Assembly (NCBI GenBank): GCA_011884725.1 | Contig: GCA_011884725.1_3919.1 | DNA: 64,000 bases | Source: a phage | Reading direction: 5' to 3' (one strand) | In this document: one piece after another, positions 1 to 64,000 of the stretch | Layout of the letters: every line of letters begins with the position of its first letter | Position numbering within the stretch: the first letter of the stretch is position 1 | Program-made: the position numbers and the translations under genes | Notes under the pieces: generated by a model | Databases searched by the model: none | What the model saw: only the letters and a program-made list of their open reading frames with translations | Told to the model about the DNA's origin: nothing

Positions 1-153
1 AAAAAACAGTATGGTAAGTGGTCTACACAGATAACTTTTAAGAAGAGGGTTTACTTCTTCGGCTACTATGACACTATTGATGAAGCAGCAGAGGTTGTAA
101 ATAGGGAACGCCAACGTTTACACAAAGAGTTTGCTAATAAAGGTGATGAATGA
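1..153 (+). CDS. C-terminal fragment of AP2-domain (homing-endonuclease-associated DNA-binding) protein; 5' end outside window
   Basis: In-frame translation ...KWSTQITFKKRVYFFGYYDTIDEAAEVVNRERQRLHKEF ends at TGA 151-153; YxGxFxTxEEA pattern typical of AP2 domains at C-termini of HNH/GIY-YIG homing endonucleases. Confidence 0.5.
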   Translation, partial: KKQYGKWSTQITFKKRVYFFGYYDTIDEAAEVVNRERQRLHKEFANKGDE

Positions 154-650
154 GAAAAATAAAAGGTTTTGGCAATTGCCCTGAATATGGACATTGGGTT
201 TCACTATGTGGTGAAGTTGACCCAGCAAAGCACTTTGGTTTTGTCTACCTAGTGTACTGCAAAAAGACTGGACAGTACTATTTGGGTAAGAAACAACTTA
301 ATAGTGTGACCAAAAGAAAAGTTGCTGGCAAGACTCGGAAGAAGGTAGTCACTAAGGAAAGTGATTGGATGACTTATGAGACTTCTTCTGAGTATATTAA
401 AAAAGATATTGAGAGCTTTGGAAAAGAATTTTTTGACTTTTACATTATTCAGACCTACTACACAAAAGGTGGCCTAGTCTATGGTGAAGCAAACCTTCAA
501 CATAAATTCGATGTAATGACAAAAAGGATTGACTCTAAGCTCAGACTCTTCTACAATGCCAATATTGCAGCAATTAAGTTTATTACTAAAGAAACTTATG
601 AAGATGCTGAAAAAAGAATCCATAAGGTAATGAAAGCAAACTGTGCTTGA
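150..650 (+). CDS. hypothetical protein, possible GIY-YIG-like endonuclease
   Basis: ORF track; N-terminal FVYLVY...GQYYLGKK resembles GIY-(10-11)-YIG spacing; ATG overlaps upstream stop (ATGA). Confidence 0.35.
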   Translation: MRKIKGFGNCPEYGHWVSLCGEVDPAKHFGFVYLVYCKKTGQYYLGKKQLNSVTKRKVAGKTRKKVVTKESDWMTYETSSEYIKKDIESFGKEFFDFYIIQTYYTKGGLVYGEANLQHKFDVMTKRIDSKLRLFYNANIAAIKFITKETYEDAEKRIHKVMKANCA

Positions 651-656
651 TAACTA

Positions 657-920
657 TTGAGAGAGAATAAAATGTTTAATAAAAGCAAAGCTGTGAGTCA
701 TGTAGCAAAAGTTGACAGTAAGATTGAAGAACTTGAGCGCATTCTTGCAAATGCTAGAGAGTCGATAATTAAAGAAGTTGAAGCTGTTGAATCTCAAATG
801 CAGCACCTAATGCTTAAACGCCAAGAGCTACGTGAACATCTGGAATATATTGAAACACGAGAGCTAAAGGTTAACAGATATTTTAAGGAGTCCAAATGTT
901 TAACTCAAGAGAATCAGTAA
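657..920 (+). CDS. hypothetical protein (coiled-coil)
   Basis: ORF track, 87 aa. Confidence 0.5.
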   Translation: MRENKMFNKSKAVSHVAKVDSKIEELERILANARESIIKEVEAVESQMQHLMLKRQELREHLEYIETRELKVNRYFKESKCLTQENQ

Positions 921-1651
921 AAAACTGGAATCTTCGTTGCGGAAAAACTCAAAAACAACCATACAGTAATGAGTATTGGGAGTCTTTGAAATCTCAATCT
1001 CTGTGTATGCTTGAAGAAGCAAAAGAGCTTGTAAAAGCAATTGAAGAGAAAGACCCCATTGAGACACTGGATGCTCAGGCAGATTTGCAATATGTTCTTG
1101 ACGGTTTGATTTATCTGTCACAACATGACCACAATGGTGCTATGGAAGCTGTTTGCCATAATAATGACCTGAAGTATACAGACGACTATGAAGAAGCTTT
1201 AAAACGTCTTGCAGATATTGAGAAGCGTACTGGTCAAGAGTGTATTATCAGAATGTCAGTAGTTGATGGTAAAGAGTGGTATGCGATTGTCCGTGCAGCC
1301 GATGGGAAGATTATGAAGCAATCAAATCTCCCTAAAGTACAGCTTGGTGAATACATTGTAGAACTTGAAAGCCAAGAACTTTTTGTGGTAGTATCTGAGA
1401 CATGCGTTATCTGCAAAGGTATTGTAGGTAGCTTAAAGGATTTGGGTGTAGATGGTTTTGTAGAAGTTAATCCAATTACCTCTAAAGCAGATAAAGATTT
1501 CTGTAAAGAGAATGGACTATGGATTGCAGATATTGTCTACTATGATGGTGAGCAGTTCCATGTAACCTCATACCCGAAACTGAATTATGATGCTAATAAC
1601 CTGAAGTGCTGGTTAAAAGGGGTTGGTTATAATGGATTCACAGAACATTAA
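896..1651 (+). CDS. hypothetical protein, possible MazG-like NTP pyrophosphohydrolase N-domain
   Basis: AGGAG 5 nt upstream of ATG 896; EEAKELVKAIEEKD...LDAQADLQYVLDGLIY resembles the MazG EExxE...D motif pattern. Confidence 0.4.
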   Translation: MFNSRESVKNWNLRCGKTQKQPYSNEYWESLKSQSLCMLEEAKELVKAIEEKDPIETLDAQADLQYVLDGLIYLSQHDHNGAMEAVCHNNDLKYTDDYEEALKRLADIEKRTGQECIIRMSVVDGKEWYAIVRAADGKIMKQSNLPKVQLGEYIVELESQELFVVVSETCVICKGIVGSLKDLGVDGFVEVNPITSKADKDFCKENGLWIADIVYYDGEQFHVTSYPKLNYDANNLKCWLKGVGYNGFTEH

Positions 1652-1955
1652 TAAAGAAGGTGTGGCTCAGAAGAGCCACTTCTCAAACTACAATATCTCT
1701 ATGACGGTGTTTATGAATGACCCGTTACTTGAGAAGTATGGTGAGACTCCAGATACACTTCTGGATAATGAACAAGTTTTAAAAGCAGTTCTGTACAAAT
1801 ACGGGATTGATATTGAGAAAGAGTATTCTTTTGAAATCTGTCAACACAGGAATACTTTTGGTAAAGTTGTAATGGCTCCACTCTTCATGGGTGTAGAAAG
1901 AACTGACTATGGTTGGTTATATCTAAAAAGAAACTTGGAGAAATACCGTGTCTAA
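1623..1955 (+). CDS. hypothetical protein
   Basis: ORF track, 110 aa. Confidence 0.45.
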   Translation: MVIMDSQNINKEGVAQKSHFSNYNISMTVFMNDPLLEKYGETPDTLLDNEQVLKAVLYKYGIDIEKEYSFEICQHRNTFGKVVMAPLFMGVERTDYGWLYLKRNLEKYRV

Positions 1956-2280
1956 AGCAAAAAAGTTATCTTATGATGACATTATCTCAGGTGCTAAATT
2001 AGGTGTTGATAGTATCGGACAAGATGTTAAGCACGGAGACACAGTTATGTACTGTGACGACCGAAGAGGCAGAAGTGCAATCTTGTTTGGAAGAGTTGTT
2101 TGCAAGATGCGAGGTAATTACGTTGTTGAAGACATGAATGTGGATGTCACAAAACAGCTTGAAATAATTATGAATAGTAATATATCATGGTTCGTCAATT
2201 GTATGCACACTTCGTCAGTCACAAAGGTAAGTGATAAGTTTTACGATATGTGGCAGAATGAGCAAATTTTCAAGATTTAA
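1948..2280 (+). CDS. hypothetical protein
   Basis: ORF track, 110 aa; followed by hairpin 2285-2304. Confidence 0.5.
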   Translation: MSKAKKLSYDDIISGAKLGVDSIGQDVKHGDTVMYCDDRRGRSAILFGRVVCKMRGNYVVEDMNVDVTKQLEIIMNSNISWFVNCMHTSSVTKVSDKFYDMWQNEQIFKI

Positions 2281-2284
2281 ACTA

Positions 2285-2304
2285 GGGAGCCTCTTCGGAG
2301 GCTC
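2285..2304 (+). terminator. hairpin GGGAGCCTCTTCGGAGGCTC (TTCG loop), no clear U-run
   Basis: Direct read between the 1948 ORF and nrdA. Confidence 0.35.
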
Positions 2305-2326
2305 TTCTCATCTGTAGGATTCAAAA

Positions 2327-4561
2327 ATGATTAAGACAATTAAAAAATCAAACGGTACAGTAGTCAGCTTTGACCCAGAAAGACTGAATAAGTGGGCATC
2401 ATGGGCAGATAAGCGTGGAATTATCTGGTCAGAAGTCACTATGGAAGCCATGAAGCGTGTCTATGAGGGTTGCACTACAAAAGAGATGCACCAAGCCATG
2501 ATTGATGTTTGTGTTGATAAGCAAACTCAAGAGTACTCAGATATGGCTGGACGGCTACTTCTGGGGATTATCTACAAAGAAGCCTTTGGAGGCTTTACTA
2601 AGGTTCCTACGCTGGTTACCTTCGTTAAAAATATGGAGAGAGCAGGGCTTTGGGAGAAGATGGACTATTCTCAGGAAGAGCTTGAATATCTGCAAGGGTA
2701 CATTGTGCACTCAAAAGATATCTCTTACGGCTATGCAGTCCTGAAACAGTTCAGAGACAAGTATGGTATCCGTGATATTAAAACGGGAAGACTTTTTGAG
2801 TCACCACAATTTATGTTTATGGGTATGGCTATGAAAGCCTTCGAGAAGCAACCAAAGCACCGCAGACTGCAAGATGTTATCAAGCTGTACACTTACTTAT
2901 CTGACCTGAAGATTAACGCTCCTACGCCTTATCTGAATGGTTTACGTGCTACTAAGTCAGGTTATGCGTCATGCTGTTTGATTAAGGCGAATGATACTGC
3001 TGAATCTCTCGGTATTGCTGCAAAGGTTGCTTATGATATGACTACAAAGCAAGCTGGTATTGGTATGCTGATGGAGACTCGGACTATTGGTGATGGTATC
3101 CGTCAAAACACTATCGAACACATGGGTAAGCTGCCTTATTACAAGCTTGTACGTTCATCTGTAGAGGCAAATAAACAGAAGAGTCGTGGTGGTTCAGCTA
3201 ACAACTTCTACACCGCTCTAGACCCGCAGATTGAAGATTTACTACGTTTGAAGCACCCTACAACGGTTCCTTCTAAACGTATTAACGAGATGGACTACTC
3301 ATTTGGTACAAATGATTATTTCTGGCAGTGTGTTCAGTATGATACAGATTGGTTGCTATTCTCTTACAAAGATGCACCAAAACTTTATGATATGTTCTAC
3401 ACCGCATCTGCTGATGAGTTCGCTATGGCAGTTGGTCACGCAGTACATTCTGGTGTTAAGCACAGACGAGTAAAGGCTCGTGAAATTGCTAAACTGTTTA
3501 TCCAGCAGCGTTACGCAACAGGTCGTGTGTATCCATTCTTCACAAATAATGCAAATACACATACACCATTTAAAGAACCTTTGAAGATGTCAAATCTTTG
3601 TATGGAAATTGTATTGCCAGTATATGGCTTTGAGAAGGAGACAAACCTTTACAGAGATGATGCTGTGAAAGAGGATGGTGAGGTAGCTCTTTGCTTCCTA
3701 GCTAGTTTGGTTGCAGGGAGAATTTCAGAAGATGAATACGCTGACGTTGCTTATTATGCTCTTGCAATGGTTGACTCCGTTATTGACCTTATGGATTATC
3801 CGTATCCGTCGATGCGTAACCATGTTCAGAAGCGTCGTTCTGTTGGTATTGGCCTTACGAATGTGGCTCATTACCTTGCGAAGAACTACGTGAACTATTC
3901 TTCAAGAGTAGGTAAGACGAAGCTTCATGAGCTTGCTGAAATGCACTCTTACTACTTACACGAAGCTTCTTTAAGACTTGCTAAAGAACGTGGTGTGCCT
4001 GAGTATATGCAGTTCACTAAGTATCCTGAAGGATGGGTTCCTCCAAAGACAGCTAACAGGAAGATTGATGAGAAGCATGATGCAAAACTAAGATATGATT
4101 GGGATGACTTAGCACAACGTATCAAAGAGAACGGTGGAATCCGTAACTCTGTATTAGAGGCTTACATGCCTAATGAGAGTTCTTCTCTGGCGACTAATAC
4201 AACTAACGGCTTGTACCCAATTCGTGACTTTATTTTAACTAAAAAGTCTGCAACTGGTAACGTACTGTTTATTGTTCCAGATTATGAAGAGTTGAAGTAT
4301 GTATATGAAATTGCTTGGGATATTGATACCTTTGACCTGATTGATTGTTATGCAATTGTTCAAAAGTTCACTGGTCAAGCTATCTCTTCAGACTTCTATG
4401 TTGACTATGCAAAGTCTAAGAAGGTATCATTGGCTCAAGCTCTGAAGTACATGATTTATGCCAACTCTGTAGGTATGAAAACCATGTACTACCTTAACAG
4501 TCGCATTGGTGTAGGTAAATCTGCACTGCAAGATGCTTATTGCGAGGGTTGTGGTGTTTAG
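2327..4561 (+). CDS. nrdA: ribonucleoside-diphosphate reductase large subunit (class Ia)
   Basis: 744 aa; N-terminal ATP-cone-like segment; active-site-like SNLCMEI; C-terminal CEGCG cysteine pair; immediately upstream of the small subunit. Confidence 0.9.
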   Translation: MIKTIKKSNGTVVSFDPERLNKWASWADKRGIIWSEVTMEAMKRVYEGCTTKEMHQAMIDVCVDKQTQEYSDMAGRLLLGIIYKEAFGGFTKVPTLVTFVKNMERAGLWEKMDYSQEELEYLQGYIVHSKDISYGYAVLKQFRDKYGIRDIKTGRLFESPQFMFMGMAMKAFEKQPKHRRLQDVIKLYTYLSDLKINAPTPYLNGLRATKSGYASCCLIKANDTAESLGIAAKVAYDMTTKQAGIGMLMETRTIGDGIRQNTIEHMGKLPYYKLVRSSVEANKQKSRGGSANNFYTALDPQIEDLLRLKHPTTVPSKRINEMDYSFGTNDYFWQCVQYDTDWLLFSYKDAPKLYDMFYTASADEFAMAVGHAVHSGVKHRRVKAREIAKLFIQQRYATGRVYPFFTNNANTHTPFKEPLKMSNLCMEIVLPVYGFEKETNLYRDDAVKEDGEVALCFLASLVAGRISEDEYADVAYYALAMVDSVIDLMDYPYPSMRNHVQKRRSVGIGLTNVAHYLAKNYVNYSSRVGKTKLHELAEMHSYYLHEASLRLAKERGVPEYMQFTKYPEGWVPPKTANRKIDEKHDAKLRYDWDDLAQRIKENGGIRNSVLEAYMPNESSSLATNTTNGLYPIRDFILTKKSATGNVLFIVPDYEELKYVYEIAWDIDTFDLIDCYAIVQKFTGQAISSDFYVDYAKSKKVSLAQALKYMIYANSVGMKTMYYLNSRIGVGKSALQDAYCEGCGV

Positions 4562-4616
4562 TTTTAACAACTATGAGGGTCGTAAAAGACCCTCTAAAAA
4601 TAACTTTGGAGAGACC

Positions 4617-4874
4617 ATGAAAGATTTAATAGAAAAACATGAGCGACCAATATACTTGCTCTACAAACCCCGCAAAGCATTATACTATGTGAGCAGCACA
4701 GGTATCATGATAAAGCAGAATGATGACTTATGGGTCACTGGAGCCTCTTACATCTCTACAGCAGATGGTAAAATCTACGCAAGACCTTATGAGATGTTTA
4801 ACAAAGAAAATTGGGAAGTTTTAGACAGAAAACAAGCCTTAGAAATGATAAAGAAAGGAGAAATCACGCTATGA
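4617..4874 (+). CDS. hypothetical protein
   Basis: ATG 4617 preceded by GGAGAG; the track ORF from 4533 overlaps the nrdA end, so the start was trimmed. Confidence 0.45.
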   Translation: MKDLIEKHERPIYLLYKPRKALYYVSSTGIMIKQNDDLWVTGASYISTADGKIYARPYEMFNKENWEVLDRKQALEMIKKGEITL

Positions 4875-5944
4875 TTAACCAGCACCCAATATTTTTAGGT
4901 GGTGAGAGAAAAACTTTTGACTCACTCAATAAGCACTACCCAAAAATCTTTGAACTTTATAAACAACAAAAAGCACAAGACTGGTCAGAAGATGAGTTCC
5001 CTTTTGAACAATCACGTCTTGATTTTGAGAGTGTCCCAGCATCAATGTCAGGTGTAATGCTTGAGATTCTTAAGTGGCAATGGGAAGCAGATACTCAAGT
5101 TGCTAAGAGCTTGGCATTTGCCTTTGCACCCTTTATCTCTGATGACATCTACGCAACTGCAATTATGAAGCAGTCTGAGATTGAGAACCTTCATGCTTTG
5201 ACTTACTCAGAGATTGTAAGGCAATGTATTAAAAACCCTGAAACAATCTTAGATGAGATTAACCAGAATGTTGCTGTACAAGACCGATTAAAAACTGTGA
5301 ATCGTGTTCTTGAAGAATTACTGGATGAAGGTATAAACTATCGCCTGAGTTATGTCCGTGATTCACTTCTGGACAAAGACCCTCTACACTTCCATAAAGT
5401 GATTCTGAAAGGTCTATTTGCAGTGACTGCACTGGAAGGTATATCTTTTATGGCATCCTTTGCATGTACTTTTGCACTTGATGCTCAAGATAAATTTCAG
5501 GGTATTGCTCAAGCTGTCCAGAAAATTATGCTTGATGAAATCCTTCACACTAAAATTGATATTGAAGTTTTAAAAGAAACTTTAAGAGATGATGAGTGGC
5601 AAAAAGCTTTCCAACAAATTCTTCCAGAGATTAAAGTAATCTTAGATGAAGTAGTTGAAAGTGAAGAAAAATGGTCGTATTATATCTTCTCCGAAGGACG
5701 TGCTGTAGTTGGTTTAAATACAAAGCTTCTTCATGAGTGGGTTTACTATAATGCTGCCCCACTGTATGATATGTTTGGCATTCCCAGAGATTTTGTAGCT
5801 CCTAAAGAACCACCTTTGAAGTATATGATTAAGAAGATGGAAATTGATAAAGAGCAGAATGCTAATCAGGAGCAACAGAACGGTGCGTATTTATTGAATA
5901 CTGTTGTAGATGATTTGAATAGTGGATTTTTAGAGGTTCCTTAA
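4871..5944 (+). CDS. nrdB: ribonucleoside-diphosphate reductase small subunit (class Ia)
   Basis: Start taken at ATG 4871 (AAAGGAG upstream; track start 4811 is a TTG); ferritin-like diiron-type protein (EILHTK) following nrdA. Confidence 0.85.
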   Translation: MINQHPIFLGGERKTFDSLNKHYPKIFELYKQQKAQDWSEDEFPFEQSRLDFESVPASMSGVMLEILKWQWEADTQVAKSLAFAFAPFISDDIYATAIMKQSEIENLHALTYSEIVRQCIKNPETILDEINQNVAVQDRLKTVNRVLEELLDEGINYRLSYVRDSLLDKDPLHFHKVILKGLFAVTALEGISFMASFACTFALDAQDKFQGIAQAVQKIMLDEILHTKIDIEVLKETLRDDEWQKAFQQILPEIKVILDEVVESEEKWSYYIFSEGRAVVGLNTKLLHEWVYYNAAPLYDMFGIPRDFVAPKEPPLKYMIKKMEIDKEQNANQEQQNGAYLLNTVVDDLNSGFLEVP

Positions 5945-6186
5945 TGACTTATGTAATTTACTCCAAAACTGGATGCCCTCAGTGTGAGACTGCAAAGAAT
6001 TTTGCGAAAGCTCGTGGTATTGACCATGTTGTGAGAATGTTAGGGCAGGATTATGAACTGTCAGACCTGATGGATATTGCACAGATGCCAGTTCGTCAGA
6101 TGCCATTCATCATGAAAACTGATGGACAAAACCTAAAGCCTGTTGGGACGCTACAGAATTTTATGGCAGAGGTGAATAATGCTTAA
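5944..6186 (+). CDS. glutaredoxin-like protein (NrdH/Grx-type redoxin)
   Basis: 80 aa with CPQC active-site motif near the N-terminus, adjacent to nrdB. Confidence 0.75.
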   Translation: MTYVIYSKTGCPQCETAKNFAKARGIDHVVRMLGQDYELSDLMDIAQMPVRQMPFIMKTDGQNLKPVGTLQNFMAEVNNA

Positions 6187-6385
6187 ACGCATTTGGGAAG
6201 GTTTGGTTGTTGATGCACCAGCTATTGTGATTGGTATGCTGATTGTTAACCTATTTACTGATTTTGAACAAGGTTCGTTGTTTGGGGCCATGTTACTATG
6301 GGTTATCTTTGAAATATTAGAGATACAGTTAGGCATCACTGAAAAACTAAGAAAACTCGTTTCGAAGTTTTCTAAAAAGATTTAA
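6179..6385 (+). CDS. hypothetical small membrane protein
   Basis: ORF track; hydrophobic; followed by terminator 6393-6415. Confidence 0.45.
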   Translation: MLKRIWEGLVVDAPAIVIGMLIVNLFTDFEQGSLFGAMLLWVIFEILEIQLGITEKLRKLVSKFSKKI

Positions 6386-6392
6386 AATGAAA

Positions 6393-6415
6393 GGGTCTCT
6401 TCGGAGACCTTTTTA
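6393..6415 (+). terminator. rho-independent terminator GGGTCTC-TTCG-GAGACC + TTTTT
   Basis: Direct read. Confidence 0.65.
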
Positions 6416-6433
6416 GCATGTAAAGGGGCAATA

Positions 6434-8578
6434 ATGAACAAAGTACAGATTATTAAAAAGAATGGCTCACTTGAAGAACCTGATATCAAAAAAGTTTTAG
6501 CGGCAGTAACAAAGTCAGCTAACAGGGTTGGGTATAGAGAACTTCCACCAGATGTTACCCAAGCTCTTGAGTCAGCATTTATGAGGATTCTGGTAAAGTC
6601 CACTAAGCAGAATAATTTACTAATCTCGGTAAATGATATTCACAGTATTGTTGAGGGTGCTTTGGCAGAAGTTAATCACGAGATTTATGAGTCTTACTCA
6701 ACATATAGAAATTACCGTAAAGAGGTTGCTCAAAATTGGGATGAGCTTTACCAAAAGACCAGAGACACACTCTTCTTAGGTGACCGTGAAAATGCTAACT
6801 TTGACAGCAGTTTAATTTCTACAAAGGGTTCAATTATTCGTGGTTATCTGACTAAAGAAATCTTTAAACAATACTATTTAACACCAGAGGAACTTGAAGC
6901 CATTGAAAAAGGGTTTATCTACATCCATGACTTAAGAGACTTAATTTTTGGTGGTATTAACTGCTGCTTGTTTGACATTGGTAAAGTACTGAAAGGTGGC
7001 TTTGAAATGTCTGGCATCGAATACTGTGAACCGAAGTCTGTACTGTCAGCCTTACAAGTTATCGGTGATGTAGTTCTTTCAGCAACTGCACAGCAATTTG
7101 GTGGCTTTACTTTAGCAGAGATTGATAAGGTACTTGTACCATATGCTAAGAAGTCTCTACGCTATCATGCTGAGAAAGCATCATCTTATGGTATTCCTAA
7201 AGAGCATTACCACAATTATGTAATGGAGCAGTTACAAATTGAACTGACTCAGGGTTTTCAGTCACTTGAGATGAAACTAAATACCGTACCTTGTAGCCGT
7301 GGTGATTTTGCATTCACAACTTTAACATTTGGTTTACTTGACTCAGATATGTCTAATGAGGATAATCGACTCCAATACATGATTGCAAGTACTCTCCTAG
7401 ATGTTCGTATGAATGGACAAGGCAAGAGCAAAAAACCTGTTGTATTCCCTAAACTGGTTTATATTTATGACCAGAAGAGACATGATGAAAATATCTGTCA
7501 AGGTCACCTGTACAGTAAAGCTATTGAGTGTTGCTCTAAAGCGATGTACCCAGATTTCTTAAGTGTGTCTGGTCATGGTGCTGTAGCAGAGGCTTTTGAG
7601 CGTTCTGGTAAGGTAATTTCACCGATGGGTTGCAGAGCCTTCTTATCTCCATATTTTAATGAGGATGGGGAAGAGTTTTACGTTGGTCGTGCTAACATTG
7701 GTGCTGTATCTTTGAACTTGCCAATGATTTACCAGTACTCTAAAGAGAATGGTTTAGATTTCTGGAAAGAGCTTGATAAGTACCTAGAGATGATTCGCAA
7801 CTTCCACAAGAAACGCTACGAAATGATTGCTAATATGCCAGCAAGTTCTAACCCTCTTGCGTTCACACAAGGTGGTCTGTACAAAGGAACTAAGAAACCT
7901 ACTGACAAGGTTGGTTGGGATATTGTGAAGTCCTTCACAGCTTCTTTTGGTGTTACTGCGCTTGATGAGTTGTCTGTTCTTGCTGAAGGTAAACGACTTC
8001 ATGAAGTTGGAAGCTATAGTTTTGCATATGATGTTCTGGCATACATTAACATGAAAACCGAAGAGTTTAAAAATGAAGATGGCTTCTTATATGCCGTCTA
8101 TGGTACTCCAGCAGAATCACTATGTGGGACTCAGCTAAAACAGTTCAGAGATATGTTTGGGGTTATCAAAGGTGTTTCCGATAAGGAATACTTTACAAAC
8201 AGTTTCCATATGAATGTTGCAGCAGACATCTCACCATTTGAGAAGCAGGACTTAGAAGAGCCATTCTTCCATATCTGTAGAGGTGGTAGAATCCAGTATG
8301 TAAGAGTAGCTAACCCAGAAAACTTATCAGCACTTAAGAGTTGTATTACAAGAGGGATGTTGAAAGGTTTCTATCAGGGACTTAACTTTGACTTAGCAAT
8401 CTGTGAGCATTGTGGTAACAGACCAAAGGCTGATGTTGAAGAATGTGAGGTTTGTCATTCACATGATATCTCTGTGATTAACAGGGTGTGCGGGTACTTG
8501 TCATTCACAAAAATTAAAGGTCAGTCTCGAATGAATGACGCTAAGATGGCAGAAATTAAGGATAGGGTTTCTATGTAG
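6434..8578 (+). CDS. nrdD: anaerobic ribonucleoside-triphosphate reductase (class III)
   Basis: 714 aa; C-terminal glycyl-radical-like RVCGYL and CxxC...CxxC zinc ribbon (CEHCG...CEVCHS). Confidence 0.9.
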   Translation: MNKVQIIKKNGSLEEPDIKKVLAAVTKSANRVGYRELPPDVTQALESAFMRILVKSTKQNNLLISVNDIHSIVEGALAEVNHEIYESYSTYRNYRKEVAQNWDELYQKTRDTLFLGDRENANFDSSLISTKGSIIRGYLTKEIFKQYYLTPEELEAIEKGFIYIHDLRDLIFGGINCCLFDIGKVLKGGFEMSGIEYCEPKSVLSALQVIGDVVLSATAQQFGGFTLAEIDKVLVPYAKKSLRYHAEKASSYGIPKEHYHNYVMEQLQIELTQGFQSLEMKLNTVPCSRGDFAFTTLTFGLLDSDMSNEDNRLQYMIASTLLDVRMNGQGKSKKPVVFPKLVYIYDQKRHDENICQGHLYSKAIECCSKAMYPDFLSVSGHGAVAEAFERSGKVISPMGCRAFLSPYFNEDGEEFYVGRANIGAVSLNLPMIYQYSKENGLDFWKELDKYLEMIRNFHKKRYEMIANMPASSNPLAFTQGGLYKGTKKPTDKVGWDIVKSFTASFGVTALDELSVLAEGKRLHEVGSYSFAYDVLAYINMKTEEFKNEDGFLYAVYGTPAESLCGTQLKQFRDMFGVIKGVSDKEYFTNSFHMNVAADISPFEKQDLEEPFFHICRGGRIQYVRVANPENLSALKSCITRGMLKGFYQGLNFDLAICEHCGNRPKADVEECEVCHSHDISVINRVCGYLSFTKIKGQSRMNDAKMAEIKDRVSM

Positions 8579-8585
8579 CATACAA

Positions 8586-9143
8586 ATGAATTACGAACTA
8601 ATATATAATGCAATTATTAAGAAGGCACATTCTGAAAGGGGTGTGCCTCTTACATACTACAAATGTCAAGGTAAGGGTTATGAAAGACACCATATCATAC
8701 CAGTATGTCTAGGTGGCGATAAAATTAGTGGAGATAATATTGCTTTACTTACACCTAGAGAGCATTATATAGCTCATAAATTACTGGTTAAGATGTATCC
8801 AAACAATCATAAGTTATGGTTTGCATGGAACAGGTTAGCTCATGATGGCCTAGATAGGAAAATATCATCCAGAGACTATGAAAAGGTAAGGGCTTTGAAC
8901 TCGAAAGCTCTATCTATTGTGAATAAAGGTAGGGTTTTCACTGAAGAACATCGAAGACGATTAGGAGAATCTCAAATAGGCAATACAAAATCAAAAGGTT
9001 GTAAAAGGTCTATAGAAACAAGGAAGAAGATGTCAGAAGCCGGAAAAAAGCCAAAGAAAAAGAAAACTTGCCCTCATTGTGGTATGACTGGTGGTGCTGG
9101 TAACATGACTCGATATCATTTTGACAATTGTAAGAAAAAATAA
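8586..9143 (+). CDS. HNH homing endonuclease
   Basis: ATG 8586 just after the nrdD stop; HNH motif YERHHIIPVCLGGDKISGDNIALLTPREHYIAHK; basic C-terminus with CPHCG zinc-finger-like pair. Confidence 0.75.
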   Translation: MNYELIYNAIIKKAHSERGVPLTYYKCQGKGYERHHIIPVCLGGDKISGDNIALLTPREHYIAHKLLVKMYPNNHKLWFAWNRLAHDGLDRKISSRDYEKVRALNSKALSIVNKGRVFTEEHRRRLGESQIGNTKSKGCKRSIETRKKMSEAGKKPKKKKTCPHCGMTGGAGNMTRYHFDNCKKK

Positions 9144-9307
9144 CCTTATGTAAAACTTGACAAGGTGGTGTGGGTCTTGATAGGCTTACATCACCTTTTT
9201 TATTGGATGTTAGATATGGCAGAGAGTATTATTGGGTTGTTCATAGGTTCTGTCTTACTAGGGTTCTTTTTAGGACTCTCTTATTGTGAATTAAGAGGCA
9301 AGTTAAA

Positions 9308-9508
9308 ATGTTTAAAATATCAAAAGCGTTGATATACATTCTCCACATTCTAATCTTCTTCTTTGGGGTTAGTGTTATGGTATGGGGTTTTTCAGACCCA
9401 CAATGGAGTTTCGCATATCAGGGTCAGATGGATTTATGGTCATGCTTCAAACCATTTTTAGGGTTAGTCATAGCATTCAGTGCATTGCCAACTAAGGTGA
9501 AATTATGA
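9308..9508 (+). CDS. hypothetical small membrane protein
   Basis: ORF track, 66 aa, hydrophobic. Confidence 0.4.
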   Translation: MFKISKALIYILHILIFFFGVSVMVWGFSDPQWSFAYQGQMDLWSCFKPFLGLVIAFSALPTKVKL

Positions 9509-9900
9509 TTAAGTTGAACAAAAAACAGTTAGAGTGGATTAAAGATTATGCCTCAGAGTGTGGCTCTTGCGAAAAGAATCACGTAAGATATTCAACATTC
9601 CATACGACCTTCACATTGTACATCAGCGACAACGTTCTAAGTGATTCCGTAGAAGATGGTGTAGCGTTACCTAATGAATTGCTTGACAAATTAGCTGTAG
9701 TCTCTGGAACTTGGTCTGAAGAAGACGGTCATGAATTATCTAACGATGTTGTCTTCTACACTCTTGAAAATATTATGAATCCAGAGTACATTATGCTAAT
9801 GACTTGTGCACAAGATTGTGTGCCATTACAAAACTTCATTAAAGAACACTGCGAAGAATTTATTACTAAACAGGTTCCTTGTCAGGTGGTGTTTGAATGA
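9505..9900 (+). CDS. hypothetical protein
   Basis: ORF track; start overlaps upstream stop. Confidence 0.5.
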   Translation: MIKLNKKQLEWIKDYASECGSCEKNHVRYSTFHTTFTLYISDNVLSDSVEDGVALPNELLDKLAVVSGTWSEEDGHELSNDVVFYTLENIMNPEYIMLMTCAQDCVPLQNFIKEHCEEFITKQVPCQVVFE

Positions 9901-10196
9901 GTAAAACAATTCGAAGAAAAGGTTTAAAGAACGTTCATGGACTCTATGAGTGGAGAAATGAGGTACGTAACAGAGAAAATGCTTCAGATGTCTACTTCCA
10001 TTCTGATATGATGTCCAGAAAAGGTGGCTCTTACGACTTCACAAGCCAGCCTTGTAGAGAGATTAAGAAGGCCACTAAACGTCTTACAAGAACACAAATA
10101 AGGCAGCTTTCTAAGACATCCTTCTTAGATGAAGATTTTGATATTGATAGCAAGTCTCCAAAGAAAGCCGCTAAGAACACTTATATGTATTGGTGA
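9897..10196 (+). CDS. hypothetical protein
   Basis: ORF track; start overlaps upstream stop. Confidence 0.5.
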   Translation: MSKTIRRKGLKNVHGLYEWRNEVRNRENASDVYFHSDMMSRKGGSYDFTSQPCREIKKATKRLTRTQIRQLSKTSFLDEDFDIDSKSPKKAAKNTYMYW

Positions 10197-10205
10197 GGTA
10201 ACTAG

Positions 10206-10691
10206 ATGAATTACATGGAGATTCGACCATTTGACACAGCTAATGGTGAAGGGGTTCGTGTAAGCCTCTTCGTAGCTGGTTGTAAGCATCACTGTGAAGG
10301 TTGCTTTAATAAGGAATCTTGGAAGTTTAATGCTGGTAAAGAGTTCACTTATGCAAACCTTTATGGCATCATTAAGTTAATGGATGATAATGCCATCAGT
10401 GGGCTGTCAATACTTGGTGGAGAACCTCTGGATGATAGAAACATTCAAGAGGTTACCAACATATGCAAACGTATTAAAACCGTTTACCCAGAAAAATCTA
10501 TCTGGCTCTGGACAGGTTTTCAGTTACATGAAAAAATTCACCTTGATGTGATGAAATATGTTGACGTGGTGATTGATGGTAAGTATGATTCATCTAAACC
10601 AACAGTTAAACCATATCGTGGTTCTGATAACCAAAACCTCTGGAGAAAAGAGTATGGGTGGCAAGGTGATTGTCAGTGGAGAGCAGAGTGA
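10206..10691 (+). CDS. nrdG: anaerobic ribonucleotide reductase activating protein (radical SAM)
   Basis: 161 aa with CKHHCEGCFNKESW (CxxxCxxC radical-SAM cluster motif); downstream of nrdD. Confidence 0.85.
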   Translation: MNYMEIRPFDTANGEGVRVSLFVAGCKHHCEGCFNKESWKFNAGKEFTYANLYGIIKLMDDNAISGLSILGGEPLDDRNIQEVTNICKRIKTVYPEKSIWLWTGFQLHEKIHLDVMKYVDVVIDGKYDSSKPTVKPYRGSDNQNLWRKEYGWQGDCQWRAE

Positions 10692-10791
10692 TTATTCTGG
10701 CAAATGGACTAAGGTATAACTCCAATTGGTATCACTGAAGAAGAACTTCATAAGTTCTGTATTAAACTTTAATGAGAGAGAGAGACTAAAA

Positions 10792-11058
10792 ATGGGAATT
10801 TTAGGTAATATGAAAGCTGGCTTCTTGAAGGCACTGGCAAAAGCAGCAGCAATTGTTTCTATGACTGGAAAGCAGGTCGGTGTAGATGCTTCAGCGGTTG
10901 CACAGGTTCTTACAAGCCAAATTGAACAGCAGCCTTACATCTATGTAGGCCGTGGCAAAGGTGGTAAGAAACAAGCCCACCGTCCGTCTGGTGCAGCAGC
11001 TATTAAACGAGCAGCTAAGAAAGCTCGTAACCGTAAACGTAATAAGAAGGCTAAATAA
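10792..11058 (+). CDS. hypothetical highly basic protein
   Basis: ATG 10792 in track ORF frame; Lys/Arg-rich C-terminus (KKARNRKRNKKAK). Confidence 0.45.
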   Translation: MGILGNMKAGFLKALAKAAAIVSMTGKQVGVDASAVAQVLTSQIEQQPYIYVGRGKGGKKQAHRPSGAAAIKRAAKKARNRKRNKKAK

Positions 11059-11060
11059 TC

Positions 11061-11381
11061 ATGAGCAAAGTTTATAACACTCGTAAATTACAGATTTTCT
11101 TACTGTGCCAGTTTATGGCTAGAGAGCATAACTCCTACTATTGTGGTACAGGATTCATTAGTGATAATGATGGCTCATATCTCCCATTCAAAGAGGCTGT
11201 AAAACTCTTCAATGAAGAGAAAAGCTCTGAGAAAGATATTGAAAAAGTTAAATTAACCTACAGTAAGAAAGATAAGAAGATTATCTGCCTAGATAACTTT
11301 GTGAAAGTTACCAAAGAAACTAAAGAGTTAATGGAAGAAAGTGAAATTCCATTCACAAGAATCTTGAAAGTAGCTCAGTAA
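11061..11381 (+). CDS. hypothetical protein
   Basis: ORF track; followed by terminator 11395-11420. Confidence 0.5.
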   Translation: MSKVYNTRKLQIFLLCQFMAREHNSYYCGTGFISDNDGSYLPFKEAVKLFNEEKSSEKDIEKVKLTYSKKDKKIICLDNFVKVTKETKELMEESEIPFTRILKVAQ

Positions 11382-11394
11382 GCAGATACTATAA

Positions 11395-11420
11395 GGGAAC
11401 TGTAAAGGTTCCCTTTTTAT
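11395..11420 (+). terminator. rho-independent terminator GGGAAC-TGTAAAG-GTTCCC + TTTTT
   Basis: Direct read. Confidence 0.65.
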
Positions 11421-11432
11421 TTTGGAGATAAT

Positions 11433-11948
11433 ATGTATCTGTCAAATCTGAAACGTTCTGCTGCAATGTCAGTGTTAAGACTCAGTTTTGAGGAACGTCA
11501 AGAGTTCATTGACTCCCACCAATACGACCCTTCCAACTCCAATCACATGATTCTCTGGAATCGTGAGAGTACTCGTGAAAGAGCATTATTTCGATATTAT
11601 CCACACTACACCATAGACAACCTGTATGAATGTTTTGTTGTGAAGAACACCATTACAGTACTCAATAAACTTTGCAGATACACAGGCAGTCAATCCTTCA
11701 CATTAGGCCACCACAAACCTGTTACAAAAGGTGGTGAACATCACTGTGCAAACTGGTTTATTCAGACTAAAGCTGATAACCAGAAGCAAGGAGATAGCCT
11801 TTTAAGTGCCCCTAAGATGACCTATGAAGAGCAAGAGAAATATATCAAAAATAATATGCCAGATGTGCTTGACAACAACTATACAGATTTGGCAATATCT
11901 CTCCTGTTGAAGTTCGAGACAGTTTATAGGGCAACTTATAATGGCTAA
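11433..11948 (+). CDS. hypothetical protein with HNH-like nuclease motif
   Basis: GGAG upstream of ATG; LGHHKPVTKGGEHHCANWFIQTKADNQKQG resembles an HNH core. Confidence 0.45.
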   Translation: MYLSNLKRSAAMSVLRLSFEERQEFIDSHQYDPSNSNHMILWNRESTRERALFRYYPHYTIDNLYECFVVKNTITVLNKLCRYTGSQSFTLGHHKPVTKGGEHHCANWFIQTKADNQKQGDSLLSAPKMTYEEQEKYIKNNMPDVLDNNYTDLAISLLLKFETVYRATYNG

Positions 11949-12219
11949 AGAAAAGTGGGAGATTTTACCATTAGTCAGTGAAGGAGGTAATGGTTGTGAA
12001 ATGTACATGATACGTGGTCATGTTCCAGAGCCAATTGCACTTGAGATGGTAAACAACTTTACAGATGGTTCTTACAAAGACTTAGGCGAACCAACTGTCA
12101 AGCAACAATGGGTTAAACCTGTACCAGACAGCACAGGTAACTGTAGTGTACTTTATCACGTTGTAGACCCTGCAAAATGCAAATCTGCAATGGCAGTAAC
12201 AAACGTAACTTTTGATTGA
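11941..12219 (+). CDS. hypothetical protein
   Basis: ORF track, 92 aa. Confidence 0.45.
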   Translation: MAKEKWEILPLVSEGGNGCEMYMIRGHVPEPIALEMVNNFTDGSYKDLGEPTVKQQWVKPVPDSTGNCSVLYHVVDPAKCKSAMAVTNVTFD

Positions 12220-12230
12220 GAGAGAAAACT

Positions 12231-13112
12231 ATGAAAACATCTATCCGTGTTACAGTTCATTCACCAACTAAAGGGACTCATGAAGAAGAGTTTAACATCG
12301 TCCAATTCCCTTCTGGTGAGATTGGTGGACACTTTTCGCCAGAGTTTGTTGATTTTACTGCTTATGCAGCATCATCCATCAGCAATGTGATTATGATTGT
12401 AAAAGGTTATGACAAGGACACATTGTTTGCTGTGGCACTTGCTAAAGAAGCAATTGATGATTTAATTCCTCATGATTATGCTTTAAAGACTGTCATCTTT
12501 TACTACTTACCAAATGCACGATATGACCGTCACATGTTTAAAGGTGACGCAGCAGCTTTAAAGGTTTTTGCTAAACAGATTAATGCAATGGGATTTGGCG
12601 CAGTCTGTGCAGTTGACCCTCACAGCTATGTACCAGATAACCTGTTTAACTGCTTCCAGAGTATTCCTCAAAAGGAAATTGCAGTCCACTATGCAAATGA
12701 CCCACTGGTTGATTACTTAGTAGCCCCAGATGCAGGTGCTGCTAAGAAGGTTGCAGAGACCGCTAAAGAGGTGGATAAACCATATATCACAATGTCTAAG
12801 GTGCGTAACCTTAAGACTGGTGAAATTACTGGTATGCGAATCCTTGATGATGTTGATTTGACAGATAAAACCGTCATGATTCTGGATGATATCTGTGATG
12901 GTGGTCGAACCTTCATAGAAGCAGCTAAACATCTTCGTGAAGCAGGTGCAAAACGTGTGGAACTCTATGTAACACACGGTATCTTCTCTAAAGATGTTGA
13001 AAACCTTCTTGACAATGGCATTGACCACATCTACACTACAAACTCTTTAGGGGAAGCTAAAGACCGTGGCTTAACACATTATGGTCAAGTTACTGTAGCA
13101 AACCTTGATTGA
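12231..13112 (+). CDS. ribose-phosphate pyrophosphokinase family protein (Prs-like; candidate ADP-ribose pyrophosphokinase Adps of NARP1)
   Basis: ATG 12231 (track start 12216 is a TTG); PRPP-binding motif MILDDICDGGRTF; adjacent to NAMPT-family gene. Confidence 0.75.
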   Translation: MKTSIRVTVHSPTKGTHEEEFNIVQFPSGEIGGHFSPEFVDFTAYAASSISNVIMIVKGYDKDTLFAVALAKEAIDDLIPHDYALKTVIFYYLPNARYDRHMFKGDAAALKVFAKQINAMGFGAVCAVDPHSYVPDNLFNCFQSIPQKEIAVHYANDPLVDYLVAPDAGAAKKVAETAKEVDKPYITMSKVRNLKTGEITGMRILDDVDLTDKTVMILDDICDGGRTFIEAAKHLREAGAKRVELYVTHGIFSKDVENLLDNGIDHIYTTNSLGEAKDRGLTHYGQVTVANLD

Positions 13113-13121
13113 AACTTTATA

Positions 13122-13142
13122 GGGGCTTAAAAGCCCCATTTT
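13122..13142 (+). terminator. terminator-like hairpin GGGGCT-TAAA-AGCCCC + ATTTT
   Basis: Direct read between Prs-like and NAMPT-like genes. Confidence 0.5.
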
Positions 13143-13157
13143 GAGAGAGATTAAAAG

Positions 13158-14939
13158 ATGACTAAATCACTTTATGCAGTACCAGCAGGTTTAAACGCAG
13201 ATGCTTACAAATCTGGTCATGTTTACCAGTACCCTAGTGCAACAGAGTACTTGATGTTCAACCTGACACCACGTAGTGACAAATGGTTTAACAGCCCCTT
13301 AGCAATTGATGGTGTAGTAGCTTTTGGTATTCAACGTTTCGTTAAAGATTACTTGATAGACCACTGGAACGCCACTTTCTTTGAACGTGATAAAAAAGAA
13401 GCCATTGATGAAATCTTAGAAGTCATGAATGGTGTTCTGGGTAAAGATGCTATCGGTCGAGAGCATTGGGAAGCACTTCACGACTTAGGCTATCTACCAG
13501 TTGAAGTATACGCTGTAGAAGAAGGTACAGTTGTTCCTATGCGTGTACCAATGATTGTCTTCCAGAACACTGTTTCAGGTTTCCATTGGGTAGCGGGATA
13601 TCTGGAAGATGCTTTCTCTGCTGAGATTTGGAAGGCTTGTACCATTGCAACTATTGCATTGCATTATAAACGCATCTGTAAGAAGTGGGCTGACCTTACT
13701 TGCGACAATGACTTACATTTACCTTATCAGTGCCATGACTTTGCTATGCGTGGTATGTCCGGCTTTACTGATGACGCATTTAACGCTGTAGGCCACTTAA
13801 CCAGCTTTAAAGGGACTGATAGCTTCCCTGCTGTATATACAGCTAAACGCATCTACGGACAGTCTTACCCAGTCTCTGATATTGGTGGTTCTGTACCAGC
13901 CACTGAACACTCTGTAATGTGTGCAAACATTGCTTGGGAAGGTGGTAATGAGTTGGTTGAAGAAGAAAGACGCTTTAAAGGTGAGTTGCAAACCTTCCGT
14001 CGCTTCTTAACAGAAACTTATCCAACTGGTATTGCAAGTGTTGTTTCAGACACTTATAACTTCTGGAGAACTGTGTCAGAAATCTTACCAGCACTCCGTA
14101 AAGAAATTATGGAACGTGATGGCAAACTGGTAATTCGTCCTGACTCTGGAGACCCTGTACACATTGTCACAGGTTATAAAGCAATCCACTTAGAGTGTGC
14201 TAAAAAGGCTTATTATGAGCACCTAAGCAATCTGGAAGCCAGTGACACAATGCTGAATGCTGTTCTGAACATGAAGCTTGAAAACATCAGTTATGGTATT
14301 GCTGGATGGCTACTGTCAGAAGGCTACGAAATGGTTGTTGACAGAGAAGACTTTGAAGTTGCTGATACAGTGATGTTGAAGAACGCTTATATGGTTGGTT
14401 CTGCAAACGTTGTAACACGCCCTGTAGCAGAGATTGATGGAGCTATTAAGACCTTGTATAACATCTTTGGAGGAACTATTAACTCTAAAGGTTTTAAGGT
14501 ACTGGATGAGCACATTGGCCTTATCTATGGCGACTCTATCACGTTGGAACGTGCAAACGAAATCCTGAAGCGTCTGTATGAAATGGGGTTTGCAAGCTCT
14601 AACGTGGTGTTTGGTGTGGGCTCTTACACTTACCAGTACATGACTCGTGACACCTTTGCATTTGCTGTCAAAGCAACTCTTGCAAGCATTGGTGGCAAAG
14701 AGATTATGCTTGCAAAAGACCCTAAAACAGATAGTGGTGTTAAGAAATCTGCCTTTGGTGGTGTAGCACCTATGTGGGATGGTGAGAATTTGAAAGCTGT
14801 AGATGGCTATGGATTCCAGAGCTTTGCAGATGCACTTGAACATCCAGCTTGTGCTTTACGTTTAGTCTTTAGCGACTCTGAGCAGTACGGTTACACAACT
14901 CTTGGTGATATTCGAAATAATATTGACAAGCAGCTTTAA
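13158..14939 (+). CDS. nicotinamide phosphoribosyltransferase family protein (NAMPT/NadV-like; candidate Namat of NARP1)
   Basis: 593 aa; segments match NAMPT signatures recalled from human NAMPT (DAYKSGHVYQYP, CHDFAMRGMSG, SFKGTDSF, VPATEHSV, VVSDTYNFW, IRPDSGDP). Confidence 0.8.
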   Translation: MTKSLYAVPAGLNADAYKSGHVYQYPSATEYLMFNLTPRSDKWFNSPLAIDGVVAFGIQRFVKDYLIDHWNATFFERDKKEAIDEILEVMNGVLGKDAIGREHWEALHDLGYLPVEVYAVEEGTVVPMRVPMIVFQNTVSGFHWVAGYLEDAFSAEIWKACTIATIALHYKRICKKWADLTCDNDLHLPYQCHDFAMRGMSGFTDDAFNAVGHLTSFKGTDSFPAVYTAKRIYGQSYPVSDIGGSVPATEHSVMCANIAWEGGNELVEEERRFKGELQTFRRFLTETYPTGIASVVSDTYNFWRTVSEILPALRKEIMERDGKLVIRPDSGDPVHIVTGYKAIHLECAKKAYYEHLSNLEASDTMLNAVLNMKLENISYGIAGWLLSEGYEMVVDREDFEVADTVMLKNAYMVGSANVVTRPVAEIDGAIKTLYNIFGGTINSKGFKVLDEHIGLIYGDSITLERANEILKRLYEMGFASSNVVFGVGSYTYQYMTRDTFAFAVKATLASIGGKEIMLAKDPKTDSGVKKSAFGGVAPMWDGENLKAVDGYGFQSFADALEHPACALRLVFSDSEQYGYTTLGDIRNNIDKQL

Positions 14940-14954
14940 AAGTATATGATAAGA

Positions 14955-14976
14955 GGCTCCTACGGGAGCCTTTTTA
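14955..14976 (+). terminator. rho-independent terminator GGCTCC-TACG-GGAGCC + TTTTT
   Basis: Direct read after the NAMPT-like gene. Confidence 0.7.
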
Positions 14977-14992
14977 ATTTCTGGAGAAAATT

Positions 14993-15328
14993 ATGAAAAT
15001 CAAAGAGATGAACATCAACATTGTCTTAGAAGAGCGTTGGGAGAACATCAAGAAGCCTGAAAATGGTCATAAGTTCCTCAATAAAATCTTAGTAGCAGCT
15101 AAAGAAGAACTGACTGGCAAGGTTGCAGCAGCAATCACAATAAAGGTCTGTGTAAAAGGTCTTCCAGACAATCACCAATTTGCACTTGACGAGTTTAAAG
15201 AAAGCTTCTACAATCCAAACAAACAGATGCTTGAAAGTAACTTTGCAGTATCTACAAGTATCGTCCATGACAGAAGCTTTATCCTTTACAAGAATATGAG
15301 AGGTGAGTCATGCAAGCATATTGGATAG
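14993..15328 (+). CDS. hypothetical protein
   Basis: ORF track; GGAGA upstream. Confidence 0.5.
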   Translation: MKIKEMNINIVLEERWENIKKPENGHKFLNKILVAAKEELTGKVAAAITIKVCVKGLPDNHQFALDEFKESFYNPNKQMLESNFAVSTSIVHDRSFILYKNMRGESCKHIG

Positions 15329-15486
15329 AAATTTTACTGTCACTTGGTAGTGTAGCAGTATTTGTTTACCTTCTTTGCAAGTACTATGCAGAGCACAAAA
15401 AATGTGACTACTGTAATGGAGAAGGCTATACAAGAGCAGGTTGTTGCCCTATGTGTGGCGGTTCTGGTAAAATGTTTAATAAGTAA
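15310..15486 (+). CDS. hypothetical small membrane protein with CxxC...CxxC zinc-ribbon-like tail (58 aa, below ORF-track cutoff)
   Basis: ATG 15310 after AGGTGAG; MQAYWIEILLSLGSVAVFVYLL...CDYCNGEGYTRAGCCPMCGGSG; stop 15484-15486. Confidence 0.4.
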   Translation: MQAYWIEILLSLGSVAVFVYLLCKYYAEHKKCDYCNGEGYTRAGCCPMCGGSGKMFNK

Positions 15487-15514
15487 TTTAACAGTAAACT
15501 AAGAGGAAAGTATT

Positions 15515-17881
15515 ATGCGCATGGTAAACGACCACGCAGAAGTGATTAAGAGTTCAACTTCTTTAGAGACGTCTCAAGCACAGATTACAATGACACCTGA
15601 AATGTTCAGCCTTTTGAGTTCTGGTGTATATACCTTTAAAGAAAGGGCAGTGATTCGTGAACTGTCATGTAACGCAGTAGATGCTCAGAAAGAAGCTGGA
15701 AAAGAGAACATCCCGTTCCATGTGCATTTACCTACTCGTTTTGAGCCTTACTTTGAAGTCCGTGATTTTGGAACTGGATTGACTCATGATAAAGTTATGA
15801 GTTTGTACCTAAACTACGGGGCTTCTACGAAGAATGACTCTAATGACTACATTGGTGCAATGGGTATCGGCTCAAAATCCCCATTTGCAATTGCTCAGTC
15901 ATTCACAGTGTCTAGCTATGTTGACGGTGTTGTTAATAAGTACTCTGTTTATCTTGAGAATGGTATCCCTCAAGTAACTAAGCTTACCACTAACCCAACA
16001 AAAGAGCCTAATGGTTTAGCTGTACGTGTAGCAGTTGCTGACCACCGTATCTCAAAGTTCTTTGAAGAAGCGGGTCACGTATACTCATACTTTGCTGTAA
16101 AACCAGAAAGTAATATCGAGTATGATGATGTATTAGCAGATATGAACGTCATTGCCCGTGAAGAAGGTGTTTACGATGCCATGATTCATAAGCAAAGCTG
16201 GCGTTCTAGTGGTAACAGGACAGAGTTTAATGTGGTGATGGGTAATATTGCCTATCCAGTGAACATGGAAGCATTACTTGGTGATGATTTCTTCAAAGTC
16301 TTGCCAGAGTTTTTCCGTAGGAGCGTAGACCTTGTAAACATCTACATGCCTATTGGTTCAGTTGCTATTGCAGCTTCTCGTGAAGCATTGCAGATGAATG
16401 ACACGACAAAAAATGTTATCATTGAGGCCACTAAAAAGATAACTGAAGCAATTACAAAGGATGTTATCAAGAAAGTTAATAGTCAACCTACACTTATGGA
16501 TGCTGCACAGGCTTATGCTGAGTTACGTTTGAACTCACGAGAGATGTTTAATGCTGTGTGTCCAAAGCTAGAGTGGGGAGGCGTTAAGCTTGATTCTCTG
16601 GAAGAAGAATTACTAAACATTCGTCGTGGAATTATCTACGCAGAAGACGGCTCAGTCATTTATGAACGTGACGGTAAAGGTAATATTAAGGTTGATAGGA
16701 ATGGGAACAATATCCCTAAAGTAGATTATCTTTATGACCCAGTTGCTTATGTCAAGTTCAACTCTTTAGAGAGTAAGATTCGTGCAACATCACTTTCCTA
16801 CACTCAAGAGGCAAGTATGTTCAATATCTTTGGCGCAATGCGTAAAAGCCAAATTGAACAGTTTTTGTTTGTTATAAATGACCGTCGAAATAAAAACGGT
16901 ACTGAGAAGACTGTAGGACGCAACCAAATCTTGCGTGGTGCATGTCGAGACTATGCCAGTGAATCAAGTCTGTTTCACAGATACAATGGTATTGTCTTTG
17001 TATTCTCTACAGAGAAAGAGCTAGACGACTTAATCAATCTGCACAAACTTGATAAAAGCTTGTTAAAGATTGTGAAGATGTCTGATAAGGAACATCATTA
17101 TCAGCGTAAAGAAGCTGTAAGAGGCGTTGTAAAACTTTGGAAAGCTGTTCCAGCAGAAGGTGTAGCTTCCTATAAAGAGGTTTCAGAGGACTTTGATACA
17201 ATTGAAGAACCTCAGCTTTACATTAAGGCAGTCGGTGACACAGTTGATGGTGAATGTTTTTGCTCATCTCCAGAAGATGTAGCTAAGTCAGTTGCTAATG
17301 TTACAGGTAAGACAGTCTATGTTTTCCGAAAAGCAAATTGGAAAAAGATACCAGAAGACTGGATTGAAGTAGATGAGAAACTCTTGAACGACAGCTTAAC
17401 TGATGTTCATTGGATTAATCATAACAGGTATATGACACGTATCTATATGAATGGTGTCCTCGACCTTACAAGCAGTTGGATTATTGCCAGAAACTTTACG
17501 TTCAATAACAGGAAGATTTCTCGTGGCTATTGTTATTCGCGGGATACAAACAAAACTATCTTCTTAGAAGGTAATGAAGATGCTGTAGAGGCAATGTTTG
17601 GTAAAATCCAATACGTTGCTGCACCTTTTGCATACACTTACACTATTAGTGTGTTGCAAGATTTAAAAAGATGTCTTGATAATGATACAAAGCTGTACAA
17701 GAAAATTAAGAAAGCTGGTGACCGTATGGTCATCAAGGTGACAAACTACCTTTCAAAAAGAAAACAAGAAAACTTCTTGCTTTCTCATTTAGATTGGAAT
17801 AAAGTGTCACCCATCGAAGTGAGTAAGTTCTTAGGCTTTGATGTGAAGTGTGTTCCAGAAGGGACTACAATTTACGATTAA
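15515..17881 (+). CDS. rIIA: rIIA protector-from-prophage-exclusion protein (GHKL ATPase fold)
   Basis: 788 aa; N-terminal RELxxNAxDA, DFGTGL, GxGxGSKSPF motifs and overall resemblance to T4 rIIA as recalled; directly upstream of rIIB. Confidence 0.8.
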   Translation: MRMVNDHAEVIKSSTSLETSQAQITMTPEMFSLLSSGVYTFKERAVIRELSCNAVDAQKEAGKENIPFHVHLPTRFEPYFEVRDFGTGLTHDKVMSLYLNYGASTKNDSNDYIGAMGIGSKSPFAIAQSFTVSSYVDGVVNKYSVYLENGIPQVTKLTTNPTKEPNGLAVRVAVADHRISKFFEEAGHVYSYFAVKPESNIEYDDVLADMNVIAREEGVYDAMIHKQSWRSSGNRTEFNVVMGNIAYPVNMEALLGDDFFKVLPEFFRRSVDLVNIYMPIGSVAIAASREALQMNDTTKNVIIEATKKITEAITKDVIKKVNSQPTLMDAAQAYAELRLNSREMFNAVCPKLEWGGVKLDSLEEELLNIRRGIIYAEDGSVIYERDGKGNIKVDRNGNNIPKVDYLYDPVAYVKFNSLESKIRATSLSYTQEASMFNIFGAMRKSQIEQFLFVINDRRNKNGTEKTVGRNQILRGACRDYASESSLFHRYNGIVFVFSTEKELDDLINLHKLDKSLLKIVKMSDKEHHYQRKEAVRGVVKLWKAVPAEGVASYKEVSEDFDTIEEPQLYIKAVGDTVDGECFCSSPEDVAKSVANVTGKTVYVFRKANWKKIPEDWIEVDEKLLNDSLTDVHWINHNRYMTRIYMNGVLDLTSSWIIARNFTFNNRKISRGYCYSRDTNKTIFLEGNEDAVEAMFGKIQYVAAPFAYTYTISVLQDLKRCLDNDTKLYKKIKKAGDRMVIKVTNYLSKRKQENFLLSHLDWNKVSPIEVSKFLGFDVKCVPEGTTIYD

Positions 17882-17886
17882 AGTGT

Positions 17887-17916
17887 TTGACAAGGGGCTT
17901 TGAAGCCCCTTAGAAT
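17887..17916 (+). promoter_or_regulatory. promoter-like TTGACA-18-TAGAAT with GGGGCTTTGAAGCCCC hairpin in the spacer, upstream of rIIB
   Basis: Direct read; hairpin may instead terminate rIIA transcripts. Confidence 0.35.
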
Positions 17917-17960
17917 AGCCTTACAAAATGATTTATTAACTAACAAGAGAGAGTAATAAG

Positions 17961-19070
17961 ATGACTACTAAAACTAAAGCACAGATTGACGCAGAAATTT
18001 ACGAACTGGTTAAAGAAGGTAAGCTTACTAAAACAGCTATTGCACAGAAGTTCAATACTTCAACCCGTTCAGTTGGTCGTGCTGTAGAGCGTCATGAAGC
18101 AACCTTAAAAGGTAAGAAGAAGGTGACTTCTACACCAGCTAAGAAGACCCTAAAACAAGTTGCTAAGTCAGTTAAAAAGAAAGCTGACAAACCAGTTGAA
18201 AAGGCCGTTAAAGACGCTGTACAGAAAGCTCCAGTAAATAAACTGCATGAAGCTATGCAGAAAGATGACAAGATTGAGTACATGATTACTGGTGACTCTG
18301 TAATTATGACTTACGGTTCAGAATCTGAAATTGTTGAGTCTACTCATCCGAACTATCAAGAGATTGTAGTTCATGTTGTGAAAGGTGAGTTCAAGAAAGC
18401 ATTTGAACTGATGAACATTCGTAAGTCTATCGAAAACTTCACTCAGGGTGCTATCACAATCAAAGGTGACAAGCTCTTCTACGGTGCTGTTGAGATGCGT
18501 TCTACTCTGGTTGACCGTATTCTTCACATGATGAAAACTGGTGATAAAGGTTTTGAACGACTTGTAATGTTCTTCGAAAAACTGATGGAAAACCCATCTA
18601 AAGATTCTGTAGAACAACTTTGGGGATTTGTATCTCACCTTGATGTTGAAATTGATGAAGAAGGTTACATCATTGGTTGGAAGAAAGTCTCTACTCGTGA
18701 AGGCAAGCTGGTTGACTCTCACACCTACAAAGTGCCTAATGATTTGGGTAACATTGTAGAGATGCCACGTTGGATGGTTGATAACAACCGTAACGTAACT
18801 TGCTCTCAAGGTCTTCATGTTGGCGCTTGGGATTATGTTCGTTGCTTCTCAGGTGATACCATCCTGAAGGTTCGTGTCCATCCACGAGATGTTGTATCCG
18901 TACCAACTGATTACAACGATATGAAGATGCGTTCCTCTCGTTATGAAGTTGCAGCAATCGTTGATAATCAACGTAAAGTGCTGAAAGCATGGGATGGTAA
19001 GACTGAAGCTTTGCATGTCATCGTTGGCACTGCTGGTGAACTTATCTCTCAACGTAAACGTGAAATCTAA
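17961..19070 (+). CDS. rIIB: rIIB protein
   Basis: 369 aa; C-terminal region (LFYGAVEMRSTLVDRIL, CSQGLHVG, VRVHPRDVVSVPTDYNDMKMR) resembles T4 rIIB as recalled. Confidence 0.8.
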   Translation: MTTKTKAQIDAEIYELVKEGKLTKTAIAQKFNTSTRSVGRAVERHEATLKGKKKVTSTPAKKTLKQVAKSVKKKADKPVEKAVKDAVQKAPVNKLHEAMQKDDKIEYMITGDSVIMTYGSESEIVESTHPNYQEIVVHVVKGEFKKAFELMNIRKSIENFTQGAITIKGDKLFYGAVEMRSTLVDRILHMMKTGDKGFERLVMFFEKLMENPSKDSVEQLWGFVSHLDVEIDEEGYIIGWKKVSTREGKLVDSHTYKVPNDLGNIVEMPRWMVDNNRNVTCSQGLHVGAWDYVRCFSGDTILKVRVHPRDVVSVPTDYNDMKMRSSRYEVAAIVDNQRKVLKAWDGKTEALHVIVGTAGELISQRKREI

Positions 19071-19086
19071 TAAGTAATTTCTTAAA

Positions 19087-19109
19087 AGGCTGCTTCGGCG
19101 GCCTTTTTT
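19087..19109 (+). terminator. rho-independent terminator AGGCTGC-TTCG-GCGGCCT + TTTTT
   Basis: Direct read after rIIB. Confidence 0.7.
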
Positions 19110-19140
19110 ATTTGTATTTTGTGCAGAGTGCTGTATAATT
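19110..19140 (+). promoter_or_regulatory. promoter-like element with TGTATAAT (extended -10-like)
   Basis: GTGCAGAGTGCTGTATAATT upstream of the 19171 gene; similar TTGTGCAGGTAGCTGTATAGG at about 23590. Confidence 0.4.
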
Positions 19141-19170
19141 GTTGTCACGATAAACTAAACAGGAGAACCA

Positions 19171-19719
19171 ATGAAGAAATTGATTCTAGGCTTGTGCTTA
19201 ATGTTTACAGCACACTTATCTTATGCAGTTGACTGCCCAGAGCTATCAATTAGCCAAAAAGTTAACATGTTAAAAGCTTACCAGTATGGTGAGAATAATA
19301 TGGGGAAAGGCTGGGGTATTACTCTAGCAGCTATAGCCTTACAAGAGTCAGAGTTAGGTCTGAAGGTAGAGAATAAAAAGACCCACGACTATGGTATTTT
19401 CCAGAATCACTTGAAGACTGTTGTAAAGCGTAACAAAATTAGTCCTAATGTGGCTAAAAAGAAACTCTTAAAAGATTTTGACTATGCAGCAAAAGAGACA
19501 CATAAAGAGCTTGAGTTTTGGACTAAGGTACATGGTCACCCGAAGTCAAAGAAGACTTTACAAAAAGTTTTAGCATCATATAATGCTGGGTATTCGTACA
19601 AAATCCCTAAAGCTAAGAAATACTCTCAAGATGTCTATAACAATATGAAAGTTATCGCTCAATGTGAATTTGCAACAAACATTTCTAAGGTAAATCATGA
19701 AAAAATTAAGAAAGTCTGA
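19171..19719 (+). CDS. secreted protein, possible lytic transglycosylase (SLT-like)
   Basis: Signal-peptide-like MKKLILGLCLMFTAHLSYA; LQESELG...YGIFQN resembles the SLT catalytic E-S...GLMQ pattern; promoter-like TGTATAAT upstream. Confidence 0.4.
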   Translation: MKKLILGLCLMFTAHLSYAVDCPELSISQKVNMLKAYQYGENNMGKGWGITLAAIALQESELGLKVENKKTHDYGIFQNHLKTVVKRNKISPNVAKKKLLKDFDYAAKETHKELEFWTKVHGHPKSKKTLQKVLASYNAGYSYKIPKAKKYSQDVYNNMKVIAQCEFATNISKVNHEKIKKV

Positions 19720-20392
19720 TGAAGTCCTGTGCCATGCTTATGACTTGCATCCTCATGAGTTAGGTCTTGATTCCTGTGTATGGACTCCAGAACAGTGCAG
19801 GGATTTTGAAGACACTGCAAGAGAAGTTGTATGTTCACTTGAAGAGTTCCACACATCAGAGCCAATTGTGAATGTTGTAGATAAAGCGACTGGACAAACT
19901 ATAGGTGTAAGGCGTGACAGCTTAGTCATAGTCAATAGAGACCTTGTAGAAAAAGGTAACCTTATCTTAGCAGACATTGATGGTGTTCTTACAAATTTTA
20001 ATCACGAAGATTACTCAACAGAATTGATTGATGGGTCATTTTCACAGTACACTAATTTGCTTGACTCTGTAAGTGCAAAGCCAACGTATGTTTTCAATAT
20101 CATTGATGCAATTGCTAATCATGCTGCCATTGGACTCTTGACAGCTAGAGGTGAATCTCAGAGAATACCTACTGAGATGTTTTTAAGGCATAACATAGAG
20201 CATGATTACATGCTTTTTATGCGTGGTTTTGGAACTAACTCTATAAGTGCAGAAAGTTTAAAAGTGAGGATGATTCAGTCTTGCATTCTTCCTTATTTTA
20301 ATATAGTATGCTTTATAGAAGATACAGAGAAGAATGTTCAGAAGGTAAACAGAATCCTTCCACACATTAAAACCATGTTAGTTAAACATTGA
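19697..20392 (+). CDS. HAD-superfamily phosphatase-like protein
   Basis: ILADIDGVLTNF matches HAD motif I (DxDGT/V). Confidence 0.45.
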   Translation: MKKLRKSDEVLCHAYDLHPHELGLDSCVWTPEQCRDFEDTAREVVCSLEEFHTSEPIVNVVDKATGQTIGVRRDSLVIVNRDLVEKGNLILADIDGVLTNFNHEDYSTELIDGSFSQYTNLLDSVSAKPTYVFNIIDAIANHAAIGLLTARGESQRIPTEMFLRHNIEHDYMLFMRGFGTNSISAESLKVRMIQSCILPYFNIVCFIEDTEKNVQKVNRILPHIKTMLVKH

Positions 20393-20403
20393 GAGAAAAA
20401 CTT

Positions 20404-20868
20404 ATGAACAATATCATTACGGTAGCACTGGACGATACGGCAAACAAATCTGAAGTAGTTCGTAAAATGATTCAAGGTAACTTTGAAGGTAAAATTTTCC
20501 GTGCTGTTAATGTAAAAGCTGATGGCAGTATTCGTGAATACCGTGCATTGTTGAATGTTAAAAAGCACGTAAAAGGTGCTGGTTCAACGACTGCACACAA
20601 AGAAAACCTGATGACTATCTATGATATGGGTAAGGCTTCAGAGTTAGGTGCTGAAGGTATCGTTAAAGAAGGTGCTCCGTATCGCTCTTTCAATCTGGAA
20701 ACTACTCTTATGCTTTCCTTTACGAGTGGTTCTAAAACAATCACTTATCTCTTTACTGATGCTGCAACGGTATCTGCTATTAAGGATAGCACTGTCAAAG
20801 CTGGCGTAGTTGCTGCTGCAAAAGCTTCTTCGATGGCTGCAAATATCCTTGCTAAAGTCCTCGGTTAA
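20404..20868 (+). CDS. hypothetical protein
   Basis: ATG 20404 (track start 20389 is a TTG); followed by terminator 20891-20911. Confidence 0.5.
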   Translation: MNNIITVALDDTANKSEVVRKMIQGNFEGKIFRAVNVKADGSIREYRALLNVKKHVKGAGSTTAHKENLMTIYDMGKASELGAEGIVKEGAPYRSFNLETTLMLSFTSGSKTITYLFTDAATVSAIKDSTVKAGVVAAAKASSMAANILAKVLG

Positions 20869-20890
20869 GGTTAAGATACAGGCTCCTTCG

Positions 20891-20911
20891 GGAGCCTTTT
20901 TCATTTCAGGA
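20891..20911 (+). terminator. rho-independent terminator GGCTCC-TTCG-GGAGCC + TTTTT
   Basis: Direct read. Confidence 0.7.
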
Positions 20912-20920
20912 GATTGTTAA

Positions 20921-21268
20921 ATGACATTTAAAGAGTTCTGTCAAGCTACTTTCATAATTGTTTTCTTAGTTGGGGCAGGTGTCTGGGGAGGATACTCTTA
21001 CAGAGACTACCAAGTTGCTGAAGCTGAGTTAAGCAATGAGAAACTAATAAGTGTTGCTAAAGATGCTTATCAGGAAGGTTTAGCCACACTGAGCACCAAT
21101 TACAAAAATGATTTGAAAGATGTGCTTGCTAAGAATAAGCATACAAAAGAGGTACTAACATATGAAAAAACTAAGCCAGAGTTTTATAATGTTTGTGTTA
21201 CTGATAATTATGTCAGGGTGTTCAACGAACAAAGTGAACAGTACATTCAAAAACTCCCAAGTAAGTGA
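20921..21268 (+). CDS. possible i-spanin (Rz-like): N-terminal TM then coiled-coil
   Basis: AGGAGA upstream; N-terminal hydrophobic segment FIIVFLVGAGVWGG then charged helical region; an embedded lipoprotein ORF overlaps its 3' end in another frame. Confidence 0.4.
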   Translation: MTFKEFCQATFIIVFLVGAGVWGGYSYRDYQVAEAELSNEKLISVAKDAYQEGLATLSTNYKNDLKDVLAKNKHTKEVLTYEKTKPEFYNVCVTDNYVRVFNEQSEQYIQKLPSK

Positions 21269-21431
21269 GAGTGACAAGTACACTCAAGAAGAGTCAAGAT
21301 TCACTGTCAAAGGTAATACTGGTAGTGATGTGGCAGCAGCCCTTGAGTTTTATCGTGATGGTTTTTACCAGTGCACAATCAAAGCTAATAACCTTATTGA
21401 TATGATTTTATTAGGAAATAAACAGCAATGA
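21162..21431 (+). CDS. possible o-spanin (Rz1-like) lipoprotein
   Basis: MKKLSQSFIMFVLLIIMSGC lipobox-like signal; starts inside the preceding ORF in a different frame (overlapped spanin architecture). Confidence 0.4.
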   Translation: MKKLSQSFIMFVLLIIMSGCSTNKVNSTFKNSQVSESDKYTQEESRFTVKGNTGSDVAAALEFYRDGFYQCTIKANNLIDMILLGNKQQ

Positions 21432-21697
21432 CAGAGAATGAAGATACTTTTTACGTAGAGGGTTACTTACTGTTACCACGACCAAAAGAAACTTATATGC
21501 GAATTGACTTCTTACCAACCATTATGGATAATGTGATGTGTCATATCTTTATGCAAGGTGTCACAGCACAGCTTAAGCACGTTGGTAAAGAGTGCAAAAT
21601 AAAGGTTGACACTCATCCAGAAATCAAAGAGAATCACTACACATGGTTCTTACCAGACTCTAAAGAAATCTTAGCAGTTCTCAAAACGAGGAAATGA
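21428..21697 (+). CDS. hypothetical protein
   Basis: ORF track. Confidence 0.45.
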   Translation: MTENEDTFYVEGYLLLPRPKETYMRIDFLPTIMDNVMCHIFMQGVTAQLKHVGKECKIKVDTHPEIKENHYTWFLPDSKEILAVLKTRK

Positions 21698-22008
21698 TTA
21701 TGCAATTCCAGCCAACAAATCGTGGATTTTCTTATGCAGAATTTAAAGATGCTAAAGGGGAAATTTGTACTTTACAAGAGAGTTCATCATATGAACCATG
21801 TATTTGGTTAGGTGCTAAAGAGGTCTCTGTTCAGTACCTAGATGGTGGCTGGAAAACACTTGATATCCCAGCATTAGTAGGCAAAGATTTTGTAGGTAAC
21901 CAAAGAATGAAACTCAACCAAGAACAGGTGAAAGAGTTATTGCCATACCTTCAGTACTTTGCTGAAAATGGTGAATTACCAACAGAGGAACTTACAAATG
22001 CAGATTAA
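21694..22008 (+). CDS. hypothetical protein
   Basis: ORF track; GAGGAA upstream. Confidence 0.5.
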   Translation: MIMQFQPTNRGFSYAEFKDAKGEICTLQESSSYEPCIWLGAKEVSVQYLDGGWKTLDIPALVGKDFVGNQRMKLNQEQVKELLPYLQYFAENGELPTEELTNAD

Positions 22009-22324
22009 TGGAAGAGACTTTGTAGCCGTTTACTACGAGAAAGATAAAGAAGTTGGCGTAGCACAAGTATCTTATGGTAATGGTAAGTGGTTGTATGGGA
22101 CAATCGCAGTAGTCGGAACAAGAAGTGATACAAAAACTTTTAAAGATTGTGTTGACCTTCTTGAAGAATCCATCCACAATCATTGGTGTCTGATATGGAT
22201 GACTGACAACGAAGTGATAGAACGCTTCAAAAAGATTGGTATCAACATTGATAGTATTGAGCATGTTGATTTATATGAGCTAACTGAGAAGGTAAACTAT
22301 GAAAGTAATACTAGCCAGAGATAA
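21998..22324 (+). CDS. hypothetical protein
   Basis: ATG 21998 with AGAGG upstream (track start 21959 is a TTG). Confidence 0.45.
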   Translation: MQINGRDFVAVYYEKDKEVGVAQVSYGNGKWLYGTIAVVGTRSDTKTFKDCVDLLEESIHNHWCLIWMTDNEVIERFKKIGINIDSIEHVDLYELTEKVNYESNTSQR

Positions 22325-22532
22325 AAAGACACGTAAGATTGTAAGTTCAGCAGTATTCAAAGGGAGACATGAAGTCGTCCCGTTTACAGGAGAAGATGTG
22401 TTAACTTACAAGAAGGTGATGAAACGTGAGTGCAGTAACCATTTCCGTGACTTCTTCTCTGAACCATTAGGAGACTTTAAAAGTCGCTGTGGTAAAGGCA
22501 TCATCACTCAAGAGGTAATTATTCATGGCTGA
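22299..22532 (+). CDS. hypothetical protein
   Basis: ORF track. Confidence 0.45.
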   Translation: MKVILARDKKTRKIVSSAVFKGRHEVVPFTGEDVLTYKKVMKRECSNHFRDFFSEPLGDFKSRCGKGIITQEVIIHG

Positions 22533-22686
22533 CTTCTGCAAAGACTGTGCTATCGAAATGTTCGGACGTGATACAGGTGACTTAAAAGGTCTTATCACTG
22601 AAGATGACTTTAAAGCTGGCTATGCAATGCCAGTAATCTGTGAAGGTTGTGGATGTATCTGGGTAGACCATGAGGGCAACGTGTAA
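22525..22686 (+). CDS. hypothetical small Cys-rich protein (53 aa, below ORF-track cutoff)
   Basis: ATG 22525; MADFCKDCAIEMFGR...VICEGCGCIW; stop 22684-22686. Confidence 0.35.
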   Translation: MADFCKDCAIEMFGRDTGDLKGLITEDDFKAGYAMPVICEGCGCIWVDHEGNV

Positions 22687-22724
22687 AACCTTCAGAAGAT
22701 AAAGAATCTTGGGAGAGATGTTAA

Positions 22725-23504
22725 ATGGGTATTGTAAAAGTTGTGAAAGGTAACTTACTAGCTGCCTTCAAAAACACAGACATTGAGTTAATTGCTCATG
22801 GTTGCAACTGCCGTAACCTCATGGGTGCTGGAATCGCTCAAAAAATTGCTAAGATTTTCCCAAAAGCTGAAGAAGCTGACCGGAAATTCCATAAAAAGTT
22901 TGGCTACAGCGCTCATGATATCGGATACCAGATGATTGGTGAGGTGTCACATGCTCGAACGGAGTATGGTTACATTTTTAACCTATATACACAGTTGGAT
23001 GTTGGGAAGTGTGCATCATACCGATACTTAGTGGAGTCACTAGAAAAACTCCGTAAATTTTGCTGGATGCACAACATTCGTAAGATTGGTTTACCCATGA
23101 TTGGTGCAGGTATCGGTGGTTTAGACGCACAAGCTGTGAAAAGCCTCATTAATAGCGTTATGTACAACGTTGATGTGTACCTATACGTCTATGATGAAGC
23201 AATGGCAACTGTAGTTACCCCTAAGTATGCCACCTCAGCACCACAATTCTATGATGGTGTCGTGCTAAGTGACGGTAAGTCTAACCATGTTACCCTCTAT
23301 CAGCTTGTTGATGGTAAGGTCGAGGCTAGTTACCCTCTGGTTAGTGAGATGGGTATGTGTAATAGTGAAATGTTCTCAATTGACCCGTTTGGTAGATACG
23401 AAGGGGTGTTCTTTGATAGCTACCCAGCAGCATACATCTACACAACAAATCAGGATGAAGTTCACTACTTGCTGTATTCTAAAAAGTTCAAATTCATAAA
23501 CTAA
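22725..23504 (+). CDS. macro-domain-like protein (possible ADP-ribose binding/processing)
   Basis: N-terminal VKGNLLAAFKNTDIELIAHGCNCRNLMGAGIAQKI resembles the macro-domain GD(I/L)...AIVNAAN...GGGV pattern; assignment is tentative. Confidence 0.4.
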   Translation: MGIVKVVKGNLLAAFKNTDIELIAHGCNCRNLMGAGIAQKIAKIFPKAEEADRKFHKKFGYSAHDIGYQMIGEVSHARTEYGYIFNLYTQLDVGKCASYRYLVESLEKLRKFCWMHNIRKIGLPMIGAGIGGLDAQAVKSLINSVMYNVDVYLYVYDEAMATVVTPKYATSAPQFYDGVVLSDGKSNHVTLYQLVDGKVEASYPLVSEMGMCNSEMFSIDPFGRYEGVFFDSYPAAYIYTTNQDEVHYLLYSKKFKFIN

Positions 23505-23537
23505 TTAGTGCTTCACAGCACCTATAATTAATCTAAG

Positions 23538-23584
23538 AAGGCCGCCTAACCCATTGAAAAATTTAAGGTAAGGCAGCCTTTTTC
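23538..23584 (+). terminator. terminator-like long hairpin AAGGCCGCCT...AGGCAGCCTT + TTT
   Basis: 10 bp arms with one mismatch, after the macro-domain gene. Confidence 0.4.
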
Positions 23585-23830
23585 ATTTTCAATTTGTGCA
23601 GGTAGCTGTATAGGTCTGCACAGGTGTCTCAAAAAATCTCATCGCCGGATAGAAAAATCATTTTCAAAACGTGCAGACTCCGCTCAGGTCGGGCAAGAAA
23701 AATCATTTTAGAATTGTGCAGGTAGGTTTTTATGGGGAGCCAGACCAACCCCTCTCCCCCTATTACTCCCCCTCTCCCCAAAAGTCAAGAGAAAAATTTG
23801 TAGCGGATTGAAAAATAATTCTTGATTTGT
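23580..23830 (+). repeat. four degenerate direct repeats (about 25 bp, ATTTT(C/A)AA...TGTGCAG core) plus CT-rich tract CCCCTCTCCCCCTATTACTCCCCCTCTCCCC
   Basis: Copies read at about 23583, 23653, 23697, 23807; only a probable antisense ORF here. Confidence 0.55.
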
Positions 23831-23932
23831 GTTCTGTTTTGTGGTAGTCGTGTGCGCACGTTTCATTACAGTTTTTCCAAAAATATTTTTAAAATTTTTC
23901 TTGACTCTTTGAACGGGGTTATCTAGTATTTG

Positions 23933-23992
23933 CATCAACGGGGAGGGAATGACCTTCCCCACTAAATAAAGTCCTAAACTGGAGATTCAAAA
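23933..23992 (+). repeat. type-A intergenic cassette: hairpin GGGGAGGGAATGACCTTCCCC plus conserved leader ...TAAAGTCCTAAACTGGAGATTCAAAA-ATG
   Basis: Direct read; hairpin 23940-23960; same cassette recurs at 25501-25552, 26352-26416, 27571-27640, 28712-28779 and degenerate at 29041-29109. Confidence 0.8.
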
Positions 23993-24376
23993 ATGGCATA
24001 CCGTGCACCTAAATTCATCAACAAAGACAACTTTCGCAACGCACTGGAGAAGTCACTTGATGAGAATTTTAAAGGTAACGTTATTGTTGTTCACTCATTT
24101 AATTTCAAGTATGATATCAATGGGAATAAAATCAACCATTACACGGCAACAATGCTAGATGGTACTCTTTCAAGTGAAAAAGCCATTTTACATGCACTTG
24201 CTGGACGTGGTAAAAACCTGATAAGATGCGATAAGAGACGTTATCAGGGTGGCGCATATGGTTACGATGATGCTGTTTATCATCTTGAAAATATGGGCTA
24301 TCAAGTAGAAAAAGCTGGAGTGTCTCAAATAATTGGTAGTGATGGTTACGTAACTATCTTCAAAATTAACAAATAA
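23993..24376 (+). CDS. hypothetical small protein (array gene 1)
   Basis: ORF track; conserved type-A cassette and GGAG-N9-ATG upstream. Confidence 0.55.
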   Translation: MAYRAPKFINKDNFRNALEKSLDENFKGNVIVVHSFNFKYDINGNKINHYTATMLDGTLSSEKAILHALAGRGKNLIRCDKRRYQGGAYGYDDAVYHLENMGYQVEKAGVSQIIGSDGYVTIFKINK

Positions 24377-24461
24377 AGTACTTTACAGGGGGCTTATAGT
24401 TCGATAAAGTAAGCCCCAGATAAAGAGCTTTACCACTAAATCCTAAATTGGAGATTCAAAA
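24377..24461 (+). repeat. type-B intergenic cassette: AAGTACTTTACA, hairpin GGGGCTTA...TAAGCCCC, then AGATAAAGAGCTTTACCACTAAATCCTAAA(C/T)TGGAGATTCAAAA-ATG
   Basis: Direct read; hairpin 24388-24417; recurs at 24757-24840, 25824-25910, 26619-26707 with variable loop sequence. Confidence 0.8.
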
Positions 24462-24752
24462 ATGGCTACTATCAAAAACGTTGTAATCCCTGTAAAAACT
24501 CGTGATGACGCTCGCATCATGGCGAAAAAGTTAGGCGGGAAAGTGGTTGACAACGGAAAACAATCTGCTGTAAGATGGGGTGTGAAGGCTGATAAACAGT
24601 TGAAGTTAAAAAATTCACCAATAAATCTTTTTACATGTGTAAACACTATCGGAAAGACAAATGTATACACGAAAAAGGCATATATTAGACGCGTAGCCTT
24701 AACATCTCCAACTCGTACAATGAGAAGTCATGCAAAGCTGAAAATTAACTGA
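24462..24752 (+). CDS. hypothetical small protein (array gene 2)
   Basis: ORF track; type-B cassette and GGAG leader upstream. Confidence 0.55.
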   Translation: MATIKNVVIPVKTRDDARIMAKKLGGKVVDNGKQSAVRWGVKADKQLKLKNSPINLFTCVNTIGKTNVYTKKAYIRRVALTSPTRTMRSHAKLKIN

Positions 24753-24840
24753 TAAAGTACTTTACAAGGGGCTTAAAAGTTGATACCTTAAGCCCCAGAT
24801 AAAGAGCTTTACCACTAAATCCTAAACTGGAGATTCAAAA

Positions 24841-25137
24841 ATGAAATTATCAAATAAAGTTCGTGAAAATCTAAGCAAATTACTCAACAAAATTGATTTC
24901 ATTGAAACATCAAGAAATAGCCATGATGTTATGGAATGGTTACACGGCAAAATAAAAGGTCGTCGTGTAGTGATTTGCTTATGGAATAGTTGCAGGGAGT
25001 ATAAAAAACCTGTATTGCAAGTCAATATCTATGATGATAATCTTAAAAGTCCTGTCAAATCTAAAAGCGATTTACTAGATTCTTATGAGATAACTGTAAA
25101 TGGCAAAGTGTCACGTAAAGAGGAAGCACCATGTTAA
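24841..25137 (+). CDS. hypothetical small protein (array gene 3)
   Basis: ORF track; type-B cassette upstream. Confidence 0.55.
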   Translation: MKLSNKVRENLSKLLNKIDFIETSRNSHDVMEWLHGKIKGRRVVICLWNSCREYKKPVLQVNIYDDNLKSPVKSKSDLLDSYEITVNGKVSRKEEAPC

Positions 25138-25463
25138 TGACTGGTATCACTGCAATCATTGCCATTTTCGCGCTCTATAAGGCATATAAAGCCTATAATC
25201 TAGCAAATAAGGCAATCACACAACAGGTTAGTAATAGCCTTGTAATGAGCTTTCTAGAGCGGTTGAGCGATGAACAATTAAAGCGGTTAGAAATGAGCTT
25301 CAGATTCAGGGCGAGAACTTATCAAATCAGCGACATTTTCAAAGATGATTTTCAATTAGTCGATGATTATAATTCTCTGATAAATGCTTTAAATATTAGT
25401 GACTTAAAAGACTATCATACTGTAATTGTTCAAGAGTTGAGCAAACGAAAACAAAACTGTTGA
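25131..25463 (+). CDS. hypothetical small membrane protein (array gene 4)
   Basis: ORF track; start overlaps upstream gene; hydrophobic N-terminus. Confidence 0.45.
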   Translation: MLMTGITAIIAIFALYKAYKAYNLANKAITQQVSNSLVMSFLERLSDEQLKRLEMSFRFRARTYQISDIFKDDFQLVDDYNSLINALNISDLKDYHTVIVQELSKRKQNC

Positions 25464-25488
25464 CACTGATTTTTAGATAGATTAAATT
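25460..25488 (+). promoter_or_regulatory. sigma70-like promoter TTGACA-17-TAAATT inside type-A cassette
   Basis: Hexamers read directly; an identical roughly 60 bp segment including this promoter recurs at 26324-26352. Confidence 0.5.
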
Positions 25489-25552
25489 ACACATCAACGG
25501 GGAGGGAATGACCTTCCCCACTAAGTAAAGTCCTTAAACTAGGAGATTCAAA

Positions 25553-25825
25553 ATGTATACTACTAACAACGGTCGCACTTTAAATGTCACTCTACGTCAC
25601 TATGTCGACGGTGTGATGCACTTTGAGGATTTACAGGCTGAGCAACATATCTTAAATTGGCAAGTCGCAGGACTCCAAAAAACTGCTACCGGATACGGCA
25701 AAAAGATTCCAACTAGCTGGAAAGTTCACTATGAAGGCCGTTTGCGCAGAATTTATCAGGATGTATGTAACAATAGCACATCAAGTTACATCATAGTAAA
25801 AGGTAAAAAACTGCATTTAGTATAA
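25553..25825 (+). CDS. hypothetical small protein (array gene 5)
   Basis: ORF track; type-A cassette with TTGACA-17-TAAATT promoter upstream. Confidence 0.55.
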   Translation: MYTTNNGRTLNVTLRHYVDGVMHFEDLQAEQHILNWQVAGLQKTATGYGKKIPTSWKVHYEGRLRRIYQDVCNNSTSSYIIVKGKKLHLV

Positions 25826-25910
25826 AGTACTTTACAGGGGGCTTATTAGTCTGTACAGTAAGCCCCAGATAAAGAGCTTTACCACTCAATCCTAAATTGG
25901 AGATTCTAAA

Positions 25911-26315
25911 ATGACTATTAATAATCGTGAGTTGTCAATCTTAAAAGCACGTTTAACCGTTAATCGAATCAATGTTATTACATCATCAGCACCGGATGAA
26001 ACATTGCACAACATTATCGGAAAGATTCAAAGCGTTATCTTAGACGTTGAAAACGTAAAAAACTCATTGGCTGACGTTGCAGCAGGTATCACGCTAGACG
26101 GTGCACAATATGAAATGGCCGACATGTTAGGCAAATCTAAGGTAATGAATAAAGAGTTAGACTTGAAAATGTTTAGATTTGCCGTGAAAGTGTGGCTATC
26201 TGTTGAGTATGATGCTAATTTTGCAATCGCTGATTTCTTTGCCACTTGGTTACAACGTAATTTGGCAAATCATGACTTTCGTGACATCTGCGACGCAATT
26301 TATGCAGAACTCTAA
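25911..26315 (+). CDS. hypothetical small protein (array gene 6)
   Basis: ORF track; type-B cassette upstream. Confidence 0.55.
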   Translation: MTINNRELSILKARLTVNRINVITSSAPDETLHNIIGKIQSVILDVENVKNSLADVAAGITLDGAQYEMADMLGKSKVMNKELDLKMFRFAVKVWLSVEYDANFAIADFFATWLQRNLANHDFRDICDAIYAEL

Positions 26316-26323
26316 AAATTTTA

Positions 26324-26352
26324 TTGACACTGATTTTTAGATAGATTAAATT
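26324..26352 (+). promoter_or_regulatory. sigma70-like promoter TTGACA-17-TAAATT (second copy)
   Basis: Same sequence as 25460-25488. Confidence 0.5.
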
Positions 26353-26416
26353 ACACATCAACGGGGAGGGAATGACCTTCCCCACTAAGTAAAGTCCTTA
26401 AACTAGGAGATTCAAA

Positions 26417-26614
26417 ATGGCTATTATCAACGGTTTAACCATTGAAACCACGCACATCAAAGACATTAAAGTTGGTGATGTAGTTCTTTCCCACGGCGTA
26501 GAAAAAACAGTCACTGCAAAGGGTATCAAAGATGATTCTTTCATGGGTAGAACTCTCTTCGGTGATTCTTATTGCTTAGGTTATCTTGCAGTTTTAAAAG
26601 TTGTCAAAAATTAA
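26417..26614 (+). CDS. hypothetical small protein (array gene 7)
   Basis: ORF track; type-A cassette with promoter upstream. Confidence 0.5.
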   Translation: MAIINGLTIETTHIKDIKVGDVVLSHGVEKTVTAKGIKDDSFMGRTLFGDSYCLGYLAVLKVVKN

Positions 26615-26707
26615 CTGATAAAGTACTTTACAAGGGGTTTATAGTTCGATAAAGTAAGCCCCAGATAAAGAGCTTTACCACTAAATCCTTAAACTAGGAG
26701 ATTCAAA

Positions 26708-27250
26708 ATGAAATGCTTTCACGGTACTACTCAAGAAAACTTTATCAACCTGATTAATAACGGTGATAAACCATCAGGTGTATGGAATTGTTCGGATATG
26801 GACGGCAATTTTTACGTGTACCCAGAAAATAAACTCTATGGTGATGATGAGGAAGAGATAGCATCGGAAGGTATCCAGCAAGCTCTAGGAAATGCCACTA
26901 TCACGGCAGCTTTTCAGATGAAAACTCAAAATATTGTTATCTTAGAACTTGACATTCCAGAGGATGAGCTAAATGATGATTATTCTTGTGATAACATGTC
27001 AAATATAGCAAGCTTTACAGAGTACTTTGATGTAAATTGGATTAAAAAGGTCTATACAACAGAGTTCAACGCTATGTATTCACCTTTTTGTCTCCCTTCA
27101 CTGGATAACCCAAATTTAAATTATCTTGATGAAACATTGGAGCTACTTGCTAAAAGTATCCAACAATCCGACAGTATTCAGGTTTTTTGTGACATCATGG
27201 ATACACTGACAGAAAACATTGTAGAGAGTGATTTAAAGGTCTTTTTCTAA
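26708..27250 (+). CDS. hypothetical acidic protein (array gene 8)
   Basis: ORF track; type-B cassette upstream. Confidence 0.55.
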   Translation: MKCFHGTTQENFINLINNGDKPSGVWNCSDMDGNFYVYPENKLYGDDEEEIASEGIQQALGNATITAAFQMKTQNIVILELDIPEDELNDDYSCDNMSNIASFTEYFDVNWIKKVYTTEFNAMYSPFCLPSLDNPNLNYLDETLELLAKSIQQSDSIQVFCDIMDTLTENIVESDLKVFF

Positions 27251-27316
27251 AAACCTATACATTCACCTTATAAACACTGATTAACCCCTTACAGGGGCTT
27301 TTAGAGGGCTTAAATC

Positions 27317-27550
27317 ATGCTTACAACCATTTATCTCATCCTTTCTATCTGTAGCGGTCATTCATGTGACTTTAAAGGGCTTGAAGAGTTTACAGGAAGT
27401 AAAGAAAATGCTATTCAGGTTTGCCAGATAGCAAGACAAGACTATCCCGCCAGTGATGATATACAATGCTACTTTAAGACAGAAGATGAAGAAGGAATCT
27501 ATTTCGACAGTGTTGATGGTCAATATGAAATTATCATTGAAAAAGACTAG
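27317..27550 (+). CDS. hypothetical small protein (array gene 9)
   Basis: ORF track; short hairpin 27285-27297 upstream. Confidence 0.45.
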   Translation: MLTTIYLILSICSGHSCDFKGLEEFTGSKENAIQVCQIARQDYPASDDIQCYFKTEDEEGIYFDSVDGQYEIIIEKD

Positions 27551-27640
27551 ACAAGCCTGATAAAAGTCTGTAAATTACACATCAACGGGGAGGGAATGAC
27601 CTTCCCCACTAAATAAAGTCCTAAACTGGAGATTCTAAAA

Positions 27641-27982
27641 ATGGCTTATGTAACCGTAATTACTGATAAAGAGAATTCATCTTGGTCAACTCAGGTTAGT
27701 GACAAGATGTCACCTATGCAGTGCCTAAAATACTTTGAGCAGTGGAATAAAGGCGAGGATGTAAGCCCATTTCAAGTGATGCAGGTTATCCATGTAGATA
27801 ACGAAGGGAATAAAACGGTTTTAAATAGTGAGTACTACGCAAGCCGTTTTGAAACTAGAAGTAAAACAATGAAGCTTTTACGTGAATCCGGTTATGCCCA
27901 TATCGCCGCGCTAATCTGGGATGACCTGCTAAAAAGTCAGCGTATCAGCTATGTAAAACCTGAAAAAATATTCATCAGTTAA
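27641..27982 (+). CDS. hypothetical small protein (array gene 10)
   Basis: ORF track; type-A cassette upstream. Confidence 0.55.
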   Translation: MAYVTVITDKENSSWSTQVSDKMSPMQCLKYFEQWNKGEDVSPFQVMQVIHVDNEGNKTVLNSEYYASRFETRSKTMKLLRESGYAHIAALIWDDLLKSQRISYVKPEKIFIS

Positions 27983-28014
27983 TCAATAACTTATAAAAAA
28001 CTTTTAAAAAAGTG

Positions 28015-28043
28015 TTGACAACACCCCTTGACAATAGTACATT
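28015..28043 (+). promoter_or_regulatory. sigma70-like promoter TTGACA-17-TACATT with A-rich upstream tract; second TTGACA 13 bp downstream
   Basis: Direct read: AAAAAAGTGTTGACAACACCCCTTGACAATAGTACATT. Confidence 0.4.
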
Positions 28044-28183
28044 TGTTCGAGGGGGTTTATCTAAAAGGGATTCACTTAAAAGATTCTTTATAGATAAACT
28101 TAAAAAATTGCTTGCAATCATCTTCCAAAAACTTTATAGTTTATCTCAAGCAATAATGCTTTCCTAAACTGGAGATTCAAAAA

Positions 28184-28714
28184 ATGAACAAGTTCAAAGC
28201 TATCAACTACATTCGCTCAAATAGTGTCATGTCTAAGCCTGTTAAGGATACCTACGAATTCCGTTGCAATGGTGAACACTTTGCTACCATCACCAAATCA
28301 AACAACGGGGCTTATTATATCCATCGTCGTAATGTTTCTACGGTTGTAGTTTCTAACTTTATGCAAGCTGTAGCGGAACTCCTCCCGCTCTTCTTAGAAA
28401 AGTATGCCGTACAGTGTGAAAGTGTTCGTGAATGCACTAAAACAGTGTTAAACGGTTATCGTATGGCTTACGAGCGCTCTTTAAAGAATCTCAATAAATA
28501 CTACAAAGCACCGGAAGGCACTTCATCCACAGCCTACGGGGTAGGGGGCTTCAATGTCAGCCTTTACGAAGTGGAAGAAATCGAGCTTTATGACCATCGC
28601 CCAAATGGTTACGCTAAGACACTGGGAGAGGGGTTAATGCTGAATATCAAGAACTTAGAAAAAACTTTAAGAGAAATTGAAAAAGATATTGACGAGACAA
28701 TCAAAAGTCTGTAA
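28184..28714 (+). CDS. hypothetical protein (array gene 11)
   Basis: ORF track; tandem TTGACA promoters at 28015-28043 and the conserved leader upstream. Confidence 0.55.
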   Translation: MNKFKAINYIRSNSVMSKPVKDTYEFRCNGEHFATITKSNNGAYYIHRRNVSTVVVSNFMQAVAELLPLFLEKYAVQCESVRECTKTVLNGYRMAYERSLKNLNKYYKAPEGTSSTAYGVGGFNVSLYEVEEIELYDHRPNGYAKTLGEGLMLNIKNLEKTLREIEKDIDETIKSL

Positions 28715-28779
28715 ATTATCAATCAACGGGGAGGGAATAACCTTCCCCACTAAGTAAAGTCCTAAACTGGAGATTCAAA

Positions 28780-29043
28780 ATGGAACACGTAGAACTGACC
28801 ACACTCTTACAAATCGCAACCGACAAGGAAGACGTAGCATTATTTCACCGTATAGAGAGTGATTTGTTCAATGGTGAAATCATCAAAGAATCTTACGAAG
28901 TTGTCGGATTCAAAGATGGTAAAGCATTTGGCTTTTTTGACCTCGACAAAAGCAAAGCGGTTACAAAGTACGATGTTCTATCTTGTGAGATTCTTACAAA
29001 ATACAACGAAAAAAGGCTTGCAACCTACGCCAACATGCAGTAA
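28780..29043 (+). CDS. hypothetical small protein (array gene 12)
   Basis: ORF track; type-A cassette upstream. Confidence 0.55.
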   Translation: MEHVELTTLLQIATDKEDVALFHRIESDLFNGEIIKESYEVVGFKDGKAFGFFDLDKSKAVTKYDVLSCEILTKYNEKRLATYANMQ

Positions 29044-29109
29044 ATTACTAATCAACGGGGAGGGATGACCTCCCTACTAAACAAAGTCCTAAACTGGAGA
29101 ATCTAAATT

Positions 29110-29358
29110 ATGTCAACTATCCGCGTAACTGTTAATGCTTATGGCTGCCACCAACTTGATGCAAAATTCGATATCGGTGGAACAGATAACACCTTTGACC
29201 TTATCAAAATGCTGATTCAGCAGGTGATACCAGATTATAACCCTACTGATGACTTCTGGAAAGATGCCGTAAAAGAAGCCATAAACGAGGAATCTCACTA
29301 CCATTATTGGGGTGACTTGATTATCTCTCTGTACTACAGCAAACAAGGTTACAACTAA
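29110..29358 (+). CDS. hypothetical small protein (array gene 13)
   Basis: ORF track; degenerate type-A cassette upstream; followed by terminators 29369-29422. Confidence 0.5.
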   Translation: MSTIRVTVNAYGCHQLDAKFDIGGTDNTFDLIKMLIQQVIPDYNPTDDFWKDAVKEAINEESHYHYWGDLIISLYYSKQGYN

Positions 29359-29368
29359 TCGACGCAGC

Positions 29369-29422
29369 GGGGCTAAATAGCCCCAGATACCTGAAAAGCT
29401 CCTTCTCATAGGGGCTTTTTTA
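29369..29422 (+). terminator. tandem terminator hairpins (GGGGCT-AAAT-AGCCCC; AGCTCC...GGGGCT + TTTTTT) ending the rightward small-gene array
   Basis: Direct read. Confidence 0.55.
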
Positions 29423-30992
29423 CGTCTATAAAGAGACTCTATACAGTCCCTTTCCTTTCCTTCCTAGAATCTATCCCACTAATTCGATAGAGACTATCTC
29501 ATACCTTAAAAAGCAATAACTCTATAGTCTACTCTATAACCTCTTATCAAATCAACTTAAATATAAGCCCATAACCCGAAAGGGAAGGGCAACCACTAAA
29601 ACGCTCTATAAAGCTCTATAACAGCCTTATCAATCTAACTTAAGCAATCATATTAACCTACTCTAAAAAGCCCTTTATAGAGCTTCCCAGAGCCTTAAAA
29701 GAATCTTATAAGGGTGTAAGCTTTATTATCTCGTTAGCTATCTTGTGAACTACTAAAAAGGGCTTGTTAGTGTCTTAAAAGTATGTTATAGGGGCTATAA
29801 AGTTACTTCAAAGTTACGTAAAAGGGGCTATAAAGTTACGTAAATGCTAGCCCCCTTAACATTTTCTTAACAATTTCTTAACAATCCCTACATAGTTATG
29901 CTTTTAAGGCACTTGTTAGAGACTTGTTAGCCCCTTGTTAAATCTCTGTTAAGACCACGTAAAAGCCTTGTAAGAGTCTTTAGCATAGCCTTTAAAGCCT
30001 CTGTAAAGCCCTATAAAGAGGTGTCTGTATAGTTGGGGTGTAATTACTAGGAAGAGACTTAAAAGAGCTTACAAGGAGCTATAGAGAGCTTTTAAGAGGG
30101 CTATTTAGAGAATCACTAAGAGGGAAAGGGAACGATAAGAAAAGAGATAGTGACCATGTTAATAGCTTGTTAAAAAGATTAAACACTTGTTAGGAACTTG
30201 TTAATTATCCCTACAAAATAACTCTTTAAAATTAACTTGTTAGCTCTTGTTAGTCATCTGTTAAGATTCTGTAAAGCCTATGTATCAACTGTTAAGAAAC
30301 TGTTACACCCTTGTTAGTTCTGTTAAGAATCTGTTAAGACCTCTGAAGAGATGTTAAGAAGATGTGAGAACTGTTAAGGAATTGTTAATGATATTTTAAA
30401 ATTTTGCAAAGTACTTGTAAGGGAGTTGTTAAGGGCTACCAAGCAGATATACATCTTCTACAGATATTTTTCAGTCCCTTCAAAGACCCTAAAAAATGAC
30501 TTGATAGTCCTATTTTATAAAAATTTTAAAATTCTGAATAATTACCTATACAGTCTTTTAAAAATACAGGTAATAACAGGCTTATAAGATACCTTGTTAG
30601 TACCGTGTTAGACCTTGTGAGATAAGGTCTGTAAAGATATTCCTGTTAAGTTTGTTAAAACAGTCTATATAGAGGCTTAGTATTTCCTAGTGAACACCTA
30701 TAGAGGGTAACATAGCTAACCTAGAGATTAAGAGGTGTATAGGAGCTTCTAAGAGGGTGTAGAGAGATGGTTAAGGTGATTGTATAGGTTGTTAAGAAGG
30801 CTTGTTAGAAGAGTGTTTAGAAGGGCTATACAGAGGGGCTATTAAGACCACTAGATAGATACTAAGATACTATATAGTACTATATAACTATATAGAGAGT
30901 AAGATTAAGAAGGTTGTTAAGAAGGGTAGATATTTTATTCACATATGATGGTGACCCAGCGGTTGGGACAACCGATAAATTTTATAAAAATT
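29423..30992. repeat. ORF-free region densely packed with short degenerate repeats (CTATA(A/G)AG family in the left part; (C/T)TGTTA(A/G)G family in the right part)
   Basis: No ORF of 60 aa or more on any frame; about 30 copies of TTGTTAG/CTGTTAAG-like octamers and about 12 CTATAAAG-like copies counted by eye; bounded by convergent terminators. Confidence 0.75.
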
Positions 30993-31022
30993 AAAAAGCC
31001 CCCGATTAAGGAGGCTCTTAAG
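30993..31022 (-). terminator. minus-strand terminator-like hairpin GAGCCTCC-TTAATC-GGGGGCTT + TTTTT
   Basis: Reverse complement read; downstream of the last leftward gene. Confidence 0.45.
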
Positions 31023-31027
31023 ATATT

Positions 31028-31576
31028 TTAAATCAGTGTTTCCAGAACTGTTTTCAATGATGACTTGGTTGTCTGATAAAAATGAGTAAATCCATTGTTA
31101 TTATCGAATACCTGCATCATGATATCATCTCCCTTGATTGGGTACACTCGGATATCATAGTGAAAACCATTAAAGACACAAGAACCACTACAGAATGCTC
31201 TAAAGTCATCTACTGAGATATACTCTTCATGACCTGTGATTTTTATACAAACGCCTTTACTCGGTCTCTTAGGGTTGATATCTTCCATCACAGACATACT
31301 CTGTCCACCAAGAGATACCATAGTGACCACTTTACGGTTCTTCTGTTTAAAGTACATCTTAACTTTCTGCAAAGTGTCTTCATAGAATGGATAAGACCTT
31401 TCTACAAAGATTCCTTCAAGTGGCTCTTTACCATTTTCAACTTCTCGGTTATGCCGTACTGCAAAGATAATTTGTTCGAACCAGTCAAGATTTTCTTCGG
31501 AGAGTGCTTCCCGAACATCCTTCCAGTCAAGTACTAAGTAGTTACCTTCAACTTCTTTTAAGTTATCTTTTTCCAT
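31028..31576 (-). CDS. hypothetical protein
   Basis: ORF track frame; start set to internal ATG 31576 (GGTG 8 nt upstream), which avoids a 62 bp overlap; track start 31651 is also possible. Confidence 0.4.
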   Translation of the reverse strand: MEKDNLKEVEGNYLVLDWKDVREALSEENLDWFEQIIFAVRHNREVENGKEPLEGIFVERSYPFYEDTLQKVKMYFKQKNRKVVTMVSLGGQSMSVMEDINPKRPSKGVCIKITGHEEYISVDDFRAFCSGSCVFNGFHYDIRVYPIKGDDIMMQVFDNNNGFTHFYQTTKSSLKTVLETLI

Positions 31577-31589
31577 ATCTATCACACCA

Positions 31590-32054
31590 TTATCGTAAAA
31601 CTTGATATTCTGGTACTGCGAATTTATTACTATTGTTCTTGATGAGGTCATCCTCTGAAACTAAAAATGTAATCCCACATAAGTGTCTGTAACGACTATC
31701 ATACTCGAATATCTTAAACAGATATTTACCATCATGATAAACCTGTTGCACTTCACCTTCTGCAACAGTCTCGCCTGTAATAAAATTTTTTAGTTTATAC
31801 ACATTACCAACTTTAGGTACTGTTTTCATCTCAGGCTCTTTTAGTGCTACACCTATTTTTGCATCACCGAGTAAATGAGAACTCTCAAAAGCTACGTGTT
31901 TCATATAAGCTTCTGAGCATTCCCAAATAAAACAATGTACAAGAACCTTAGCAGCATGTCTTGAGCAGTTCAACTTATCACAAATTTCTGTGTACATCTC
32001 ATCTTTAGTAGAATTGTCAAGCATTGCTCTTTGCACTACTTCTTTAATTTTCAT
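31590..32054 (-). CDS. hypothetical protein
   Basis: ORF track. Confidence 0.45.
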   Translation of the reverse strand: MKIKEVVQRAMLDNSTKDEMYTEICDKLNCSRHAAKVLVHCFIWECSEAYMKHVAFESSHLLGDAKIGVALKEPEMKTVPKVGNVYKLKNFITGETVAEGEVQQVYHDGKYLFKIFEYDSRYRHLCGITFLVSEDDLIKNNSNKFAVPEYQVLR

Positions 32055-32472
32055 AAGCTCTCCGAATAACCCTATTAAGCATCTCTAAAGTCAGCTTTCC
32101 AGACTCTAAATGTGGCATAACAAGCTTTAAAGCTTTTTCAACATCATGCACAACATCTATTATACCTTCTTCATAGGCTTCTACAAGGATATCTTTTACG
32201 TTTTGTTGGTTATCTTTTTGTGGTATTGCTAGACGCATATCAAACTCATTTGCTTGAGGGTGGTCACTACCATGCCAGTAACCATCTTTGTTAAAGCTGA
32301 TGTAGTCACCGTGGTAAAAGTGTACACCATTAGCTTTAAACTTCTCCAGCACAAGGCATTGAATTGGGTATTCAGTATTCCACTCCCTGACTCCTATAAC
32401 CTTCACTGTTGCGATGTACTCCTGTGTTTTTGCATCTACGATGTCAAGTTCTTGACCAGCTATGATTTGCAT
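32044..32472 (-). CDS. hypothetical protein
   Basis: ORF track. Confidence 0.45.
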   Translation of the reverse strand: MQIIAGQELDIVDAKTQEYIATVKVIGVREWNTEYPIQCLVLEKFKANGVHFYHGDYISFNKDGYWHGSDHPQANEFDMRLAIPQKDNQQNVKDILVEAYEEGIIDVVHDVEKALKLVMPHLESGKLTLEMLNRVIRRAYEN

Positions 32473-32526
32473 ATTCTCTACCTTCTAAGTTTCTACAAAG
32501 GGGCTATCAAGTAACCCCTCAAGTTA

Positions 32527-32751
32527 TTACTCAGACTTTTCAGTCTTCTTGTCGGATTTCTTACTAGTCTTCTTCTCAGCTTTCTGTTCAGGCTCCTTCT
32601 CAGAAGTTGCCTTAATAACCATATCAAGAAGCTCTGATAAGTCACTCTTCAGTAAAGTAACAGGCTGCTCATTGTAGAAGTTTTTGTCAAGATAGACTTT
32701 GAACTCTTCAATAGATGGAAATCCAAAAATTGGTACAGGTGTCTTAGTCAT
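32527..32751 (-). CDS. hypothetical small protein with Lys-rich C-terminus
   Basis: ORF track. Confidence 0.4.
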   Translation of the reverse strand: MTKTPVPIFGFPSIEEFKVYLDKNFYNEQPVTLLKSDLSELLDMVIKATSEKEPEQKAEKKTSKKSDKKTEKSE

Positions 32752-32827
32752 TACTTAGTTTCTCCATAAGCATCTTTCAAGATTGCCTTGTTAATCATTT
32801 CAGCGATTGCAAAACGAACACATACAG

Positions 32828-33331
32828 CTATAATTGTAGGTTGCATTCTTTACTTACCTCTTCAAGTTTAACCTCAGAGTCCTTAAGTCGTTTCTTATGA
32901 ACTCTGAATCTCATTAGTGAGATGATGATACCAACTAAAGGGACAGCATACAAGTACCAAACATCATATACCTTTGCAGTAATCTGTGTAATTGTCAAAT
33001 CTTGAGCTATGCAGCTAATTGCTGATACTGCCAGTAGCATTGCTAAGAAGAACGCCAGTACCATAACAATACTTAGGCATCCTCTAGCATGGTGTTCATG
33101 CTTAATGCACTTATTCTTTTCGTCAACAACCCTGTTGTAGTCATTTGTAAAGTCTCTGTAGAAAGCTTTCAAGTATTCTTGAGTGTAGCCTTCAAAGCAA
33201 CCTGTACCATACCAATAATCACCACCGAAATGTGCTATGATACCAGTATCTCCATTTGGTTTGGTTACTTTCAAAGAAGTATGATGGCGAGTGTCCTGAT
33301 AATCTATCTTATATCTTTCTTCGTAAATCAT
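32828..33331 (-). CDS. hypothetical membrane protein
   Basis: ORF track; internal hydrophobic stretch LSIVMVLAFFLAMLLAVSAISCIA. Confidence 0.45.
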   Translation of the reverse strand: MIYEERYKIDYQDTRHHTSLKVTKPNGDTGIIAHFGGDYWYGTGCFEGYTQEYLKAFYRDFTNDYNRVVDEKNKCIKHEHHARGCLSIVMVLAFFLAMLLAVSAISCIAQDLTITQITAKVYDVWYLYAVPLVGIIISLMRFRVHKKRLKDSEVKLEEVSKECNLQL

Positions 33332-33546
33332 TTTTCAATCCCTCTCAATCGTTTGTTCCACTCAAGGTCAACAAGTCTTTGCAGGACTTTCCCTCTAGGT
33401 GTTACACCTTTTAAATCTGCATTGTAACAATGGTAAAAATCACCTTCAGTATGTCTACCATAGCATTTTCTGATGTTCTGACTTCTACGATACTGCTCTA
33501 ATAGGGACAGTTTGTAGTAATCTTCAACTGTAGTTAGTTTTTTCAT
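33328..33546 (-). CDS. hypothetical protein
   Basis: ORF track; 4 bp overlap with downstream gene. Confidence 0.4.
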   Translation of the reverse strand: MKKLTTVEDYYKLSLLEQYRRSQNIRKCYGRHTEGDFYHCYNADLKGVTPRGKVLQRLVDLEWNKRLRGIEK

Positions 33547-33629
33547 TCTTTCACCACGTATCTTCTCAAGAAACTAAAAAGGGAACTACCTCTCGATAGC
33601 TCCCATCATAGTTAATGTTGTATATTCGG

Positions 33630-34211
33630 TCAAGAGTATTTTTTAGGCAGTAATGCACTGCGCTTATTGCTCTCTTCACTCAATAGTGCGATAAATTCAT
33701 CACCTTTACCCTTCCACGGGCTGAATGTCGGAATGTGCTCTCTGATAGCATCAATCACTGTTTTAAGGGCGTTGTTCTTTAACCACCAATCAGATACCGC
33801 TGAAGCTACAATGTAGTAAGCACCGTCATCTGTGAAGATTGGCTCAGAGATACATGGCGAAATCATAGTGGTAATGATAGAACCATTATTCATGTAGTAT
33901 GTTCTTTTTTCAACCTTATCAAGAAGCTTATGAAGGTCTGCAAAGAGACTCACCACCTCTTTATGGTCAATATCTTTTTCAAGATTTGCTCTATATTTCA
34001 ATAGTGCAGCATCGACCTCTTTGTCATTGAATTTGAAGTATTGAACTTCTTCATTCACACATACACTGATGTTGTTGGTGTTTATCGTCAATTTGCACAG
34101 TTTGACTGGAGAGTTAATGTTGGTCTGAAAAAGTGCTACACAGCCTTCTACATTCCCGAAATGTTTGACTAATGTAACTTCTGGTTGGATGTGCTCATGT
34201 TCTTCTGACAT
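33630..34211 (-). CDS. hypothetical protein
   Basis: ORF track. Confidence 0.45.
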   Translation of the reverse strand: MSEEHEHIQPEVTLVKHFGNVEGCVALFQTNINSPVKLCKLTINTNNISVCVNEEVQYFKFNDKEVDAALLKYRANLEKDIDHKEVVSLFADLHKLLDKVEKRTYYMNNGSIITTMISPCISEPIFTDDGAYYIVASAVSDWWLKNNALKTVIDAIREHIPTFSPWKGKGDEFIALLSEESNKRSALLPKKYS

Positions 34212-34555
34212 TATAGTTTCCTCATTAAATACTTTTTAAGTTGTGTGTTAGGTTTCTCAAAAACTTCTATAGAAGATATTTTGACAGATTCACCACGCAT
34301 ACCAGTATGTTTGAATATATAGTACTCTAACATCCCTATGTACTTTGCTGGTAAGTCATGCTTGACATACACCGTTACAGAATCTTCAAATTCAACGACC
34401 TTTGTACCATCTTTGTAGTTAAACTCTTTAGGATGGTCGTAGTTATCGATATCGTACATTAAAAAGAGTCTTTTACGTTGTAAGTCAAGCTTATTTGTTA
34501 AAGACTCTTTGATATCTGAGAAGTTTTTGTACACTGTGACATGGAGCTTACTCAT
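34211..34555 (-). CDS. hypothetical protein
   Basis: ORF track; 1 bp overlap with neighbour. Confidence 0.45.
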   Translation of the reverse strand: MSKLHVTVYKNFSDIKESLTNKLDLQRKRLFLMYDIDNYDHPKEFNYKDGTKVVEFEDSVTVYVKHDLPAKYIGMLEYYIFKHTGMRGESVKISSIEVFEKPNTQLKKYLMRKL

Positions 34556-34841
34556 CGTTAAACTCTCTGACGAAGAAATAGTTGACTTTGTTATTACCTA
34601 CCATAAGGTCAAAGCAGGTATTTTCAAAAGGTTTGTTGTAGGCATCATATGAAACATATGGGTCAGCTACTTGCTTAGTGCTTAACTTCTTACTTGATGG
34701 GTTTAAGAGGCCACCATACAGCTTCTTGATAGCCTCTTCTACAACAGACCAGATAATTTCGTCAGTAATTTCTTCGTACAGGTCAAGTTCACGCTCTAGT
34801 GAGAAGTCACAAATAGGGAAAATAACCTGTACTTTACTCAT
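34548..34841 (-). CDS. hypothetical protein
   Basis: ORF track. Confidence 0.45.
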   Translation of the reverse strand: MSKVQVIFPICDFSLERELDLYEEITDEIIWSVVEEAIKKLYGGLLNPSSKKLSTKQVADPYVSYDAYNKPFENTCFDLMVGNNKVNYFFVREFNDE

Positions 34842-35239
34842 TAACGAATCACCTGTGAGACTTGAATTGCTTCAGTTACTGACAAGTCACCTACTTTCTC
34901 TTCTTTGATAAAGGTGAAGGTAAGTTCAACAGGCTCTCGCTCTTCTTGCTCAACTGGAACACCATTAAGCTCATCAAAGATTGATTGGGTTGTCCAATCT
35001 TCACCACCATCTGGGTAGTGGATTGCGTAAAGAGGGAACTCCCTGTCAAACCAACCAAATACAGGACAACCATCTTCATCATCTCGTACTCGATGAAGTG
35101 TGCTTCCAGACCCTGTAAACTGAAGGAATAAATCTCCGTTGCACTTGTATATTACTGCATCGGCAAAACCTATATCTTCTCGACCATCATAGCCAAACGT
35201 GTCAACTTTTACTTGGATATCTCTAACATCTTTATTCAT
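34841..35239 (-). CDS. hypothetical protein
   Basis: ORF track. Confidence 0.45.
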   Translation of the reverse strand: MNKDVRDIQVKVDTFGYDGREDIGFADAVIYKCNGDLFLQFTGSGSTLHRVRDDEDGCPVFGWFDREFPLYAIHYPDGGEDWTTQSIFDELNGVPVEQEEREPVELTFTFIKEEKVGDLSVTEAIQVSQVIR

Positions 35240-35630
35240 AAAAACCTCTCTCTGCTTGTTCGATTTTTGCTCTTAAAGTTTCGCAATGATGTAGATGGTA
35301 GTTAGCTTCTTGTTCATGTGTTGCTAACTGCCTTTCAAGAACAGTTTTATAGTAACCTGCAAGTTGCTCTTTTGTCAATGGGTGCTCTGAAATAATATCA
35401 AGTCCACTTTCACCAAGAGGATTGAATTGTCCATGCTCATTGACATTGTAAGTCTCAAACTTGAACATACCATTGTTCACAGACTCAATAGGTGACAGTT
35501 CAACAAGCTCTACAGTAAACCGTGTATACACCTTGTCGCCTCTTGAAACTACATTGTTTCCAATGATGCGTACAAGCGAACCATTACGAGTGTATTTAAA
35601 AGTCCCAAAATCACTAGCCCAAAGCTTCAT
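35232..35630 (-). CDS. hypothetical protein
   Basis: ORF track. Confidence 0.45.
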   Translation of the reverse strand: MKLWASDFGTFKYTRNGSLVRIIGNNVVSRGDKVYTRFTVELVELSPIESVNNGMFKFETYNVNEHGQFNPLGESGLDIISEHPLTKEQLAGYYKTVLERQLATHEQEANYHLHHCETLRAKIEQAERGFYE

Positions 35631-35649
35631 AGTTTTCTCCTTAGAAAAT

Positions 35650-35671
35650 AAAAAAGGCTCCCGAAGGAGCC
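35650..35671 (-). terminator. minus-strand rho-independent terminator GGCTCC-TTCG-GGAGCC + U-run (plus strand shows AAAAAA-GGCTCCCGAAGGAGCC)
   Basis: Direct read just downstream of the lysozyme gene on the minus strand. Confidence 0.65.
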
Positions 35672-35681
35672 TATGAAGATA

Positions 35682-36146
35682 TTACTTTGGATATACACTG
35701 TCAAGATAAATGTCAGCTTCCATTCTACGTCTATTTTTCAAGCCGTTTGAAGTTACCTTCTTACCTTTGACTGTAATCTTGTTCCACCACTGCATAGCTT
35801 CTGCACAACCTACCTTATTACCAGCATTGTGGCGCTTGATAAATGTAGAGTCCTGCATAGCTGTGATACCGATGTTATATGTTTCACTTACAAGTGCATC
35901 GAACTCATTCTGAGAAGTTGGAGCCTTGATAGCTTTGTTCACTGCTGCAACAAACTTTTCAACATCTGCGAGAAGATACTGTTCAGCTTGTTCAGCCGTG
36001 ATTTTCATACCCATCTTAACAGGTTTCCCGTCAATACGGATTGTACCATACCCGATTGTTGGGATTCCGGCAGAGTCTTCGTAAGCCTCTAACTCCAGAC
36101 CTTCGAAGAACTTAATAGCGTCTAAACCTTTTCTTGAGAGTTGCAT
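35682..36146 (-). CDS. endolysin, T4 e-type lysozyme (glycoside hydrolase family 24)
   Basis: 154 aa; FEGLELEAYEDSAGIPTIGYGT matches the catalytic Glu/Asp/Thr region of T4 lysozyme; minus-strand terminator immediately downstream. Confidence 0.8.
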   Translation of the reverse strand: MQLSRKGLDAIKFFEGLELEAYEDSAGIPTIGYGTIRIDGKPVKMGMKITAEQAEQYLLADVEKFVAAVNKAIKAPTSQNEFDALVSETYNIGITAMQDSTFIKRHNAGNKVGCAEAMQWWNKITVKGKKVTSNGLKNRRRMEADIYLDSVYPK

Positions 36147-37279
36147 TACGCCTCCCCTGCTGGGTTAACTGTAACTGTTGCTGCATTGGATGTTACAGAG
36201 CCACCTGCACCAGTAACTACACAGGTGTAGCTTCCTGCATCAGCAGCGGTTGCACCTTCTTTGGTGTAAGTTGCAGTAGTTGCATCGAGGATGTCTTCCT
36301 CACCTTTCTTCCATTGGTAACCTGTCGCACCTGTTGCCACAACATTCAGCGTTAAGGTCTCACCTTCAGTGATTTCTTGATTGGTTGGCTGTTGAGTGAT
36401 AACTGGTAAAGCTTTCACAGTAACGGTTGCAGGGTTAGAAGTGACAGAACCACCTGCACCTGTTACAACGCAAGTGTATGAACCTGCATCTGCTGGCAGA
36501 GCACCAGACTTACTATAGGTTGCATCTGTAGCCGAAGGAATGTCAGAGCTATCTTTCTCCCACTGATAACCTGTTGCACCTGTTGCAGTCACTTCCAAGT
36601 TGATGTTTCCACCCTCATTGACGGTCTGGCTAGAAGGTTGTTGTGTAATCACAGGCAGTGCGTTGACAGTAACTGTTGCCGCATCTGAGGTAACGCTTGT
36701 CCCAGCCTCTCCAGATACAACACAAGTGTATGAACCAGCATCAGAAGGTTCTACAGACTGTTTTGTGTAGGTTGCAGATGTGGCGCTAGTGATATCCTCA
36801 CCATCCTTTTTCCATTGATATCCAGTGGCATTAGTTGCAATAACACTTAGGGTAAGTGTACCACCTTCATTTACTGTTTGATTGGTTGGTTGCTGAGTGA
36901 TTGATGGTGGCTTGATAGCGTCCTTCAACTTAGCATTCAACATTGAGAATGGTTTAACTCTTGCCAGCCATTCACAATAAACTGTATCAACGTCTTTACC
37001 ATTGATAATTGCATATTGTAAGTCCATGAAGAAGTCAGAAGTTCTCATTTGAGCACCAACACTGTAAAGCAACTCATCACTAAATGGAACTTTGTAGTCT
37101 GGTTTATAGTCAAACTTCTCAACTTCTGCAATATCAGCTTCAGGCCAATACGAGCTATAGGTAAGTGGTAAAATAGCCTCTTGATATGTTCTAAAATCAT
37201 ATCTCTTACCAGCCTTTACGTTTGCAATGAAGCCCTTCACAAACTCTTTGAAGTCTGGGTAAGTCTTTGCTTTAATCAT
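36146..37279 (-). CDS. Ig-like repeat protein (Hoc-like candidate capsid decoration/adhesin)
   Basis: N-terminal domain paralogous to the adjacent 123 aa ORF, then three tandem Ig-like repeats each ending ...ADAGSYTCVV(T/S)G(A/E)(G/A)G(S/T)VTS(N/D)(A/P)ATVTV. Confidence 0.55.
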   Translation of the reverse strand: MIKAKTYPDFKEFVKGFIANVKAGKRYDFRTYQEAILPLTYSSYWPEADIAEVEKFDYKPDYKVPFSDELLYSVGAQMRTSDFFMDLQYAIINGKDVDTVYCEWLARVKPFSMLNAKLKDAIKPPSITQQPTNQTVNEGGTLTLSVIATNATGYQWKKDGEDITSATSATYTKQSVEPSDAGSYTCVVSGEAGTSVTSDAATVTVNALPVITQQPSSQTVNEGGNINLEVTATGATGYQWEKDSSDIPSATDATYSKSGALPADAGSYTCVVTGAGGSVTSNPATVTVKALPVITQQPTNQEITEGETLTLNVVATGATGYQWKKGEEDILDATTATYTKEGATAADAGSYTCVVTGAGGSVTSNAATVTVNPAGEA

Positions 37280-37647
37280 TTCTTTTCAGCCTCTAAATGT
37301 GCGTTTAGTCTAAAATAACCTTTGTGATTCGGAGATACATCACCAACGACAATACCTTTAACCTTATAGCCTTTACCAATTACATACTGGATATCCATAA
37401 GGAATCTTCCAAGACCAACAATATGGAACATTGGGTATAATAGATTCTCAGAGTCTGGAATATTGATTTCAGGTTTGTAGGTACGCTGTTCGCTTGTTGG
37501 TGTAATATCTTCTTCAGGCCATTTACTGAGTCTCCATGTCAAAGGTGTTGGGATAACATCATTAAGGTTGTACCTTTCACCATTTTGCACGGAATTGATA
37601 TAGGATTGTAGGAAGCAATAAAAGTCTTTTGCACTCTTAGCTTTCAT
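37276..37647 (-). CDS. hypothetical protein, paralog of the N-terminal domain of the Ig-repeat protein
   Basis: Alignable with N-terminus of the 36146-37279 protein (KAK..F..F......V..G.RY...WPE.DI...YKP...LLY...MD.QY). Confidence 0.5.
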   Translation of the reverse strand: MKAKSAKDFYCFLQSYINSVQNGERYNLNDVIPTPLTWRLSKWPEEDITPTSEQRTYKPEINIPDSENLLYPMFHIVGLGRFLMDIQYVIGKGYKVKGIVVGDVSPNHKGYFRLNAHLEAEKK

Positions 37648-37694
37648 TAAATATCCTTATAAATAGTTAAAGGGGCATAAGCCCCTATTCACAC

Positions 37695-38285
37695 TTAAGC
37701 TTTGGTCTTAAGTAGGTTCTTAAGTTTTTTAAGATTCATACTCTCATCAAACTTAAAACCAAATCCATTGACATAATCAATGAACTCGGATTTCTTACTG
37801 AGTGACAATGCGTAACTCATATCAAAGTTCTTGCTTGTTTCTGCGTCTGGACTAGAGTTCACATCAAATGAAATTTCCGTAGGCTCTTGCTTACTTTTTC
37901 TCATATTATCAACCAACAAACATGTATAGTTTGCTGGATAGAAATTTACACTACCATCAACGTAGCTATACTTATTATTATGGACAAGGTTGGAAAATAC
38001 CTTAAGGAATGTTTCTGAGTCGTGGCAAACAAGTTTGAATTGGCTGCTCTCTCCAAGCGCAACTAATGAATACGGACTTTCACTATCGAAGTGATAATTT
38101 GGATTCGATGCCGTTACTGTTACACGCATCAAGTTATTAGCAATAGTCTTCTGTTTAAAAGAATTTTGAACATAGTGAAGACCTCTATCACACTGATTGA
38201 CTAGCTCTTTAAGTAGGTCATTTGCATAAGGTGAGTTAATTGATACAGAGCCATCACTATTGTAATTAAAACTTACTGTTAACAT
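37695..38285 (-). CDS. hypothetical protein
   Basis: ORF track. Confidence 0.45.
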   Translation of the reverse strand: MLTVSFNYNSDGSVSINSPYANDLLKELVNQCDRGLHYVQNSFKQKTIANNLMRVTVTASNPNYHFDSESPYSLVALGESSQFKLVCHDSETFLKVFSNLVHNNKYSYVDGSVNFYPANYTCLLVDNMRKSKQEPTEISFDVNSSPDAETSKNFDMSYALSLSKKSEFIDYVNGFGFKFDESMNLKKLKNLLKTKA

Positions 38286-38512
38286 TTTTCAGTTCTCCTG
38301 CGATTTATAATTTTGCTGCAATAGAGAAACGAAGTAAACTCACTGGAAGAAACCATTAAGTGTTGTTCACTAGATTGAGCCATTGCCCTGAAATACATTC
38401 CAGTCAAAGCATCATAGTGACTATTCTTTCCAATTGAGGTTATATAGCCATGACTCTTTGCAGTTTGATATAAATCTATAATATCTGCGATTTCTAATTG
38501 GGAACTACACAT
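38279..38512 (-). CDS. hypothetical protein
   Basis: ORF track. Confidence 0.4.
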   Translation of the reverse strand: MCSSQLEIADIIDLYQTAKSHGYITSIGKNSHYDALTGMYFRAMAQSSEQHLMVSSSEFTSFLYCSKIINRRRTEKC

Positions 38513-38676
38513 AGATAATCCTCTTGTCTTCTGTAATTTTGAAAGAACAGGTACAGACCAATTTCAGAGGATGAATAGTAGATTAACTCTACCCTTTTTG
38601 ATTCCTTACAGTGATTGGTATTCTTACCTTTCTTCGGTTTATTTGATTTTCTCATTAAGTCTCCTTTGTAGAACAA
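38494..38676 (-). CDS. hypothetical small basic protein
   Basis: ORF track; first gene of the leftward block. Confidence 0.35.
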   Translation of the reverse strand: MFYKGDLMRKSNKPKKGKNTNHCKESKRVELIYYSSSEIGLYLFFQNYRRQEDYLCVVPN

Positions 38677-38904
38677 GGCAGACCTACAGCTTTAACTAAG
38701 ATGGTACAGTAATCCATACAACAAGTCAAGAACTATTGCAAGTTAAAAAAGTTGTTGACAAAGTACTTGACAAGGTGTAGGCTTATAAATACTTAGAAGA
38801 TAACTTAAAAGGTTCCTCTAAAAAGGCTATTTAAACAGATATCTTTCTGGATATCTATCTTTTATCTTAAAAGCCTTTTAAGAGGTCTTATAAGAGGCAT
38901 ACCA

Positions 38905-39276
38905 ATGAAAAACAGAACAAACAAAGGCCAGTTTAAAAAAGGCCAGTCTGGAAACCCATCTGGAAGACCGAAAGGCTCACGTAACAAAAGTTCACTCGTA
39001 AAAGCTCAACTGACCATTGATAATTCTGCTGAGTTTGCTGCAAAGTTGTTTGAAGCGATTGTTACAAGGGACGCTGCTAAGCTTGCAGAGTTCGGGTTAA
39101 ACACAGACGATGTAACCATCAAGAGCATGATTGAAGTCGGTAAAACCATCATGACTCACTCAGCAGGTGAGATGAAAGCAATTGCAGCAGACACTAAGAA
39201 GACCCCTGATAACGGTGGTCAGTCTCAGACAGATAACAAACCAACGTTCTCTGCTGTTGCAACCCTCAAAAAATAA
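38905..39276 (+). CDS. hypothetical protein with N-terminal GNPSGRPKG motif
   Basis: ORF track; AGAGG upstream; basic Gly/Pro-rich N-terminus. Confidence 0.5.
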   Translation: MKNRTNKGQFKKGQSGNPSGRPKGSRNKSSLVKAQLTIDNSAEFAAKLFEAIVTRDAAKLAEFGLNTDDVTIKSMIEVGKTIMTHSAGEMKAIAADTKKTPDNGGQSQTDNKPTFSAVATLKK

Positions 39277-39288
39277 TTTTAAAAGGTG

Positions 39289-39318
39289 TTGACAGACTCT
39301 ACAAAGTTGCTCTAAAGT
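39289..39318 (+). promoter_or_regulatory. sigma70-like promoter TTGACA-18-TAAAGT flanked by perfect 9 bp inverted repeat TGACAGACT / AGTCTGTCA
   Basis: Direct read upstream of the vWA gene; inverted-repeat arms at 39290-39298 and 39316-39324. Confidence 0.5.
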
Positions 39319-39357
39319 CTGTCACATCAAACAACAAATGAGAGAAGAGAGTAAAAT

Positions 39358-40773
39358 ATGAGCGAATTATTTAAACATGCGCACCTTCATGCAGGTCGAA
39401 CTGAAAATGGTGCTGTAAACCATACTTCATCAATGTCTGCTCTTGTAGACTTTTACAAAGCTGCTGGTTCAAGCCGTAGCAATGTAGAAATCTTACCAGA
39501 CCTGTTCTACAAAGCTTTGCGTGAGGATGTTGATGTTGCAGTTCGTATTTTACTGCATATGCGAGATGTACGAGAAGGTATGGGTGAGCGTAAAGCCTTC
39601 AGAACTGTTTTACTTCAAGCGATTGAAGACAAAGTTTTAGAGCCTACGCAGGTTCTTCGCATTATGGATAAGATTGCAGAACTTGGTCGTTTTGATGACT
39701 TCAAAATCTTTGTAGGTACTCGTTTCGAGACAGATGCCTTCAAGCATTTAGAAGCAGCATTACTAGACCCTGCAACAGCAGGTTTGGCAGCTAAGTGGTT
39801 ACCACGAGTCAAACCACGTCATAAGCAGTTTGTAAAACGTTTCTGCAAGTTTGCCAACTTGAGCGAGAAAGAGTACCGCACACTGTTGTCTGCACTATCT
39901 GATACAGTTGAGCAAAAAATCTCTGCTAATGAGTTTGGTAAGATTGACTACAGTAAGATTCCTTCACTTGCTGCTGCACGCTACCAAAAACTGTTTAACC
40001 GTAAAGATGGAGAGCGATACAAAGCTTACATCGAGTCCTTATCAAAGGGTGAGGCTAAGATTAATGCTGGTGCTGTTTACCCATACGATGTGATTAAATC
40101 TGTCAAGCATGGTAATGCAGATGTTGCTAATGAGCAGTGGAAAGCACTACCAAACTGGATGGCAGAAGGTGAAAACATCTTGTGTATGTCTGATGTATCA
40201 AGTTCAATGTCTTGGGTGAATTTTGGCTCCATTACTGCTCTGGATATTGGTGTATCACTTGCCTTGTATGTAGCAGAACGCAATACAGGCTGCTTTAAGA
40301 ATGAGTTGATGGTTTATTCAACAAACCCTCACTTCATCGAACTGAGTGGTGATTTACGAAACCGTCATCGTCAGGTGATGCGACACGTTGAATATGGCTC
40401 AACTAACTTACAAGCAGCTTTTGACCGCATTCTTGAAACAGGTAAAAGAAACAACTTGACTCAGAAAGATATGCCAAGTAAGCTTATCATCTTCTCCGAT
40501 ATGGAGTTCAATCAGGTTGATGGAGCTAACGGTCGTACAAACTTTGAAGCAATTCAGAGTAAGTACAAAAAAGCTGGATATGAGATGCCACAACTGGTAT
40601 TCTGGTACTTAGCAAACCGTAATGGTACTTGCGAAGTGTCTGTTAAGGATAACGGTGTAGCAATGGTATCTGGTTTCTCTCCAGCCACTTTAAAAGCTCT
40701 GCTTGGTGGTGAGAAGTTTGACCCAATCAGCGTAATGCTCAAAGCAGTAATGATTGACCGTTATATCTGGTAA
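39358..40773 (+). CDS. vWA-domain protein with MIDAS motif
   Basis: 471 aa; C-terminal half has DxSxS (CMSDVSSSM) and a later IIFSDMEF acidic motif typical of von Willebrand A domains; helical N-terminal half. Confidence 0.55.
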   Translation: MSELFKHAHLHAGRTENGAVNHTSSMSALVDFYKAAGSSRSNVEILPDLFYKALREDVDVAVRILLHMRDVREGMGERKAFRTVLLQAIEDKVLEPTQVLRIMDKIAELGRFDDFKIFVGTRFETDAFKHLEAALLDPATAGLAAKWLPRVKPRHKQFVKRFCKFANLSEKEYRTLLSALSDTVEQKISANEFGKIDYSKIPSLAAARYQKLFNRKDGERYKAYIESLSKGEAKINAGAVYPYDVIKSVKHGNADVANEQWKALPNWMAEGENILCMSDVSSSMSWVNFGSITALDIGVSLALYVAERNTGCFKNELMVYSTNPHFIELSGDLRNRHRQVMRHVEYGSTNLQAAFDRILETGKRNNLTQKDMPSKLIIFSDMEFNQVDGANGRTNFEAIQSKYKKAGYEMPQLVFWYLANRNGTCEVSVKDNGVAMVSGFSPATLKALLGGEKFDPISVMLKAVMIDRYIW

Positions 40774-40791
40774 AAAGTTTTAAAAAGGGTA

Positions 40792-40820
40792 TTGACAATG
40801 TGTTTAATACCCTTTAATAT
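40792..40820 (+). promoter_or_regulatory. strong sigma70-like promoter TTGACA-17-TAATAT overlapping 9 bp inverted repeat AAGGGTATT / AATACCCTT
   Basis: Direct read, about 120 bp upstream of the first tRNA; inverted-repeat arms 40785-40793 and 40806-40814. Confidence 0.6.
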
Positions 40821-40882
40821 GTTCTACATAGAAACGAAATGAGAGCTTTTCTAAGATACTGAAAAATATTTTAAAAAAGTTC

Positions 40883-40917
40883 TTGACAACCACTAAAAAA
40901 TAATGTTAAAGTGGTTA
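40883..40917 (+). promoter_or_regulatory. promoter-like TTGACA with inverted repeat AACCACT / AGTGGTT; -10 weak
   Basis: Direct read; same A-rich-GT-TTGACA upstream pattern as the other promoters. Confidence 0.3.
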
Positions 40918-40938
40918 CATAGAGTTTGAAAAGTTTAT

Positions 40939-41015
40939 CTCTGTTTAGCTCAGCTTGGTAGAGCGTTCCGTTTGGGGCGGTAAGGCCGGAGGTTCAAGTC
41001 CTCCAACAGAGACCA
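40939..41015 (+). tRNA. tRNA-Pro (anticodon TGG)
   Basis: Acceptor CTCTGTT/AACAGAG, C1:G72, T-arm GGAGG-TTCAAGT-CCTCC, anticodon loop TTTGGGG, A73, encoded CCA. Confidence 0.75.
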
Positions 41016-41022
41016 AATTAAT

Positions 41023-41100
41023 GTTCCAGTAGACAAAATGGTAAAGTCACCACTCTTTCAAAGTGGATATCTGAGGGTTCAAATCCCTTCTGGAACGCCA
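41023..41100 (+). tRNA. tRNA-Glu (anticodon TTC)
   Basis: Acceptor GTTCCAG/CTGGAAC, anticodon stem CCACT/AGTGG loop CTTTCAA, T-loop TTCAAAT, G73, CCA. Confidence 0.75.
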
Positions 41101-41191
41101 GTTTTGACAGAAGACCAATTACAGCAAACTTAATCTTATTCATCTGAAGGTAAATCGGACAAAGAAGAGATTTGGTCTGGTCATTAAGAAT

Positions 41192-41268
41192 TGCGGGTAT
41201 AGAGAAAGGGCGTCTCACATGTCTCATTAGCATGGTATCGGCAGGTTCGACTCCTGCACCCGCCTCCA
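41192..41268 (+). tRNA. tRNA with CAT anticodon (Met or Ile2 type), atypical 5' region
   Basis: T-arm GCAGG-TTCGACT-CCTGC, 3' acceptor ACCCGCC, anticodon stem CATGT/GCATG loop CTCATTA; 5' acceptor has a 1:72 mismatch or an extra nt before the D-stem. Confidence 0.5.
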
Positions 41269-41352
41269 AATTTACAGAAGACCGTTTACAGCAAAATTGA
41301 ATGAAATTTTTAGCGGAAAAATTGAAAGATACGGTCTGGTAATACTAAACAT

Positions 41353-41426
41353 GGTTAGGAAGCACATAAGGTATGTGCGGTCGCCTGTTAAGCGAATGGC
41401 ACAGGGTTCGAATCCCTGACTAACCG
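41353..41426 (+). tRNA. tRNA-Asn (anticodon GTT)
   Basis: Acceptor GGTTAGG/ACTAACC, anticodon loop CTGTTAA, T-arm CAGGG-TTCGAAT-CCCTG, G73, no encoded CCA. Confidence 0.7.
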
Positions 41427-41438
41427 CAAAATTGAAAT

Positions 41439-41526
41439 GTGTCGTTATCCCGTAGATGGTAGCGGTGGGGACTGTAAATCCCTTGTCATTGAGACTCGGT
41501 AGGTTCGACTCCTACACGGCACACCA
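41439..41526 (+). tRNA. tRNA-Tyr (anticodon GTA), long variable arm
   Basis: 88 nt; acceptor GTGTCGT/ACGGCAC, anticodon loop CTGTAAA, T-arm GTAGG-TTCGACT-CCTAC, A73, CCA. Confidence 0.75.
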
Positions 41527-41531
41527 ATAAA

Positions 41532-41608
41532 GGCTATGTAGTTTAACTGGAGAAAATACTCCCCTGTCACGGGAGATGATGTGAGTTCAAGTCTCATCGT
41601 AGCCGCCA
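41532..41608 (+). tRNA. tRNA-Asp (anticodon GTC)
   Basis: Acceptor GGCTATG/CGTAGCC, anticodon stem CTCCC/GGGAG loop CTGTCAC, T-loop TTCAAGT, G73, CCA. Confidence 0.8.
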
Positions 41609-41837
41609 AATTATAATAAGTATTTCAAAATGATGTTTTGAGAGGGCTATTTAGCCCCTCCCTTAAAGAGTTCTTACGAGTATTCTTTAAAGGAGCAGAA
41701 GACCAAATACAGCAAGAATGTATGATATTTTCAAGCCAATCCAATTTTGAAAAAATTTAAAACTTGGTCTGGCTCAACAAATTTACAGAAGACCGTTTAC
41801 AGCAAAACTTAAACAATCTATTTCTCGGTAAAGAAAA

Positions 41838-41892
41838 GGCGAAGGTTCGATTCCTTCACTCGGCAGATGTCGAGTTGGTGTAATGGTAGCAC
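41838..41892 (+). pseudogene. tRNA remnant: 3'-half-like T-arm segment followed by 5'-half-like acceptor/D-arm segment, no intact cloverleaf
   Basis: GAAGG-TTCGATT-CCTTC-ACTCGGCA then GTCGAGTTGGTGTAATGGTAGCAC; no complementary acceptor partner found in correct order. Confidence 0.4.
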
Positions 41893-42065
41893 TTAAGATG
41901 ATAAACAACGGTCTGGTAATTATCTTTGTAGATAAGTTATTAAGCTTACCTGTGAGTATGCGACCACAAAGGGTGAAAGGGTAAATTCTAGATTTAAACC
42001 CAAAAAGGCACATCGCTACAGACCTTAAGCAAGTCTGGGTAGCTTATCTACAAAGATAATTTAAT

Positions 42066-42141
42066 GGAAGTGTAGCAGAATGGTGATGCGGCAGACTTTT
42101 AATCTGACAGGCGATGGGTTCGAATCCCTCCACTTCTACCA
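42066..42141 (+). tRNA. tRNA-Lys (anticodon TTT)
   Basis: Acceptor GGAAGTG/CACTTCT, anticodon loop CTTTTAA, T-loop TTCGAAT, A73, CCA; weak T-stem shared with the CTT Lys tRNA. Confidence 0.65.
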
Positions 42142-42145
42142 ATAT

Positions 42146-42222
42146 GGTTCAGTCGCAGATAAGGTAATGCAAGGGTCTCATAAGCCCTATGAATGTGGGT
42201 TCGATTCCCATCTGAACCTCCA
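42146..42222 (+). tRNA. tRNA-Met (anticodon CAT)
   Basis: Acceptor GGTTCAG/CTGAACC, anticodon stem AGGGT/GCCCT loop CTCATAA, T-arm GTGGG-TTCGATT-CCCAT, CCA. Confidence 0.75.
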
Positions 42223-42223
42223 A

Positions 42224-42299
42224 GCTGGTATAGTTAAGAAGGTTATAACACTCCCCTGATAAGGGAACATCGGTGGTTCGATTCCACCTACCAGTACCA
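42224..42299 (+). tRNA. tRNA-Ile (anticodon GAT)
   Basis: Acceptor GCTGGTA/TACCAGT, anticodon loop CTGATAA, T-arm GGTGG-TTCGATT-CCACC, A73, CCA. Confidence 0.7.
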
Positions 42300-42314
42300 A
42301 TTTCAATAAAGTTG

Positions 42315-42343
42315 TTGACATTGAGATGTGACTACTTTATAGT
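42315..42343 (+). promoter_or_regulatory. strong sigma70-like promoter TTGACA-17-TATAGT inside the tRNA cluster
   Basis: Direct read; followed by about 200 bp without ORF or tRNA before tRNA-Arg. Confidence 0.55.
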
Positions 42344-42545
42344 AACCTTAGTTTTCGTTGCGTAGCGTCTATTTTGCAAATTTAAAATAAATGCAAACGA
42401 CAATGTTTTTCTGGCAGTAGCTTGATAGGCTAAACACCAGTGAGGTCTTCCAATCCCTCATCAAAGAATTTGGCGTACTCGCCCACGGTATGATTAATAA
42501 GGTGGGCATCTTTAAGGGCTTTCTAAGAGAGTCTTTAAAGATAAT

Positions 42546-42622
42546 GCACCCTTAGTTCAATTGGATAGAGCAACGGTCTTCTAAATCGTTAGTTACAGGT
42601 TCGAATCCTGTAGGGTGTACCA
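42546..42622 (+). tRNA. tRNA-Arg (anticodon TCT)
   Basis: Acceptor GCACCCT/AGGGTGT, D-arm GTTCAATTGGATAGAGC, anticodon stem ACGGT/ATCGT loop CTTCTAA, T-loop TTCGAAT, A73, CCA. Confidence 0.8.
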
Positions 42623-42764
42623 AATAGTTAGCAGATTACTTAGACGGCCTTAGCGGGTCTTCCTGTAGGGAGGTGGTCTGTATCTCATGTTTTCCAGAAC
42701 ATGTAAATAATCTGAGAAGAAGCTTGACAGTGTTGAGATAACAGGGTAAGCTTCGAATTATAAT

Positions 42765-42847
42765 ATGGGACGATGTTAAGACTCTAAGGCATGAGCAACG
42801 GCCTCCAAAACCGTTTCAAAGGGGTTCAACTCCTCCGTCCCATGCCA
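42765..42847 (+). tRNA. tRNA-Trp (anticodon CCA) with enlarged D region
   Basis: Perfect acceptor ATGGGAC/GTCCCAT, anticodon stem ACGGC/ACCGT loop CTCCAAA, T-loop TTCAACT, G73, CCA; about 7 extra nt between acceptor and anticodon stem. Confidence 0.55.
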
Positions 42848-42860
42848 AAGTCTTATTAGG

Positions 42861-42948
42861 GGTAGGTAGCGGCTAATGGTAGCCAAACTGTCTTGAAAAC
42901 AGTTGCCACTGTAGAGATACGGTGAGGGTTCGACTCCTTTACTTACCG
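42861..42948 (+). tRNA. tRNA-Ser (anticodon TGA), long variable arm
   Basis: 88 nt; acceptor GGTAGGT/ACTTACC, anticodon stem ACTGT/ACAGT loop CTTGAAA, T-loop TTCGACT, G73. Confidence 0.7.
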
Positions 42949-43104
42949 CCTAATAAGATTTACTCCGTCCATGCTTGTTCGCATTGTCGGTTTATCCCTC
43001 GTGTATTGTCGTACACTGTCAAAGCACCTAGTAGGTGTCACGGAGAAGAGATAATATCAAGCTCTCCAAAGGTTCTAGTCACCGGATTAAACAAGACTAT
43101 GCAA

Positions 43105-43124
43105 AGACCTATTTAGGTCTTTTT
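43105..43124 (+). terminator. terminator-like hairpin AGACCT-ATTT-AGGTCT + TTTT inside tRNA cluster
   Basis: Direct read. Confidence 0.45.
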
Positions 43125-43204
43125 AGAGGGCTTCTAAGGTTATTAGTCGCTTGTTGTGGAACCTTGTTGCTTAGGTTCTTAGAAGTTCTCTAAAAAGATT
43201 TAAT

Positions 43205-43282
43205 GGGAGATTGACGGTAATTGGTAAACCTACCATCCTTAGAAGTTGGTGTTTGAGGGTTCGAATCCCTTGTCTCCTACCA
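43205..43282 (+). tRNA. tRNA with Leu-type anticodon TAG but short variable arm
   Basis: Acceptor GGGAGAT/GTCTCCT (two G-U pairs), D-loop AATTGGTAAA, anticodon loop CTTAGAA, T-arm GAGGG-TTCGAAT-CCCTT, A73, CCA. Confidence 0.5.
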
Positions 43283-43289
43283 AATTAAT

Positions 43290-43365
43290 GCAGGTGTAGC
43301 AAAATGGTTATGCGGCTGACTCTTAATCAGTAAGACGATGGGTTCAATTCCCTCCACCTGTACCA
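43290..43365 (+). tRNA. tRNA-Lys (anticodon CTT)
   Basis: Acceptor GCAGGTG/CACCTGT, anticodon stem GCTGA/TCAGT loop CTCTTAA, T-loop TTCAATT, A73, CCA. Confidence 0.65.
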
Positions 43366-43371
43366 AACATT

Positions 43372-43447
43372 GGGGATGTAGTTTACATGGTTAAAACATA
43401 AGTTTTGCAAACTTAAGTACAGGGTTCAATTCCCTGCTTCTCCACCA
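43372..43447 (+). tRNA. tRNA-Ala (anticodon TGC)
   Basis: G3:U70 pair in acceptor, anticodon stem TAAGT/ACTTA loop TTTGCAA, T-arm CAGGG-TTCAATT-CCCTG, A73, CCA. Confidence 0.7.
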
Positions 43448-43453
43448 ATTAGT

Positions 43454-43528
43454 GCATCCATAGTTTAAACGGGAAAATTACAGTCTTCCAAACTGAGGTT
43501 GAGGGTTCGATTCCCTCTGGATGCTCCA
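43454..43528 (+). tRNA. tRNA-Gly (anticodon TCC)
   Basis: Perfect acceptor GCATCCA/TGGATGC, anticodon loop CTTCCAA, T-arm GAGGG-TTCGATT-CCCTC, U73, CCA. Confidence 0.8.
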
Positions 43529-43534
43529 AACAAT

Positions 43535-43611
43535 GCTGCTTTCGTATAATTGGCTATTACACATCCCTTGTAAGGATGGAAATGCAGGTTCGAGTCCTGT
43601 GAGCAGCACCA
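43535..43611 (+). tRNA. tRNA-Thr (anticodon TGT)
   Basis: Acceptor GCTGCTT/GAGCAGC, anticodon stem CATCC/GGATG loop CTTGTAA, T-loop TTCGAGT, A73, CCA. Confidence 0.8.
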
Positions 43612-43707
43612 ATTCAGAGGTCAAGTGAAAGACCGCTTTGAGTCAACTGAAGACCGTAACAAATACCACGGAGTTGAGTTAGCGGCACAACTTCAGACCT
43701 CTTTCAT

Positions 43708-43782
43708 ACTCGCTTAGTTTATATGGTAAAACATCACCCTTACAAGATGAAGAAAAAGGTTCAAGTCCTTTAGTGAGTACCA
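43708..43782 (+). tRNA. tRNA-Val (anticodon TAC)
   Basis: Acceptor ACTCGCT/AGTGAGT, anticodon loop CTTACAA, T-arm AAAGG-TTCAAGT-CCTTT, A73, CCA. Confidence 0.65.
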
Positions 43783-43783
43783 T

Positions 43784-43861
43784 GTTCCAGTATCCCAATT
43801 GGCAGAGGATGCAAGCTCAAACCTTGTATTAGTGACGGTTCGAATCCGTCTTGGAACACCA
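43784..43861 (+). tRNA. tRNA with Leu-type anticodon CAA but short variable arm
   Basis: Acceptor GTTCCAG/TTGGAAC, D-loop AATTGGCAGAGGA, anticodon stem GCAAG/CTTGT loop CTCAAAC, T-arm GACGG-TTCGAAT-CCGTC, A73, CCA. Confidence 0.55.
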
Positions 43862-43866
43862 ATTTT

Positions 43867-43942
43867 GCAGGATTAGTTCAAATGGAAAGAGCAACAGTCT
43901 ACGAAGCTGTTAATAGGGGTTCGAATCCCTTATCCTGCGCCA
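43867..43942 (+). tRNA. tRNA-Arg (anticodon ACG)
   Basis: Perfect acceptor GCAGGAT/ATCCTGC, anticodon stem ACAGT/GCTGT loop CTACGAA, T-loop TTCGAAT, G73, CCA. Confidence 0.8.
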
Positions 43943-43959
43943 GATAAAAAGGTGATACT

Positions 43960-44202
43960 ATGCAAACATTAACAGTAGTTGAACATGAAAACTGTGAGAG
44001 TATTGAGTTTGTCAGGGTCATTGGTGTTGAACACCACATTTTCTTAAAAGTGGGATACTTATGTGACCCCGCTAGAGTAGAAAGATTTATACGTGATTGT
44101 TTTGGTGGTAGACATCTGAAGAGTGTTATTTTTGAGACAGTTTTACCAGAAGGTTTAGAAACGAATAATAACATTTACCTCCTTACGAGGATTAGACAAT
44201 GA
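43960..44202 (+). CDS. hypothetical protein (inside tRNA cluster)
   Basis: ORF track; AAAGGTGA upstream. Confidence 0.5.
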   Translation: MQTLTVVEHENCESIEFVRVIGVEHHIFLKVGYLCDPARVERFIRDCFGGRHLKSVIFETVLPEGLETNNNIYLLTRIRQ

Positions 44203-44756
44203 GATACTTAAAGTATGCTTCATGGATTTTCTTAGCTTTGTTAGAGCCATTTGCAGCAATCTTAGCAGTTATCTTAGCACCTTTTGTAGTTCCATTCTAC
44301 AGTGAGAAGAAAGGACACTTACCTTTCGGGTTCAGATGGATGGAGACATATGACAACCCAATTGATGGTGATGAAGGTCACGTTAAAAGATGGGCTAATA
44401 TTAGATGGATTGGTAAACTAGGTGTCTACATGCAAAGAGTCGGATGGCTCTGGAGAAACAAAGCTTATAACTTCTCTTACCATGTATTAGGAAGAGATGT
44501 AAGAGATGTTACTAAGTGGAAAGGTAATATCAACGTAAGTTCTAACCCTGAAGATAATCAGACTGGTTATCTCCTAATGTGGAACAGTAATGCTTGGGGA
44601 TTATTCGCTTTTATCCCATCAATTAAAGTCTTCGGTAAACAGTTTTACTGGAGAATTTATGTTGGATGGAAACTTAAAAGTGTTGTCCCAGAAGAAAGAG
44701 CATTCTCAAGGGAAAGAGTTATGTTGGCATTCTTTATTCATCCACTGAGAAAGTAA
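44199..44756 (+). CDS. hypothetical membrane protein (inside tRNA cluster)
   Basis: ORF track; N-terminal hydrophobic segment WIFLALLEPFAAILAVILAPFVVPF; Trp-rich. Confidence 0.5.
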   Translation: MRYLKYASWIFLALLEPFAAILAVILAPFVVPFYSEKKGHLPFGFRWMETYDNPIDGDEGHVKRWANIRWIGKLGVYMQRVGWLWRNKAYNFSYHVLGRDVRDVTKWKGNINVSSNPEDNQTGYLLMWNSNAWGLFAFIPSIKVFGKQFYWRIYVGWKLKSVVPEERAFSRERVMLAFFIHPLRK

Positions 44757-44764
44757 AGATTTAA

Positions 44765-44840
44765 AGGGGATTAGTTTACAAGGTTAAAACCTCGGTCTTT
44801 GAAATCGAAGAAGTTGGTTCAATTCCAACATCCCCCGCCA
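44765..44840 (+). tRNA. tRNA-Gln (anticodon TTG)
   Basis: Anticodon stem TCGGT/ATCGA loop CTTTGAA, T-arm GTTGG-TTCAATT-CCAAC, unpaired 1:72 and G73, CCA. Confidence 0.7.
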
Positions 44841-44842
44841 AT

Positions 44843-44921
44843 GCTCCATTACTCCAATTGGCAGAGAGGCCAGACTTAAAATCTGTGTTATGTATCGGTT
44901 CGAATCCGATATGGAGTACCA
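44843..44921 (+). tRNA. tRNA with Leu-type anticodon TAA but short variable arm
   Basis: Acceptor GCTCCAT/ATGGAGT, D-loop AATTGGCAGAGAG (paralogous to the CAA tRNA), anticodon loop CTTAAAA, T-arm ATCGG-TTCGAAT-CCGAT, A73, CCA. Confidence 0.55.
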
Positions 44922-44926
44922 AATTT

Positions 44927-45002
44927 AGCGGTATAGCATAACTGGCAATGCAGCAGTCTCTGAAGCTGTCCTATTAAGGTTCAAATCCTTATGCCGCTGC
45001 CA
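44927..45002 (+). tRNA. tRNA-Gln (anticodon CTG)
   Basis: Acceptor AGCGGTA/TGCCGCT, anticodon stem GCAGT/GCTGT loop CTCTGAA, T-arm TAAGG-TTCAAAT-CCTTA, G73, CCA. Confidence 0.7.
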
Positions 45003-45033
45003 CTTCTAAGGATTCTTACGAGAGTCCTTAAAT

Positions 45034-45109
45034 GTGGCCTTATCATAAATGGTAATGACCCATGCTGTGAACATGGTCTATACGGGTTCAAATCCCGTAG
45101 GTCACCCCA
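45034..45109 (+). tRNA. tRNA-His (anticodon GTG)
   Basis: Acceptor GTGGCCT/AGGTCAC, perfect anticodon stem CCATG/CATGG loop CTGTGAA, T-loop TTCAAAT, C73, CCA. Confidence 0.8.
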
Positions 45110-45114
45110 ATTTA

Positions 45115-45191
45115 TAGTCCAAGTAGCTTATATGGTTAAAGCGCGTGTCTGAAAAACATGAGAAGAGGGTTCAAATCCCACTGGACTACCA
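45115..45191 (+). tRNA. tRNA-Phe (anticodon GAA)
   Basis: Acceptor TAGTCCA/TGGACTA, anticodon stem CGTGT/ACATG loop CTGAAAA, T-loop TTCAAAT; exact 3' end ambiguous by 2 nt. Confidence 0.65.
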
Positions 45192-45207
45192 ATTTCAAAG
45201 GTGCTTA

Positions 45208-45942
45208 ATGAAAGAGATGACAGAACAAGGTAAGGAGATTTTCAATCTCTTAAAAACCGGTAAAGGGTTTTCTAACCCCCTTATTACTGGTGCAGCAGTT
45301 CTCGGTGGAACCGTAGCTGCCTCTACATCACTTGTAAGCTCTATTAGCTCTGTATCAGACCCTACAGTAAAGGATAAGCTTGTTGCTGCTGGACTTACAA
45401 CAGTTCTGCTTAACAGCTTTACCACGAGTCTGACAAGCACTACATCAACTACCAAAACACTAACAGATTACGGTCAAAAGTCCATTGATGAGTTTTCATC
45501 ACGTATGCAGGTAGCAAAAGGTTACTCTAATGTTATGGGTGCAGCAGGTGAACAAGTTGGCTGTACACCATTTAGTGGTATTATGGGTGTTGCTACAGAG
45601 TATGGTCAAAAAACTATTGATACGATTAACAGTGTACTAGATAGTGTTAATGGTGTGTTAAGTGACTTACAAGATGCTATTGACAAAGGTCTTGATACTA
45701 TTTCTGATTTAGCTGAGCAAGCTGTTAGTAAGATTAATGAAGGTATTTCAAAAATTACAGCTTATGCAGATGAAGTTGTGCAGATGATTGAAGAAGAAGC
45801 TGCTCTTATTGCAGAGTACCTTAAAACGAATATCAATGGGTTCTTAGCAGGTATCTTACCAGACTGGTTTGATGATGCTTGTAAAACTGGTGTAATTGAC
45901 ACTATTGCAACACCAGAAATGAAGAACGCATTACAGAAATAA
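45208..45942 (+). CDS. hypothetical Ser/Thr-rich protein
   Basis: Start set to ATG 45208 (track ORF start 45145 lies inside the tRNA-Phe gene); stop 45940-45942 sits 2 nt before a tRNA. Confidence 0.45.
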   Translation: MKEMTEQGKEIFNLLKTGKGFSNPLITGAAVLGGTVAASTSLVSSISSVSDPTVKDKLVAAGLTTVLLNSFTTSLTSTTSTTKTLTDYGQKSIDEFSSRMQVAKGYSNVMGAAGEQVGCTPFSGIMGVATEYGQKTIDTINSVLDSVNGVLSDLQDAIDKGLDTISDLAEQAVSKINEGISKITAYADEVVQMIEEEAALIAEYLKTNINGFLAGILPDWFDDACKTGVIDTIATPEMKNALQK

Positions 45943-45944
45943 AT

Positions 45945-46037
45945 GGAAGATTAACCCTAAAAGGTAAGGGAGCAGTTTGCTAAACTGCCAGTAGCTGAGA
46001 AATCGGTGTACCAGTTCAAGTCTGGTATCTTCCTCCA
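45945..46037 (+). tRNA. tRNA-Ser (anticodon GCT), long variable arm
   Basis: 93 nt; perfect acceptor GGAAGAT/ATCTTCC, perfect anticodon stem GCAGT/ACTGC loop TTGCTAA, T-arm ACCAG-TTCAAGT-CTGGT, CCA. Confidence 0.7.
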
Positions 46038-46041
46038 ATTT

Positions 46042-46117
46042 GAATCCGTGACAGAAACGGCTATGTGCCTGTCTGCAAAACAGGTTTATAAGGGTTCGAG
46101 TCCCTTCGGATTCTCCA
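46042..46117 (+). tRNA. tRNA-Cys (anticodon GCA)
   Basis: Perfect acceptor GAATCCG/CGGATTC, perfect anticodon stem CCTGT/ACAGG loop CTGCAAA, T-arm AAGGG-TTCGAGT-CCCTT, U73, CCA. Confidence 0.8.
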
Positions 46118-46339
46118 AGTTATTTTACTCTCTCTCAATTAAAATAATAATAATGCCCTGCTATAAGTATTCTTCCTTTCGCTACCGAAGAGTATTTTTA
46201 GACAGGGCTTTTTTACAGAGTTATACTTTATAGGAAGACTTATACAGTATGTCTCTGACGTACATTGTGGTTTCTCCTTGACGGTCTCTGTGCCGTCTTT
46301 TTTAAGGGGAAACATGATTAACTATTTGGAGAAAACATA

Positions 46340-46540
46340 ATGAGCGAGACCGTTTATAAAGAACTTTATGAAGCTAATAAAAAGCTAGAATTTATGCAGA
46401 ATACTATCATGGCAATTGCAGACAGATTGTCTGTAGCAACAGGTATTGATATTAAAGAAGCATCTATGGATGCACTTCTTGATGCTGTTGATGCAAAGTT
46501 CGAAGTTAAGAAAGAAGAGACTGCTACAGACTCTGAATAA
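46340..46540 (+). CDS. hypothetical small acidic protein upstream of terminase
   Basis: ORF track; GGAGAA upstream. Confidence 0.45.
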   Translation: MSETVYKELYEANKKLEFMQNTIMAIADRLSVATGIDIKEASMDALLDAVDAKFEVKKEETATDSE

Positions 46541-46561
46541 TTCTATTTGCGGAGGTGCTTA

Positions 46562-48163
46562 ATGGACTTAAATGCTGTTAAGCAGAAGCGAGTGGAAGAT
46601 GTTAGGAAAGTCCTAGCTGGAGAGTTGGGGCTTTCTGATGAAGTAAAAGAAATTATTAAATCATTCGGTAAAGACCCCTCTAAATTCCTTCCAACTCAAA
46701 TTCTGACTTTATTAAGATACACACCAGACCAAGTTCGCCTTATCTTTAAATTGATGACTGATAAGAATTATGTAGCCCCTCAGCCGGGTTCTCAAGAGGT
46801 CTTTTTAAATACTAATGCTGACTTGGTTCTCTATGGTGGTGCTGCGGGTGCTGGTAAGACTGCTGCATTGTTAATGGACTCTTTAAGGTTTATTGATGAC
46901 CCTAATTATAATGCTGTATATTTCCGTCGAAATACAACACAGCTACAAGGTGGTTTGTGGCCTGCTGCAAAGAAACTATTTGGTAAGTTTGGTGGGGTTC
47001 CTCACGAGCAGAAGATGACTATCACATTCCCTTCTGGGGCAACTATCAAGTTTACCTATCTAGAGCTTGAAAAGCACGCTGAAGGTCATCAGGGTATTGA
47101 GTATTCAGCTATTTACTTTGACGAAGGTACTCACTTCTCTGCTTCACAGATTTCATACCTACAGACTCGTCTACGTTCTGGGGCTGAAGGTGATTCATAC
47201 ATGAAGATTTCTATGAACCCAGACAGAGACCACTTTATTTACGATTGGGTAGAACCATTCTTAGATGAAGAAGGTTACCCAGACCCTGAAAAGTGTGGTC
47301 GTATTCGTTGGTATGTAATGAATGATGGTGTTATGGTTTCTGATTGGGAGAGAGACAAGATTCTTGAAATGTTTCCTCTTGAGATTCCTCAAACATATAC
47401 ATTCATCTCTGGTACGATTGATGATAACCCAATTCTTGACTTCTTAGAACCTAAATATCGTGGTAAGTTGGAAAACAACACCCCTGTAAACGTTGCAAGA
47501 CTTCGTTTCGGTAACTGGAAGGCTCGTGCAGAAGGTTCAAACTATTGGCAAAGACAATGGTGTGAAATTGTTGATTCACTCCCAGAAGATGTATTCGATG
47601 TCAGAGCATGGGACTTAGCAGCAACTTTACCATCTGAGATTAACCCTAACCCAGACTGGACAGCAGGTGTTAAGATGGGTAAATCTAAAAAAGACGGTTG
47701 CTATTATATCATTGATGTAGTAAGATTTAGAGATAGACCCTCTGGAGTCGAAACACAAATTAATTTGACTGCTGAAAGTGACGGTAAGCGAACTGGTATT
47801 TTTATCCCTCAAGACCCAGGCGCTGCTGGTAAATCCTACGCAACATCCCTCATCAGGAAACTTGCCGAGAAAGGTTATCGAGCAAGAGCTAAACCAACAA
47901 ATAAAGACAAAGTTACCCGATTTGCGGGGTTTTCTGCTGCTTCTGAAGCTGGACTTGTAAAAGTCTTGAGAGGTAGTTGGAACGAAGCTTACTTTCAAGA
48001 ACTTGAAGGTTTTTGTGGTGATGGTAAAACTAAAGATGACCAAGTGGATGCTACCAGTGATGCTTTCAACAGTCTTAACGAAGTTAAATTATTCAAGCCA
48101 CCATCAATGGGTGCTCACACAGACTTAGTGAGAGGAAACCCATATGAGGGGCTTAGACGTTGA
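46562..48163 (+). CDS. terL: terminase large subunit
   Basis: ATG 46562 with GGAGG upstream (track start is a TTG); Walker A YGGAAGAGKT; size and position before the portal gene. Confidence 0.8.
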   Translation: MDLNAVKQKRVEDVRKVLAGELGLSDEVKEIIKSFGKDPSKFLPTQILTLLRYTPDQVRLIFKLMTDKNYVAPQPGSQEVFLNTNADLVLYGGAAGAGKTAALLMDSLRFIDDPNYNAVYFRRNTTQLQGGLWPAAKKLFGKFGGVPHEQKMTITFPSGATIKFTYLELEKHAEGHQGIEYSAIYFDEGTHFSASQISYLQTRLRSGAEGDSYMKISMNPDRDHFIYDWVEPFLDEEGYPDPEKCGRIRWYVMNDGVMVSDWERDKILEMFPLEIPQTYTFISGTIDDNPILDFLEPKYRGKLENNTPVNVARLRFGNWKARAEGSNYWQRQWCEIVDSLPEDVFDVRAWDLAATLPSEINPNPDWTAGVKMGKSKKDGCYYIIDVVRFRDRPSGVETQINLTAESDGKRTGIFIPQDPGAAGKSYATSLIRKLAEKGYRARAKPTNKDKVTRFAGFSAASEAGLVKVLRGSWNEAYFQELEGFCGDGKTKDDQVDATSDAFNSLNEVKLFKPPSMGAHTDLVRGNPYEGLRR

Positions 48164-48179
48164 TAGCTAGGTGAGAAGA

Positions 48180-49646
48180 ATGGCAGATATTACAGAAACA
48201 CAAGAAAGCTTACCACCATTTAGAATGGGTGAAGTAGGTTCTTTGGGTCTGAAGGTTAAGAATGGAAGAATCTATGAAGAACCTCGTCAGGCACTAAGGT
48301 TCCCTGAAAGTATTAAAACTTTCCAATTAATGATGCGTGACCCTGCTGTAGCAGCATCTGTAAATATTATTAAGATGTTTGTCAGAAAAGTCAACTGGAG
48401 ATTCGTACCTCCAAAGGGAAAAGAGCAAGACCCTAAAATGCTTGAAAGAGCAGACTTCTTTAATTCTTTAATGGATGACATGGAGCATGATTGGGCAGAT
48501 TTTATTAATTCTGTAATGTCATTCTGCACTTATGGGTTCTGTGTTAACGAGAAAGTTTATAAGAAGCGTCAGGGTAAAAAAGGAAAGTACCAGTCTAAAT
48601 TTGATGATGGTCTAATTGGATGGGCTAAATTACCAATCAGAAACCAATCAACACTTGATAAGTGGTATTTTGACGAAGACTTTAGAAAAGTTACAGGTGT
48701 TAGGCAGAATCTGAGAAATGTTTCACATATTGCTGGAGCAATTAATCTCGGAGAAAGACCACTAACAAGAAAACTTCCACGAGCTAAATTCATGCTGTTC
48801 AAGTATGACGATGAATATGGAAATCCAGAAGGTCGTTCACCATTACTTAATGCTTATGTACCGTGGAAGTATAAAGTACAGATTGAAGAGTATGAAGCTG
48901 TTGGTGTTTCAAGAGACTTGGTAGGTATGCCAAAGATTGGTTTACCACCAGATTATCTGGATGAAAATGCAGAACCTGAAAAGAAAGCTTTCGTACAATA
49001 CTGCAAAACTGTTGTCAACGATATGATTGCTAATGACAGAGCAGGTTTAATCTGGCCTAGATATATCGACCCAGATACTAAAGAGGATATTTTCGAGTTC
49101 TCATTAGTTTCTAGACAGGGTGCTAAAGCATACGATACAGGTTCTATTATTGACAGATACTCCAAGCAGATTATGATGGCATTTATGTCAGATGTTCTTG
49201 CTATGGGTCAGTCAAAATACGGTTCATTCTCTCTTGCAGATTCTAAGACAAGCTTATTAGCGATGTCAGTAGATATTCTGCTGAAGCAAATTAAGAACGT
49301 AATTAACCGTGACTTAGTTGCACAGACTTATGCTCTTAATATGTGGGATGATGAAGAACATGTACAAATCACATATGATGATATCGAAACTCCAGACCTT
49401 GAAGCAATTGGTTCTTATATTCAGAAGACTGTTGCAGTAGGTGCTTTGGAAGTTGACAAAGAACTATCTAACAAGCTTAGAGAGCATATTGGTCTTCCTC
49501 CTGCTGATGAGTCTCAGCCAGTATCTGAAAAGCTTTCTCCAAATAGCCAAAGCCGTTCAGGAGATGGTTATAAGACCGCTGGAGAAGGTACTGCAAAGAC
49601 ACCTTCAGCGAAAGACCCAAGCACAGCAAATAAGGCAAATAAATAA
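48180..49646 (+). CDS. portal protein
   Basis: About 490 aa directly after terL, with acidic C-terminus; assignment by position and size. Confidence 0.6.
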   Translation: MADITETQESLPPFRMGEVGSLGLKVKNGRIYEEPRQALRFPESIKTFQLMMRDPAVAASVNIIKMFVRKVNWRFVPPKGKEQDPKMLERADFFNSLMDDMEHDWADFINSVMSFCTYGFCVNEKVYKKRQGKKGKYQSKFDDGLIGWAKLPIRNQSTLDKWYFDEDFRKVTGVRQNLRNVSHIAGAINLGERPLTRKLPRAKFMLFKYDDEYGNPEGRSPLLNAYVPWKYKVQIEEYEAVGVSRDLVGMPKIGLPPDYLDENAEPEKKAFVQYCKTVVNDMIANDRAGLIWPRYIDPDTKEDIFEFSLVSRQGAKAYDTGSIIDRYSKQIMMAFMSDVLAMGQSKYGSFSLADSKTSLLAMSVDILLKQIKNVINRDLVAQTYALNMWDDEEHVQITYDDIETPDLEAIGSYIQKTVAVGALEVDKELSNKLREHIGLPPADESQPVSEKLSPNSQSRSGDGYKTAGEGTAKTPSAKDPSTANKANK

Positions 49647-50146
49647 TGGCTGAAGTTATCTCTATTTCAAATGCTACACGAGTGCATTCGTATAGAGGTG
49701 TTCTTATTATCACTGACAAATTATCTGTAGAGGTTGGCTCAAGGGTCAGCCTTTCAGGTTATGTAAGTGATGGTGAAACCTCTGACGTTTTCACTATTTG
49801 CAGGTTACTTGATGCTCCAATGAGTGGGAAACCGTTTATTTCAGGAAATTGTAGTGAAATTGTTAAAATTCCATTTGACAGTTCATGCCTTTTGGGTGTA
49901 AAGTTATATAACTGCGAGAATAAACGTATCAATGTTAATAGCATTGAAGCCGCTTTCATTACCCTCGACACTGCATTTCAATCTCCAATGACAGTTAATA
50001 AAGAAACAAACAGACTTGAATACATTTTTTCACAAAATGATTACAAAGTACTTGTCAAAGGTAAAGTATATGATATGATTGTAAATGTGGTAGATGAATC
50101 TGGTAACCATTCAACAGTCCTTAAACAAAAAGTAAGGTTTAATTAA
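49646..50146 (+). CDS. hypothetical head-module protein
   Basis: ORF track. Confidence 0.45.
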   Translation: MAEVISISNATRVHSYRGVLIITDKLSVEVGSRVSLSGYVSDGETSDVFTICRLLDAPMSGKPFISGNCSEIVKIPFDSSCLLGVKLYNCENKRINVNSIEAAFITLDTAFQSPMTVNKETNRLEYIFSQNDYKVLVKGKVYDMIVNVVDESGNHSTVLKQKVRFN

Positions 50147-50478
50147 TGGGAACATTAACTATTGATGGTAAGAATAAAATCCTCGCCACGCTAACCCCAA
50201 CGACTATTATTTTACACAATGTAGACCCAACGGCAGACCCTACAGCAAATAAGGTTACTCAGCCAGTGGCTATTTATTTTTCTGAACCGGATAACGGCTT
50301 AATTGCCTCAGAAGACACAGTTAATATTACTGTTCCAGCTTCTGCAACGGTCTCACACTATAGCTTGTGGGATGCTAACGATAAATGCGTGGCAACTGGT
50401 GCTCTTAGCAAACCTCAATTCTTTGCTGAAGAAGGTATTTATGTTATCTCTTCAGTCTCTGTAGATTTAAACAAATAG
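50146..50478 (+). CDS. hypothetical head-module protein
   Basis: ORF track. Confidence 0.45.
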   Translation: MGTLTIDGKNKILATLTPTTIILHNVDPTADPTANKVTQPVAIYFSEPDNGLIASEDTVNITVPASATVSHYSLWDANDKCVATGALSKPQFFAEEGIYVISSVSVDLNK

Positions 50479-50489
50479 GGTGAGTAAAA

Positions 50490-51836
50490 ATGAGTTCGAA
50501 TATCTTCAGACTTGCTGATAGATTATTCAACCAACCTTTACTAGCCACTGAATCATTAGCTCACTCAGCAGCAACTTATGTGAATAACAGATTGCTGGGT
50601 GATGTCCAAGCAGCAGTAAACTTTGATAAACCCAAAGGTGACGCAAGAAGTCTTTTAAAAGTAAAAGATGACATTGCTATTATCCCTATTATGGGTGGTT
50701 TAACTCATCGTATGACGTTCATTGATGCAATGTGTACAGGTGGATTAAGCTCTTATGAGGGTTTACGTAGAGGCTTTGACGAAGCTTTAGCAGATGAGTC
50801 AATCAAGACTATTGTTCTGCATATTGATTCTGGTGGTGGTGAAGCTTCAGGTTGCTTTGAATTAGCACGTCACATCATGGCTTCAAGAGGCCAAAAGAAA
50901 ATTATTGCTTATGTAGATGAGTTCGCTTGTTCCGCTGCATATGCTCTTGCATCTTCTGCTGAAGAAATTATTGCATCACCAGATGCAGATGTTGGTTCTA
51001 TTGGTGTAATCATGGTTCATCAGGAATTAACTAAGGCATTTGAAAAGAATGGCGTAACAATTAACGTCATCAAAGCTGGTGAGTTTAAAGGTATGGGTTC
51101 ACCATTCCAAGCACTTTCAGAAGAAAGCAAAGAAAGACTTCAAAAGAGAATTAATGATACCTACGCAACCTTTACAGGTTTTGTAGCTGAAGCTCGTAAT
51201 ATCTCTGAAGAAGCTGTAAAGAATACTGAGGCGAATGTTTATTCTGCTCAGGAAGCTCTTGAACTTGGTTTAATTAACTCAATCATGTCTCAAGATGATT
51301 TCTTAAATTACTTACAAGGTTCTGAAGAGGCTCCTGTAAGTTTAAACGTTAACAATTCAGGTGAAGAAATGACTGAACAAGAAAAGCAAGAACTAGAAGC
51401 TTTGCGTCTTCAGGTTGCTCAAATGAAAGCTAAAGAACAGGAAGCTGCTTTGTCAGATTTGACTAATAAGATTTCTGCTTCTGCTGAAGCTTTTGGATTT
51501 GATGCAAAAGAAGCTGCAACGACTATTTTAGGTGCTGGTCTTGATAACCCTCTGAGTGTTCTGTTTATGAATGCTATGGAAGGTGCTAACCAGAAACTTA
51601 ATGAAACTATCGCGTCCCATGCTTCTGCAATGGAAGAAAAAGAATCAGAAATTACCAAGCTGAAAGAAACTGCTGGTGCTGTTCTTGAACATTCCAACGC
51701 TATGGAAGAAGTGGGTAATGACGGCGAAGCTGATTTAGTTGAAGAAGAAAAAGAACCAGCTAAGAATGCTTCCGAAGACACCGCTGAACAACGCAAACTG
51801 GCTCTCCAGAATGCTCTAAAATCTCTTATCAAATAA
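50490..51836 (+). CDS. prohead protease (S49/ClpP-like) fused to scaffolding-like coiled-coil domain
   Basis: N-terminal peptidase-like region (IPIMGGL..., IDSGGGEASG, FACSAAYALAS) then Glu/Ala/Lys-rich helical C-terminus. Confidence 0.65.
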   Translation: MSSNIFRLADRLFNQPLLATESLAHSAATYVNNRLLGDVQAAVNFDKPKGDARSLLKVKDDIAIIPIMGGLTHRMTFIDAMCTGGLSSYEGLRRGFDEALADESIKTIVLHIDSGGGEASGCFELARHIMASRGQKKIIAYVDEFACSAAYALASSAEEIIASPDADVGSIGVIMVHQELTKAFEKNGVTINVIKAGEFKGMGSPFQALSEESKERLQKRINDTYATFTGFVAEARNISEEAVKNTEANVYSAQEALELGLINSIMSQDDFLNYLQGSEEAPVSLNVNNSGEEMTEQEKQELEALRLQVAQMKAKEQEAALSDLTNKISASAEAFGFDAKEAATTILGAGLDNPLSVLFMNAMEGANQKLNETIASHASAMEEKESEITKLKETAGAVLEHSNAMEEVGNDGEADLVEEEKEPAKNASEDTAEQRKLALQNALKSLIK

Positions 51837-51847
51837 GGAACACAATA

Positions 51848-52225
51848 ATGGCATATCAAGGTTTTACTAAGTTAGGTAAAAGAGAACCTCTGAATGATAT
51901 CATTCTTTGGGAACAGGTTACCCCAACAGGCCACTCTCGTAAAGAGTACACCCCACAGGCATCTACAGAATATCGTGTAGGTGAAGTTCTGAAAGCAGAT
52001 GGTACTAAAGTTGCAGCAGGGGAAGAAGCTCAGGCTGATTCTGTATGTATCGTTAACTTTTATGCAGACCTGCAACTGTCTTACCACGGTCAGTTGAAAG
52101 TTGTTGGTATTTACCGTGACGCAGAACTGAAAGACATGCTGACTCTTGAGTCTGGTGTTAATGCCGAGAGCGTCAAGACAGCTCTGGCTGCTAAAGGTAT
52201 TGATTTCGTACCAACTGGCCTGTAA
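51848..52225 (+). CDS. possible head decoration protein
   Basis: 125 aa between protease and capsid gene; assignment by position only. Confidence 0.35.
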   Translation: MAYQGFTKLGKREPLNDIILWEQVTPTGHSRKEYTPQASTEYRVGEVLKADGTKVAAGEEAQADSVCIVNFYADLQLSYHGQLKVVGIYRDAELKDMLTLESGVNAESVKTALAAKGIDFVPTGL

Positions 52226-52258
52226 TAACAATAATAAGACATTCTGGAGAATTTTACA

Positions 52259-53365
52259 ATGTTGACTAATTCTGAAAAAAGCAGATTTTTCCTTGCTGAC
52301 CTGACTGGTGAAGTCCAGTCTATCCCAAATACTTATGGGTATATTTCCAACTTAGGTCTGTTCCGTTCAGCACCAATCACCCAAACTACTTTCCTTATGG
52401 ACTTGACTGATTGGGATGTTAGCTTGCTTGATGCGGTAGACCGTGATAGCCGTAAAGCAGAGACTAGCGCACCTGAGCGTGTTCGTCAAATCAGCTTCCC
52501 AATGATGTACTTCAAAGAAGTTGAAAGCATTACTCCTGATGAAATTCAGGGTGTACGTCAGCCAGGCACTGCAAACGAACTGACTACTGAAGCTGTAGTA
52601 CGTGCTAAGAAGCTGATGAAGATTCGTACCAAGTTCGATATTACTCGTGAGTTCCTGTTTATGCAAGCTCTGAAGGGTAAAGTTGTTGATGCTCGTGGTA
52701 CTCTGTATGCTGACCTGTACAAGCAGTTCGACGTTGAGAAGAAGACTGTTTACTTCGACCTTGACAACCCTAATGCTGACATCGACGCTTCTATTGAAGA
52801 ACTGCGTATGCACATGGAAGACGAAGCTAAGACTGGCACTGTAATCAACGGTGAAGAAATTCACGTAGTTGTTGACCGTGTATTCTTCAGCAAGCTGACT
52901 AAACACCCTAAGATTCGTGATGCCTATCTTGCACAGCAGACCCCACTGGCTTGGCAACAGATTACTGGTTCTCTGAGAACTGGTGGTACTGACGGCGTTC
53001 AGGCTCACATGAACACTTTCTACTACGGTGGTGTTAAGTTTGTCCAGTACAACGGTAAGTTCAAAGACAAGCGTGGTAAGGTTCATACTCTGGTGAGCAT
53101 TGATGGTGCTGGTGCAGAGGTTGGTGTAGGACACGCTTTCCCTAACGTTTCTATGCTGGGTGAAGCAAACAACATCTTCGAAGTGGCTTATGGCCCATGC
53201 CCTAAGATGGGTTACGCAAATACACTTGGTCAGGAACTGTATGTATTCGAATACGAAAAAGACCGTGATGAAGGTATTGACTTCGAAGCTCACTCTTACA
53301 TGCTGCCATACTGTACTCGTCCTCAGTTGCTGGTAGACGTTCGTTCTGACGCTAAAGACGAATAA
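52259..53365 (+). CDS. major capsid protein
   Basis: 368 aa after protease/scaffold; GGAGA upstream; assignment by position and size. Confidence 0.6.
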   Translation: MLTNSEKSRFFLADLTGEVQSIPNTYGYISNLGLFRSAPITQTTFLMDLTDWDVSLLDAVDRDSRKAETSAPERVRQISFPMMYFKEVESITPDEIQGVRQPGTANELTTEAVVRAKKLMKIRTKFDITREFLFMQALKGKVVDARGTLYADLYKQFDVEKKTVYFDLDNPNADIDASIEELRMHMEDEAKTGTVINGEEIHVVVDRVFFSKLTKHPKIRDAYLAQQTPLAWQQITGSLRTGGTDGVQAHMNTFYYGGVKFVQYNGKFKDKRGKVHTLVSIDGAGAEVGVGHAFPNVSMLGEANNIFEVAYGPCPKMGYANTLGQELYVFEYEKDRDEGIDFEAHSYMLPYCTRPQLLVDVRSDAKDE

Positions 53366-53386
53366 TATTCTTAAGGAGGGTTATGA

Positions 53387-53836
53387 ATGTGTTATACAGG
53401 CGACCCAGCCAATAACCCTCTTGATAGAGTAAGAATCCTCTGCACAGACACCAATAATGATGAAATTCTTATTGAACAGTCTGTGCTAGAGTGGTTCTAT
53501 CTAGAATCTGGAAAGGATGAAAAGAAAGCAGCCATCAAAGCTCTTAAATATTTACTCTTTCAAGTAGCCAAGATGGGAGATGAGAAGGTTGGTGGTGTTT
53601 ATTTACGTAACTCTTCCAGATTCAAATCTCTGAAAGCTGTTTATGATGACCTTGTTAAAAGCTCTGTTTCAGGACTACCCTATGCAGGTGGTATTAACCA
53701 GTGCGATATTGATATGCGTCGTCAGAATCCTTGCTCTGTCAAGAAATACACAGAATATGGTGATGCTGCCAGATACGAAGGCAGAGATTACTGCAACCGT
53801 GTTAATGGCGTATTTATTATCGAGCGAGATGAATAA
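53387..53836 (+). CDS. hypothetical head-tail joining protein
   Basis: ORF track; position between capsid and tail genes. Confidence 0.4.
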   Translation: MCYTGDPANNPLDRVRILCTDTNNDEILIEQSVLEWFYLESGKDEKKAAIKALKYLLFQVAKMGDEKVGGVYLRNSSRFKSLKAVYDDLVKSSVSGLPYAGGINQCDIDMRRQNPCSVKKYTEYGDAARYEGRDYCNRVNGVFIIERDE

Positions 53837-54318
53837 TGGTTAAAAGGGTTATTCACCCCGCTAGAGCAAAATTAGTCGGGGCTATGAAGAACTTGCAAAC
53901 GGCTAATGCTCAAGTTGGGTATTTTCAAGAACAAGGTCAACATAGCTCTGGTTTTTCTTATCCTGCTTTAATGTATTTGCAAGAAGTTATTGGGGTTCCC
54001 TCAGCTTCTGGTAAAGTATATCGTAGGTTGTTTGAAATCACTATGATGCTAAACAGACAGACCTTGTTAGAGCAGACTAAGAAGAATCTATATAAGCAAC
54101 TTAGCAGTCTCAACACAGACCCTTCAAATACCCTAGAAGCATTTGCAAAGAATGCTCAAAAGGCAATTAAAAGAGGTTTTGGTAATTCTGCTATCCTCCC
54201 TCCTAACGCACCTTCCACAGTCAAGAAAAAAGGCTTTAATGCACCTCTTGTTGAGACAGGTGACTTAAGGGATAACCTTGCTTATAAAATTTCTACTAAG
54301 AAGGGTATTAAGAAATGA
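53836..54318 (+). CDS. hypothetical head-tail joining protein
   Basis: ORF track. Confidence 0.4.
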   Translation: MVKRVIHPARAKLVGAMKNLQTANAQVGYFQEQGQHSSGFSYPALMYLQEVIGVPSASGKVYRRLFEITMMLNRQTLLEQTKKNLYKQLSSLNTDPSNTLEAFAKNAQKAIKRGFGNSAILPPNAPSTVKKKGFNAPLVETGDLRDNLAYKISTKKGIKK

Positions 54319-54716
54319 GACTCTTAAACAGACACAGCTTTGTAGTAAAGCGTAAAGTCTCTGAAGACGGTTATTACAATGATGATGGTGATTGGGTAGC
54401 TTCACAAGATATTGTAGAGGTTAACTGCAAAGGTAATATCCAGCCATATATCAAAGGTTCTGTAAAGAACGGTACACAGATTGCTTTACCGGAAGGTATC
54501 AGGCTTACCGATACAAGAATCCTGTATACTACATATAAACTTAGAACTTCAGATGATGTAGAGTGGAATGAGTCTGACATTGTTATGATTGATGGTCATG
54601 AGTATGAAGTATTTATGACTATGGATTGGTCACAGCAATTAGCTCATACGTCCCATTATGAATATATCATTATTAGAAGGGATAAAATGAATGCAGTTAG
54701 AAACAGCAGAACTTGA
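54315..54716 (+). CDS. hypothetical head-tail joining protein
   Basis: ORF track. Confidence 0.4.
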   Translation: MRLLNRHSFVVKRKVSEDGYYNDDGDWVASQDIVEVNCKGNIQPYIKGSVKNGTQIALPEGIRLTDTRILYTTYKLRTSDDVEWNESDIVMIDGHEYEVFMTMDWSQQLAHTSHYEYIIIRRDKMNAVRNSRT

Positions 54717-55290
54717 AAAAGGTCTAGTTAGAACCTTAGTGGATGTTATTGGTCACAGACTAGCTCGTGATAAAAATAATAGACCAAATGTAATTAGAGC
54801 TTACCCTTCTGATAACTCAAATGACAAAGGTTTAAAACCTGACCAGCCATTTATTACCGTATATTGTCAAGATGCTGCAACACCTTATGGTTGGGTTCTT
54901 GATAAGTTTGTTGAGGATGATGTAGTTTGCTACAGAATTGCTTTTCAGATTCCAGTATTAATTACGGTAAATGGTAAAGGTGCTCACAGTATTATGCTTG
55001 AGCTTAAACAACGATTAGAGATGAGTTCAGTCAGAGATTTAATTCTTGAAGAGACAGGAGCTACAGTTTTAGACACTGGAGCTATCCCGAATGACTATAC
55101 CTATCTCAATACAGATTTCGAAAATTCTGCGCCTCTTGTTGTAACTCTTGTAAAAAATTCAGTCCTGAAAGATGAACGTGGGGGAATTATTGAACGTGTC
55201 ATTGTTGATGGTGAATTAGTTTACGAAGAAGGACAAGAGCCACCAGAATATACTATCCATCTAGATGTAGACTCCAAAGGGGTAAAATAA
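54691..55290 (+). CDS. hypothetical tail completion/terminator protein
   Basis: ORF track. Confidence 0.4.
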   Translation: MQLETAELEKGLVRTLVDVIGHRLARDKNNRPNVIRAYPSDNSNDKGLKPDQPFITVYCQDAATPYGWVLDKFVEDDVVCYRIAFQIPVLITVNGKGAHSIMLELKQRLEMSSVRDLILEETGATVLDTGAIPNDYTYLNTDFENSAPLVVTLVKNSVLKDERGGIIERVIVDGELVYEEGQEPPEYTIHLDVDSKGVK

Positions 55291-56643
55291 ATGTGGAATC
55301 CAATTGTTAATGTAGATATTACATTGAACACCGCAGGAACTACAAGAGAAGGTTTTGGGCTACCACTATTTTTAGCTTCAACAGATAACTTTGAAGAAAG
55401 AGTCCGTGGTTACACTTCCTTAACTGAAGTTGCTGAAGATTTCGATGAAAACTCTGCTGCATATAAGGCTGCTAAACAACTTTGGAGTCAGACTCCTAAA
55501 GTAACTCAGCTTTATATTGGTAGACGTGCTATGCAGTACACTGTATCAATTCCTGATGAGGTTACTGAGAGCACCGACTATTCTTTAACTGTAGCTGTGA
55601 GCGGTGGAGTTTCTCAGCCATTCCAGTACACTTCACAGTCAGAAGATACTGCTGAGAAGGTGCTACAGCAGCTTAAAACTCAGATTGAAGCAGAGCCTTC
55701 TGTAAAAGACCTTGTTACCGTCAATGTAACTGGTGCTGGTGGTTCAGCAACAATGGTAATCACCAAAGCGGGTGACAATGACTTCGTGAAGGTTACCACT
55801 ACAGCACAAACAGTGTCAATTGCAAGTACAACTGCTGACACAGCATCGACTGCTCTGGCAGCTATTGAGGCTTATTCAACTGACTGGTATTTCATTGCAG
55901 CAGAAGATAGAACTCAACAGTTTGTCTTAGCAATGGCTTCTGAGATTCAAGCTCGTAAGAAGATTTTCTTTACAGCTAACTCTGATGTAACAGCCCTACA
56001 AGGTACAGAATTATCCAGTGCAAATGATGTTCCAGCACAACTTGCTAAGAATAAGTACACTCATACAGTTTGCTTGTGGCATCACACAGCAGCAGAAGAT
56101 TATCCAGAAATGGCATACATTGCTTATGGTGCTCCTTATGATGCAGGTTCAATTGCTTGGGGTAACGCACAGTTAACTGGTGTAGCTGCTTCTCTACAGC
56201 CATCTAATCAGAGACCTCTGACAAGTATTCAGAAGTCAGCTTTAGATGCACGTCACTGTAACTTTATTGACCTTGATGGTGGTGTTCCAGTGGTTCGTAG
56301 AGGGATTACTTCTGGTGGGGAATGGATTGATATCATCCGTGGTGTTGACTGGTTAGAATCAGACCTGAAAACTTCTCTGAGAGACTTGCTAATTAACCAG
56401 AAGGGTGGTAAGATTACTTATGATGATACTGGTATTACCCGTATTCGTCAAGTCATTGAAACCTCTCTGCAAAGAGCAGTCAACAGAAACTTCCTGTCAT
56501 CTTACACAGTTAATGTTCCTAAAGCCTCTCAAGTTGCTTTGGCAGACAAGAAAGCTCGTATCCTGAAAGACGTTACCTTCTCAGGTATCTTAGCAGGGGC
56601 TATCTTGGATGTTGACTTGAAAGGTACAGTGGCTTACGAATAA
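55291..56643 (+). CDS. tail sheath protein
   Basis: 450 aa immediately before a roughly 150 aa tube-sized gene and chaperone/tape-measure genes (Mu/P2-like order). Confidence 0.6.
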   Translation: MWNPIVNVDITLNTAGTTREGFGLPLFLASTDNFEERVRGYTSLTEVAEDFDENSAAYKAAKQLWSQTPKVTQLYIGRRAMQYTVSIPDEVTESTDYSLTVAVSGGVSQPFQYTSQSEDTAEKVLQQLKTQIEAEPSVKDLVTVNVTGAGGSATMVITKAGDNDFVKVTTTAQTVSIASTTADTASTALAAIEAYSTDWYFIAAEDRTQQFVLAMASEIQARKKIFFTANSDVTALQGTELSSANDVPAQLAKNKYTHTVCLWHHTAAEDYPEMAYIAYGAPYDAGSIAWGNAQLTGVAASLQPSNQRPLTSIQKSALDARHCNFIDLDGGVPVVRRGITSGGEWIDIIRGVDWLESDLKTSLRDLLINQKGGKITYDDTGITRIRQVIETSLQRAVNRNFLSSYTVNVPKASQVALADKKARILKDVTFSGILAGAILDVDLKGTVAYE

Positions 56644-56658
56644 TAGAGGTAAATTGGA

Positions 56659-57105
56659 ATGGCTATGTATCAGCAATATTCCCCTAAAGACGTTGTGTGT
56701 AGCTGGAATGGTATTGCCATTGAAGGCTTTGCCCCAGACTCATTCTTACGTCTACAGAGAACATCACCACTTGTGACACCAGTTGTAGGTGCAGGTGGTC
56801 AAGTTGCTCTGACAAGAAATGCAGACAAGACAGGTACTATTGAGATTGAGCTAATGCAGACTTCTCTCTCTAACCAGATGCTTTCTGCAATTCAAGCTAA
56901 ACAAGACAATATGGAACTTGAAGAAGATATCTCTTCTAACTTCGTAATCTACGACCCATCAGGCTCTGTTCTGGCAACTGGTATTAATGCTTGGTTGCAG
57001 GAATTACCACAGATTGAACTTGGTCGTGACCAGAACTCTAAGACTTGGATTTTTGGTTGTGAGAAGCTAGACTACACTTCTACAATTCCAGCGTCAAGTG
57101 TTTAA
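56659..57105 (+). CDS. tail tube protein
   Basis: 148 aa after sheath; strong terminator follows at 57119-57150. Confidence 0.55.
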   Translation: MAMYQQYSPKDVVCSWNGIAIEGFAPDSFLRLQRTSPLVTPVVGAGGQVALTRNADKTGTIEIELMQTSLSNQMLSAIQAKQDNMELEEDISSNFVIYDPSGSVLATGINAWLQELPQIELGRDQNSKTWIFGCEKLDYTSTIPASSV

Positions 57106-57118
57106 TAAATCCTATAAG

Positions 57119-57150
57119 GGGGAGACTTTAAAAGGTCTTCCCCTTTTTTG
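57119..57150 (+). terminator. rho-independent terminator GGGGGAGAC...GTCTTCCCC + TTTTTT after the tail tube gene
   Basis: Direct read; 9 bp G/C-rich stem. Confidence 0.7.
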
Positions 57151-57178
57151 TTTCTTTTAAAAATATTAAGGAATCACA

Positions 57179-57577
57179 ATGAAAACAGAATCTAGAGTAA
57201 TTAATGGTAAGAAAGTAAATATCGTTCTGCTTGGGGCAAGAGATGGTATTAAGATGTCTATGAAGTTGGGTAAAATTGTTGTTCCAACATTTGCACAGAT
57301 GCTGTCAAGCCTGACTGATAAAGATAAGAAAGAAGCTCCAATGGTTCCATTTAAAGAACTTGTTGAAGCTTGTTTTGACAGAATTGAAGAAATCAACCTT
57401 GAAGAAATGGCTACCATGTTATTTCAAGGGGCAACTGTTGATGACTTCCCACTTAATATTGATACATACTTCCAAGCAAACTACGGTGAATTTATTGATT
57501 ACTTAGCATTTGCGCTGGAGGCAAACTTCGGAAGTTTTTTCGAAGCAAGCATTTTCAAAAGCCTAACTTCTCAGTAA
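57179..57577 (+). CDS. tail assembly chaperone
   Basis: Small acidic ORF directly upstream of the tape measure gene. Confidence 0.45.
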   Translation: MKTESRVINGKKVNIVLLGARDGIKMSMKLGKIVVPTFAQMLSSLTDKDKKEAPMVPFKELVEACFDRIEEINLEEMATMLFQGATVDDFPLNIDTYFQANYGEFIDYLAFALEANFGSFFEASIFKSLTSQ

Positions 57578-57579
57578 AC

Positions 57580-57818
57580 ATGGGTAACACTCTACAGACA
57601 CCACTAACTGATGCTGCTGTAGAGGCAACCTATGAAGAAGCAGACGAGATGAAATTTGTGCTTGCTATTTATGGTATGGAAGGGTGTAAAGAAACACTTG
57701 ACCAACTCTTTGCTATGACATTCTCTGATTTATTATCATTGAGACAATTTCTTGAAATTCAGAGGTCGTATAAAGAGGAAATTGCTTACAACGAACTTAG
57801 AAGAGCAGGAAAAATGTA

Positions 57819-57819
<1 letters not shown>
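57580..57819 (+). CDS. hypothetical protein (possible second tail assembly chaperone)
   Basis: ORF track. Confidence 0.4.
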
Positions 57820-63203
<5,384 letters not shown>

Positions 63204-63204
<1 letters not shown>

Positions 63205-64000
63205 TGGCAGGATTAACTACAACAGGATTACAAACTCTAAGATATCAGGAAATTTTTGATAATATCAAATCAAGACTTCTTAGAGATATCTCACCAAACC
63301 TTGACGTTTCTGAAGATAGCCAATTAGGTCTCTTCCTAGCTTCAATTGCAAGGTCTTTAGCAGATACTCATGAGATTCTATCAGAAATCTACGATGGGGG
63401 TACAATTGATAAGGCTGAAGGCTTTAACCTTGATGATATTACAGCTTTAAATGCGGTATACAGATACGTTGCTCAGGCAACAAGAGGTCAAGTTGAGTTT
63501 ACTGGAACTACTGGTGCTACCATTCCTTCAACAACAAGATTAAGAAGTACTGCCGGAAACATCTTTTATCCAGTTAACAACATTACCCTTACTCCGTCAT
63601 ATTGTGTTGAAGCTGTTCTTGAAGTTAACTCTTTACGAACTGATGCAGATTATGTTATTATTATTGATAACGTTATTTTCTCATATAAACCAACCTCATC
63701 AGACACAATTACCACACTCCTAACTAAATTAGCAGAGGCTATTAATGGTGGTATTGTAGCAAAAGCAGAAGTTATCAATGATGGAGCCGCATTAAGAGTC
63801 TATAAAGATGAGGGTGATATCATTGCAAGAACAAACCCTATGGTTGTCACTGCAACAACGTTTCTGACCTTTACAAAGATTACAACTATCTCAGATGTAG
63901 TAGCTGAAGAGGTTGGTGCTATCCCTGCTTTAGCTGGAACTCTTATTGAGATTGAGACAACTGTTGATGGTCTTGACAGTATTTATAACAGGTATGACTT
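63204..64000 (+). CDS. baseplate J-like protein (partial, 3' end outside window)
   Basis: ATG 63204 overlapping upstream stop; open to window end; position after gpW-like gene. Confidence 0.45.

Follow-up and report, generated by a model that had tools for sequence, protein, structure and literature searches.

The question raised by this locus is what two adjacent paralogous genes, one of them extended by a string of Ig-like repeats, are doing beside a phage lysozyme. Both lie on the minus strand of the window, that is, the whole 64,000-nucleotide stretch of phage DNA analyzed here, at 36146..37279 (377 aa) and 37276..37647 (123 aa), exactly where the initial annotation had placed them. The source phage is a Felixounavirus. 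We assign the 377-aa gene, with a probability of about 0.85 within an overall explanation that also covers the smaller paralog, to the Felixounavirus Hex-Dec, a Hoc-like decoration protein of capsid hexamer centers and an ortholog of Sf14 gp20.

The paralog, Hex-Dec, and an endolysin of the T4-lysozyme family (35682..36146, minus strand; Pfam Phage_lysozyme, E 4e-40) form a unit of three overlapping genes, the endolysin being the last, with a hairpin at each boundary. The paralog and Hex-Dec reading frames have 4 nt in common (ATGA), and Hex-Dec shares a single nucleotide with the start of the lysozyme gene (TAATG). The unit is closed by a terminator-like hairpin with a T-run (35655..35672, minus strand), whose wV8 equivalent is annotated as a Rho-independent terminator. 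At the opposite end, the hairpin GGGGC-TTAT-GCCCC (37672..37685, minus strand), read from the sequence, separates the paralog from an upstream gene of 196 aa. It is retained in REP11 and Moogle, and the wV8 annotation likewise lists it as a Rho-independent terminator; the consensus terminator scan made no call on it because of the weak T-run. The 196-aa gene has neither a solved-structure match nor a Pfam family, hence no link to the virion was made. An Rfam scan of 33-40 kb gave zero matches, and the plus-strand open reading frames across the region were rejected as short antisense artefacts. Judging only from its endolysin and virion-protein content, the unit is presumably late. As first remarked, Hex-Dec is grouped with the lysozyme and not with the morphogenesis genes, and about 15 kb, including a cluster of 26 tRNAs, separate it from the gene of the major capsid protein (MCP; 52259..53365, plus strand; 9ncf_A, E 1e-245; 9c2d_A, E 5e-233). 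The second decoration protein of the capsid, the beta-tulip trimeric Dec, is encoded at 51848..52225, plus strand (9ncf_J, E 3e-74; 9c2d_J, E 9e-72).

The assignment of the 377-aa protein is based on nearly full-length phmmer matches to two solved virion chains, 9ncf_S (E 1.3e-299) and 9c2d_S (E 2.7e-167), membership in PHROG 3995 (E 2e-208), and 96-99% DNA identity with wV8 gene 41 and LMP34, and it is on these 96-99% identical relatives that the case for the phage of the window rests. Searched on its own, the capsid-binding domain (CapBD; aa 1-123, 36911..37279, minus strand) again matches these two chains in the PDB, at E 1.7e-79 and 1.5e-69, and nothing else that is credible. In Bas63 and Sf14, Hex-Dec and gp20 were solved by cryo-EM (maps EMD-49251 and EMD-45155, respectively) as monomers that occupy, in a T=9 head, the centers of those hexamers that lie next to the pentamers (PMC12609058, PMC11821841), and it is for these two phages only that occupancy of the quasi-threefold hexamer centers is known by this method (PMC12609058, PMC11821841). 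The arginines R79 and R107 form salt bridges with D221 of the MCP, and the site specificity was ascribed to a shifted D221 geometry in the threefold hexamers (PMC11821841). Both arginines are present in the window (AQMR79TSDF and WLAR107VKPF) and invariant in 12 orthologs, and the MCP of the window, 99% identical to that of Bas63, retains D221 (KIRD221AYL in the alignment). Of the features of the Ounavirinae Hex-Dec/Sf14 gp20, the window has the CapBD, the R79/R107/D221 triad, the Ig string, and the gene position outside the structural module and just upstream of the endolysin.

Because of the homology to the solved structures, the N-terminal domain of about 120 aa is predicted to plug, as a monomer, 60 pentamer-proximal (quasi-threefold) hexamer centers of the T=9 head, where salt bridges between the two arginines and D221 would hold it in place and three flexible I-set Ig domains would point outward. 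The initial proposal of a Hoc-like capsid decoration protein with Ig repeats is thus supported by orthologs seen on capsids (PMC12609058, PMC11821841). It also agrees with virion proteomics, as mass spectrometry detected the orthologs Felix O1 gp36 in Felix O1 virions and gp20 in Sf14 virions (PMC11821841). By analogy with T4 Hoc, as the literature proposes, the Ig string may let the virion adhere weakly and multivalently to mucus, glycans, or the surface of cells, or else control virion aggregation. The Hoc-like interpretation of Hex-Dec, its capsid site and anchor residues, the odd gene location outside the morphogenesis module, and the variation from one to four Ig domains were all published in 2025 for Bas63 and Sf14, so that little is new about the protein itself.

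The three Ig-like domains occupy aa 125-208 (36656..36907), 209-291 (36407..36655), and 292-374 (36158..36406), all on the minus strand, the third being terminal. Three repeats had indeed been predicted for the larger paralog, but they measure 84, 83, and 83 aa (252, 249, and 249 nt), not 88 aa and 264 bp. Pairwise identity between the repeats is 69-70% in protein and 62-67% in DNA, compared with 47.6 +/- 1.6% for shuffled sequences, and the near-identical endings noticed earlier correspond to a motif, DAGSYTCVV(T/S)G..(S)VTS.(A/P)ATVTV, found towards the C-terminal end of all three. In the DNA, the repeat signal is weak: it comprises only three-copy families of 36-41 nt with a spacing of 249/252 nt, and Tandem Repeats Finder reported no array, since the repeats are too diverged in DNA. 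They were therefore defined from the protein.

The Ig-like nature of the repeats, for which structure prediction had been suggested as a check, is supported by both profiles and models. Three stretches each were matched by Ig_3 (115.3 bits, E 2e-33, cutoff 30), Ig_2 (94.2 bits, cutoff 27), and I-set (89.5 bits, E 1.5e-25, cutoff 23.7), the cutoffs being the curated Pfam gathering thresholds; domain 1 was recognized by Ig_3 and I-set, the best Ig_2 stretch in domain 2 was 209-288, and domain 3 was delimited by Pfam and the predicted structure. The repeats were predicted as beta-sandwiches with pLDDT >90, and their best structural matches are the Ig tandems of titin, Robo, and LRIG1. The anchor domain in the full-length AlphaFold2 model is unreliable (pLDDT 30-50) and was excluded from structural conclusions.

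The number of repeats varies among related phages, as the comparison proposed at the outset brought out: Hex-Dec proteins of 210, 294, 377, and 460 aa carry one to four Ig copies. The orthologs from Felix O1 and REP11 have chimeric junction domains, and Ig3 of the window is 98% identical to Ig4 of Bas63, its second half being identical to Ig2 of Felix O1. The copy-number series and the chimeric junctions indicate, at the level of sequence comparison, that in-register recombination between repeats alters the Ig copy number. Nearly all matches listed in a word-indexed search for CapBD homologs were one-Ig proteins of about 210 aa, which is not an estimate of the frequency of Ig numbers. A match in P0105, a protein of 632 aa with five short repeated matches, was judged spurious and due to low complexity.

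The 123-aa protein is the less familiar member of the pair. The shared N-terminal domain of about 120 aa, already recognized in the initial annotation, was recovered by BLASTP (37/101 identities, 37%, E 9e-17) and by reciprocal matches of each protein to the PHROG family of the other (E 2e-16 and 5e-15); 28 alignment columns are invariant across both families. The paralog is a full-length member of PHROG 4463 (E 1.7e-79; Felix O1 gp37, wV8 gp42, bas63_0125) and has no Pfam family. In the PDB it matches 9ncf_S (E 1.2e-11) and 9c2d_S (E 5e-11), and these two chains are also the only Foldseek matches (TM 0.58, prob 1.00) of its AlphaFold2 model, which is of moderate quality (pLDDT 68) and contains two long helices. 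We take it to be an ancient tandem copy of the anchor domain, one that either lost its Ig domains or never had any. In front of one distant CapBD-Ig gene (L010) lies a 141-aa gene that is CapBD-like over its first 39 residues only (hhalign prob 20%) and was not counted as a paralog.

Both anchor arginines appear to have been exchanged for a different invariant surface: R79 is replaced by G78, and R107 by N, Q, or H, in all paralogs, while the segment 71-80 (YPMFHIVGLG) is 100% invariant among them and shares one residue of ten with CapBD. The predicted pI is 8.6, compared with 6.3 for CapBD. Since both arginines are replaced, we regard the protein as a structural relative of CapBD and not as a demonstrated capsid binder. 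The conserved surface and the basic pI would also fit binding to the acidic hexamer center in the virion.

The paralog is 70-97% identical across Felixounavirus, Mooglevirus, and Suspvirus, and its position is kept in wV8, Felix O1, BPS17W1, Bas63, Moogle, SUSP1, and one divergent metagenomic contig. Purifying selection (dN/dS 0.10-0.19, even where dS is saturated) argues that it is functional, and pseudogenization in some phages argues that it is dispensable. For instance, the REP11 copy has lost its start codon and carries a deletion of about 220 nt and frameshifts, and approximately 20 of 253 phage records (~8%) have no full-length match. The relationship between the paralog and the Hex-Dec anchor is not discussed in either structure paper (PMC12609058, PMC11821841).

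The proteins detected in Felix O1 virions include gp36 and some of 9.7-13 kDa, but not gp37, and, as far as the main text of the VpaE1 report indicates, ORF40 is not among its 22 detected virion proteins. Similarly, no chain of the solved virions except those of Hex-Dec matches the paralog, although Bas63 encodes it. This absence from proteomes and reconstructions is negative evidence, as these methods could overlook a protein that is present in few copies, loosely attached, or averaged out by symmetry. Our best guess, at low confidence and roughly even odds, is that the virion does not contain the paralog in stoichiometric amounts and that it acts inside the cell, where it would bind capsid hexamers or Hex-Dec transiently while the head matures. 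It is doubtful, though worth stating, that it is an unrecognized player in head decoration, either a plug for the 20 true-threefold hexamers or an intracellular factor that would cap hexamers or serve as a chaperone of Hex-Dec; as an intracellular factor it would set where and when the Ig fiber is mounted.

The least improbable of the competing explanations makes the paralog a second, Ig-less plug that would sit on the 20 true-threefold hexamers closed to Hex-Dec, so that every hexamer of the T=9 shell would be decorated. Such a role is improbable, though its CapBD fold family, its divergence from Hex-Dec exactly in the MCP-contact segments, which are invariant within the paralog family, the exclusion of Hex-Dec from threefold hexamers, which was attributed to the shift of D221, the translational coupling of the two genes, and the basic pI are all consistent with it. 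Both structure papers see no density on the other hexamers (PMC12609058, PMC11821841), the protein was undetected in Felix O1 virions and, to judge from the text, in VpaE1 virions, and its loss in REP11-like phages is without apparent harm. A plug at the threefold hexamers, if any, may have been missed through icosahedral averaging or lost during purification.

A placement in the tail is very improbable as well. One Bas63 gene product is unassigned and the baseplate map contains unassigned C3 density at the tip of the puncturing apparatus, which the paralog, with its two long helices, might occupy at three copies per virion, a number that could escape proteomics; this is a mere coincidence of features, however, and both the fold, that of a capsid-hexamer anchor, and the position of the gene outside the baseplate module speak against it. 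Still less probable is that the gene is a decaying duplicate without function. The REP11 pseudogene, the ~8% of records without a full-length match, and the lack of a Pfam family could be read that way, but decay hardly accounts for a constant length of 122-124 aa in all three genera, the low dN/dS, the 77 of 123 positions invariant in 11 representatives, or the retention of the pair in a lineage whose divergent paralog (P0098) forms a separate 50%-identity cluster, and neither dN/dS near 1 nor frequent frameshifts across lineages are observed.

Least credible of all is that the 377-aa protein belongs to the tail, as stated in most GenBank records, PHROG 3995 ("tail protein"), and the Felix O1 paper ("major tail protein", "HK97 major tail subunit", with gp36 labelled as tail) and as suggested by matches of the Ig region to "major tail protein" PHROGs, since these matches are limited to promiscuous Ig domains, the capsid reconstructions (9NCF, 9C2D), with the orthologs at hexamer centers, refute it, and the Bas63 authors explicitly call the tail annotation wrong (PMC12609058). 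Most database records nevertheless still say tail protein, and the gene in the window deserves the annotation of a hexamer decoration protein. A paper on Gifsy and Felix O1 resistance does not cover the Hex-Dec and paralog genes.

With an N-terminal anchor, a free C-terminus, and 60 copies per head, Hex-Dec is a natural display scaffold, and the gain and loss of Ig units by recombination implies that cargo of different sizes is tolerated. The neighboring paralog is conserved and under selection, and natural knock-outs such as REP11, with REP5 and Z31 as further phages lacking the paralog, make its role cheap to test. If it does take part in head decoration, Hex-Dec would be the first decoration protein for which a separate anchor-only protein serves as dedicated partner.

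Among known systems, the closest is Hex-Dec of Bas63 (9NCF chain S, bas63_0124), of the same family and genus: CapBD is about 98% identical and shares R79 and R107, Ig1, Ig2, and Ig3 of the window correspond to Ig1, Ig2, and Ig4 of Bas63 at 95, 90, and 98% identity, and the gene order paralog, Hex-Dec, endolysin is the same. The fourth Ig domain of Bas63, inserted between Ig2 and Ig3 of the window, occurs in Bas63 only among 483 matching phage records. Sf14 gp20 from a Shigella phage of the genus Mooglevirus (9C2D/9C3A chain S) is an ortholog (E 3e-167) with three Ig domains, on which the contacts of R79 and R107 with D221 and the quasi-threefold restriction were defined (PMC11821841). Compared by eye with the window, its CapBD is well conserved and its Ig domains much less so, and its three-Ig state is probably of independent origin according to the authors' phylogeny (PMC11821841). 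The T5 decoration protein pb10 (5LXK, 8ZVI) has a single Ig domain similar to those of Hex-Dec (E 1e-10), but its anchor is not detectably related to CapBD. For PHROG 4463, the family of the paralog, no function is described.

T4 Hoc and Hex-Dec are alike in being hexamer-center monomers with a small globular anchor, an acidic fiber, and an Ig string of variable number (PMC12609058), and the PHROG profiles for Hoc-like head decoration match only aa 121-290, that is, the Ig region. The anchor is C-terminal in Hoc and N-terminal in Hex-Dec, where it is also larger, topologically distinct, and pseudo-C2 symmetric (PMC12609058), and a sequence search of the PDB with CapBD, at E up to 10, matched no Hoc chain. 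Every hexamer of the prolate T=13 head carries Hoc; on the T=9 head, with its 80 hexamers, only 60 carry Hex-Dec. Hex-Dec thus works like T4 Hoc, yet is not a member of the Hoc family, given its reversed domain order and unrelated anchor.

The 377-aa protein encoded at 36146..37279 (-) matches two capsid chains over nearly its full length in a search of all PDB chains: 9NCF chain S of Bas63 (E 1.3e-299), named "immunoglobulin-like domain protein", and 9C2D/9C3A chain S of Sf14 (E 2.7e-167), named "tail protein". Both belong to cryo-EM capsid reconstructions published in 2025, so a decoration protein with Ig domains was already known, named Hex-Dec in Bas63 and gp20 in Sf14; it is a monomer whose N-terminal 118-122 residues lie in the hexamer centre of a T=9 head, its occupancy is confined to the quasi-threefold hexamers, those proximal to the pentamers, and the flexible Ig-like domains are not resolved in the maps (PMC12609058, PMC11821841). 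In Sf14, residues R79 and R107 of this anchor are salt-bridged to D221 in three of the six capsid subunits (PMC11821841). Both arginines are present in the Hex-Dec of the window and invariant among orthologs, and D221 is retained in its major capsid protein (52259..53365), which is 99% identical to that of Bas63. Mass spectrometry of purified virions detected the orthologs Felix O1 gp36, a 31.6-kDa "tail protein", and Sf14 gp20 (PMC11821841). It is nearly certain that the Hex-Dec of the window sits on the 60 quasi-threefold hexamers, held by R79/R107-D221 contacts. Most records, like PHROG 3995, label it a "tail protein"; this is a mis-annotation of historical origin, a point made by the Bas63 authors themselves (PMC12609058).

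The initial annotation had described two adjacent minus-strand genes with a common N-terminal domain of about 120 aa, the larger one extended by three Ig-like repeats. Two ORFs occupy its coordinates exactly, namely hex-dec and, at 37276..37647 (-), an anchor-only paralog of 123 aa, and the common domain is evident from an alignment of 101 residues at 37% identity (E 9e-17); in representatives of the two families together, 28 columns do not vary. The three tandem repeats (aa 125-208, 209-291, and 292-374) are present as well, but measure 84, 83, and 83 aa, that is, 252, 249, and 249 nt, slightly less than the 88 aa and 264 bp given earlier. They are 69-70% identical in protein and 62-67% in DNA (47.6 +/- 1.6% for shuffled sequence); their claimed visibility in DNA holds for short three-copy seeds at 249/252-nt spacing and is weak overall, and Tandem Repeats Finder detected no array across the Ig-repeat DNA. 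The Ig-like fold is borne out by Pfam hits to Ig_3, Ig_2, and I-set, all far above threshold, and by a ColabFold model in which the repeats form beta-sandwiches (pLDDT above 90), structurally closest to the Ig tandems of LRIG1, Robo, and titin (E 6e-21 to 7e-19; TM 0.59 for titin I67-I69). The anchor domain is poorly predicted in this model (pLDDT 30-50), as the Sf14 authors also remark, and that part was not used. The observation is thus confirmed with the repeat size corrected.

In the proposed comparison of repeat number, relatives carry one, two, three, or four Ig units, a range already in print (PMC12609058, PMC11821841). Many metagenomic proteins and phage HK3 have one unit (~210 aa); Felix O1, VpaE1, Moogle, SUSP1, REP11, and the metagenomic contig L007 have two (293-298 aa); the window, wV8, BPS17W1, and Sf14 have three (377 aa, 372 in Sf14), and Bas63 has four (460 aa). 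In a domain-by-domain comparison, Bas63 Ig1, Ig2, and Ig4 are the counterparts of Ig1, Ig2, and Ig3 of the window (95, 90, and 98% identity). Of 483 matching records, none but Bas63 has its extra third unit, and the closest relative of that unit, at 81% identity, is in Citrobacter phage KMM2. The Felix O1 Ig2 is a chimera of the ~32 first residues of Ig2 of the window and the remainder of Ig3 (41/42 identical), and the REP11 Ig1 is an Ig1/Ig2 chimera; both junctions fall within the conserved ATGATGYQW core, so Ig units are lost by in-register recombination between repeats, with the first and last units kept, and are presumably gained in the same way. This mechanism for Ig number is a small new increment.

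The 3' end of the paralog gene overlaps the start of hex-dec (ATGA), and hex-dec in turn runs into the start of the next gene, a T4-type lysozyme (35682..36146, -; TAATG). The paralog gene is immediately preceded by a GC-rich hairpin (37672..37685) and the lysozyme gene is followed by a hairpin with a T-run (35655..35672), and the equivalent sites in phage wV8 carry Rho-independent terminator annotation. Given these overlaps and flanking hairpins, the three genes look like a single transcription unit. Across the paralog/hex-dec region, an Rfam scan gave no overlapping families and no plus-strand ORF is a credible gene. Around the pair, 2.7 kb align at 98.6% identity with E. coli phages vB_EcoM_LMP25/33/34 and at 96% with wV8; the 242 phage records that match are virtually all Felix O1-like (Ounavirinae). 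One record labelled "Staphylococcus phage" amid these otherwise enterobacterial phages, SA1, is probably mislabelled or contaminated; its protein ACZ55588.1 shares 99% identity with the paralog's ortholog in VpaE1. The pair lies away from the morphogenesis module, as noted initially: the head genes, an S49 prohead protease-like gene (50490..51836), a beta-tulip decoration protein (51848..52225), and the major capsid protein gene, are ~15 kb off. The boundary between the leftward block and the head genes is a cluster of 26 tRNAs (40939-46117, +), including two each of Met, Lys, Arg, Gln, and Ser and three Leu; reported counts are 23 in wV8 and 22 in Felix O1. Adjoining it is a divergently transcribed pair, at 39358-40773 (+) and 38905-39276 (+), kept in all relatives examined: one product has 471 aa with DUF2828 and DUF7788 ("RNA-binding protein" in relatives), and the second product, of 123 aa, belongs to DUF5681.

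The paralog, a full-length member of PHROG 4463, a family without described function, lies directly upstream of hex-dec in all six phages compared (wV8, Felix O1, BPS17W1, Bas63, Moogle, and SUSP1) and is 70-97% identical and always 122-124 aa long across Felixounavirus, Mooglevirus, and Suspvirus. The same order is found in a divergent metagenomic contig, with its paralog in a different cluster at 50% identity. With dN/dS of 0.10-0.19, versus 0.03-0.05 for the Hex-Dec anchor, it is clearly under purifying selection, looser than that on the anchor. Its AF2 model is moderate (pLDDT 68, pTM 0.70) and matches only the two Hex-Dec anchors among solved structures (TM 0.58). The anchor arginines are replaced (R79 by G, R107 by N/Q/H), and the segment around the R79 position, YPMFHIVGLG, is 100% invariant in 11 representatives of three genera, yet has 1/10 residues in common with Hex-Dec, which suggests a different, constrained putative binding surface rather than decay.

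Searched with a profile built from the two families, 1.8 billion representative proteins gave only 13 sequences. In the distant homologs, the anchor is combined with Big_2 or Big-like domains, with one Ig domain, or with a short tail of charged residues. One distant phage fragment has a homolog of the upstream 196-aa gene, an anchor+Big_2 gene, and lysozyme, without the paralog; the decoration-lysozyme linkage therefore predates the duplication, and the copy that consists of the anchor alone is a lineage-specific tandem duplicate. The order ~200-aa gene, decoration protein, lysozyme was recorded at L009:248-1724 and L007:3368-5726. The 196-aa gene itself (37695..38285), persistently linked to the decoration protein-lysozyme unit, has no Pfam family and no solved-structure match. 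Directly upstream of a distant anchor-Ig gene, a 141-aa gene (L010:1739-2164) begins MLKAKQYDSFEE..., like the anchor N-terminus; the likeness covers only 39 residues (hhalign probability 20%), and the gene is a possible anchor-only partner of independent or very ancient origin.

Neither structure paper mentions the paralog or the names of the neighbouring genes (PMC12609058, PMC11821841). Among Felix O1 virion proteins gp37, the paralog, was not detected, while gp36 and several 9.7-13 kDa proteins were; its VpaE1 ortholog, ORF40, is absent from the 22 virion proteins, by inference from the text. The paralog would be absent from the virion or transient, with hexamers or Hex-Dec as its target during head maturation (probability about 0.5), and an unrelated intracellular role takes the remainder left by the following readings. 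The remaining hexamers have empty centres in both Bas63 and Sf14 (PMC12609058, PMC11821841), and no chain in the models of either phage matches the paralog, though Bas63 encodes it; a plug of the 20 true-threefold hexamers is accordingly an improbable role. The Bas63 virion has one gene product not assigned to a gene, a C3 density at the puncturing-apparatus tip with two helices per 120 degrees (PMC12609058); candidates for it are conserved late proteins of small size, among them the paralog, which is a very doubtful one. Least probable of all, given the invariant segment, is a functionless remnant, even though the paralog is a pseudogene in REP11 (L003:2306-2497; ATG to ATA, an internal deletion of ~220 nt, frameshifts) and ~20 of 253 Felix O1-like records match via the Hex-Dec anchor domain with no full-length paralog match. 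From these losses the paralog is dispensable, and such phages are natural knock-outs open to phenotyping. Documented but unexplained, it is a further small new increment, with cheap and well-defined follow-up.

The suggestion of a Hoc-like decoration protein is supported by the hexamer-centre orthologs; the likeness is one of mode of action, not of family. Like T4 Hoc, Hex-Dec sits as a monomer in the hexamer centre on a small anchor and bears a fibre of Ig domains that is acidic (pI 4.05 for the Ig part), and we are moderately confident that it would act, in a Hoc-like way, in adherence to the environment or in controlling aggregation; for the whole family, we infer such a role of the Ig fibre by analogy. 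Unlike Hoc, whose anchor is C-terminal, Hex-Dec has an N-terminal anchor, which matches none of the PDB's Hoc or pb10 chains in sequence and has a different topology of pseudo-twofold symmetry (PMC12609058), and hence Hex-Dec is not a member of the Hoc family.

Follow-up and report, generated by a model that had tools for sequence, protein, structure and literature searches.

Predicted sigma-70 promoters nested within candidate RNA stem-loops in a Felix O1-like phage genome

Three predicted promoters at 39289, 40792 and 40883 of the window (the whole 64,000-nucleotide stretch of phage DNA analysed here) each appear to overlap an RNA stem-loop encoded on the plus strand, and these hairpins most likely act on transcripts arriving from upstream rather than as the binding site of a repressor. 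The left arm is predicted to lie at or upstream of the -35 element and the right arm in the -10 and discriminator region, so that a complete hairpin would be present only in RNA from an upstream promoter. We give somewhat better than even chances to the best reading, that they are 3'-end stem-loops (terminators, stabilisers or processing sites) overlapping the next promoter. Such nested promoter-hairpins depart only modestly from elements already known.

The window derives from a Felix O1-like myovirus and is 98.7% identical to phage wV8, Felix O1 itself being a classic phage for Salmonella typing and biocontrol. The features of the region are collected in Table 1. All of the genes and tRNAs from 38905 to past 46117 are on the plus strand, and the three promoters are intergenic and in the same orientation as the gene downstream. 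At these positions the GenBank records of wV8 and Felix O1 annotate neither a promoter nor an operator. The gp42-like gene is described as vWFA or as an 'RNA-binding protein' in some records. An Rfam 15 scan of 38600-41000 (E ≤ 5) matched only tRNA; a Y-RNA-like RNA beside this DUF2828 'RNA-binding' gene had been a candidate, and none was found.

Table 1. Predicted promoters, hairpins and neighbouring genes (coordinates in the window).
Feature	Coordinates	Strand	Details
gp41-like gene (Felix O1), upstream	38905..39276	+	ORF list; Pfam DUF5681, E = 2e-14; wV8 and Felix O1 annotation
UP-like A/T tract, gp42 promoter	39268..39288	+	AAAAAATAATTTTAAAAGGTG
Site 1 promoter (gp42-like gene), predicted	-35 39289-39294; -10 39313-39318	+	TTGACA, 18-nt spacer, TAAAGT; predicted start ~39324-39326
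Hairpin 1	39285..39328	+	outer helix 39285-39289 / 39324-39328; inner helix 39291-39301 / 39313-39323
gp42-like gene	39358..40773	+	471 aa; DUF2828 and DUF7788
UP-like A/T tract, P2	40774..40791	+	AAAGTTTTAAAAAGGGTA; 3' part is the left arm of hairpin 2
Site 2 promoter (P2), upstream of tRNA array, predicted	-35 40792-40797; -10 40815-40820	+	TTGACA, 17-nt spacer, TAATAT; predicted start ~40826-40828
Hairpin 2	40784..40815	+	arms 40784-40795 / 40804-40815, 8-nt loop, then UUUAAUAUGUU
Leader hairpin between P2 and P3	40841..40884	+	pairs 40841-40850 / 40875-40884 and 40852-40858 / 40867-40873
Site 3 promoter (P3), predicted	-35 40883-40888; TG 40904-40905; -10 40907-40912	+	TTGACA, 18-nt spacer, TAAAGT; predicted start ~40917-40919
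Hairpin 3	40888..40916	+	AACCACT 40888-40894 / AGTGGTT 40910-40916, 15-nt loop; weakest of the three
tRNA-Pro	40939..41015	+	ARAGORN; opens a series of 26 tRNA genes that P2 and P3 would serve

The first-pass annotation had placed early-type promoters at these three positions, and all of them are present there with an exact TTGACA. The sigma-70-type reading stands up well, with TAnnnT -10 elements, spacers of 17-18 nt, UP-like tracts and invariance among relatives: the site 1 hexamers are invariant, or TAnnnT is kept, in 21 distinct relatives, and those of P2 are invariant in 25 distinct relatives in which the centre of the spacer varies. We therefore predict from the sequence that all three are host sigma-70 promoters with UP-like tracts; the A/T tracts presumably correspond to the E. 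coli UP-element consensus, which they resemble, and the transcription starts are inferred from spacing. The motif TTTTAAAA-N4-6-TTGACA occurs four times (28002, 39277, 40778 and 40869) against 0.01 expected, always on the plus strand and always intergenic. An upstream context shared with 25460, 28015 and 42315 had also been proposed; the same motif is indeed present at 28015, whereas 25460 and 42315 have only a looser A-rich context. The label 'early-type' has partial backing: by RT-PCR in Felix O1, ORFs 45-49 in the tRNA region peak at 5 min, and ORFs 41 and 42 are maximal at 25 min (Whichard et al. 2010, PMC3185647). The only promoters named in that paper are P11, P41, P45, P102 and P117 (PMC3185647).

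The perfect 9 bp inverted repeat that had been attributed to sites 1 and 2 is exact for site 1 alone; the repeat of site 2 is 10 bp long and that of site 3 only 7 bp. At site 1 the arms TGACAGACT (39290-39298) and AGTCTGTCA (39316-39324) cover the -35 element over 5 nt and the -10 element over 3 nt, and the hairpin, which begins 8 nt past the stop codon of the gp41-like gene (TAA, 39274-39276), surrounds the entire core promoter with 5 + 11 pairs, a bulge and one mismatch (MFE -15.6 kcal/mol, z = -3.21). Among 21 distinct sequences 93.8% of cells are paired; the pairs that vary alternate between GU, AU and GC, between AU and GU, or between CG and UG, and where the window has a C.A mismatch C-G or U.G is also seen. 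The loop is 11-17 nt and the stem is followed by CAUCAAAC, with no U-tract. The perfect repeat at site 2 (AAAGGGTATT, 40784-40793, and AATACCCTTT, 40806-40815) is extended by a G.U and an A-U pair to a stem of 12 pairs, 3 of which are G-C (MFE -14.1 kcal/mol, z = -2.84). This hairpin begins 10 nt past the stop codon of the gp42-like gene (TAA, 40771-40773), and the sequence 3' of it is a partial match to a U-tract and passes a terminator scan.

The third site is the weaker one, as the first-pass annotation had it, and its hairpin is not significant in isolation (fold z = -1.28; inverted-repeat p = 0.10). It has a non-coding leader upstream and is followed by ACAUAGAG, without a U-tract. Variants C40890T and C40891T convert pairs to U.G, and in the Mooglevirus group hairpin 3 is swapped for an inner hairpin, AACACT / AGTGTT, through C40890A and A40903G. 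The 120-nt leader folds with z = -3.16, and the leader hairpin between P2 and P3 overlies the UP-like tract of P3, with 98.8% of cells paired; variation is one-sided in four pairs, and one pair is changed from CG to GC in Mooglevirus, a compensatory substitution. The leaders also contain mini-ORFs (ATGAGAG...), which are most likely no more than purine-rich ribosome-binding regions.

Substitutions were compared across about 45 relatives. Among stem sites outside the promoter hexamers, 19 of 46 carry a transition that keeps pairing in plus-strand RNA (A-U to G.U, G-C to G.U, and G.U to G-C or A-U), and one of 35 a transition that breaks a pair (Fisher p = 3e-5; p = 7e-5 with fewer genomes). No bias towards A>G or C>T is seen where the sequence is unpaired. 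This site-level test replaced an alignment-shuffle control at sites 1-3, which is uninformative there because most columns are invariant. Overall, 94-100% of pairs are kept on the plus strand, 84-91% on the minus strand and 82-90% as Watson-Crick DNA. The contrast is 100% on the plus to 88% on the minus strand at site 2, the plus strand being higher in 25/25 sequences, and is poor at site 1 (93.8% versus 90.8%), where the minus strand of the window folds slightly more stably (-17.2 versus -15.6 kcal/mol). Two variants are common, A40806G in 16/31 distinct sequences and A39296G in 10/32. This strand-specific pattern points to RNA stem-loops that would be present only in read-through transcripts.

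The same design recurs elsewhere. In all four promoters with the TTTTAAAA-N4-6-TTGACA motif the core is spanned by a hairpin (z = -2.76, -3.21, -2.84 and -1.28, in the order of their coordinates), and further cases, besides 28015, are 17887, 9157 and an early-region cassette present in several copies. The hairpin at 17887 is a GC hairpin within the spacer (z = -2.65) that is kept in SUSP1 despite diverged flanks, and at 9157 a terminator with a 16-bp stem and U6 contains TTGACA-18-TAGGCT (z = -5.14). The early-region cassette (type A), with four copies in the window and seven in SUSP1, has an invariant TTTACA and, as the only invariant part of its -10 element, T-A-n-n-n-T, both within a two-tier hairpin whose 10 + 9 pairs are separated by an internal loop. 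In this cassette 97% of cells are paired and the pairs covary (GC to UA, and AU/UA/UG), with a score reached by 2/500 shuffles. The leading promoter P41 at 38755, the only promoter of the set without co-directional transcription upstream, has no hairpin (z = +0.82). The equivalent promoters of Kolesnikvirus (ST-3 and Ep030), where gp42 is missing, have weak hairpins only (for example TGACAG-N12-CTGTCA at L042 2311-2334, -7 to -9 kcal/mol), which are suggestive and too weak to be counted as further cases.

Could the palindromes be functionless, having arisen by chance in A/T-rich and partly self-complementary promoters and been kept by conservation of the promoter? The 64 kb contain six perfect inverted repeats whose arms are 9 nt or longer and whose loops are 3-25 nt, which is about the chance number; site 3 fails to reach significance, the flanks of the arms are highly conserved too, and variable columns, at 29% of the stem and 42% of the unpaired positions, do not clearly set the arms apart from the rest of these well-conserved promoters. 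The informative changes within sites 1-3 are all one-sided, double compensatory pairs being seen only in the paralogous cassette and in the hairpin of the P2-P3 leader. However, four of the six repeats are carried by predicted promoters, and shuffles with the hexamers held fixed reach the observed arm lengths with p = 0.002, 0.002 and 0.10 at sites 1, 2 and 3. The excess of pair-keeping over pair-breaking transitions is not expected under hitch-hiking, and the architecture recurs with other sequences and with covariation. It is also missing from P41 and from ten TTGACA look-alikes in coding sequence (all z > -0.4); the TTGACA-18-TAAAGT at 49875 was rejected as a promoter because it is inside an ORF and lacks a hairpin. 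Chance is thus a rather unlikely explanation, and the evidence favours palindromes that are non-random and tied to the promoter architecture.

The function suggested for them in the first-pass annotation, that a dimeric DNA-binding protein of phage or host recognises the duplex palindromes to repress or activate the promoters, fares less well. The arms overlap the -35 and -10 elements, where repressors typically act, among the genes of Felix O1-like phages is one for a Cro/CI-type helix-turn-helix protein (annotated in Moogle, for example, as CPT_Moogle47), and the Felix O1 genome paper gives the timing of transcription, as well as passage through the many terminators, as unknown (PMC3185647). 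Yet the palindromes are unrelated in sequence and share no common half-site, every arm is unique in the window and does not recur at other promoters even with one mismatch, and the distance between half-site centres is not constant (26, 22 and 21 bp) and does not equal one helical turn. The arms of the paralogous cassette covary rather than hold one sequence, and the common variants A40806G and A39296G break the symmetry of the DNA (as G.T mismatches in the duplex) while keeping G.U pairs, which are tolerated on the plus strand only; operators are therefore quite improbable. A cruciform extruded by supercoiling, toggling the promoter, would likewise act through DNA, and perfect inverted repeats of 9-10 bp do span the promoter core; cruciform extrusion is reportedly able to regulate an engineered E. 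coli promoter. Loops of 12-17 nt, as here, are however very unfavourable for extrusion, and the relatives gather G.T mismatches in the arms, with only 82-90% pairing as Watson-Crick DNA, making this highly improbable. Terminators on the minus strand, in which the hairpin and the upstream A-tract (a U-tract on that strand) stop antisense transcripts from the tRNA region, would account for the Felix O1 't43' (PMC3185647): site 2 reads GGGUAUU...AAUACCC and then UUUUUAAAACUUUUU on the minus strand, and all three sites fold there (z = -2.35, -2.80 and -2.53). Against this, all of the genes and tRNAs of this region are on the other strand, so there is no obvious minus-strand transcript to stop, and the common variants produce C.A on the minus strand, consistent with its poorer pairing at site 2; we regard it as distinctly unlikely. 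Finally, we give hardly any credence to a 5' hairpin, the other suggestion of the first-pass annotation, that would protect the RNA made from these promoters themselves. A type B cassette, GGGGAGGGAATGACCTTCCCC, does form a GC hairpin just past the predicted start after 25460 and 26324, but the starts predicted for all three sites coincide with the 3' arm or lie past it. The transcripts would therefore lack the left arm, which is in or upstream of the -35 element and 25-40 nt before any start compatible with the -10 element; the predicted 5' UTRs are purine-rich and unstructured.

If the hairpins are instead 3'-end stem-loops in read-through RNA, the reading we prefer, transcripts entering from P41 at 38755, then from 39289 and then from 40792 would carry a complete hairpin that promotes 3'-end formation or protection, and those from the embedded promoter, starting at or beyond the 3' arm, would have none. 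We infer both the read-through and its consequences for the RNA from the arrangement of these elements. In its build, site 2 resembles a weak intrinsic terminator that looks bidirectional (Felix O1 t42), and sites 1 and 3, which are not canonical terminators because of their 11-17 nt loops and lack of a U-tract, are more likely to be stabilising or processing stem-loops. The DNA palindrome would then arise incidentally, from fitting a promoter and an RNA hairpin into one 40-bp stretch. It is possible, though doubtful, that Felix O1-like phages systematically nest their internal sigma-70 promoters in stem-loops and so sort transcripts by origin genome-wide; read-through and locally initiated RNA would differ by one hairpin, and hence in termination, RNase III cleavage or stabilisation, and polymerase on the embedded promoter might aid release of the incoming polymerase at hairpins without a U-tract. 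Were internal promoters routinely nested, a compact genome would join 3'-end formation of one unit with re-initiation of the next, and a general design of this kind would explain the strong conservation of some annotated 'terminators' and 'direct repeats' and indicate where transcript boundaries should be sought. A palindrome spanning a promoter is not necessarily an operator, which is a caution for annotation; the practical value is modest, in improved promoter and terminator parts for phage engineering and a testable overlap of DNA and RNA signals.

In the literature searched there were no data on transcription starts, 3' ends or processing for Felix O1-like phages, and nothing on promoters within hairpins or Felix O1 transcriptomes past the 2010 genome paper; a Pseudomonas phage ONT-cappable-seq paper does not describe the promoter-in-hairpin architecture. 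The predicted promoters resemble strong sigma-70 promoters with UP elements, such as the E. coli rrn P1/P2 tandem promoters and the phage T5 early promoters, in the exact -35, TAnnnT and 17-18 nt spacers, in an A/T-rich tract (from about -40 to -60) and in the tandem layout, here with 91 bp between the promoters, ahead of stable-RNA genes; to our knowledge none of the known examples has been described as enclosed in a hairpin. The logic would be analogous to lambda sib / tI retroregulation, in which a complete hairpin is present only in far-upstream transcripts and RNA fate depends on origin, but in lambda it is read-through of tI that makes the 3' ends differ, and RNase III cleavage is proven, whereas here the difference would arise on the 5' side, with cleavage only putative. 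T7 early RNase III sites and T4 intercistronic hairpins likewise place stem-loops between the genes of a polycistronic early RNA. The two-tier stems of the type A cassette and of site 1, with an internal loop or bulge, add up to about 16-20 bp, whereas sites 2 and 3 (12 and 7 bp) are too short for the T7-type coaxial stem of about 20 bp, which often has an internal loop, and there is no sequence similarity. We know of no T7 or T4 processing hairpin for which overlap with a promoter core is a described feature.

The hairpin at site 2 is already on record as a predicted terminator, independently of this analysis. Table 2 of the Felix O1 paper lists predicted rho-independent terminators t42, called by TransTerm, and t43 right after gene 42, at 23547..23575 and on the complement at 23542..23572, with the same sequence as here, gggtattgacaatgtgtttaatacccttt (PMC3185647). 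The TTGACA-17-TAATAT and UP-like tract inside the t42 hairpin are unremarked there, and sites 1 and 3 are listed neither as promoters nor as terminators (PMC3185647). The 57-bp and 39-bp intergenic direct repeats of Felix O1 (PMC3185647, section 2.1) are the type A cassette and the promoter repeat of 25460/26324, reported as direct repeats only, without a promoter or hairpin reading; the type A cassette has the sequence CTTTACA-GGGGCTTA...TAAGCCCC-AGATAAAGAGC.

The three predicted promoters lie in a region (39000-41100) that shares 98.7% identity with Escherichia phage wV8 and 97.3% with Salmonella phage Felix O1, and that matches 253 phage records, nearly all from Felixounavirus and its relatives. 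A promoter scan bore out all three as first annotated, with TTGACA-18-TAAAGT at 39289 (site 1), TTGACA-17-TAATAT at 40792 (site 2, promoter P2) and TTGACA-18-TAAAGT with a TG at 40883 (site 3, promoter P3). The region shows no enrichment of generic promoter-like matches (34 observed, 32.8 expected). The A-rich context upstream of TTGACA described earlier corresponds to a module, TTTTAAAA-N4-6-TTGACA, that occurs four times against 0.01 expected, and which we take to resemble the E. coli UP element. Both intergenic regions were compared in ~45 relatives, including Felixounavirus, Suspvirus (~86% DNA identity), Mooglevirus (~81%) and metagenomic contigs; in each of the three promoters the -35 and -10 hexamers either stay unchanged or retain TAnnnT, and the spacer centres vary. 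Judged from the -10 elements, transcription would start at ~39324-26, 40826-28 and 40917-19, with an ACAT motif at each.

Features of the promoter-hairpin regions and early-region cassettes
Feature	Coordinates	Strand	Remarks
Site 1 repeat	39290-98 / 39316-24		9 bp, perfect
Site 2 repeat	40784-93 / 40806-15		10 bp, perfect
Site 3 repeat	40888-94 / 40910-16		7 bp only
TTTTAAAA-N4-6-TTGACA module	28002, 39277, 40778, 40869	+	all intergenic
gp41-like gene	38905-39276	+	DUF5681
gp42-like gene	39358-40773	+	DUF2828 + DUF7788
tRNA array	from 40939	+	26 tRNA genes, tRNA-Pro first
Type A cassette	24377-24461, 24753-24840, 25826-25910, 26615-26707		4 copies, intergenic
Type B cassette	25464-25552, 26316-26416, 27551-27640, 28715-28779, 29044-29109		repeated
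Odd tRNA-like gene	1925-1997 in L042 (Salmonella phage ST-3); 1925-1997 in L041		ARAGORN

The palindromes reported at these promoters are present, and exactly 9 bp long at site 1, but that length is wrong for site 2. A search of the window for perfect inverted repeats (arms of 9 nt or more, loops of 3-25 nt) gives just six, approximately the number expected by chance, and four of the six fall on predicted promoters. In shuffles with the hexamers held fixed, the arm-length p-values are 0.002, 0.002 and 0.10 for sites 1, 2 and 3, and ten in-ORF TTGACA look-alikes gave no hairpin signal. Since the + strand folding z-scores (-3.21, -2.84 and -1.28) agree with these results, the repeats at sites 1 and 2 are clearly non-random; the site 3 hairpin is credible only within the overall pattern.

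At site 1, a structure of 16 pairs (outer helix 39285-89 / 39324-28, inner helix 39291-301 / 39313-23) surrounds the entire core promoter, with 93.8% of cells paired; its variable pairs are GU/AU/GC, AU/GU and CG/UG, and diverged lineages have C-G or U.G in place of a C.A mismatch. At site 2 every cell is paired (100%), the changes being two of UA to UG and one of GU to GC; site 3 is 95% paired, its right arm being swapped for an inner one in the Mooglevirus group via two coordinated changes. A fourth hairpin, of 17 pairs, lies between P2 and P3 (40841-40884; arms 40841-58 / 40867-84), overlies the UP-like tract of P3 and has a CG to GC compensatory pair in Mooglevirus. For the entire P2 leader as far as tRNA-Pro, folding gives z = -3.16. 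The built-in shuffle control on sites 1-3 was uninformative, most columns being invariant, and we therefore compared transitions that preserve or break + strand pairing at stem positions outside the hexamers. Pairing-preserving transitions are seen at 19 of 46 sites and pairing-breaking ones at 1 of 35 (Fisher p = 3e-5; p = 7e-5 without the metagenome loci). Mutation bias does not account for this difference, since at unpaired positions A>G and C>T are no commoner than G>A and T>C.

The pattern is broader than the three sites of the first-pass annotation. At 28015, the fourth UP-type promoter, a hairpin spans the spacer, -10 and start (z = -2.76). In the rIIA-rIIB intergenic region (17887-17922), TTGACA-18-TAGAAT holds a perfect 8-bp GC hairpin, AAGGGGCT-TTGA-AGCCCCTT, wholly within its spacer (z = -2.65); phage SUSP1 retains the stem with a different loop and diverged flanks. 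The element at 9157 (9162-9205) has a 16-bp stem, a GAUA loop and U6, the canonical terminator anatomy (z = -5.14), and encloses a promoter-like TTGACA-18-TAGGCT; SUSP1 and Moogle both conserve it, with its upstream flank wholly diverged. The type A cassette is laid out as stop codon, AGTACTTTACA, GGGGCTTA, an 11-13 nt loop, TAAGCCCC, AGATAAAGAGCTTTACC..., GGAG and ATG, forming a two-tier hairpin that encloses TTTACA-17-TAnnnT (z = -4.96). In the cassette the -35 is invariant, as are the T, A and T of the -10; 97% of cells are paired, with covariation of GC to UA and AU/UA/UG, and SUSP1 has seven further copies with compensatory changes. P41 (38755), the first promoter of the rightward unit, in a divergent intergenic region, has no hairpin (z = +0.82).

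The initial observation is thus real and more general than first seen; the mechanisms offered with it, operator control or 5' hairpins on the promoters' own transcripts, are not supported. On balance we lean towards stem-loops in + strand RNA, each overlapping the next promoter and complete only in transcripts from upstream. Palindromes serving as DNA-binding operators are improbable: the arms of sites 1-3 are mutually unrelated and each unique in the window, the distance between half-site centres varies (26, 22 and 21 bp), and the comparative data argue against conserved DNA symmetry, with + strand pairing at 94-100%, - strand pairing at 84-91% and Watson-Crick DNA pairing at 82-90%, although site 1 by itself discriminates poorly between strands. 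Minus-strand terminators are about as improbable as operators, and cruciforms are very improbable. Least probable are hairpins on the promoters' own transcripts, because the predicted starts lie at or beyond the 3' arm and the left arms lie in or 5' of the -35, a geometry that, given the predicted promoters, keeps the hairpin out of those transcripts. Chance plus hitch-hiking, set beside the transition counts, is unlikely too, but less so than operators.

If the sites are such + strand stem-loops, transcripts from upstream promoters would carry the complete hairpin and locally started ones would not; the hairpins at sites 1 and 2 begin 8-10 nt past the stop codon of the gene before them. In anatomy, 9157 is a canonical terminator and site 2 resembles a weak one. 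A U-tract is absent from sites 1 and 3, from the type A cassette and, on both strands, from 17887, which would make stabilising, pausing or processing roles more plausible there; the cassette and site 1 roughly match T7-type RNase III sites in size and two-tier shape.

One of the three hairpins has been published before: site 2 is entered in the Felix O1 genome paper as a pair of predicted rho-independent terminators, t42 (23547..23575, gggtattgacaatgtgtttaatacccttt) and t43 on the complement, and the paper does not note the promoter there (PMC3185647). It names five promoters only, P41 and P45 (42315) among them, describes the type A cassette as no more than a direct repeat of 57 bp, and calls the timing of transcription and passage through terminators unknown; by RT-PCR, expression was maximal at 25 min for ORFs 41 and 42 and at 5 min for ORFs 45-49 (PMC3185647). 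We found no start-site or transcriptome data in the literature on Felix O1-like phages. What is new is the recurrent, conserved nesting of predicted sigma-70 promoter cores in RNA hairpins in these phages, a variant of known elements.

The gp42-like protein, encoded between sites 1 and 2 immediately 5' of the tRNA array, is vWA-like and labelled 'RNA-binding protein' by NCBI; beside its gene, neither a Y-RNA-like RNA nor any other Rfam RNA turned up. Kolesnikvirus relatives (ST-3, Ep030) lack this gene, the tRNAs following the gp41 homologue directly, and between that homologue and tRNA-Pro lies an odd tRNA-like gene whose anticodon has only 2 bases ('tt'). A perfect 9-bp repeat of TATA motifs at 30870-30895 (CTATATAGT-ACTATATA-ACTATATAG), one of the window's six, has no TTGACA promoter nearby and could be another type of signal, such as a late promoter. 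P45 (42306-42344, TTGACA-17-TATAGT), inside the tRNA array, is bracketed by a weak 7-bp repeat, ATAAAGT / ACTTTAT, that extends into the -10 (z = -1.5). Similar leaders, ACATCAAACAACAAATGAGAG at 39324-39345 and ACATAGAAACGAAATGAGAG at 40826-40845, are predicted for the gp42 promoter and P2, which suggests a duplicated promoter-leader module, and each leader contains a short ATG-initiated reading frame of ~7 codons. The type B cassette has the layout ...TAAATTACACATCAAC-GGGGAGGGAATGACCTTCCCC-ACTAAGTAAAGTCCTAAACTGGAGATTCAAA-ATG, and because its GC hairpin lies directly 3' of the predicted start, type B early mRNAs probably begin with a 5' stem-loop.

Follow-up and report, generated by a model that had tools for sequence, protein, structure and literature searches.

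The window, i.e. the whole 64-kb stretch of phage DNA analysed here, harbours on its plus strand an ORF at positions 39358..40773, which starts with ATG and encodes a protein of 471 aa. The first gene of a cluster of 26 tRNA genes (40939..46117, plus strand; ARAGORN and Rfam) starts 166 nt downstream of it, and four small structured RNA modules, U1 to U4, are embedded in the cluster, all on the ORF strand. The product matches PHROG 850 over its full length (residues 1-471, 2.7e-184), and in Pfam it matches DUF7788 (1.8e-43) and DUF2828 (9.9e-30). With tblastn, homologues were found in 710 phage records. Full-length homologues exist there and also among metagenomic proteins, in the thousands, which shows that 39358..40773 is a real gene. 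The labels of PHROG 850, 'RNA-binding protein' and 'Ro-like RNA binding protein', are annotation transfers.

The AlphaFold model of the protein (pLDDT 87.3, pTM 0.87) consists of helices at residues 28-263 followed by an alpha/beta vWA fold. The all-helical N-terminal domain (approximately residues 1-265; 39358..40152) is the predicted equivalent of the TROVE/HEAT-repeat ring of Ro60, while the C-terminal vWA domain (approximately residues 270-455; 40165..40722) was delimited by the Pfam match to DUF7788, by invariant residues and by hhalign. The MIDAS motif of this domain is complete, since D279, S281, S283, T349 and D381 are invariant in an alignment of 42 sequences with 41-99% identity. The DxSxS part is found in the peptide ENILCMSDVSSSMSW (D279-x-S281-x-S283; codons at 40192-40206), T349 is encoded at 40402-40404, and D381 (40498-40500) is carried by the peptide KLIIFSDMEFNQ.

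In a fold search, the predicted structure superposed on the solved Ro60 over 400 residues, the helical half included. The best structural match was not a vWA-only protein (TerY, BatA/B, MoxR partners and midasin were tested), and the vWA-only families scored far below Ro60. An earlier note on this DNA had described the ORF, with its strand and the peptides quoted above, exactly as we found it, and had read from it a helical N-terminal half and a C-terminal vWA domain with a DxSxS motif, both of which are borne out by the model and the alignment. The same note had suggested a resemblance to Ro60/Rsr, to be set against a structure lacking HEAT-like helices and matching a non-RNA vWA family. The latter outcome was not obtained, and the fold match supports the resemblance. 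Of the profile and structure comparison that had been proposed there, the structural part points to Ro60, while by sequence models the protein falls outside TROVE.

Indeed, at the level of sequence Pfam revealed at E<=1 only DUF7788 and DUF2828, and neither TROVE (PF05731) nor vWA_Ro60 (PF25045), although the positive control, McGee gp233, was matched by both models (9e-50 and 4e-54, respectively). Ro60 was found among the PDB chain sequences neither by phmmer with the single protein nor by hmmsearch with the 42-sequence profile, and an NCBIfam search gave nothing of use. This lack of a TROVE match is what would be expected of an ordinary, non-RNA vWA protein of the TerY, BatA or MoxR-partner type, the Ro60 resemblance being an artefact of modelling. 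We regard this as extremely improbable in view of the confident model and the extent of the fold match, and also because the alignment to a TROVE-family profile by hhalign (probability 83.9%, E 7.8e-6, 193 columns) reaches past generic vWA motifs to a C-terminal VSGF motif. It pairs DVSGSM, GSTN with GGTD, SDMEF with TDNET and VSGFSP with VSGFDS, and the MIDAS residues of the two families are aligned with each other. The match spans the last helices and the vWA domain only, leaving the N-terminal ring unaligned, and the TROVE profile used is narrow (actinobacterial). The relationship to Ro60 is suggested by fold comparison and profile-profile alignment only, and it is solely the predicted structure that ties the N-terminal ring to Ro60. 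Judging from the model, the ORF product is a divergent Ro60-type protein, whose sequence family (DUF2828 plus DUF7788) is separate from the canonical TROVE Ro60. Bacterial and mycobacteriophage Ro60 (Rsr) would share with it the two-domain fold with MIDAS, but both domains of the 471-aa protein belong to other Pfam families and it is shorter by approximately 70-80 residues. The phage protein phiRo60 of the Thermus phage phiLo, which was described together with the RNAs Yrl1 and Yrl2 (PDB 9KOP, 9L5Y), is an annotated TROVE-domain protein (PMC12135203); it has 14-16% identity to the protein described here, and on its side there is no link to the defence system Ppl.

Such a link exists for a close relative. 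The ORF product and gp130 of Escherichia phage JohannRWettstein (Bas63; bas63_0130) are identical at 461 of 471 residues (98%) without gaps, and Bas63 shows the same upstream gene and the same order of downstream tRNAs as the window. By sequence and gene order, the ORF product is therefore an orthologue of gp130. In the PhageMaP preprint of 2024, gp130 was described as Ro60-like by structure and located upstream of tRNAs, its deletion was found to sensitise Bas63 to Ppl, a defence consisting of an ATPase and a PHP phosphoesterase, and gp130 by itself was sufficient to rescue T7 on the strain with Ppl, both when supplied on a plasmid and when inserted into the T7 genome (PMC11482910). At the protein level our finding is thus not new. 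What is new is the likely RNA partner of the Ro60-like protein, the modules U1-U4. The PhageMaP authors speculated that some annotated Bas63 tRNAs may be Y RNAs (PMC11482910), whereas the candidates described below lie in the spacers, outside the annotated tRNAs, and were not identified there. Two of the corresponding modules in Bas63 are overlain by small 'hypothetical protein' CDSs on the minus strand, bas63_0137 and bas63_0138, on which the main text of the preprint holds no data (PMC11482910).

Between the ORF and the first tRNA, a consensus scan revealed two sigma-70-like sites on the plus strand, TTGACA-17-TAATAT at 40792-40820 and TTGACA-18-TAAAGT at 40883-40912, each with 10 of 12 matches. 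The earlier note had placed promoters here. The sites themselves exist, but the scan gave about as many of them as in shuffled sequence, and as mere consensus matches they are not evidence of function. The tRNA and structured-RNA neighbours of which it had also spoken are indeed present directly downstream.

The modules are located between tRNAs at 41106-41919, 333-1146 nt downstream of the ORF, and each is composed of a terminal stem, a conserved motif and a variable insert. U1 (41106..41182) fills the spacer between tRNA-Glu and tRNA-Met; its outer helix (41106-08/41180-82) and inner helix (41112-18/41172-78) are separated by an internal loop AGA/G, and the motif UUACAGCAA follows at 41119-27. 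The spacer between tRNA-Met and tRNA-Asn is filled by U2 (41272..41342), with outer helix 41272-75/41339-42, inner helix 41279-85/41331-37 and the same motif at 41286-94. U3 (41693..41775) is built in the same way (outer helix 41693-96/41772-75, inner helix 41700-06/41764-70) and has the motif AUACAGCAA at 41707-15. These three are short forms and members of the seed of our covariance model, by which they were scored with 43.8, 42.8 and 35.6 bits, respectively. U4 (41783..41919) is a long, YrlA-like form, delimited by its sequence, by a four-way junction in RNAfold and by a positional parse with shuffled controls. Its stem (outer helix 41783-86/41916-19, inner helix 41790-97/41907-14) is followed by UUACAGCAA at 41797-805, and its insert consists of a V-like hairpin (approximately 41817-39), a T arm (41841-57, loop UUCGAUU), a closed, acceptor-like hairpin of 7 bp (41858-75) and a D arm (41877-93, loop AAUGGUA). 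In the window, a 19-nt motif occurs four times with 0 mismatches, in every case within 41109-41805.

Folding of single sequences by RNAfold gave the two-part stem for U1, U2 and U4, and for U4 the V/T/acceptor-like/D junction, while the minimum-energy fold of U3 is without the terminal stem, the support for which comes from comparing U3 with U1, U2 and U4. In single-sequence folding, U1-U4 reach modest z-scores, from -0.65 to -2.9. The short-form model matches U4 in its 5' part only (E 0.22). No Rfam family covers the module, and neither Y RNA nor YrlA was found in the window at gathering score and E<=10 (YrlA search at 38600-47000); weak tmRNA, tRNA-Sec and miRNA-like matches were below threshold. 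The repeated 5' element TTGACA/TTTACA...TTACAGCAA was also considered as a promoter. This reading was rejected because the hexamers are spaced by 19-20 nt, the element was not listed by the scan, and it has a covarying complementary 3' arm.

The module is not restricted to this phage. A descriptor search at loci of homologues yielded 103 matches on the strand of the gene, compared to 4 on the opposite strand and to 7-11 when dinucleotide-shuffled sequence was searched, after a first descriptor, which was too loose (123 vs 55 vs 41), had been tightened. With the covariance model (R1), all 64 matches at 75 divergent viral loci were on the gene strand, 37 of them outside the seed, and the same was true for 73 of 73 matches at 80 independent genome loci. 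At E<0.01 the matches (14/14) were on the gene strand beside the gene, in phages of Staphylococcus, Listeria, Enterococcus, Mycobacterium, Bacillus and Campylobacter. Approximately one third of the loci is without an R1 match, and most of those show variant motifs by eye. No match was obtained at 80 canonical TROVE loci (971 kb). In the alignment, 98.8% of the stem cells are paired, compared to 65% in shuffles and 29-47% when slid, and compensatory changes are present at all 7 stem pairs; these figures lean towards structure, since the model alignment was made to fit the stem and pairing was demanded by the descriptor. The independent evidence for the module family consists of the strand bias and the negative control at the TROVE loci. 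The conserved, single-stranded motif adjoining the 5' arm of the stem is C-A/C-G-C-A-A (CNGCAA; the variants CUGCAA and CGGCAA were seen by eye). The 3' arm has an A-rich tract ahead of it and an invariant, unpaired G behind it. We conclude that a covarying module on the same strand accompanies this protein family in phages whose hosts belong to four or more bacterial phyla. An earlier description of such RNAs was not found in the full-text literature covered, which leaves out many papers in subscription journals, and the small structured RNA family of U1-U4 is apparently previously undescribed.

Since the window modules fill spacers between tRNAs, and two modules elsewhere enclose genuine tRNAs, one could think of general-purpose cassettes that serve processing or stabilisation in phage tRNA islands and come close to the gene through the shared tRNA region. 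This is very improbable: 47 of 80 viral loci are without any tRNA within 6 kb and most of these still have a module beside the gene; R1 gave nothing significant elsewhere in the 64-kb window, including the rest of the 26-tRNA cluster; and the sequence around the TROVE genes is free of the module, though TROVE phages are often rich in tRNAs. The close distance to the gene (median of 63.5 nt to the nearest module, which as a rule is less than 100 nt away from the start or stop codon, e.g. 17 nt ahead of the start in the locus L007 and 16 nt past the stop codon in a Staphylococcus phage) would rather suit cis-acting leader or trailer elements, which serve the stability, processing or autoregulation of the transcript of the gene and do not act in trans like Y RNAs. 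We consider this reading distinctly unlikely as well, because the modules in the window are far downstream, past the two promoter-like sites, and interleaved with tRNAs, many loci have 2-7 copies, and the inserts include entire tRNA-like domains and even genuine tRNAs. Moreover, bacterial Y RNAs, too, are encoded beside rsr on the same strand (PMC4201824). By analogy to these, the modules are probably Y-RNA-like partners of the Ro60-like protein.

The analogy is most obvious in the long forms. YrlA (RF02553) is defined by the order T arm, closed acceptor-like stem-loop and D arm (PMC4201824), and this permuted order is shared by U4 and by 16 other long forms. In the positional parse with shuffled controls (n=17), 14 long forms have a perfect 7-bp hairpin that begins right at the end of the T arm, each with a sequence of its own, and this hairpin is itself followed by U-R and the D arm. 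MAFFT/RNAalifold recovered only the T stem of the long forms, because the loop lengths vary. The insert of U4 is a circularly permuted tRNA-like domain as in YrlA. In 7 of the 17 long forms, U4 not among them, N-CCA opens the acceptor-like loop, which is no more than suggestive of a YrlA-like role as substrate of tRNA-modifying enzymes, RNase P or the CCA-adding enzyme. As in YrlA, the modules lie within a few kb (approximately 4 kb) of a Ro-type gene on the same strand and have a terminal stem with a conserved motif beside its 5' strand. The motif differs, however: CNGCAA with an invariant 3' G stands against GNCGAA(N)G or GGUCCGA in the published Ro-binding stem of Y RNAs (PMC4201824) and CGAA in the RNAs of phiLo (PMC12135203). 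Further, U1-U3 and many other modules are without a tRNA-like domain, the latter being minimal stem-loops of 55-65 nt, and R1 is without a match at canonical TROVE loci. At gathering score, the Rfam YrlA model gave 0 matches at 11 divergent loci, while in a control it found the YrlA of mycobacteriophage McGee (36 bits, E 2e-5). Permuted tRNA mimicry by Y-like RNAs reaches well beyond TROVE-encoding genomes.

Taken together, we think it rather probable that the divergent Ro60-type protein forms a ribonucleoprotein with the Y-RNA-like U1-U4, the biological output of which would be counter-defence and robust growth. The helical ring closed by the vWA/MIDAS domain would be the protein component, and its RNA components would be the transcripts of the same-strand modules that follow the gene. 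Since U1-U4 fill the spacers between tRNAs, we propose that RNase P, together with 3' processing, sets them free from a polycistronic tRNA precursor. The base of the stem (CAGCAA at the 5' arm and the unpaired 3' G) may be the docking site, like the Ro-binding stem of Y RNAs, and the variable insert the effector part, i.e. a small hairpin in U1-U3 and, in U4, the permuted tRNA-like domain. In the way that Ro60 is tethered to PNPase by Y RNAs, the insert could recruit host RNA enzymes or mimic their substrates. With respect to counter-defence, the proposal relies on the neutralisation of Ppl by the 98%-identical gp130. The rescue of T7 by gp130 alone implies that the modules of the phage are dispensable for the anti-Ppl effect, which may involve RNAs of the host or no RNA at all. 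A rival reading is direct protein-protein inhibition, in which Ppl or a different host protein is bound and blocked by the vWA/MIDAS face, the Ro60-like fold being an evolutionary leftover and the RNAs not its ligands. We hold this to be unlikely, since it leaves unexplained why a specific covarying RNA lies beside the gene, on its strand, in phages from several bacterial phyla, including at tRNA-free loci, and is absent from canonical TROVE loci; besides, the canonical Ro60, also with a conserved MIDAS vWA domain, still binds RNA. Direct inhibition and a role with RNA partners are not mutually exclusive. Should the RNAs indeed be unnecessary for countering Ppl, as is suggested by the rescue of T7, two activities of the family would be separable, and this would be informative in itself.

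From bacteria to humans, Ro60-Y RNA particles are conserved, yet their function is only partly understood, and to our knowledge hardly any work has been devoted to their role in phages. The DUF2828/DUF7788 family is far commoner in phages than the canonical TROVE Ro60. The 710 phage records include the Listeria, Staphylococcus, Enterococcus, Campylobacter, Vibrio and Felix-O1 groups, to the last of which the phage of the window belongs by type, and some of these groups find application in phage therapy and biocontrol. One family member already has a clear phenotype, the neutralisation of Ppl, and with a conserved, easily mutated RNA partner 'Ro60-like by structure' becomes a testable ribonucleoprotein hypothesis. 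It is tempting to speculate, with less than even confidence, that DUF2828/DUF7788 proteins and the stem-CNGCAA RNAs constitute a large undescribed branch of Ro60-Y RNA systems in tailed phages of many phyla and in some cellular assemblies. The conserved stem base would dock the protein, and interchangeable inserts (minimal hairpins, CCA-encoding permuted tRNAs, genuine tRNAs and other structured domains) would act as decoys or adapters, capturing host RNA enzymes or RNA-directed and phosphoesterase-type defences such as Ppl. R1 could be useful as a search model for hundreds of intergenic RNAs that at present are not annotated or are annotated wrongly, in several cases as small hypothetical proteins. 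Nothing informative was seen in the genes around a T4-like homologue. In a Listeria phage an RtcB-like ligase is located near the homologue, an echo of the rsr-Y RNA-rtcB operons that exist in bacteria.

The ORF of 471 aa at 39358-40773 (+) has an ATG start and is present exactly as the earlier note described, and the two peptides quoted there, CMSDVSSSM and IIFSDMEF, were both found in its translation. Downstream lie 26 tRNA genes (40939-46117, all on the plus strand), which were predicted by ARAGORN and confirmed by Rfam. As to the promoters proposed between ORF and tRNAs, a consensus scan indeed revealed two sigma-70-like sites between the stop codon and the first tRNA (40792-40820 and 40883-40912), which are consensus matches only. 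A 12-bp hairpin (AAAGGGUAUUGACA...UAAUACCCUUU; 40784-40815, +) begins 11 nt past the stop codon, in overlap with the -35 element of the first of these two sites. Possibly it is a terminator, or it may couple the gene to the RNA cluster by promoter occlusion. The window belongs to a Felixounavirus (Felix O1 / wV8 type): in megablast the region was matched by 253 phage records, and the Escherichia phage garuso protein is 100% identical to that of the window.

Pfam places DUF2828 at residues 172-264 (9.9e-30) and DUF7788 at 274-455 (1.8e-43); neither TROVE nor a generic vWA model is matched at E<=1. PHROG 850 ('RNA-binding protein') covers the protein end to end (2.7e-184). Ro60 was not found among all PDB chains, searched with the single sequence and with a 42-sequence profile. 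The positive control, mycobacteriophage McGee gp233, scores 9e-50 with TROVE and 4e-54 with vWA_Ro60 in Pfam; thus, the two proteins belong to different sequence families in both domains. The AlphaFold model, computed from a 42-sequence alignment, is confident (pLDDT 87.3, pTM 0.87), all-helical to approximately residue 265 and then of alpha/beta vWA fold. Profile-profile comparison with 30 TROVE-family proteins gave 83.9% probability and an E value of 7.8e-6 over 193 columns, which span the last helices and the entire vWA domain and align DVSGSM, GSTN/GGTD, SDMEF/TDNET and VSGFSP/VSGFDS. The N-terminal ring lies outside these columns and is tied to TROVE through the predicted structure only. 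That the protein has the Ro60 fold is very likely, and we conclude that it is a divergent Ro60-type protein outside Pfam TROVE as now defined.

At the protein level, this assignment is already published in database annotations and in the preprint on Bas63. In all, 710 phage records (Escherichia, Salmonella, Mycobacterium, Vibrio, Listeria, Staphylococcus, Campylobacter, Enterococcus, Bacillus and others) contain homologues, which are labelled hypothetical, vWFA protein, DUF2828 protein or RNA-binding protein, and in SEA-PHAGES genomes 'Ro-like RNA binding protein'. The PhageMaP preprint (PMC11482910) examined the Felixounavirus Bas63 (MZ501086), in which the orthologue gp130, described as Ro60-like, is located directly upstream of tRNAs, 'some' of them 'possibly Y RNAs'. 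On a strain with Ppl, an ATPase and PHP phosphoesterase defence system, T7 was rescued by gp130 alone, plasmid-borne or inserted into T7, and plating even exceeded the no-defence control (PMC11482910). Since the window's protein shares 461 of 471 residues and identical synteny with bas63_0130 (gp130), the Bas63 findings support the Ro60/Rsr-like hypothesis of the earlier note.

The tRNA cluster contains four small structured RNA modules, U1 to U4 (41106-41182, 41272-41342, 41693-41775 and 41783-41919, +). Each harbours AGAAGACC-NNN-TACAGCAA with zero mismatches (starting at 41109, 41276, 41697 and 41787), and a motif search found no fifth copy within the 64-kb window. A complementary arm ending GGUCU-G comes 40-110 nt after each copy, and the arms vary in compensatory fashion: U1 and U3 share the inner helix CAA:UUG, U2 and U4 the inner helix CGU:ACG, and the outer helix occurs as GAC:GUC, UUAC:GUAA or GAGC:GCUC. 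RNAfold recovered the two-part stem for U1, U2 and U4. U1 occupies the tRNA-Glu/tRNA-Met spacer, U2 the tRNA-Met/tRNA-Asn spacer, and U3 and U4 lie between tRNA-Asp and tRNA-Lys; given these positions, RNase P cleavage of the tRNA precursor and 3' trimming would presumably release them. The 5' element of the modules was also considered as a promoter and rejected, since the spacing would be 19-20 nt and the promoter scan did not contain it.

U4 is the long form of the module and folds as a four-way junction (RNAfold), with a T arm (41841-57, +; GAAGG-UUCGAUU-CCUUC), a closed 7-bp hairpin (41858-75, +; ACUCGGC-AGAU-GUCGAGU), and, after a U-G linker, a D arm (+) with the loop AAUGGUA. Its insert is thus a circularly permuted tRNA, the architecture defining YrlA. 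In short forms (55-65 nt) the insert is a small hairpin or an A-rich loop only. Altogether 17 long forms, from 13 loci and the window, contain this permuted domain. Fifteen of them have an intact T stem, and in 14 the T arm is followed, without any intervening nucleotide, by a fully paired 7-bp hairpin; at least six of the seven pairs form in 16 of 17, versus a mean of 3.3 and a maximum of 8 in shuffles, and all 17 hairpin sequences differ from one another. Next come a U-purine linker and a D arm, the latter often in the canonical form AGCUCAG..GGUAGAGC.

In seven of the 17 long forms the loop of the acceptor-like hairpin opens with N-CCA (ACCA, GCCA, CCCA), namely in the homologue-encoding loci L033 (7479-7499), L042 (7580-7600), L069 (7860-7882, 10544-10563), L078 (3717-3740) and L080 (7884-7904, 8785-8807). 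These loops look as if they encoded a discriminator base and a CCA end, and a cut within them, by RNase P for instance, would produce a tRNA-like molecule that is split and has a mature CCA end. U4 has AGAU instead. Genuine tRNAs in normal order (Rfam tRNA, 52.9 and 55.2 bits) are enclosed by two stem-CAGCAA modules in L033 (5730-5837) and L080 (8520-8615), and therefore the module can serve as a leader/trailer clamp around a real tRNA. Other large shared inserts were found in L024, L025, L035, L043, L057, L061, L068, L071 and L075 (downstream of the gene), and also in L045, L046, L047, L063 and L067; one group has GGGUUAGAAGUAAAUGCCCC near the 3' arm, and another a domain of approximately 130 nt with repeated GGUGUAAAGG. 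These inserts probably represent additional effector domains of this RNA family. A constant, presumed protein-docking stem combined with a variable effector domain is, by analogy, the logic of Y RNAs.

Linkage of the module to the gene was analyzed in 80 fetched viral loci with a homologous gene, of which 75 are divergent (39-48% identity). tRNAs are present within 6 kb of the gene in 33 loci, always on the gene strand, and in none of the other 47. A descriptor that required a 7-nt arm, the motif W-N-N-C-A/C-G-C-A, and, 20-170 nt later, a perfectly complementary arm followed by G yielded 103 matches on the gene strand, versus 4 on the other strand and 7-11 after dinucleotide shuffling; 46 of the 78 matches in divergent loci lie within 500 nt of the gene. 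With a covariance model built from 30 short forms, all 64 matches in the 75 divergent loci (E<=0.1; 37 outside the seed) were on the gene strand, and those in the window were confined to the 41.1-41.9 kb cluster. In the alignment of these matches, pairing is seen in 98.8% of stem cells, versus 65% in shuffles and 29-47% with partners slid, and all seven stem pairs show compensatory changes; because this alignment was fitted to the model, the independent weight rests on the strand bias and the controls. Descriptor and model together place the module in 52 of the 75 divergent loci, at a median of 63.5 nt from the gene. Most of the other 23 carry, by eye, CUGCAA, CGGCAA or CCGCAA directly beside the gene, which makes C-N-G-C-A-A the module core. 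The consensus reads WWWW, A-G-R-W-U-N-N, W-U-W-C-A/C-G-C-A-A-A-Y ... A-rich ..., N-N-A-W-Y-C-U, G. It shows no variation at the 3' G or at the motif's C, G, C and A, and 98% conservation of the G-C pair at the base of the stem.

Distant named phages (27-35% protein identity) also have significant model matches right beside the gene, all 14 at E<0.01 on the gene strand. The module starts 16 nt past the stop codon in Staphylococcus S-CoN_Ph16, is present in three copies upstream of the gene in Listeria LP-083-2 and in two in an unannotated 382-nt downstream gap in Mycobacterium Kingsolomon, and adjoins the gene in Enterococcus VRE9_1, Bacillus FADO and Campylobacter CJLB-7. The model was also run on another 80 loci, taken from genome assemblies of bacteria and archaea (L092-L171), none of which had served to build it; 73 of 73 matches, in approximately 51 loci, were on the gene strand, mostly just upstream of the gene. 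At least 571 relatives of the protein exist in such assemblies, including the isolates Clostridiales bacterium CCNA10, Dysosmobacter segnis and Novimethylophilus kurashikiensis and a Pacearchaeota MAG, where the module likewise lies upstream; these relatives may be prophage genes, mis-binned phage contigs or true cellular genes. Small 'hypothetical protein' CDSs annotated over modules, at L082 (Bas63) 37749-38023 (bas63_0137 and bas63_0138, opposite strand), L087 4471-4560 (CoNPh16_CDS0153) and L089 2823-2939 (CDS0134), are probably false gene predictions.

As a negative control, 80 viral loci with canonical TROVE Ro60 (971 kb) gave zero model matches. No Rfam family matches the module in the window and the divergent loci, while the Rfam YrlA model does recover the McGee YrlA. 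The modules could be generic tRNA-island cassettes or cis-acting UTR elements, and the protein a pure protein-protein inhibitor, and each of these explanations covers a part of the data. None accounts at once for the strand-specific, phylum-spanning linkage of a covarying RNA to this gene family and for the absence of this RNA at TROVE loci. We regard the stem-CNGCAA RNAs as the likely ligands of the protein.

In known systems, YrlA RNAs are encoded within 4 kb of the canonical phage Ro60 gene on the same strand (Chen et al. 2014), in a survey restricted to genomes with an annotated TROVE protein. The structure of phiRo60 from a Thermus phage was reported in 2025; this protein was shown to bind two upstream CGAA-motif RNAs and host PNPase in a complex that dampens PNPase activity. 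Plausibly, the protein-RNA complex considered here would engage host RNA enzymes in the manner of Ro60-Y RNA-PNPase complexes. The chief caveat is the rescue of T7 by gp130 alone, so that counter-defence can do without the phage's own RNAs. Against Ppl, a gp130-type protein might use host RNAs, cap RNA 3' ends against the PHP phosphoesterase, or bind Ppl directly via its MIDAS face. Neither Rfam 15 nor the searchable (incomplete) literature yielded a record of this RNA family, of its motif and breadth, or of tRNA mimicry in permuted form beyond genomes that encode TROVE; an earlier description elsewhere is possible. We rate the DUF2828/DUF7788 proteins and the associated RNAs as a second Ro60-Y RNA-like lineage, larger than the canonical one and marked by an RNA signature of its own.

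Some neighbouring genes are worth mentioning. In Listeria phage LP-083-2 the gene of an RtcB-like RNA ligase (L086 5815-7026) follows the homologue on its strand at a distance of 1.3 kb, a placement that recalls bacterial rsr-Y RNA-rtcBA operons. In Kingsolomon (L085 731-1663) a Band7-like membrane protein and tRNA-Tyr lie upstream of the homologue.

The window's tRNA cluster contains further candidate structured RNAs. A tRNA-like gene at 42765-42847 (+), uncalled by ARAGORN and with a counterpart in L006 (approximately 9990-10070), combines an acceptor stem of 7 bp (AUGGGAC/GUCCCAU) with G as discriminator, a CCA end within the gene itself and a T arm of normal form; the Rfam match to tRNA-Sec scores only 23 bits. 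Its 9-nt 'anticodon' loop CCUCCAAAA on a 5-bp stem (42797-42815) is shared with a phage in which the Ro-like protein has just 48% identity, and contains CCUCC, which resembles the anti-Shine-Dalgarno sequence. Between U4 and tRNA-Lys (41918-42062, +), a 24-bp terminal stem (UUAUCUUUGUAGAUAAG.../...CUUAUCUACAAAGAUAA) surrounds four small hairpins. Its MFE is -48.3 kcal/mol (z-score -5.95), a stability reached by none of 200 shuffles; this element lacks the CAGCAA motif and has no Rfam match. Three unannotated plus-strand spacers also fold significantly better than shuffles: 41609-41692 (three hairpins, z -3.2), 42632-42760 (z -2.9) and 43113-43203 (26-bp hairpin, z -3.4). The best promoter consensus match of the cluster (TTGACA-17-TATAGT, 11/12; 42315-42343, +) is followed by approximately 200 nt without tRNA (region 42315-42545), in which Rfam gives weak, sub-threshold tmRNA-like matches (29 and 16 bits) and the counterpart of which is annotated in Bas63 as a small minus-strand CDS, bas63_0142.
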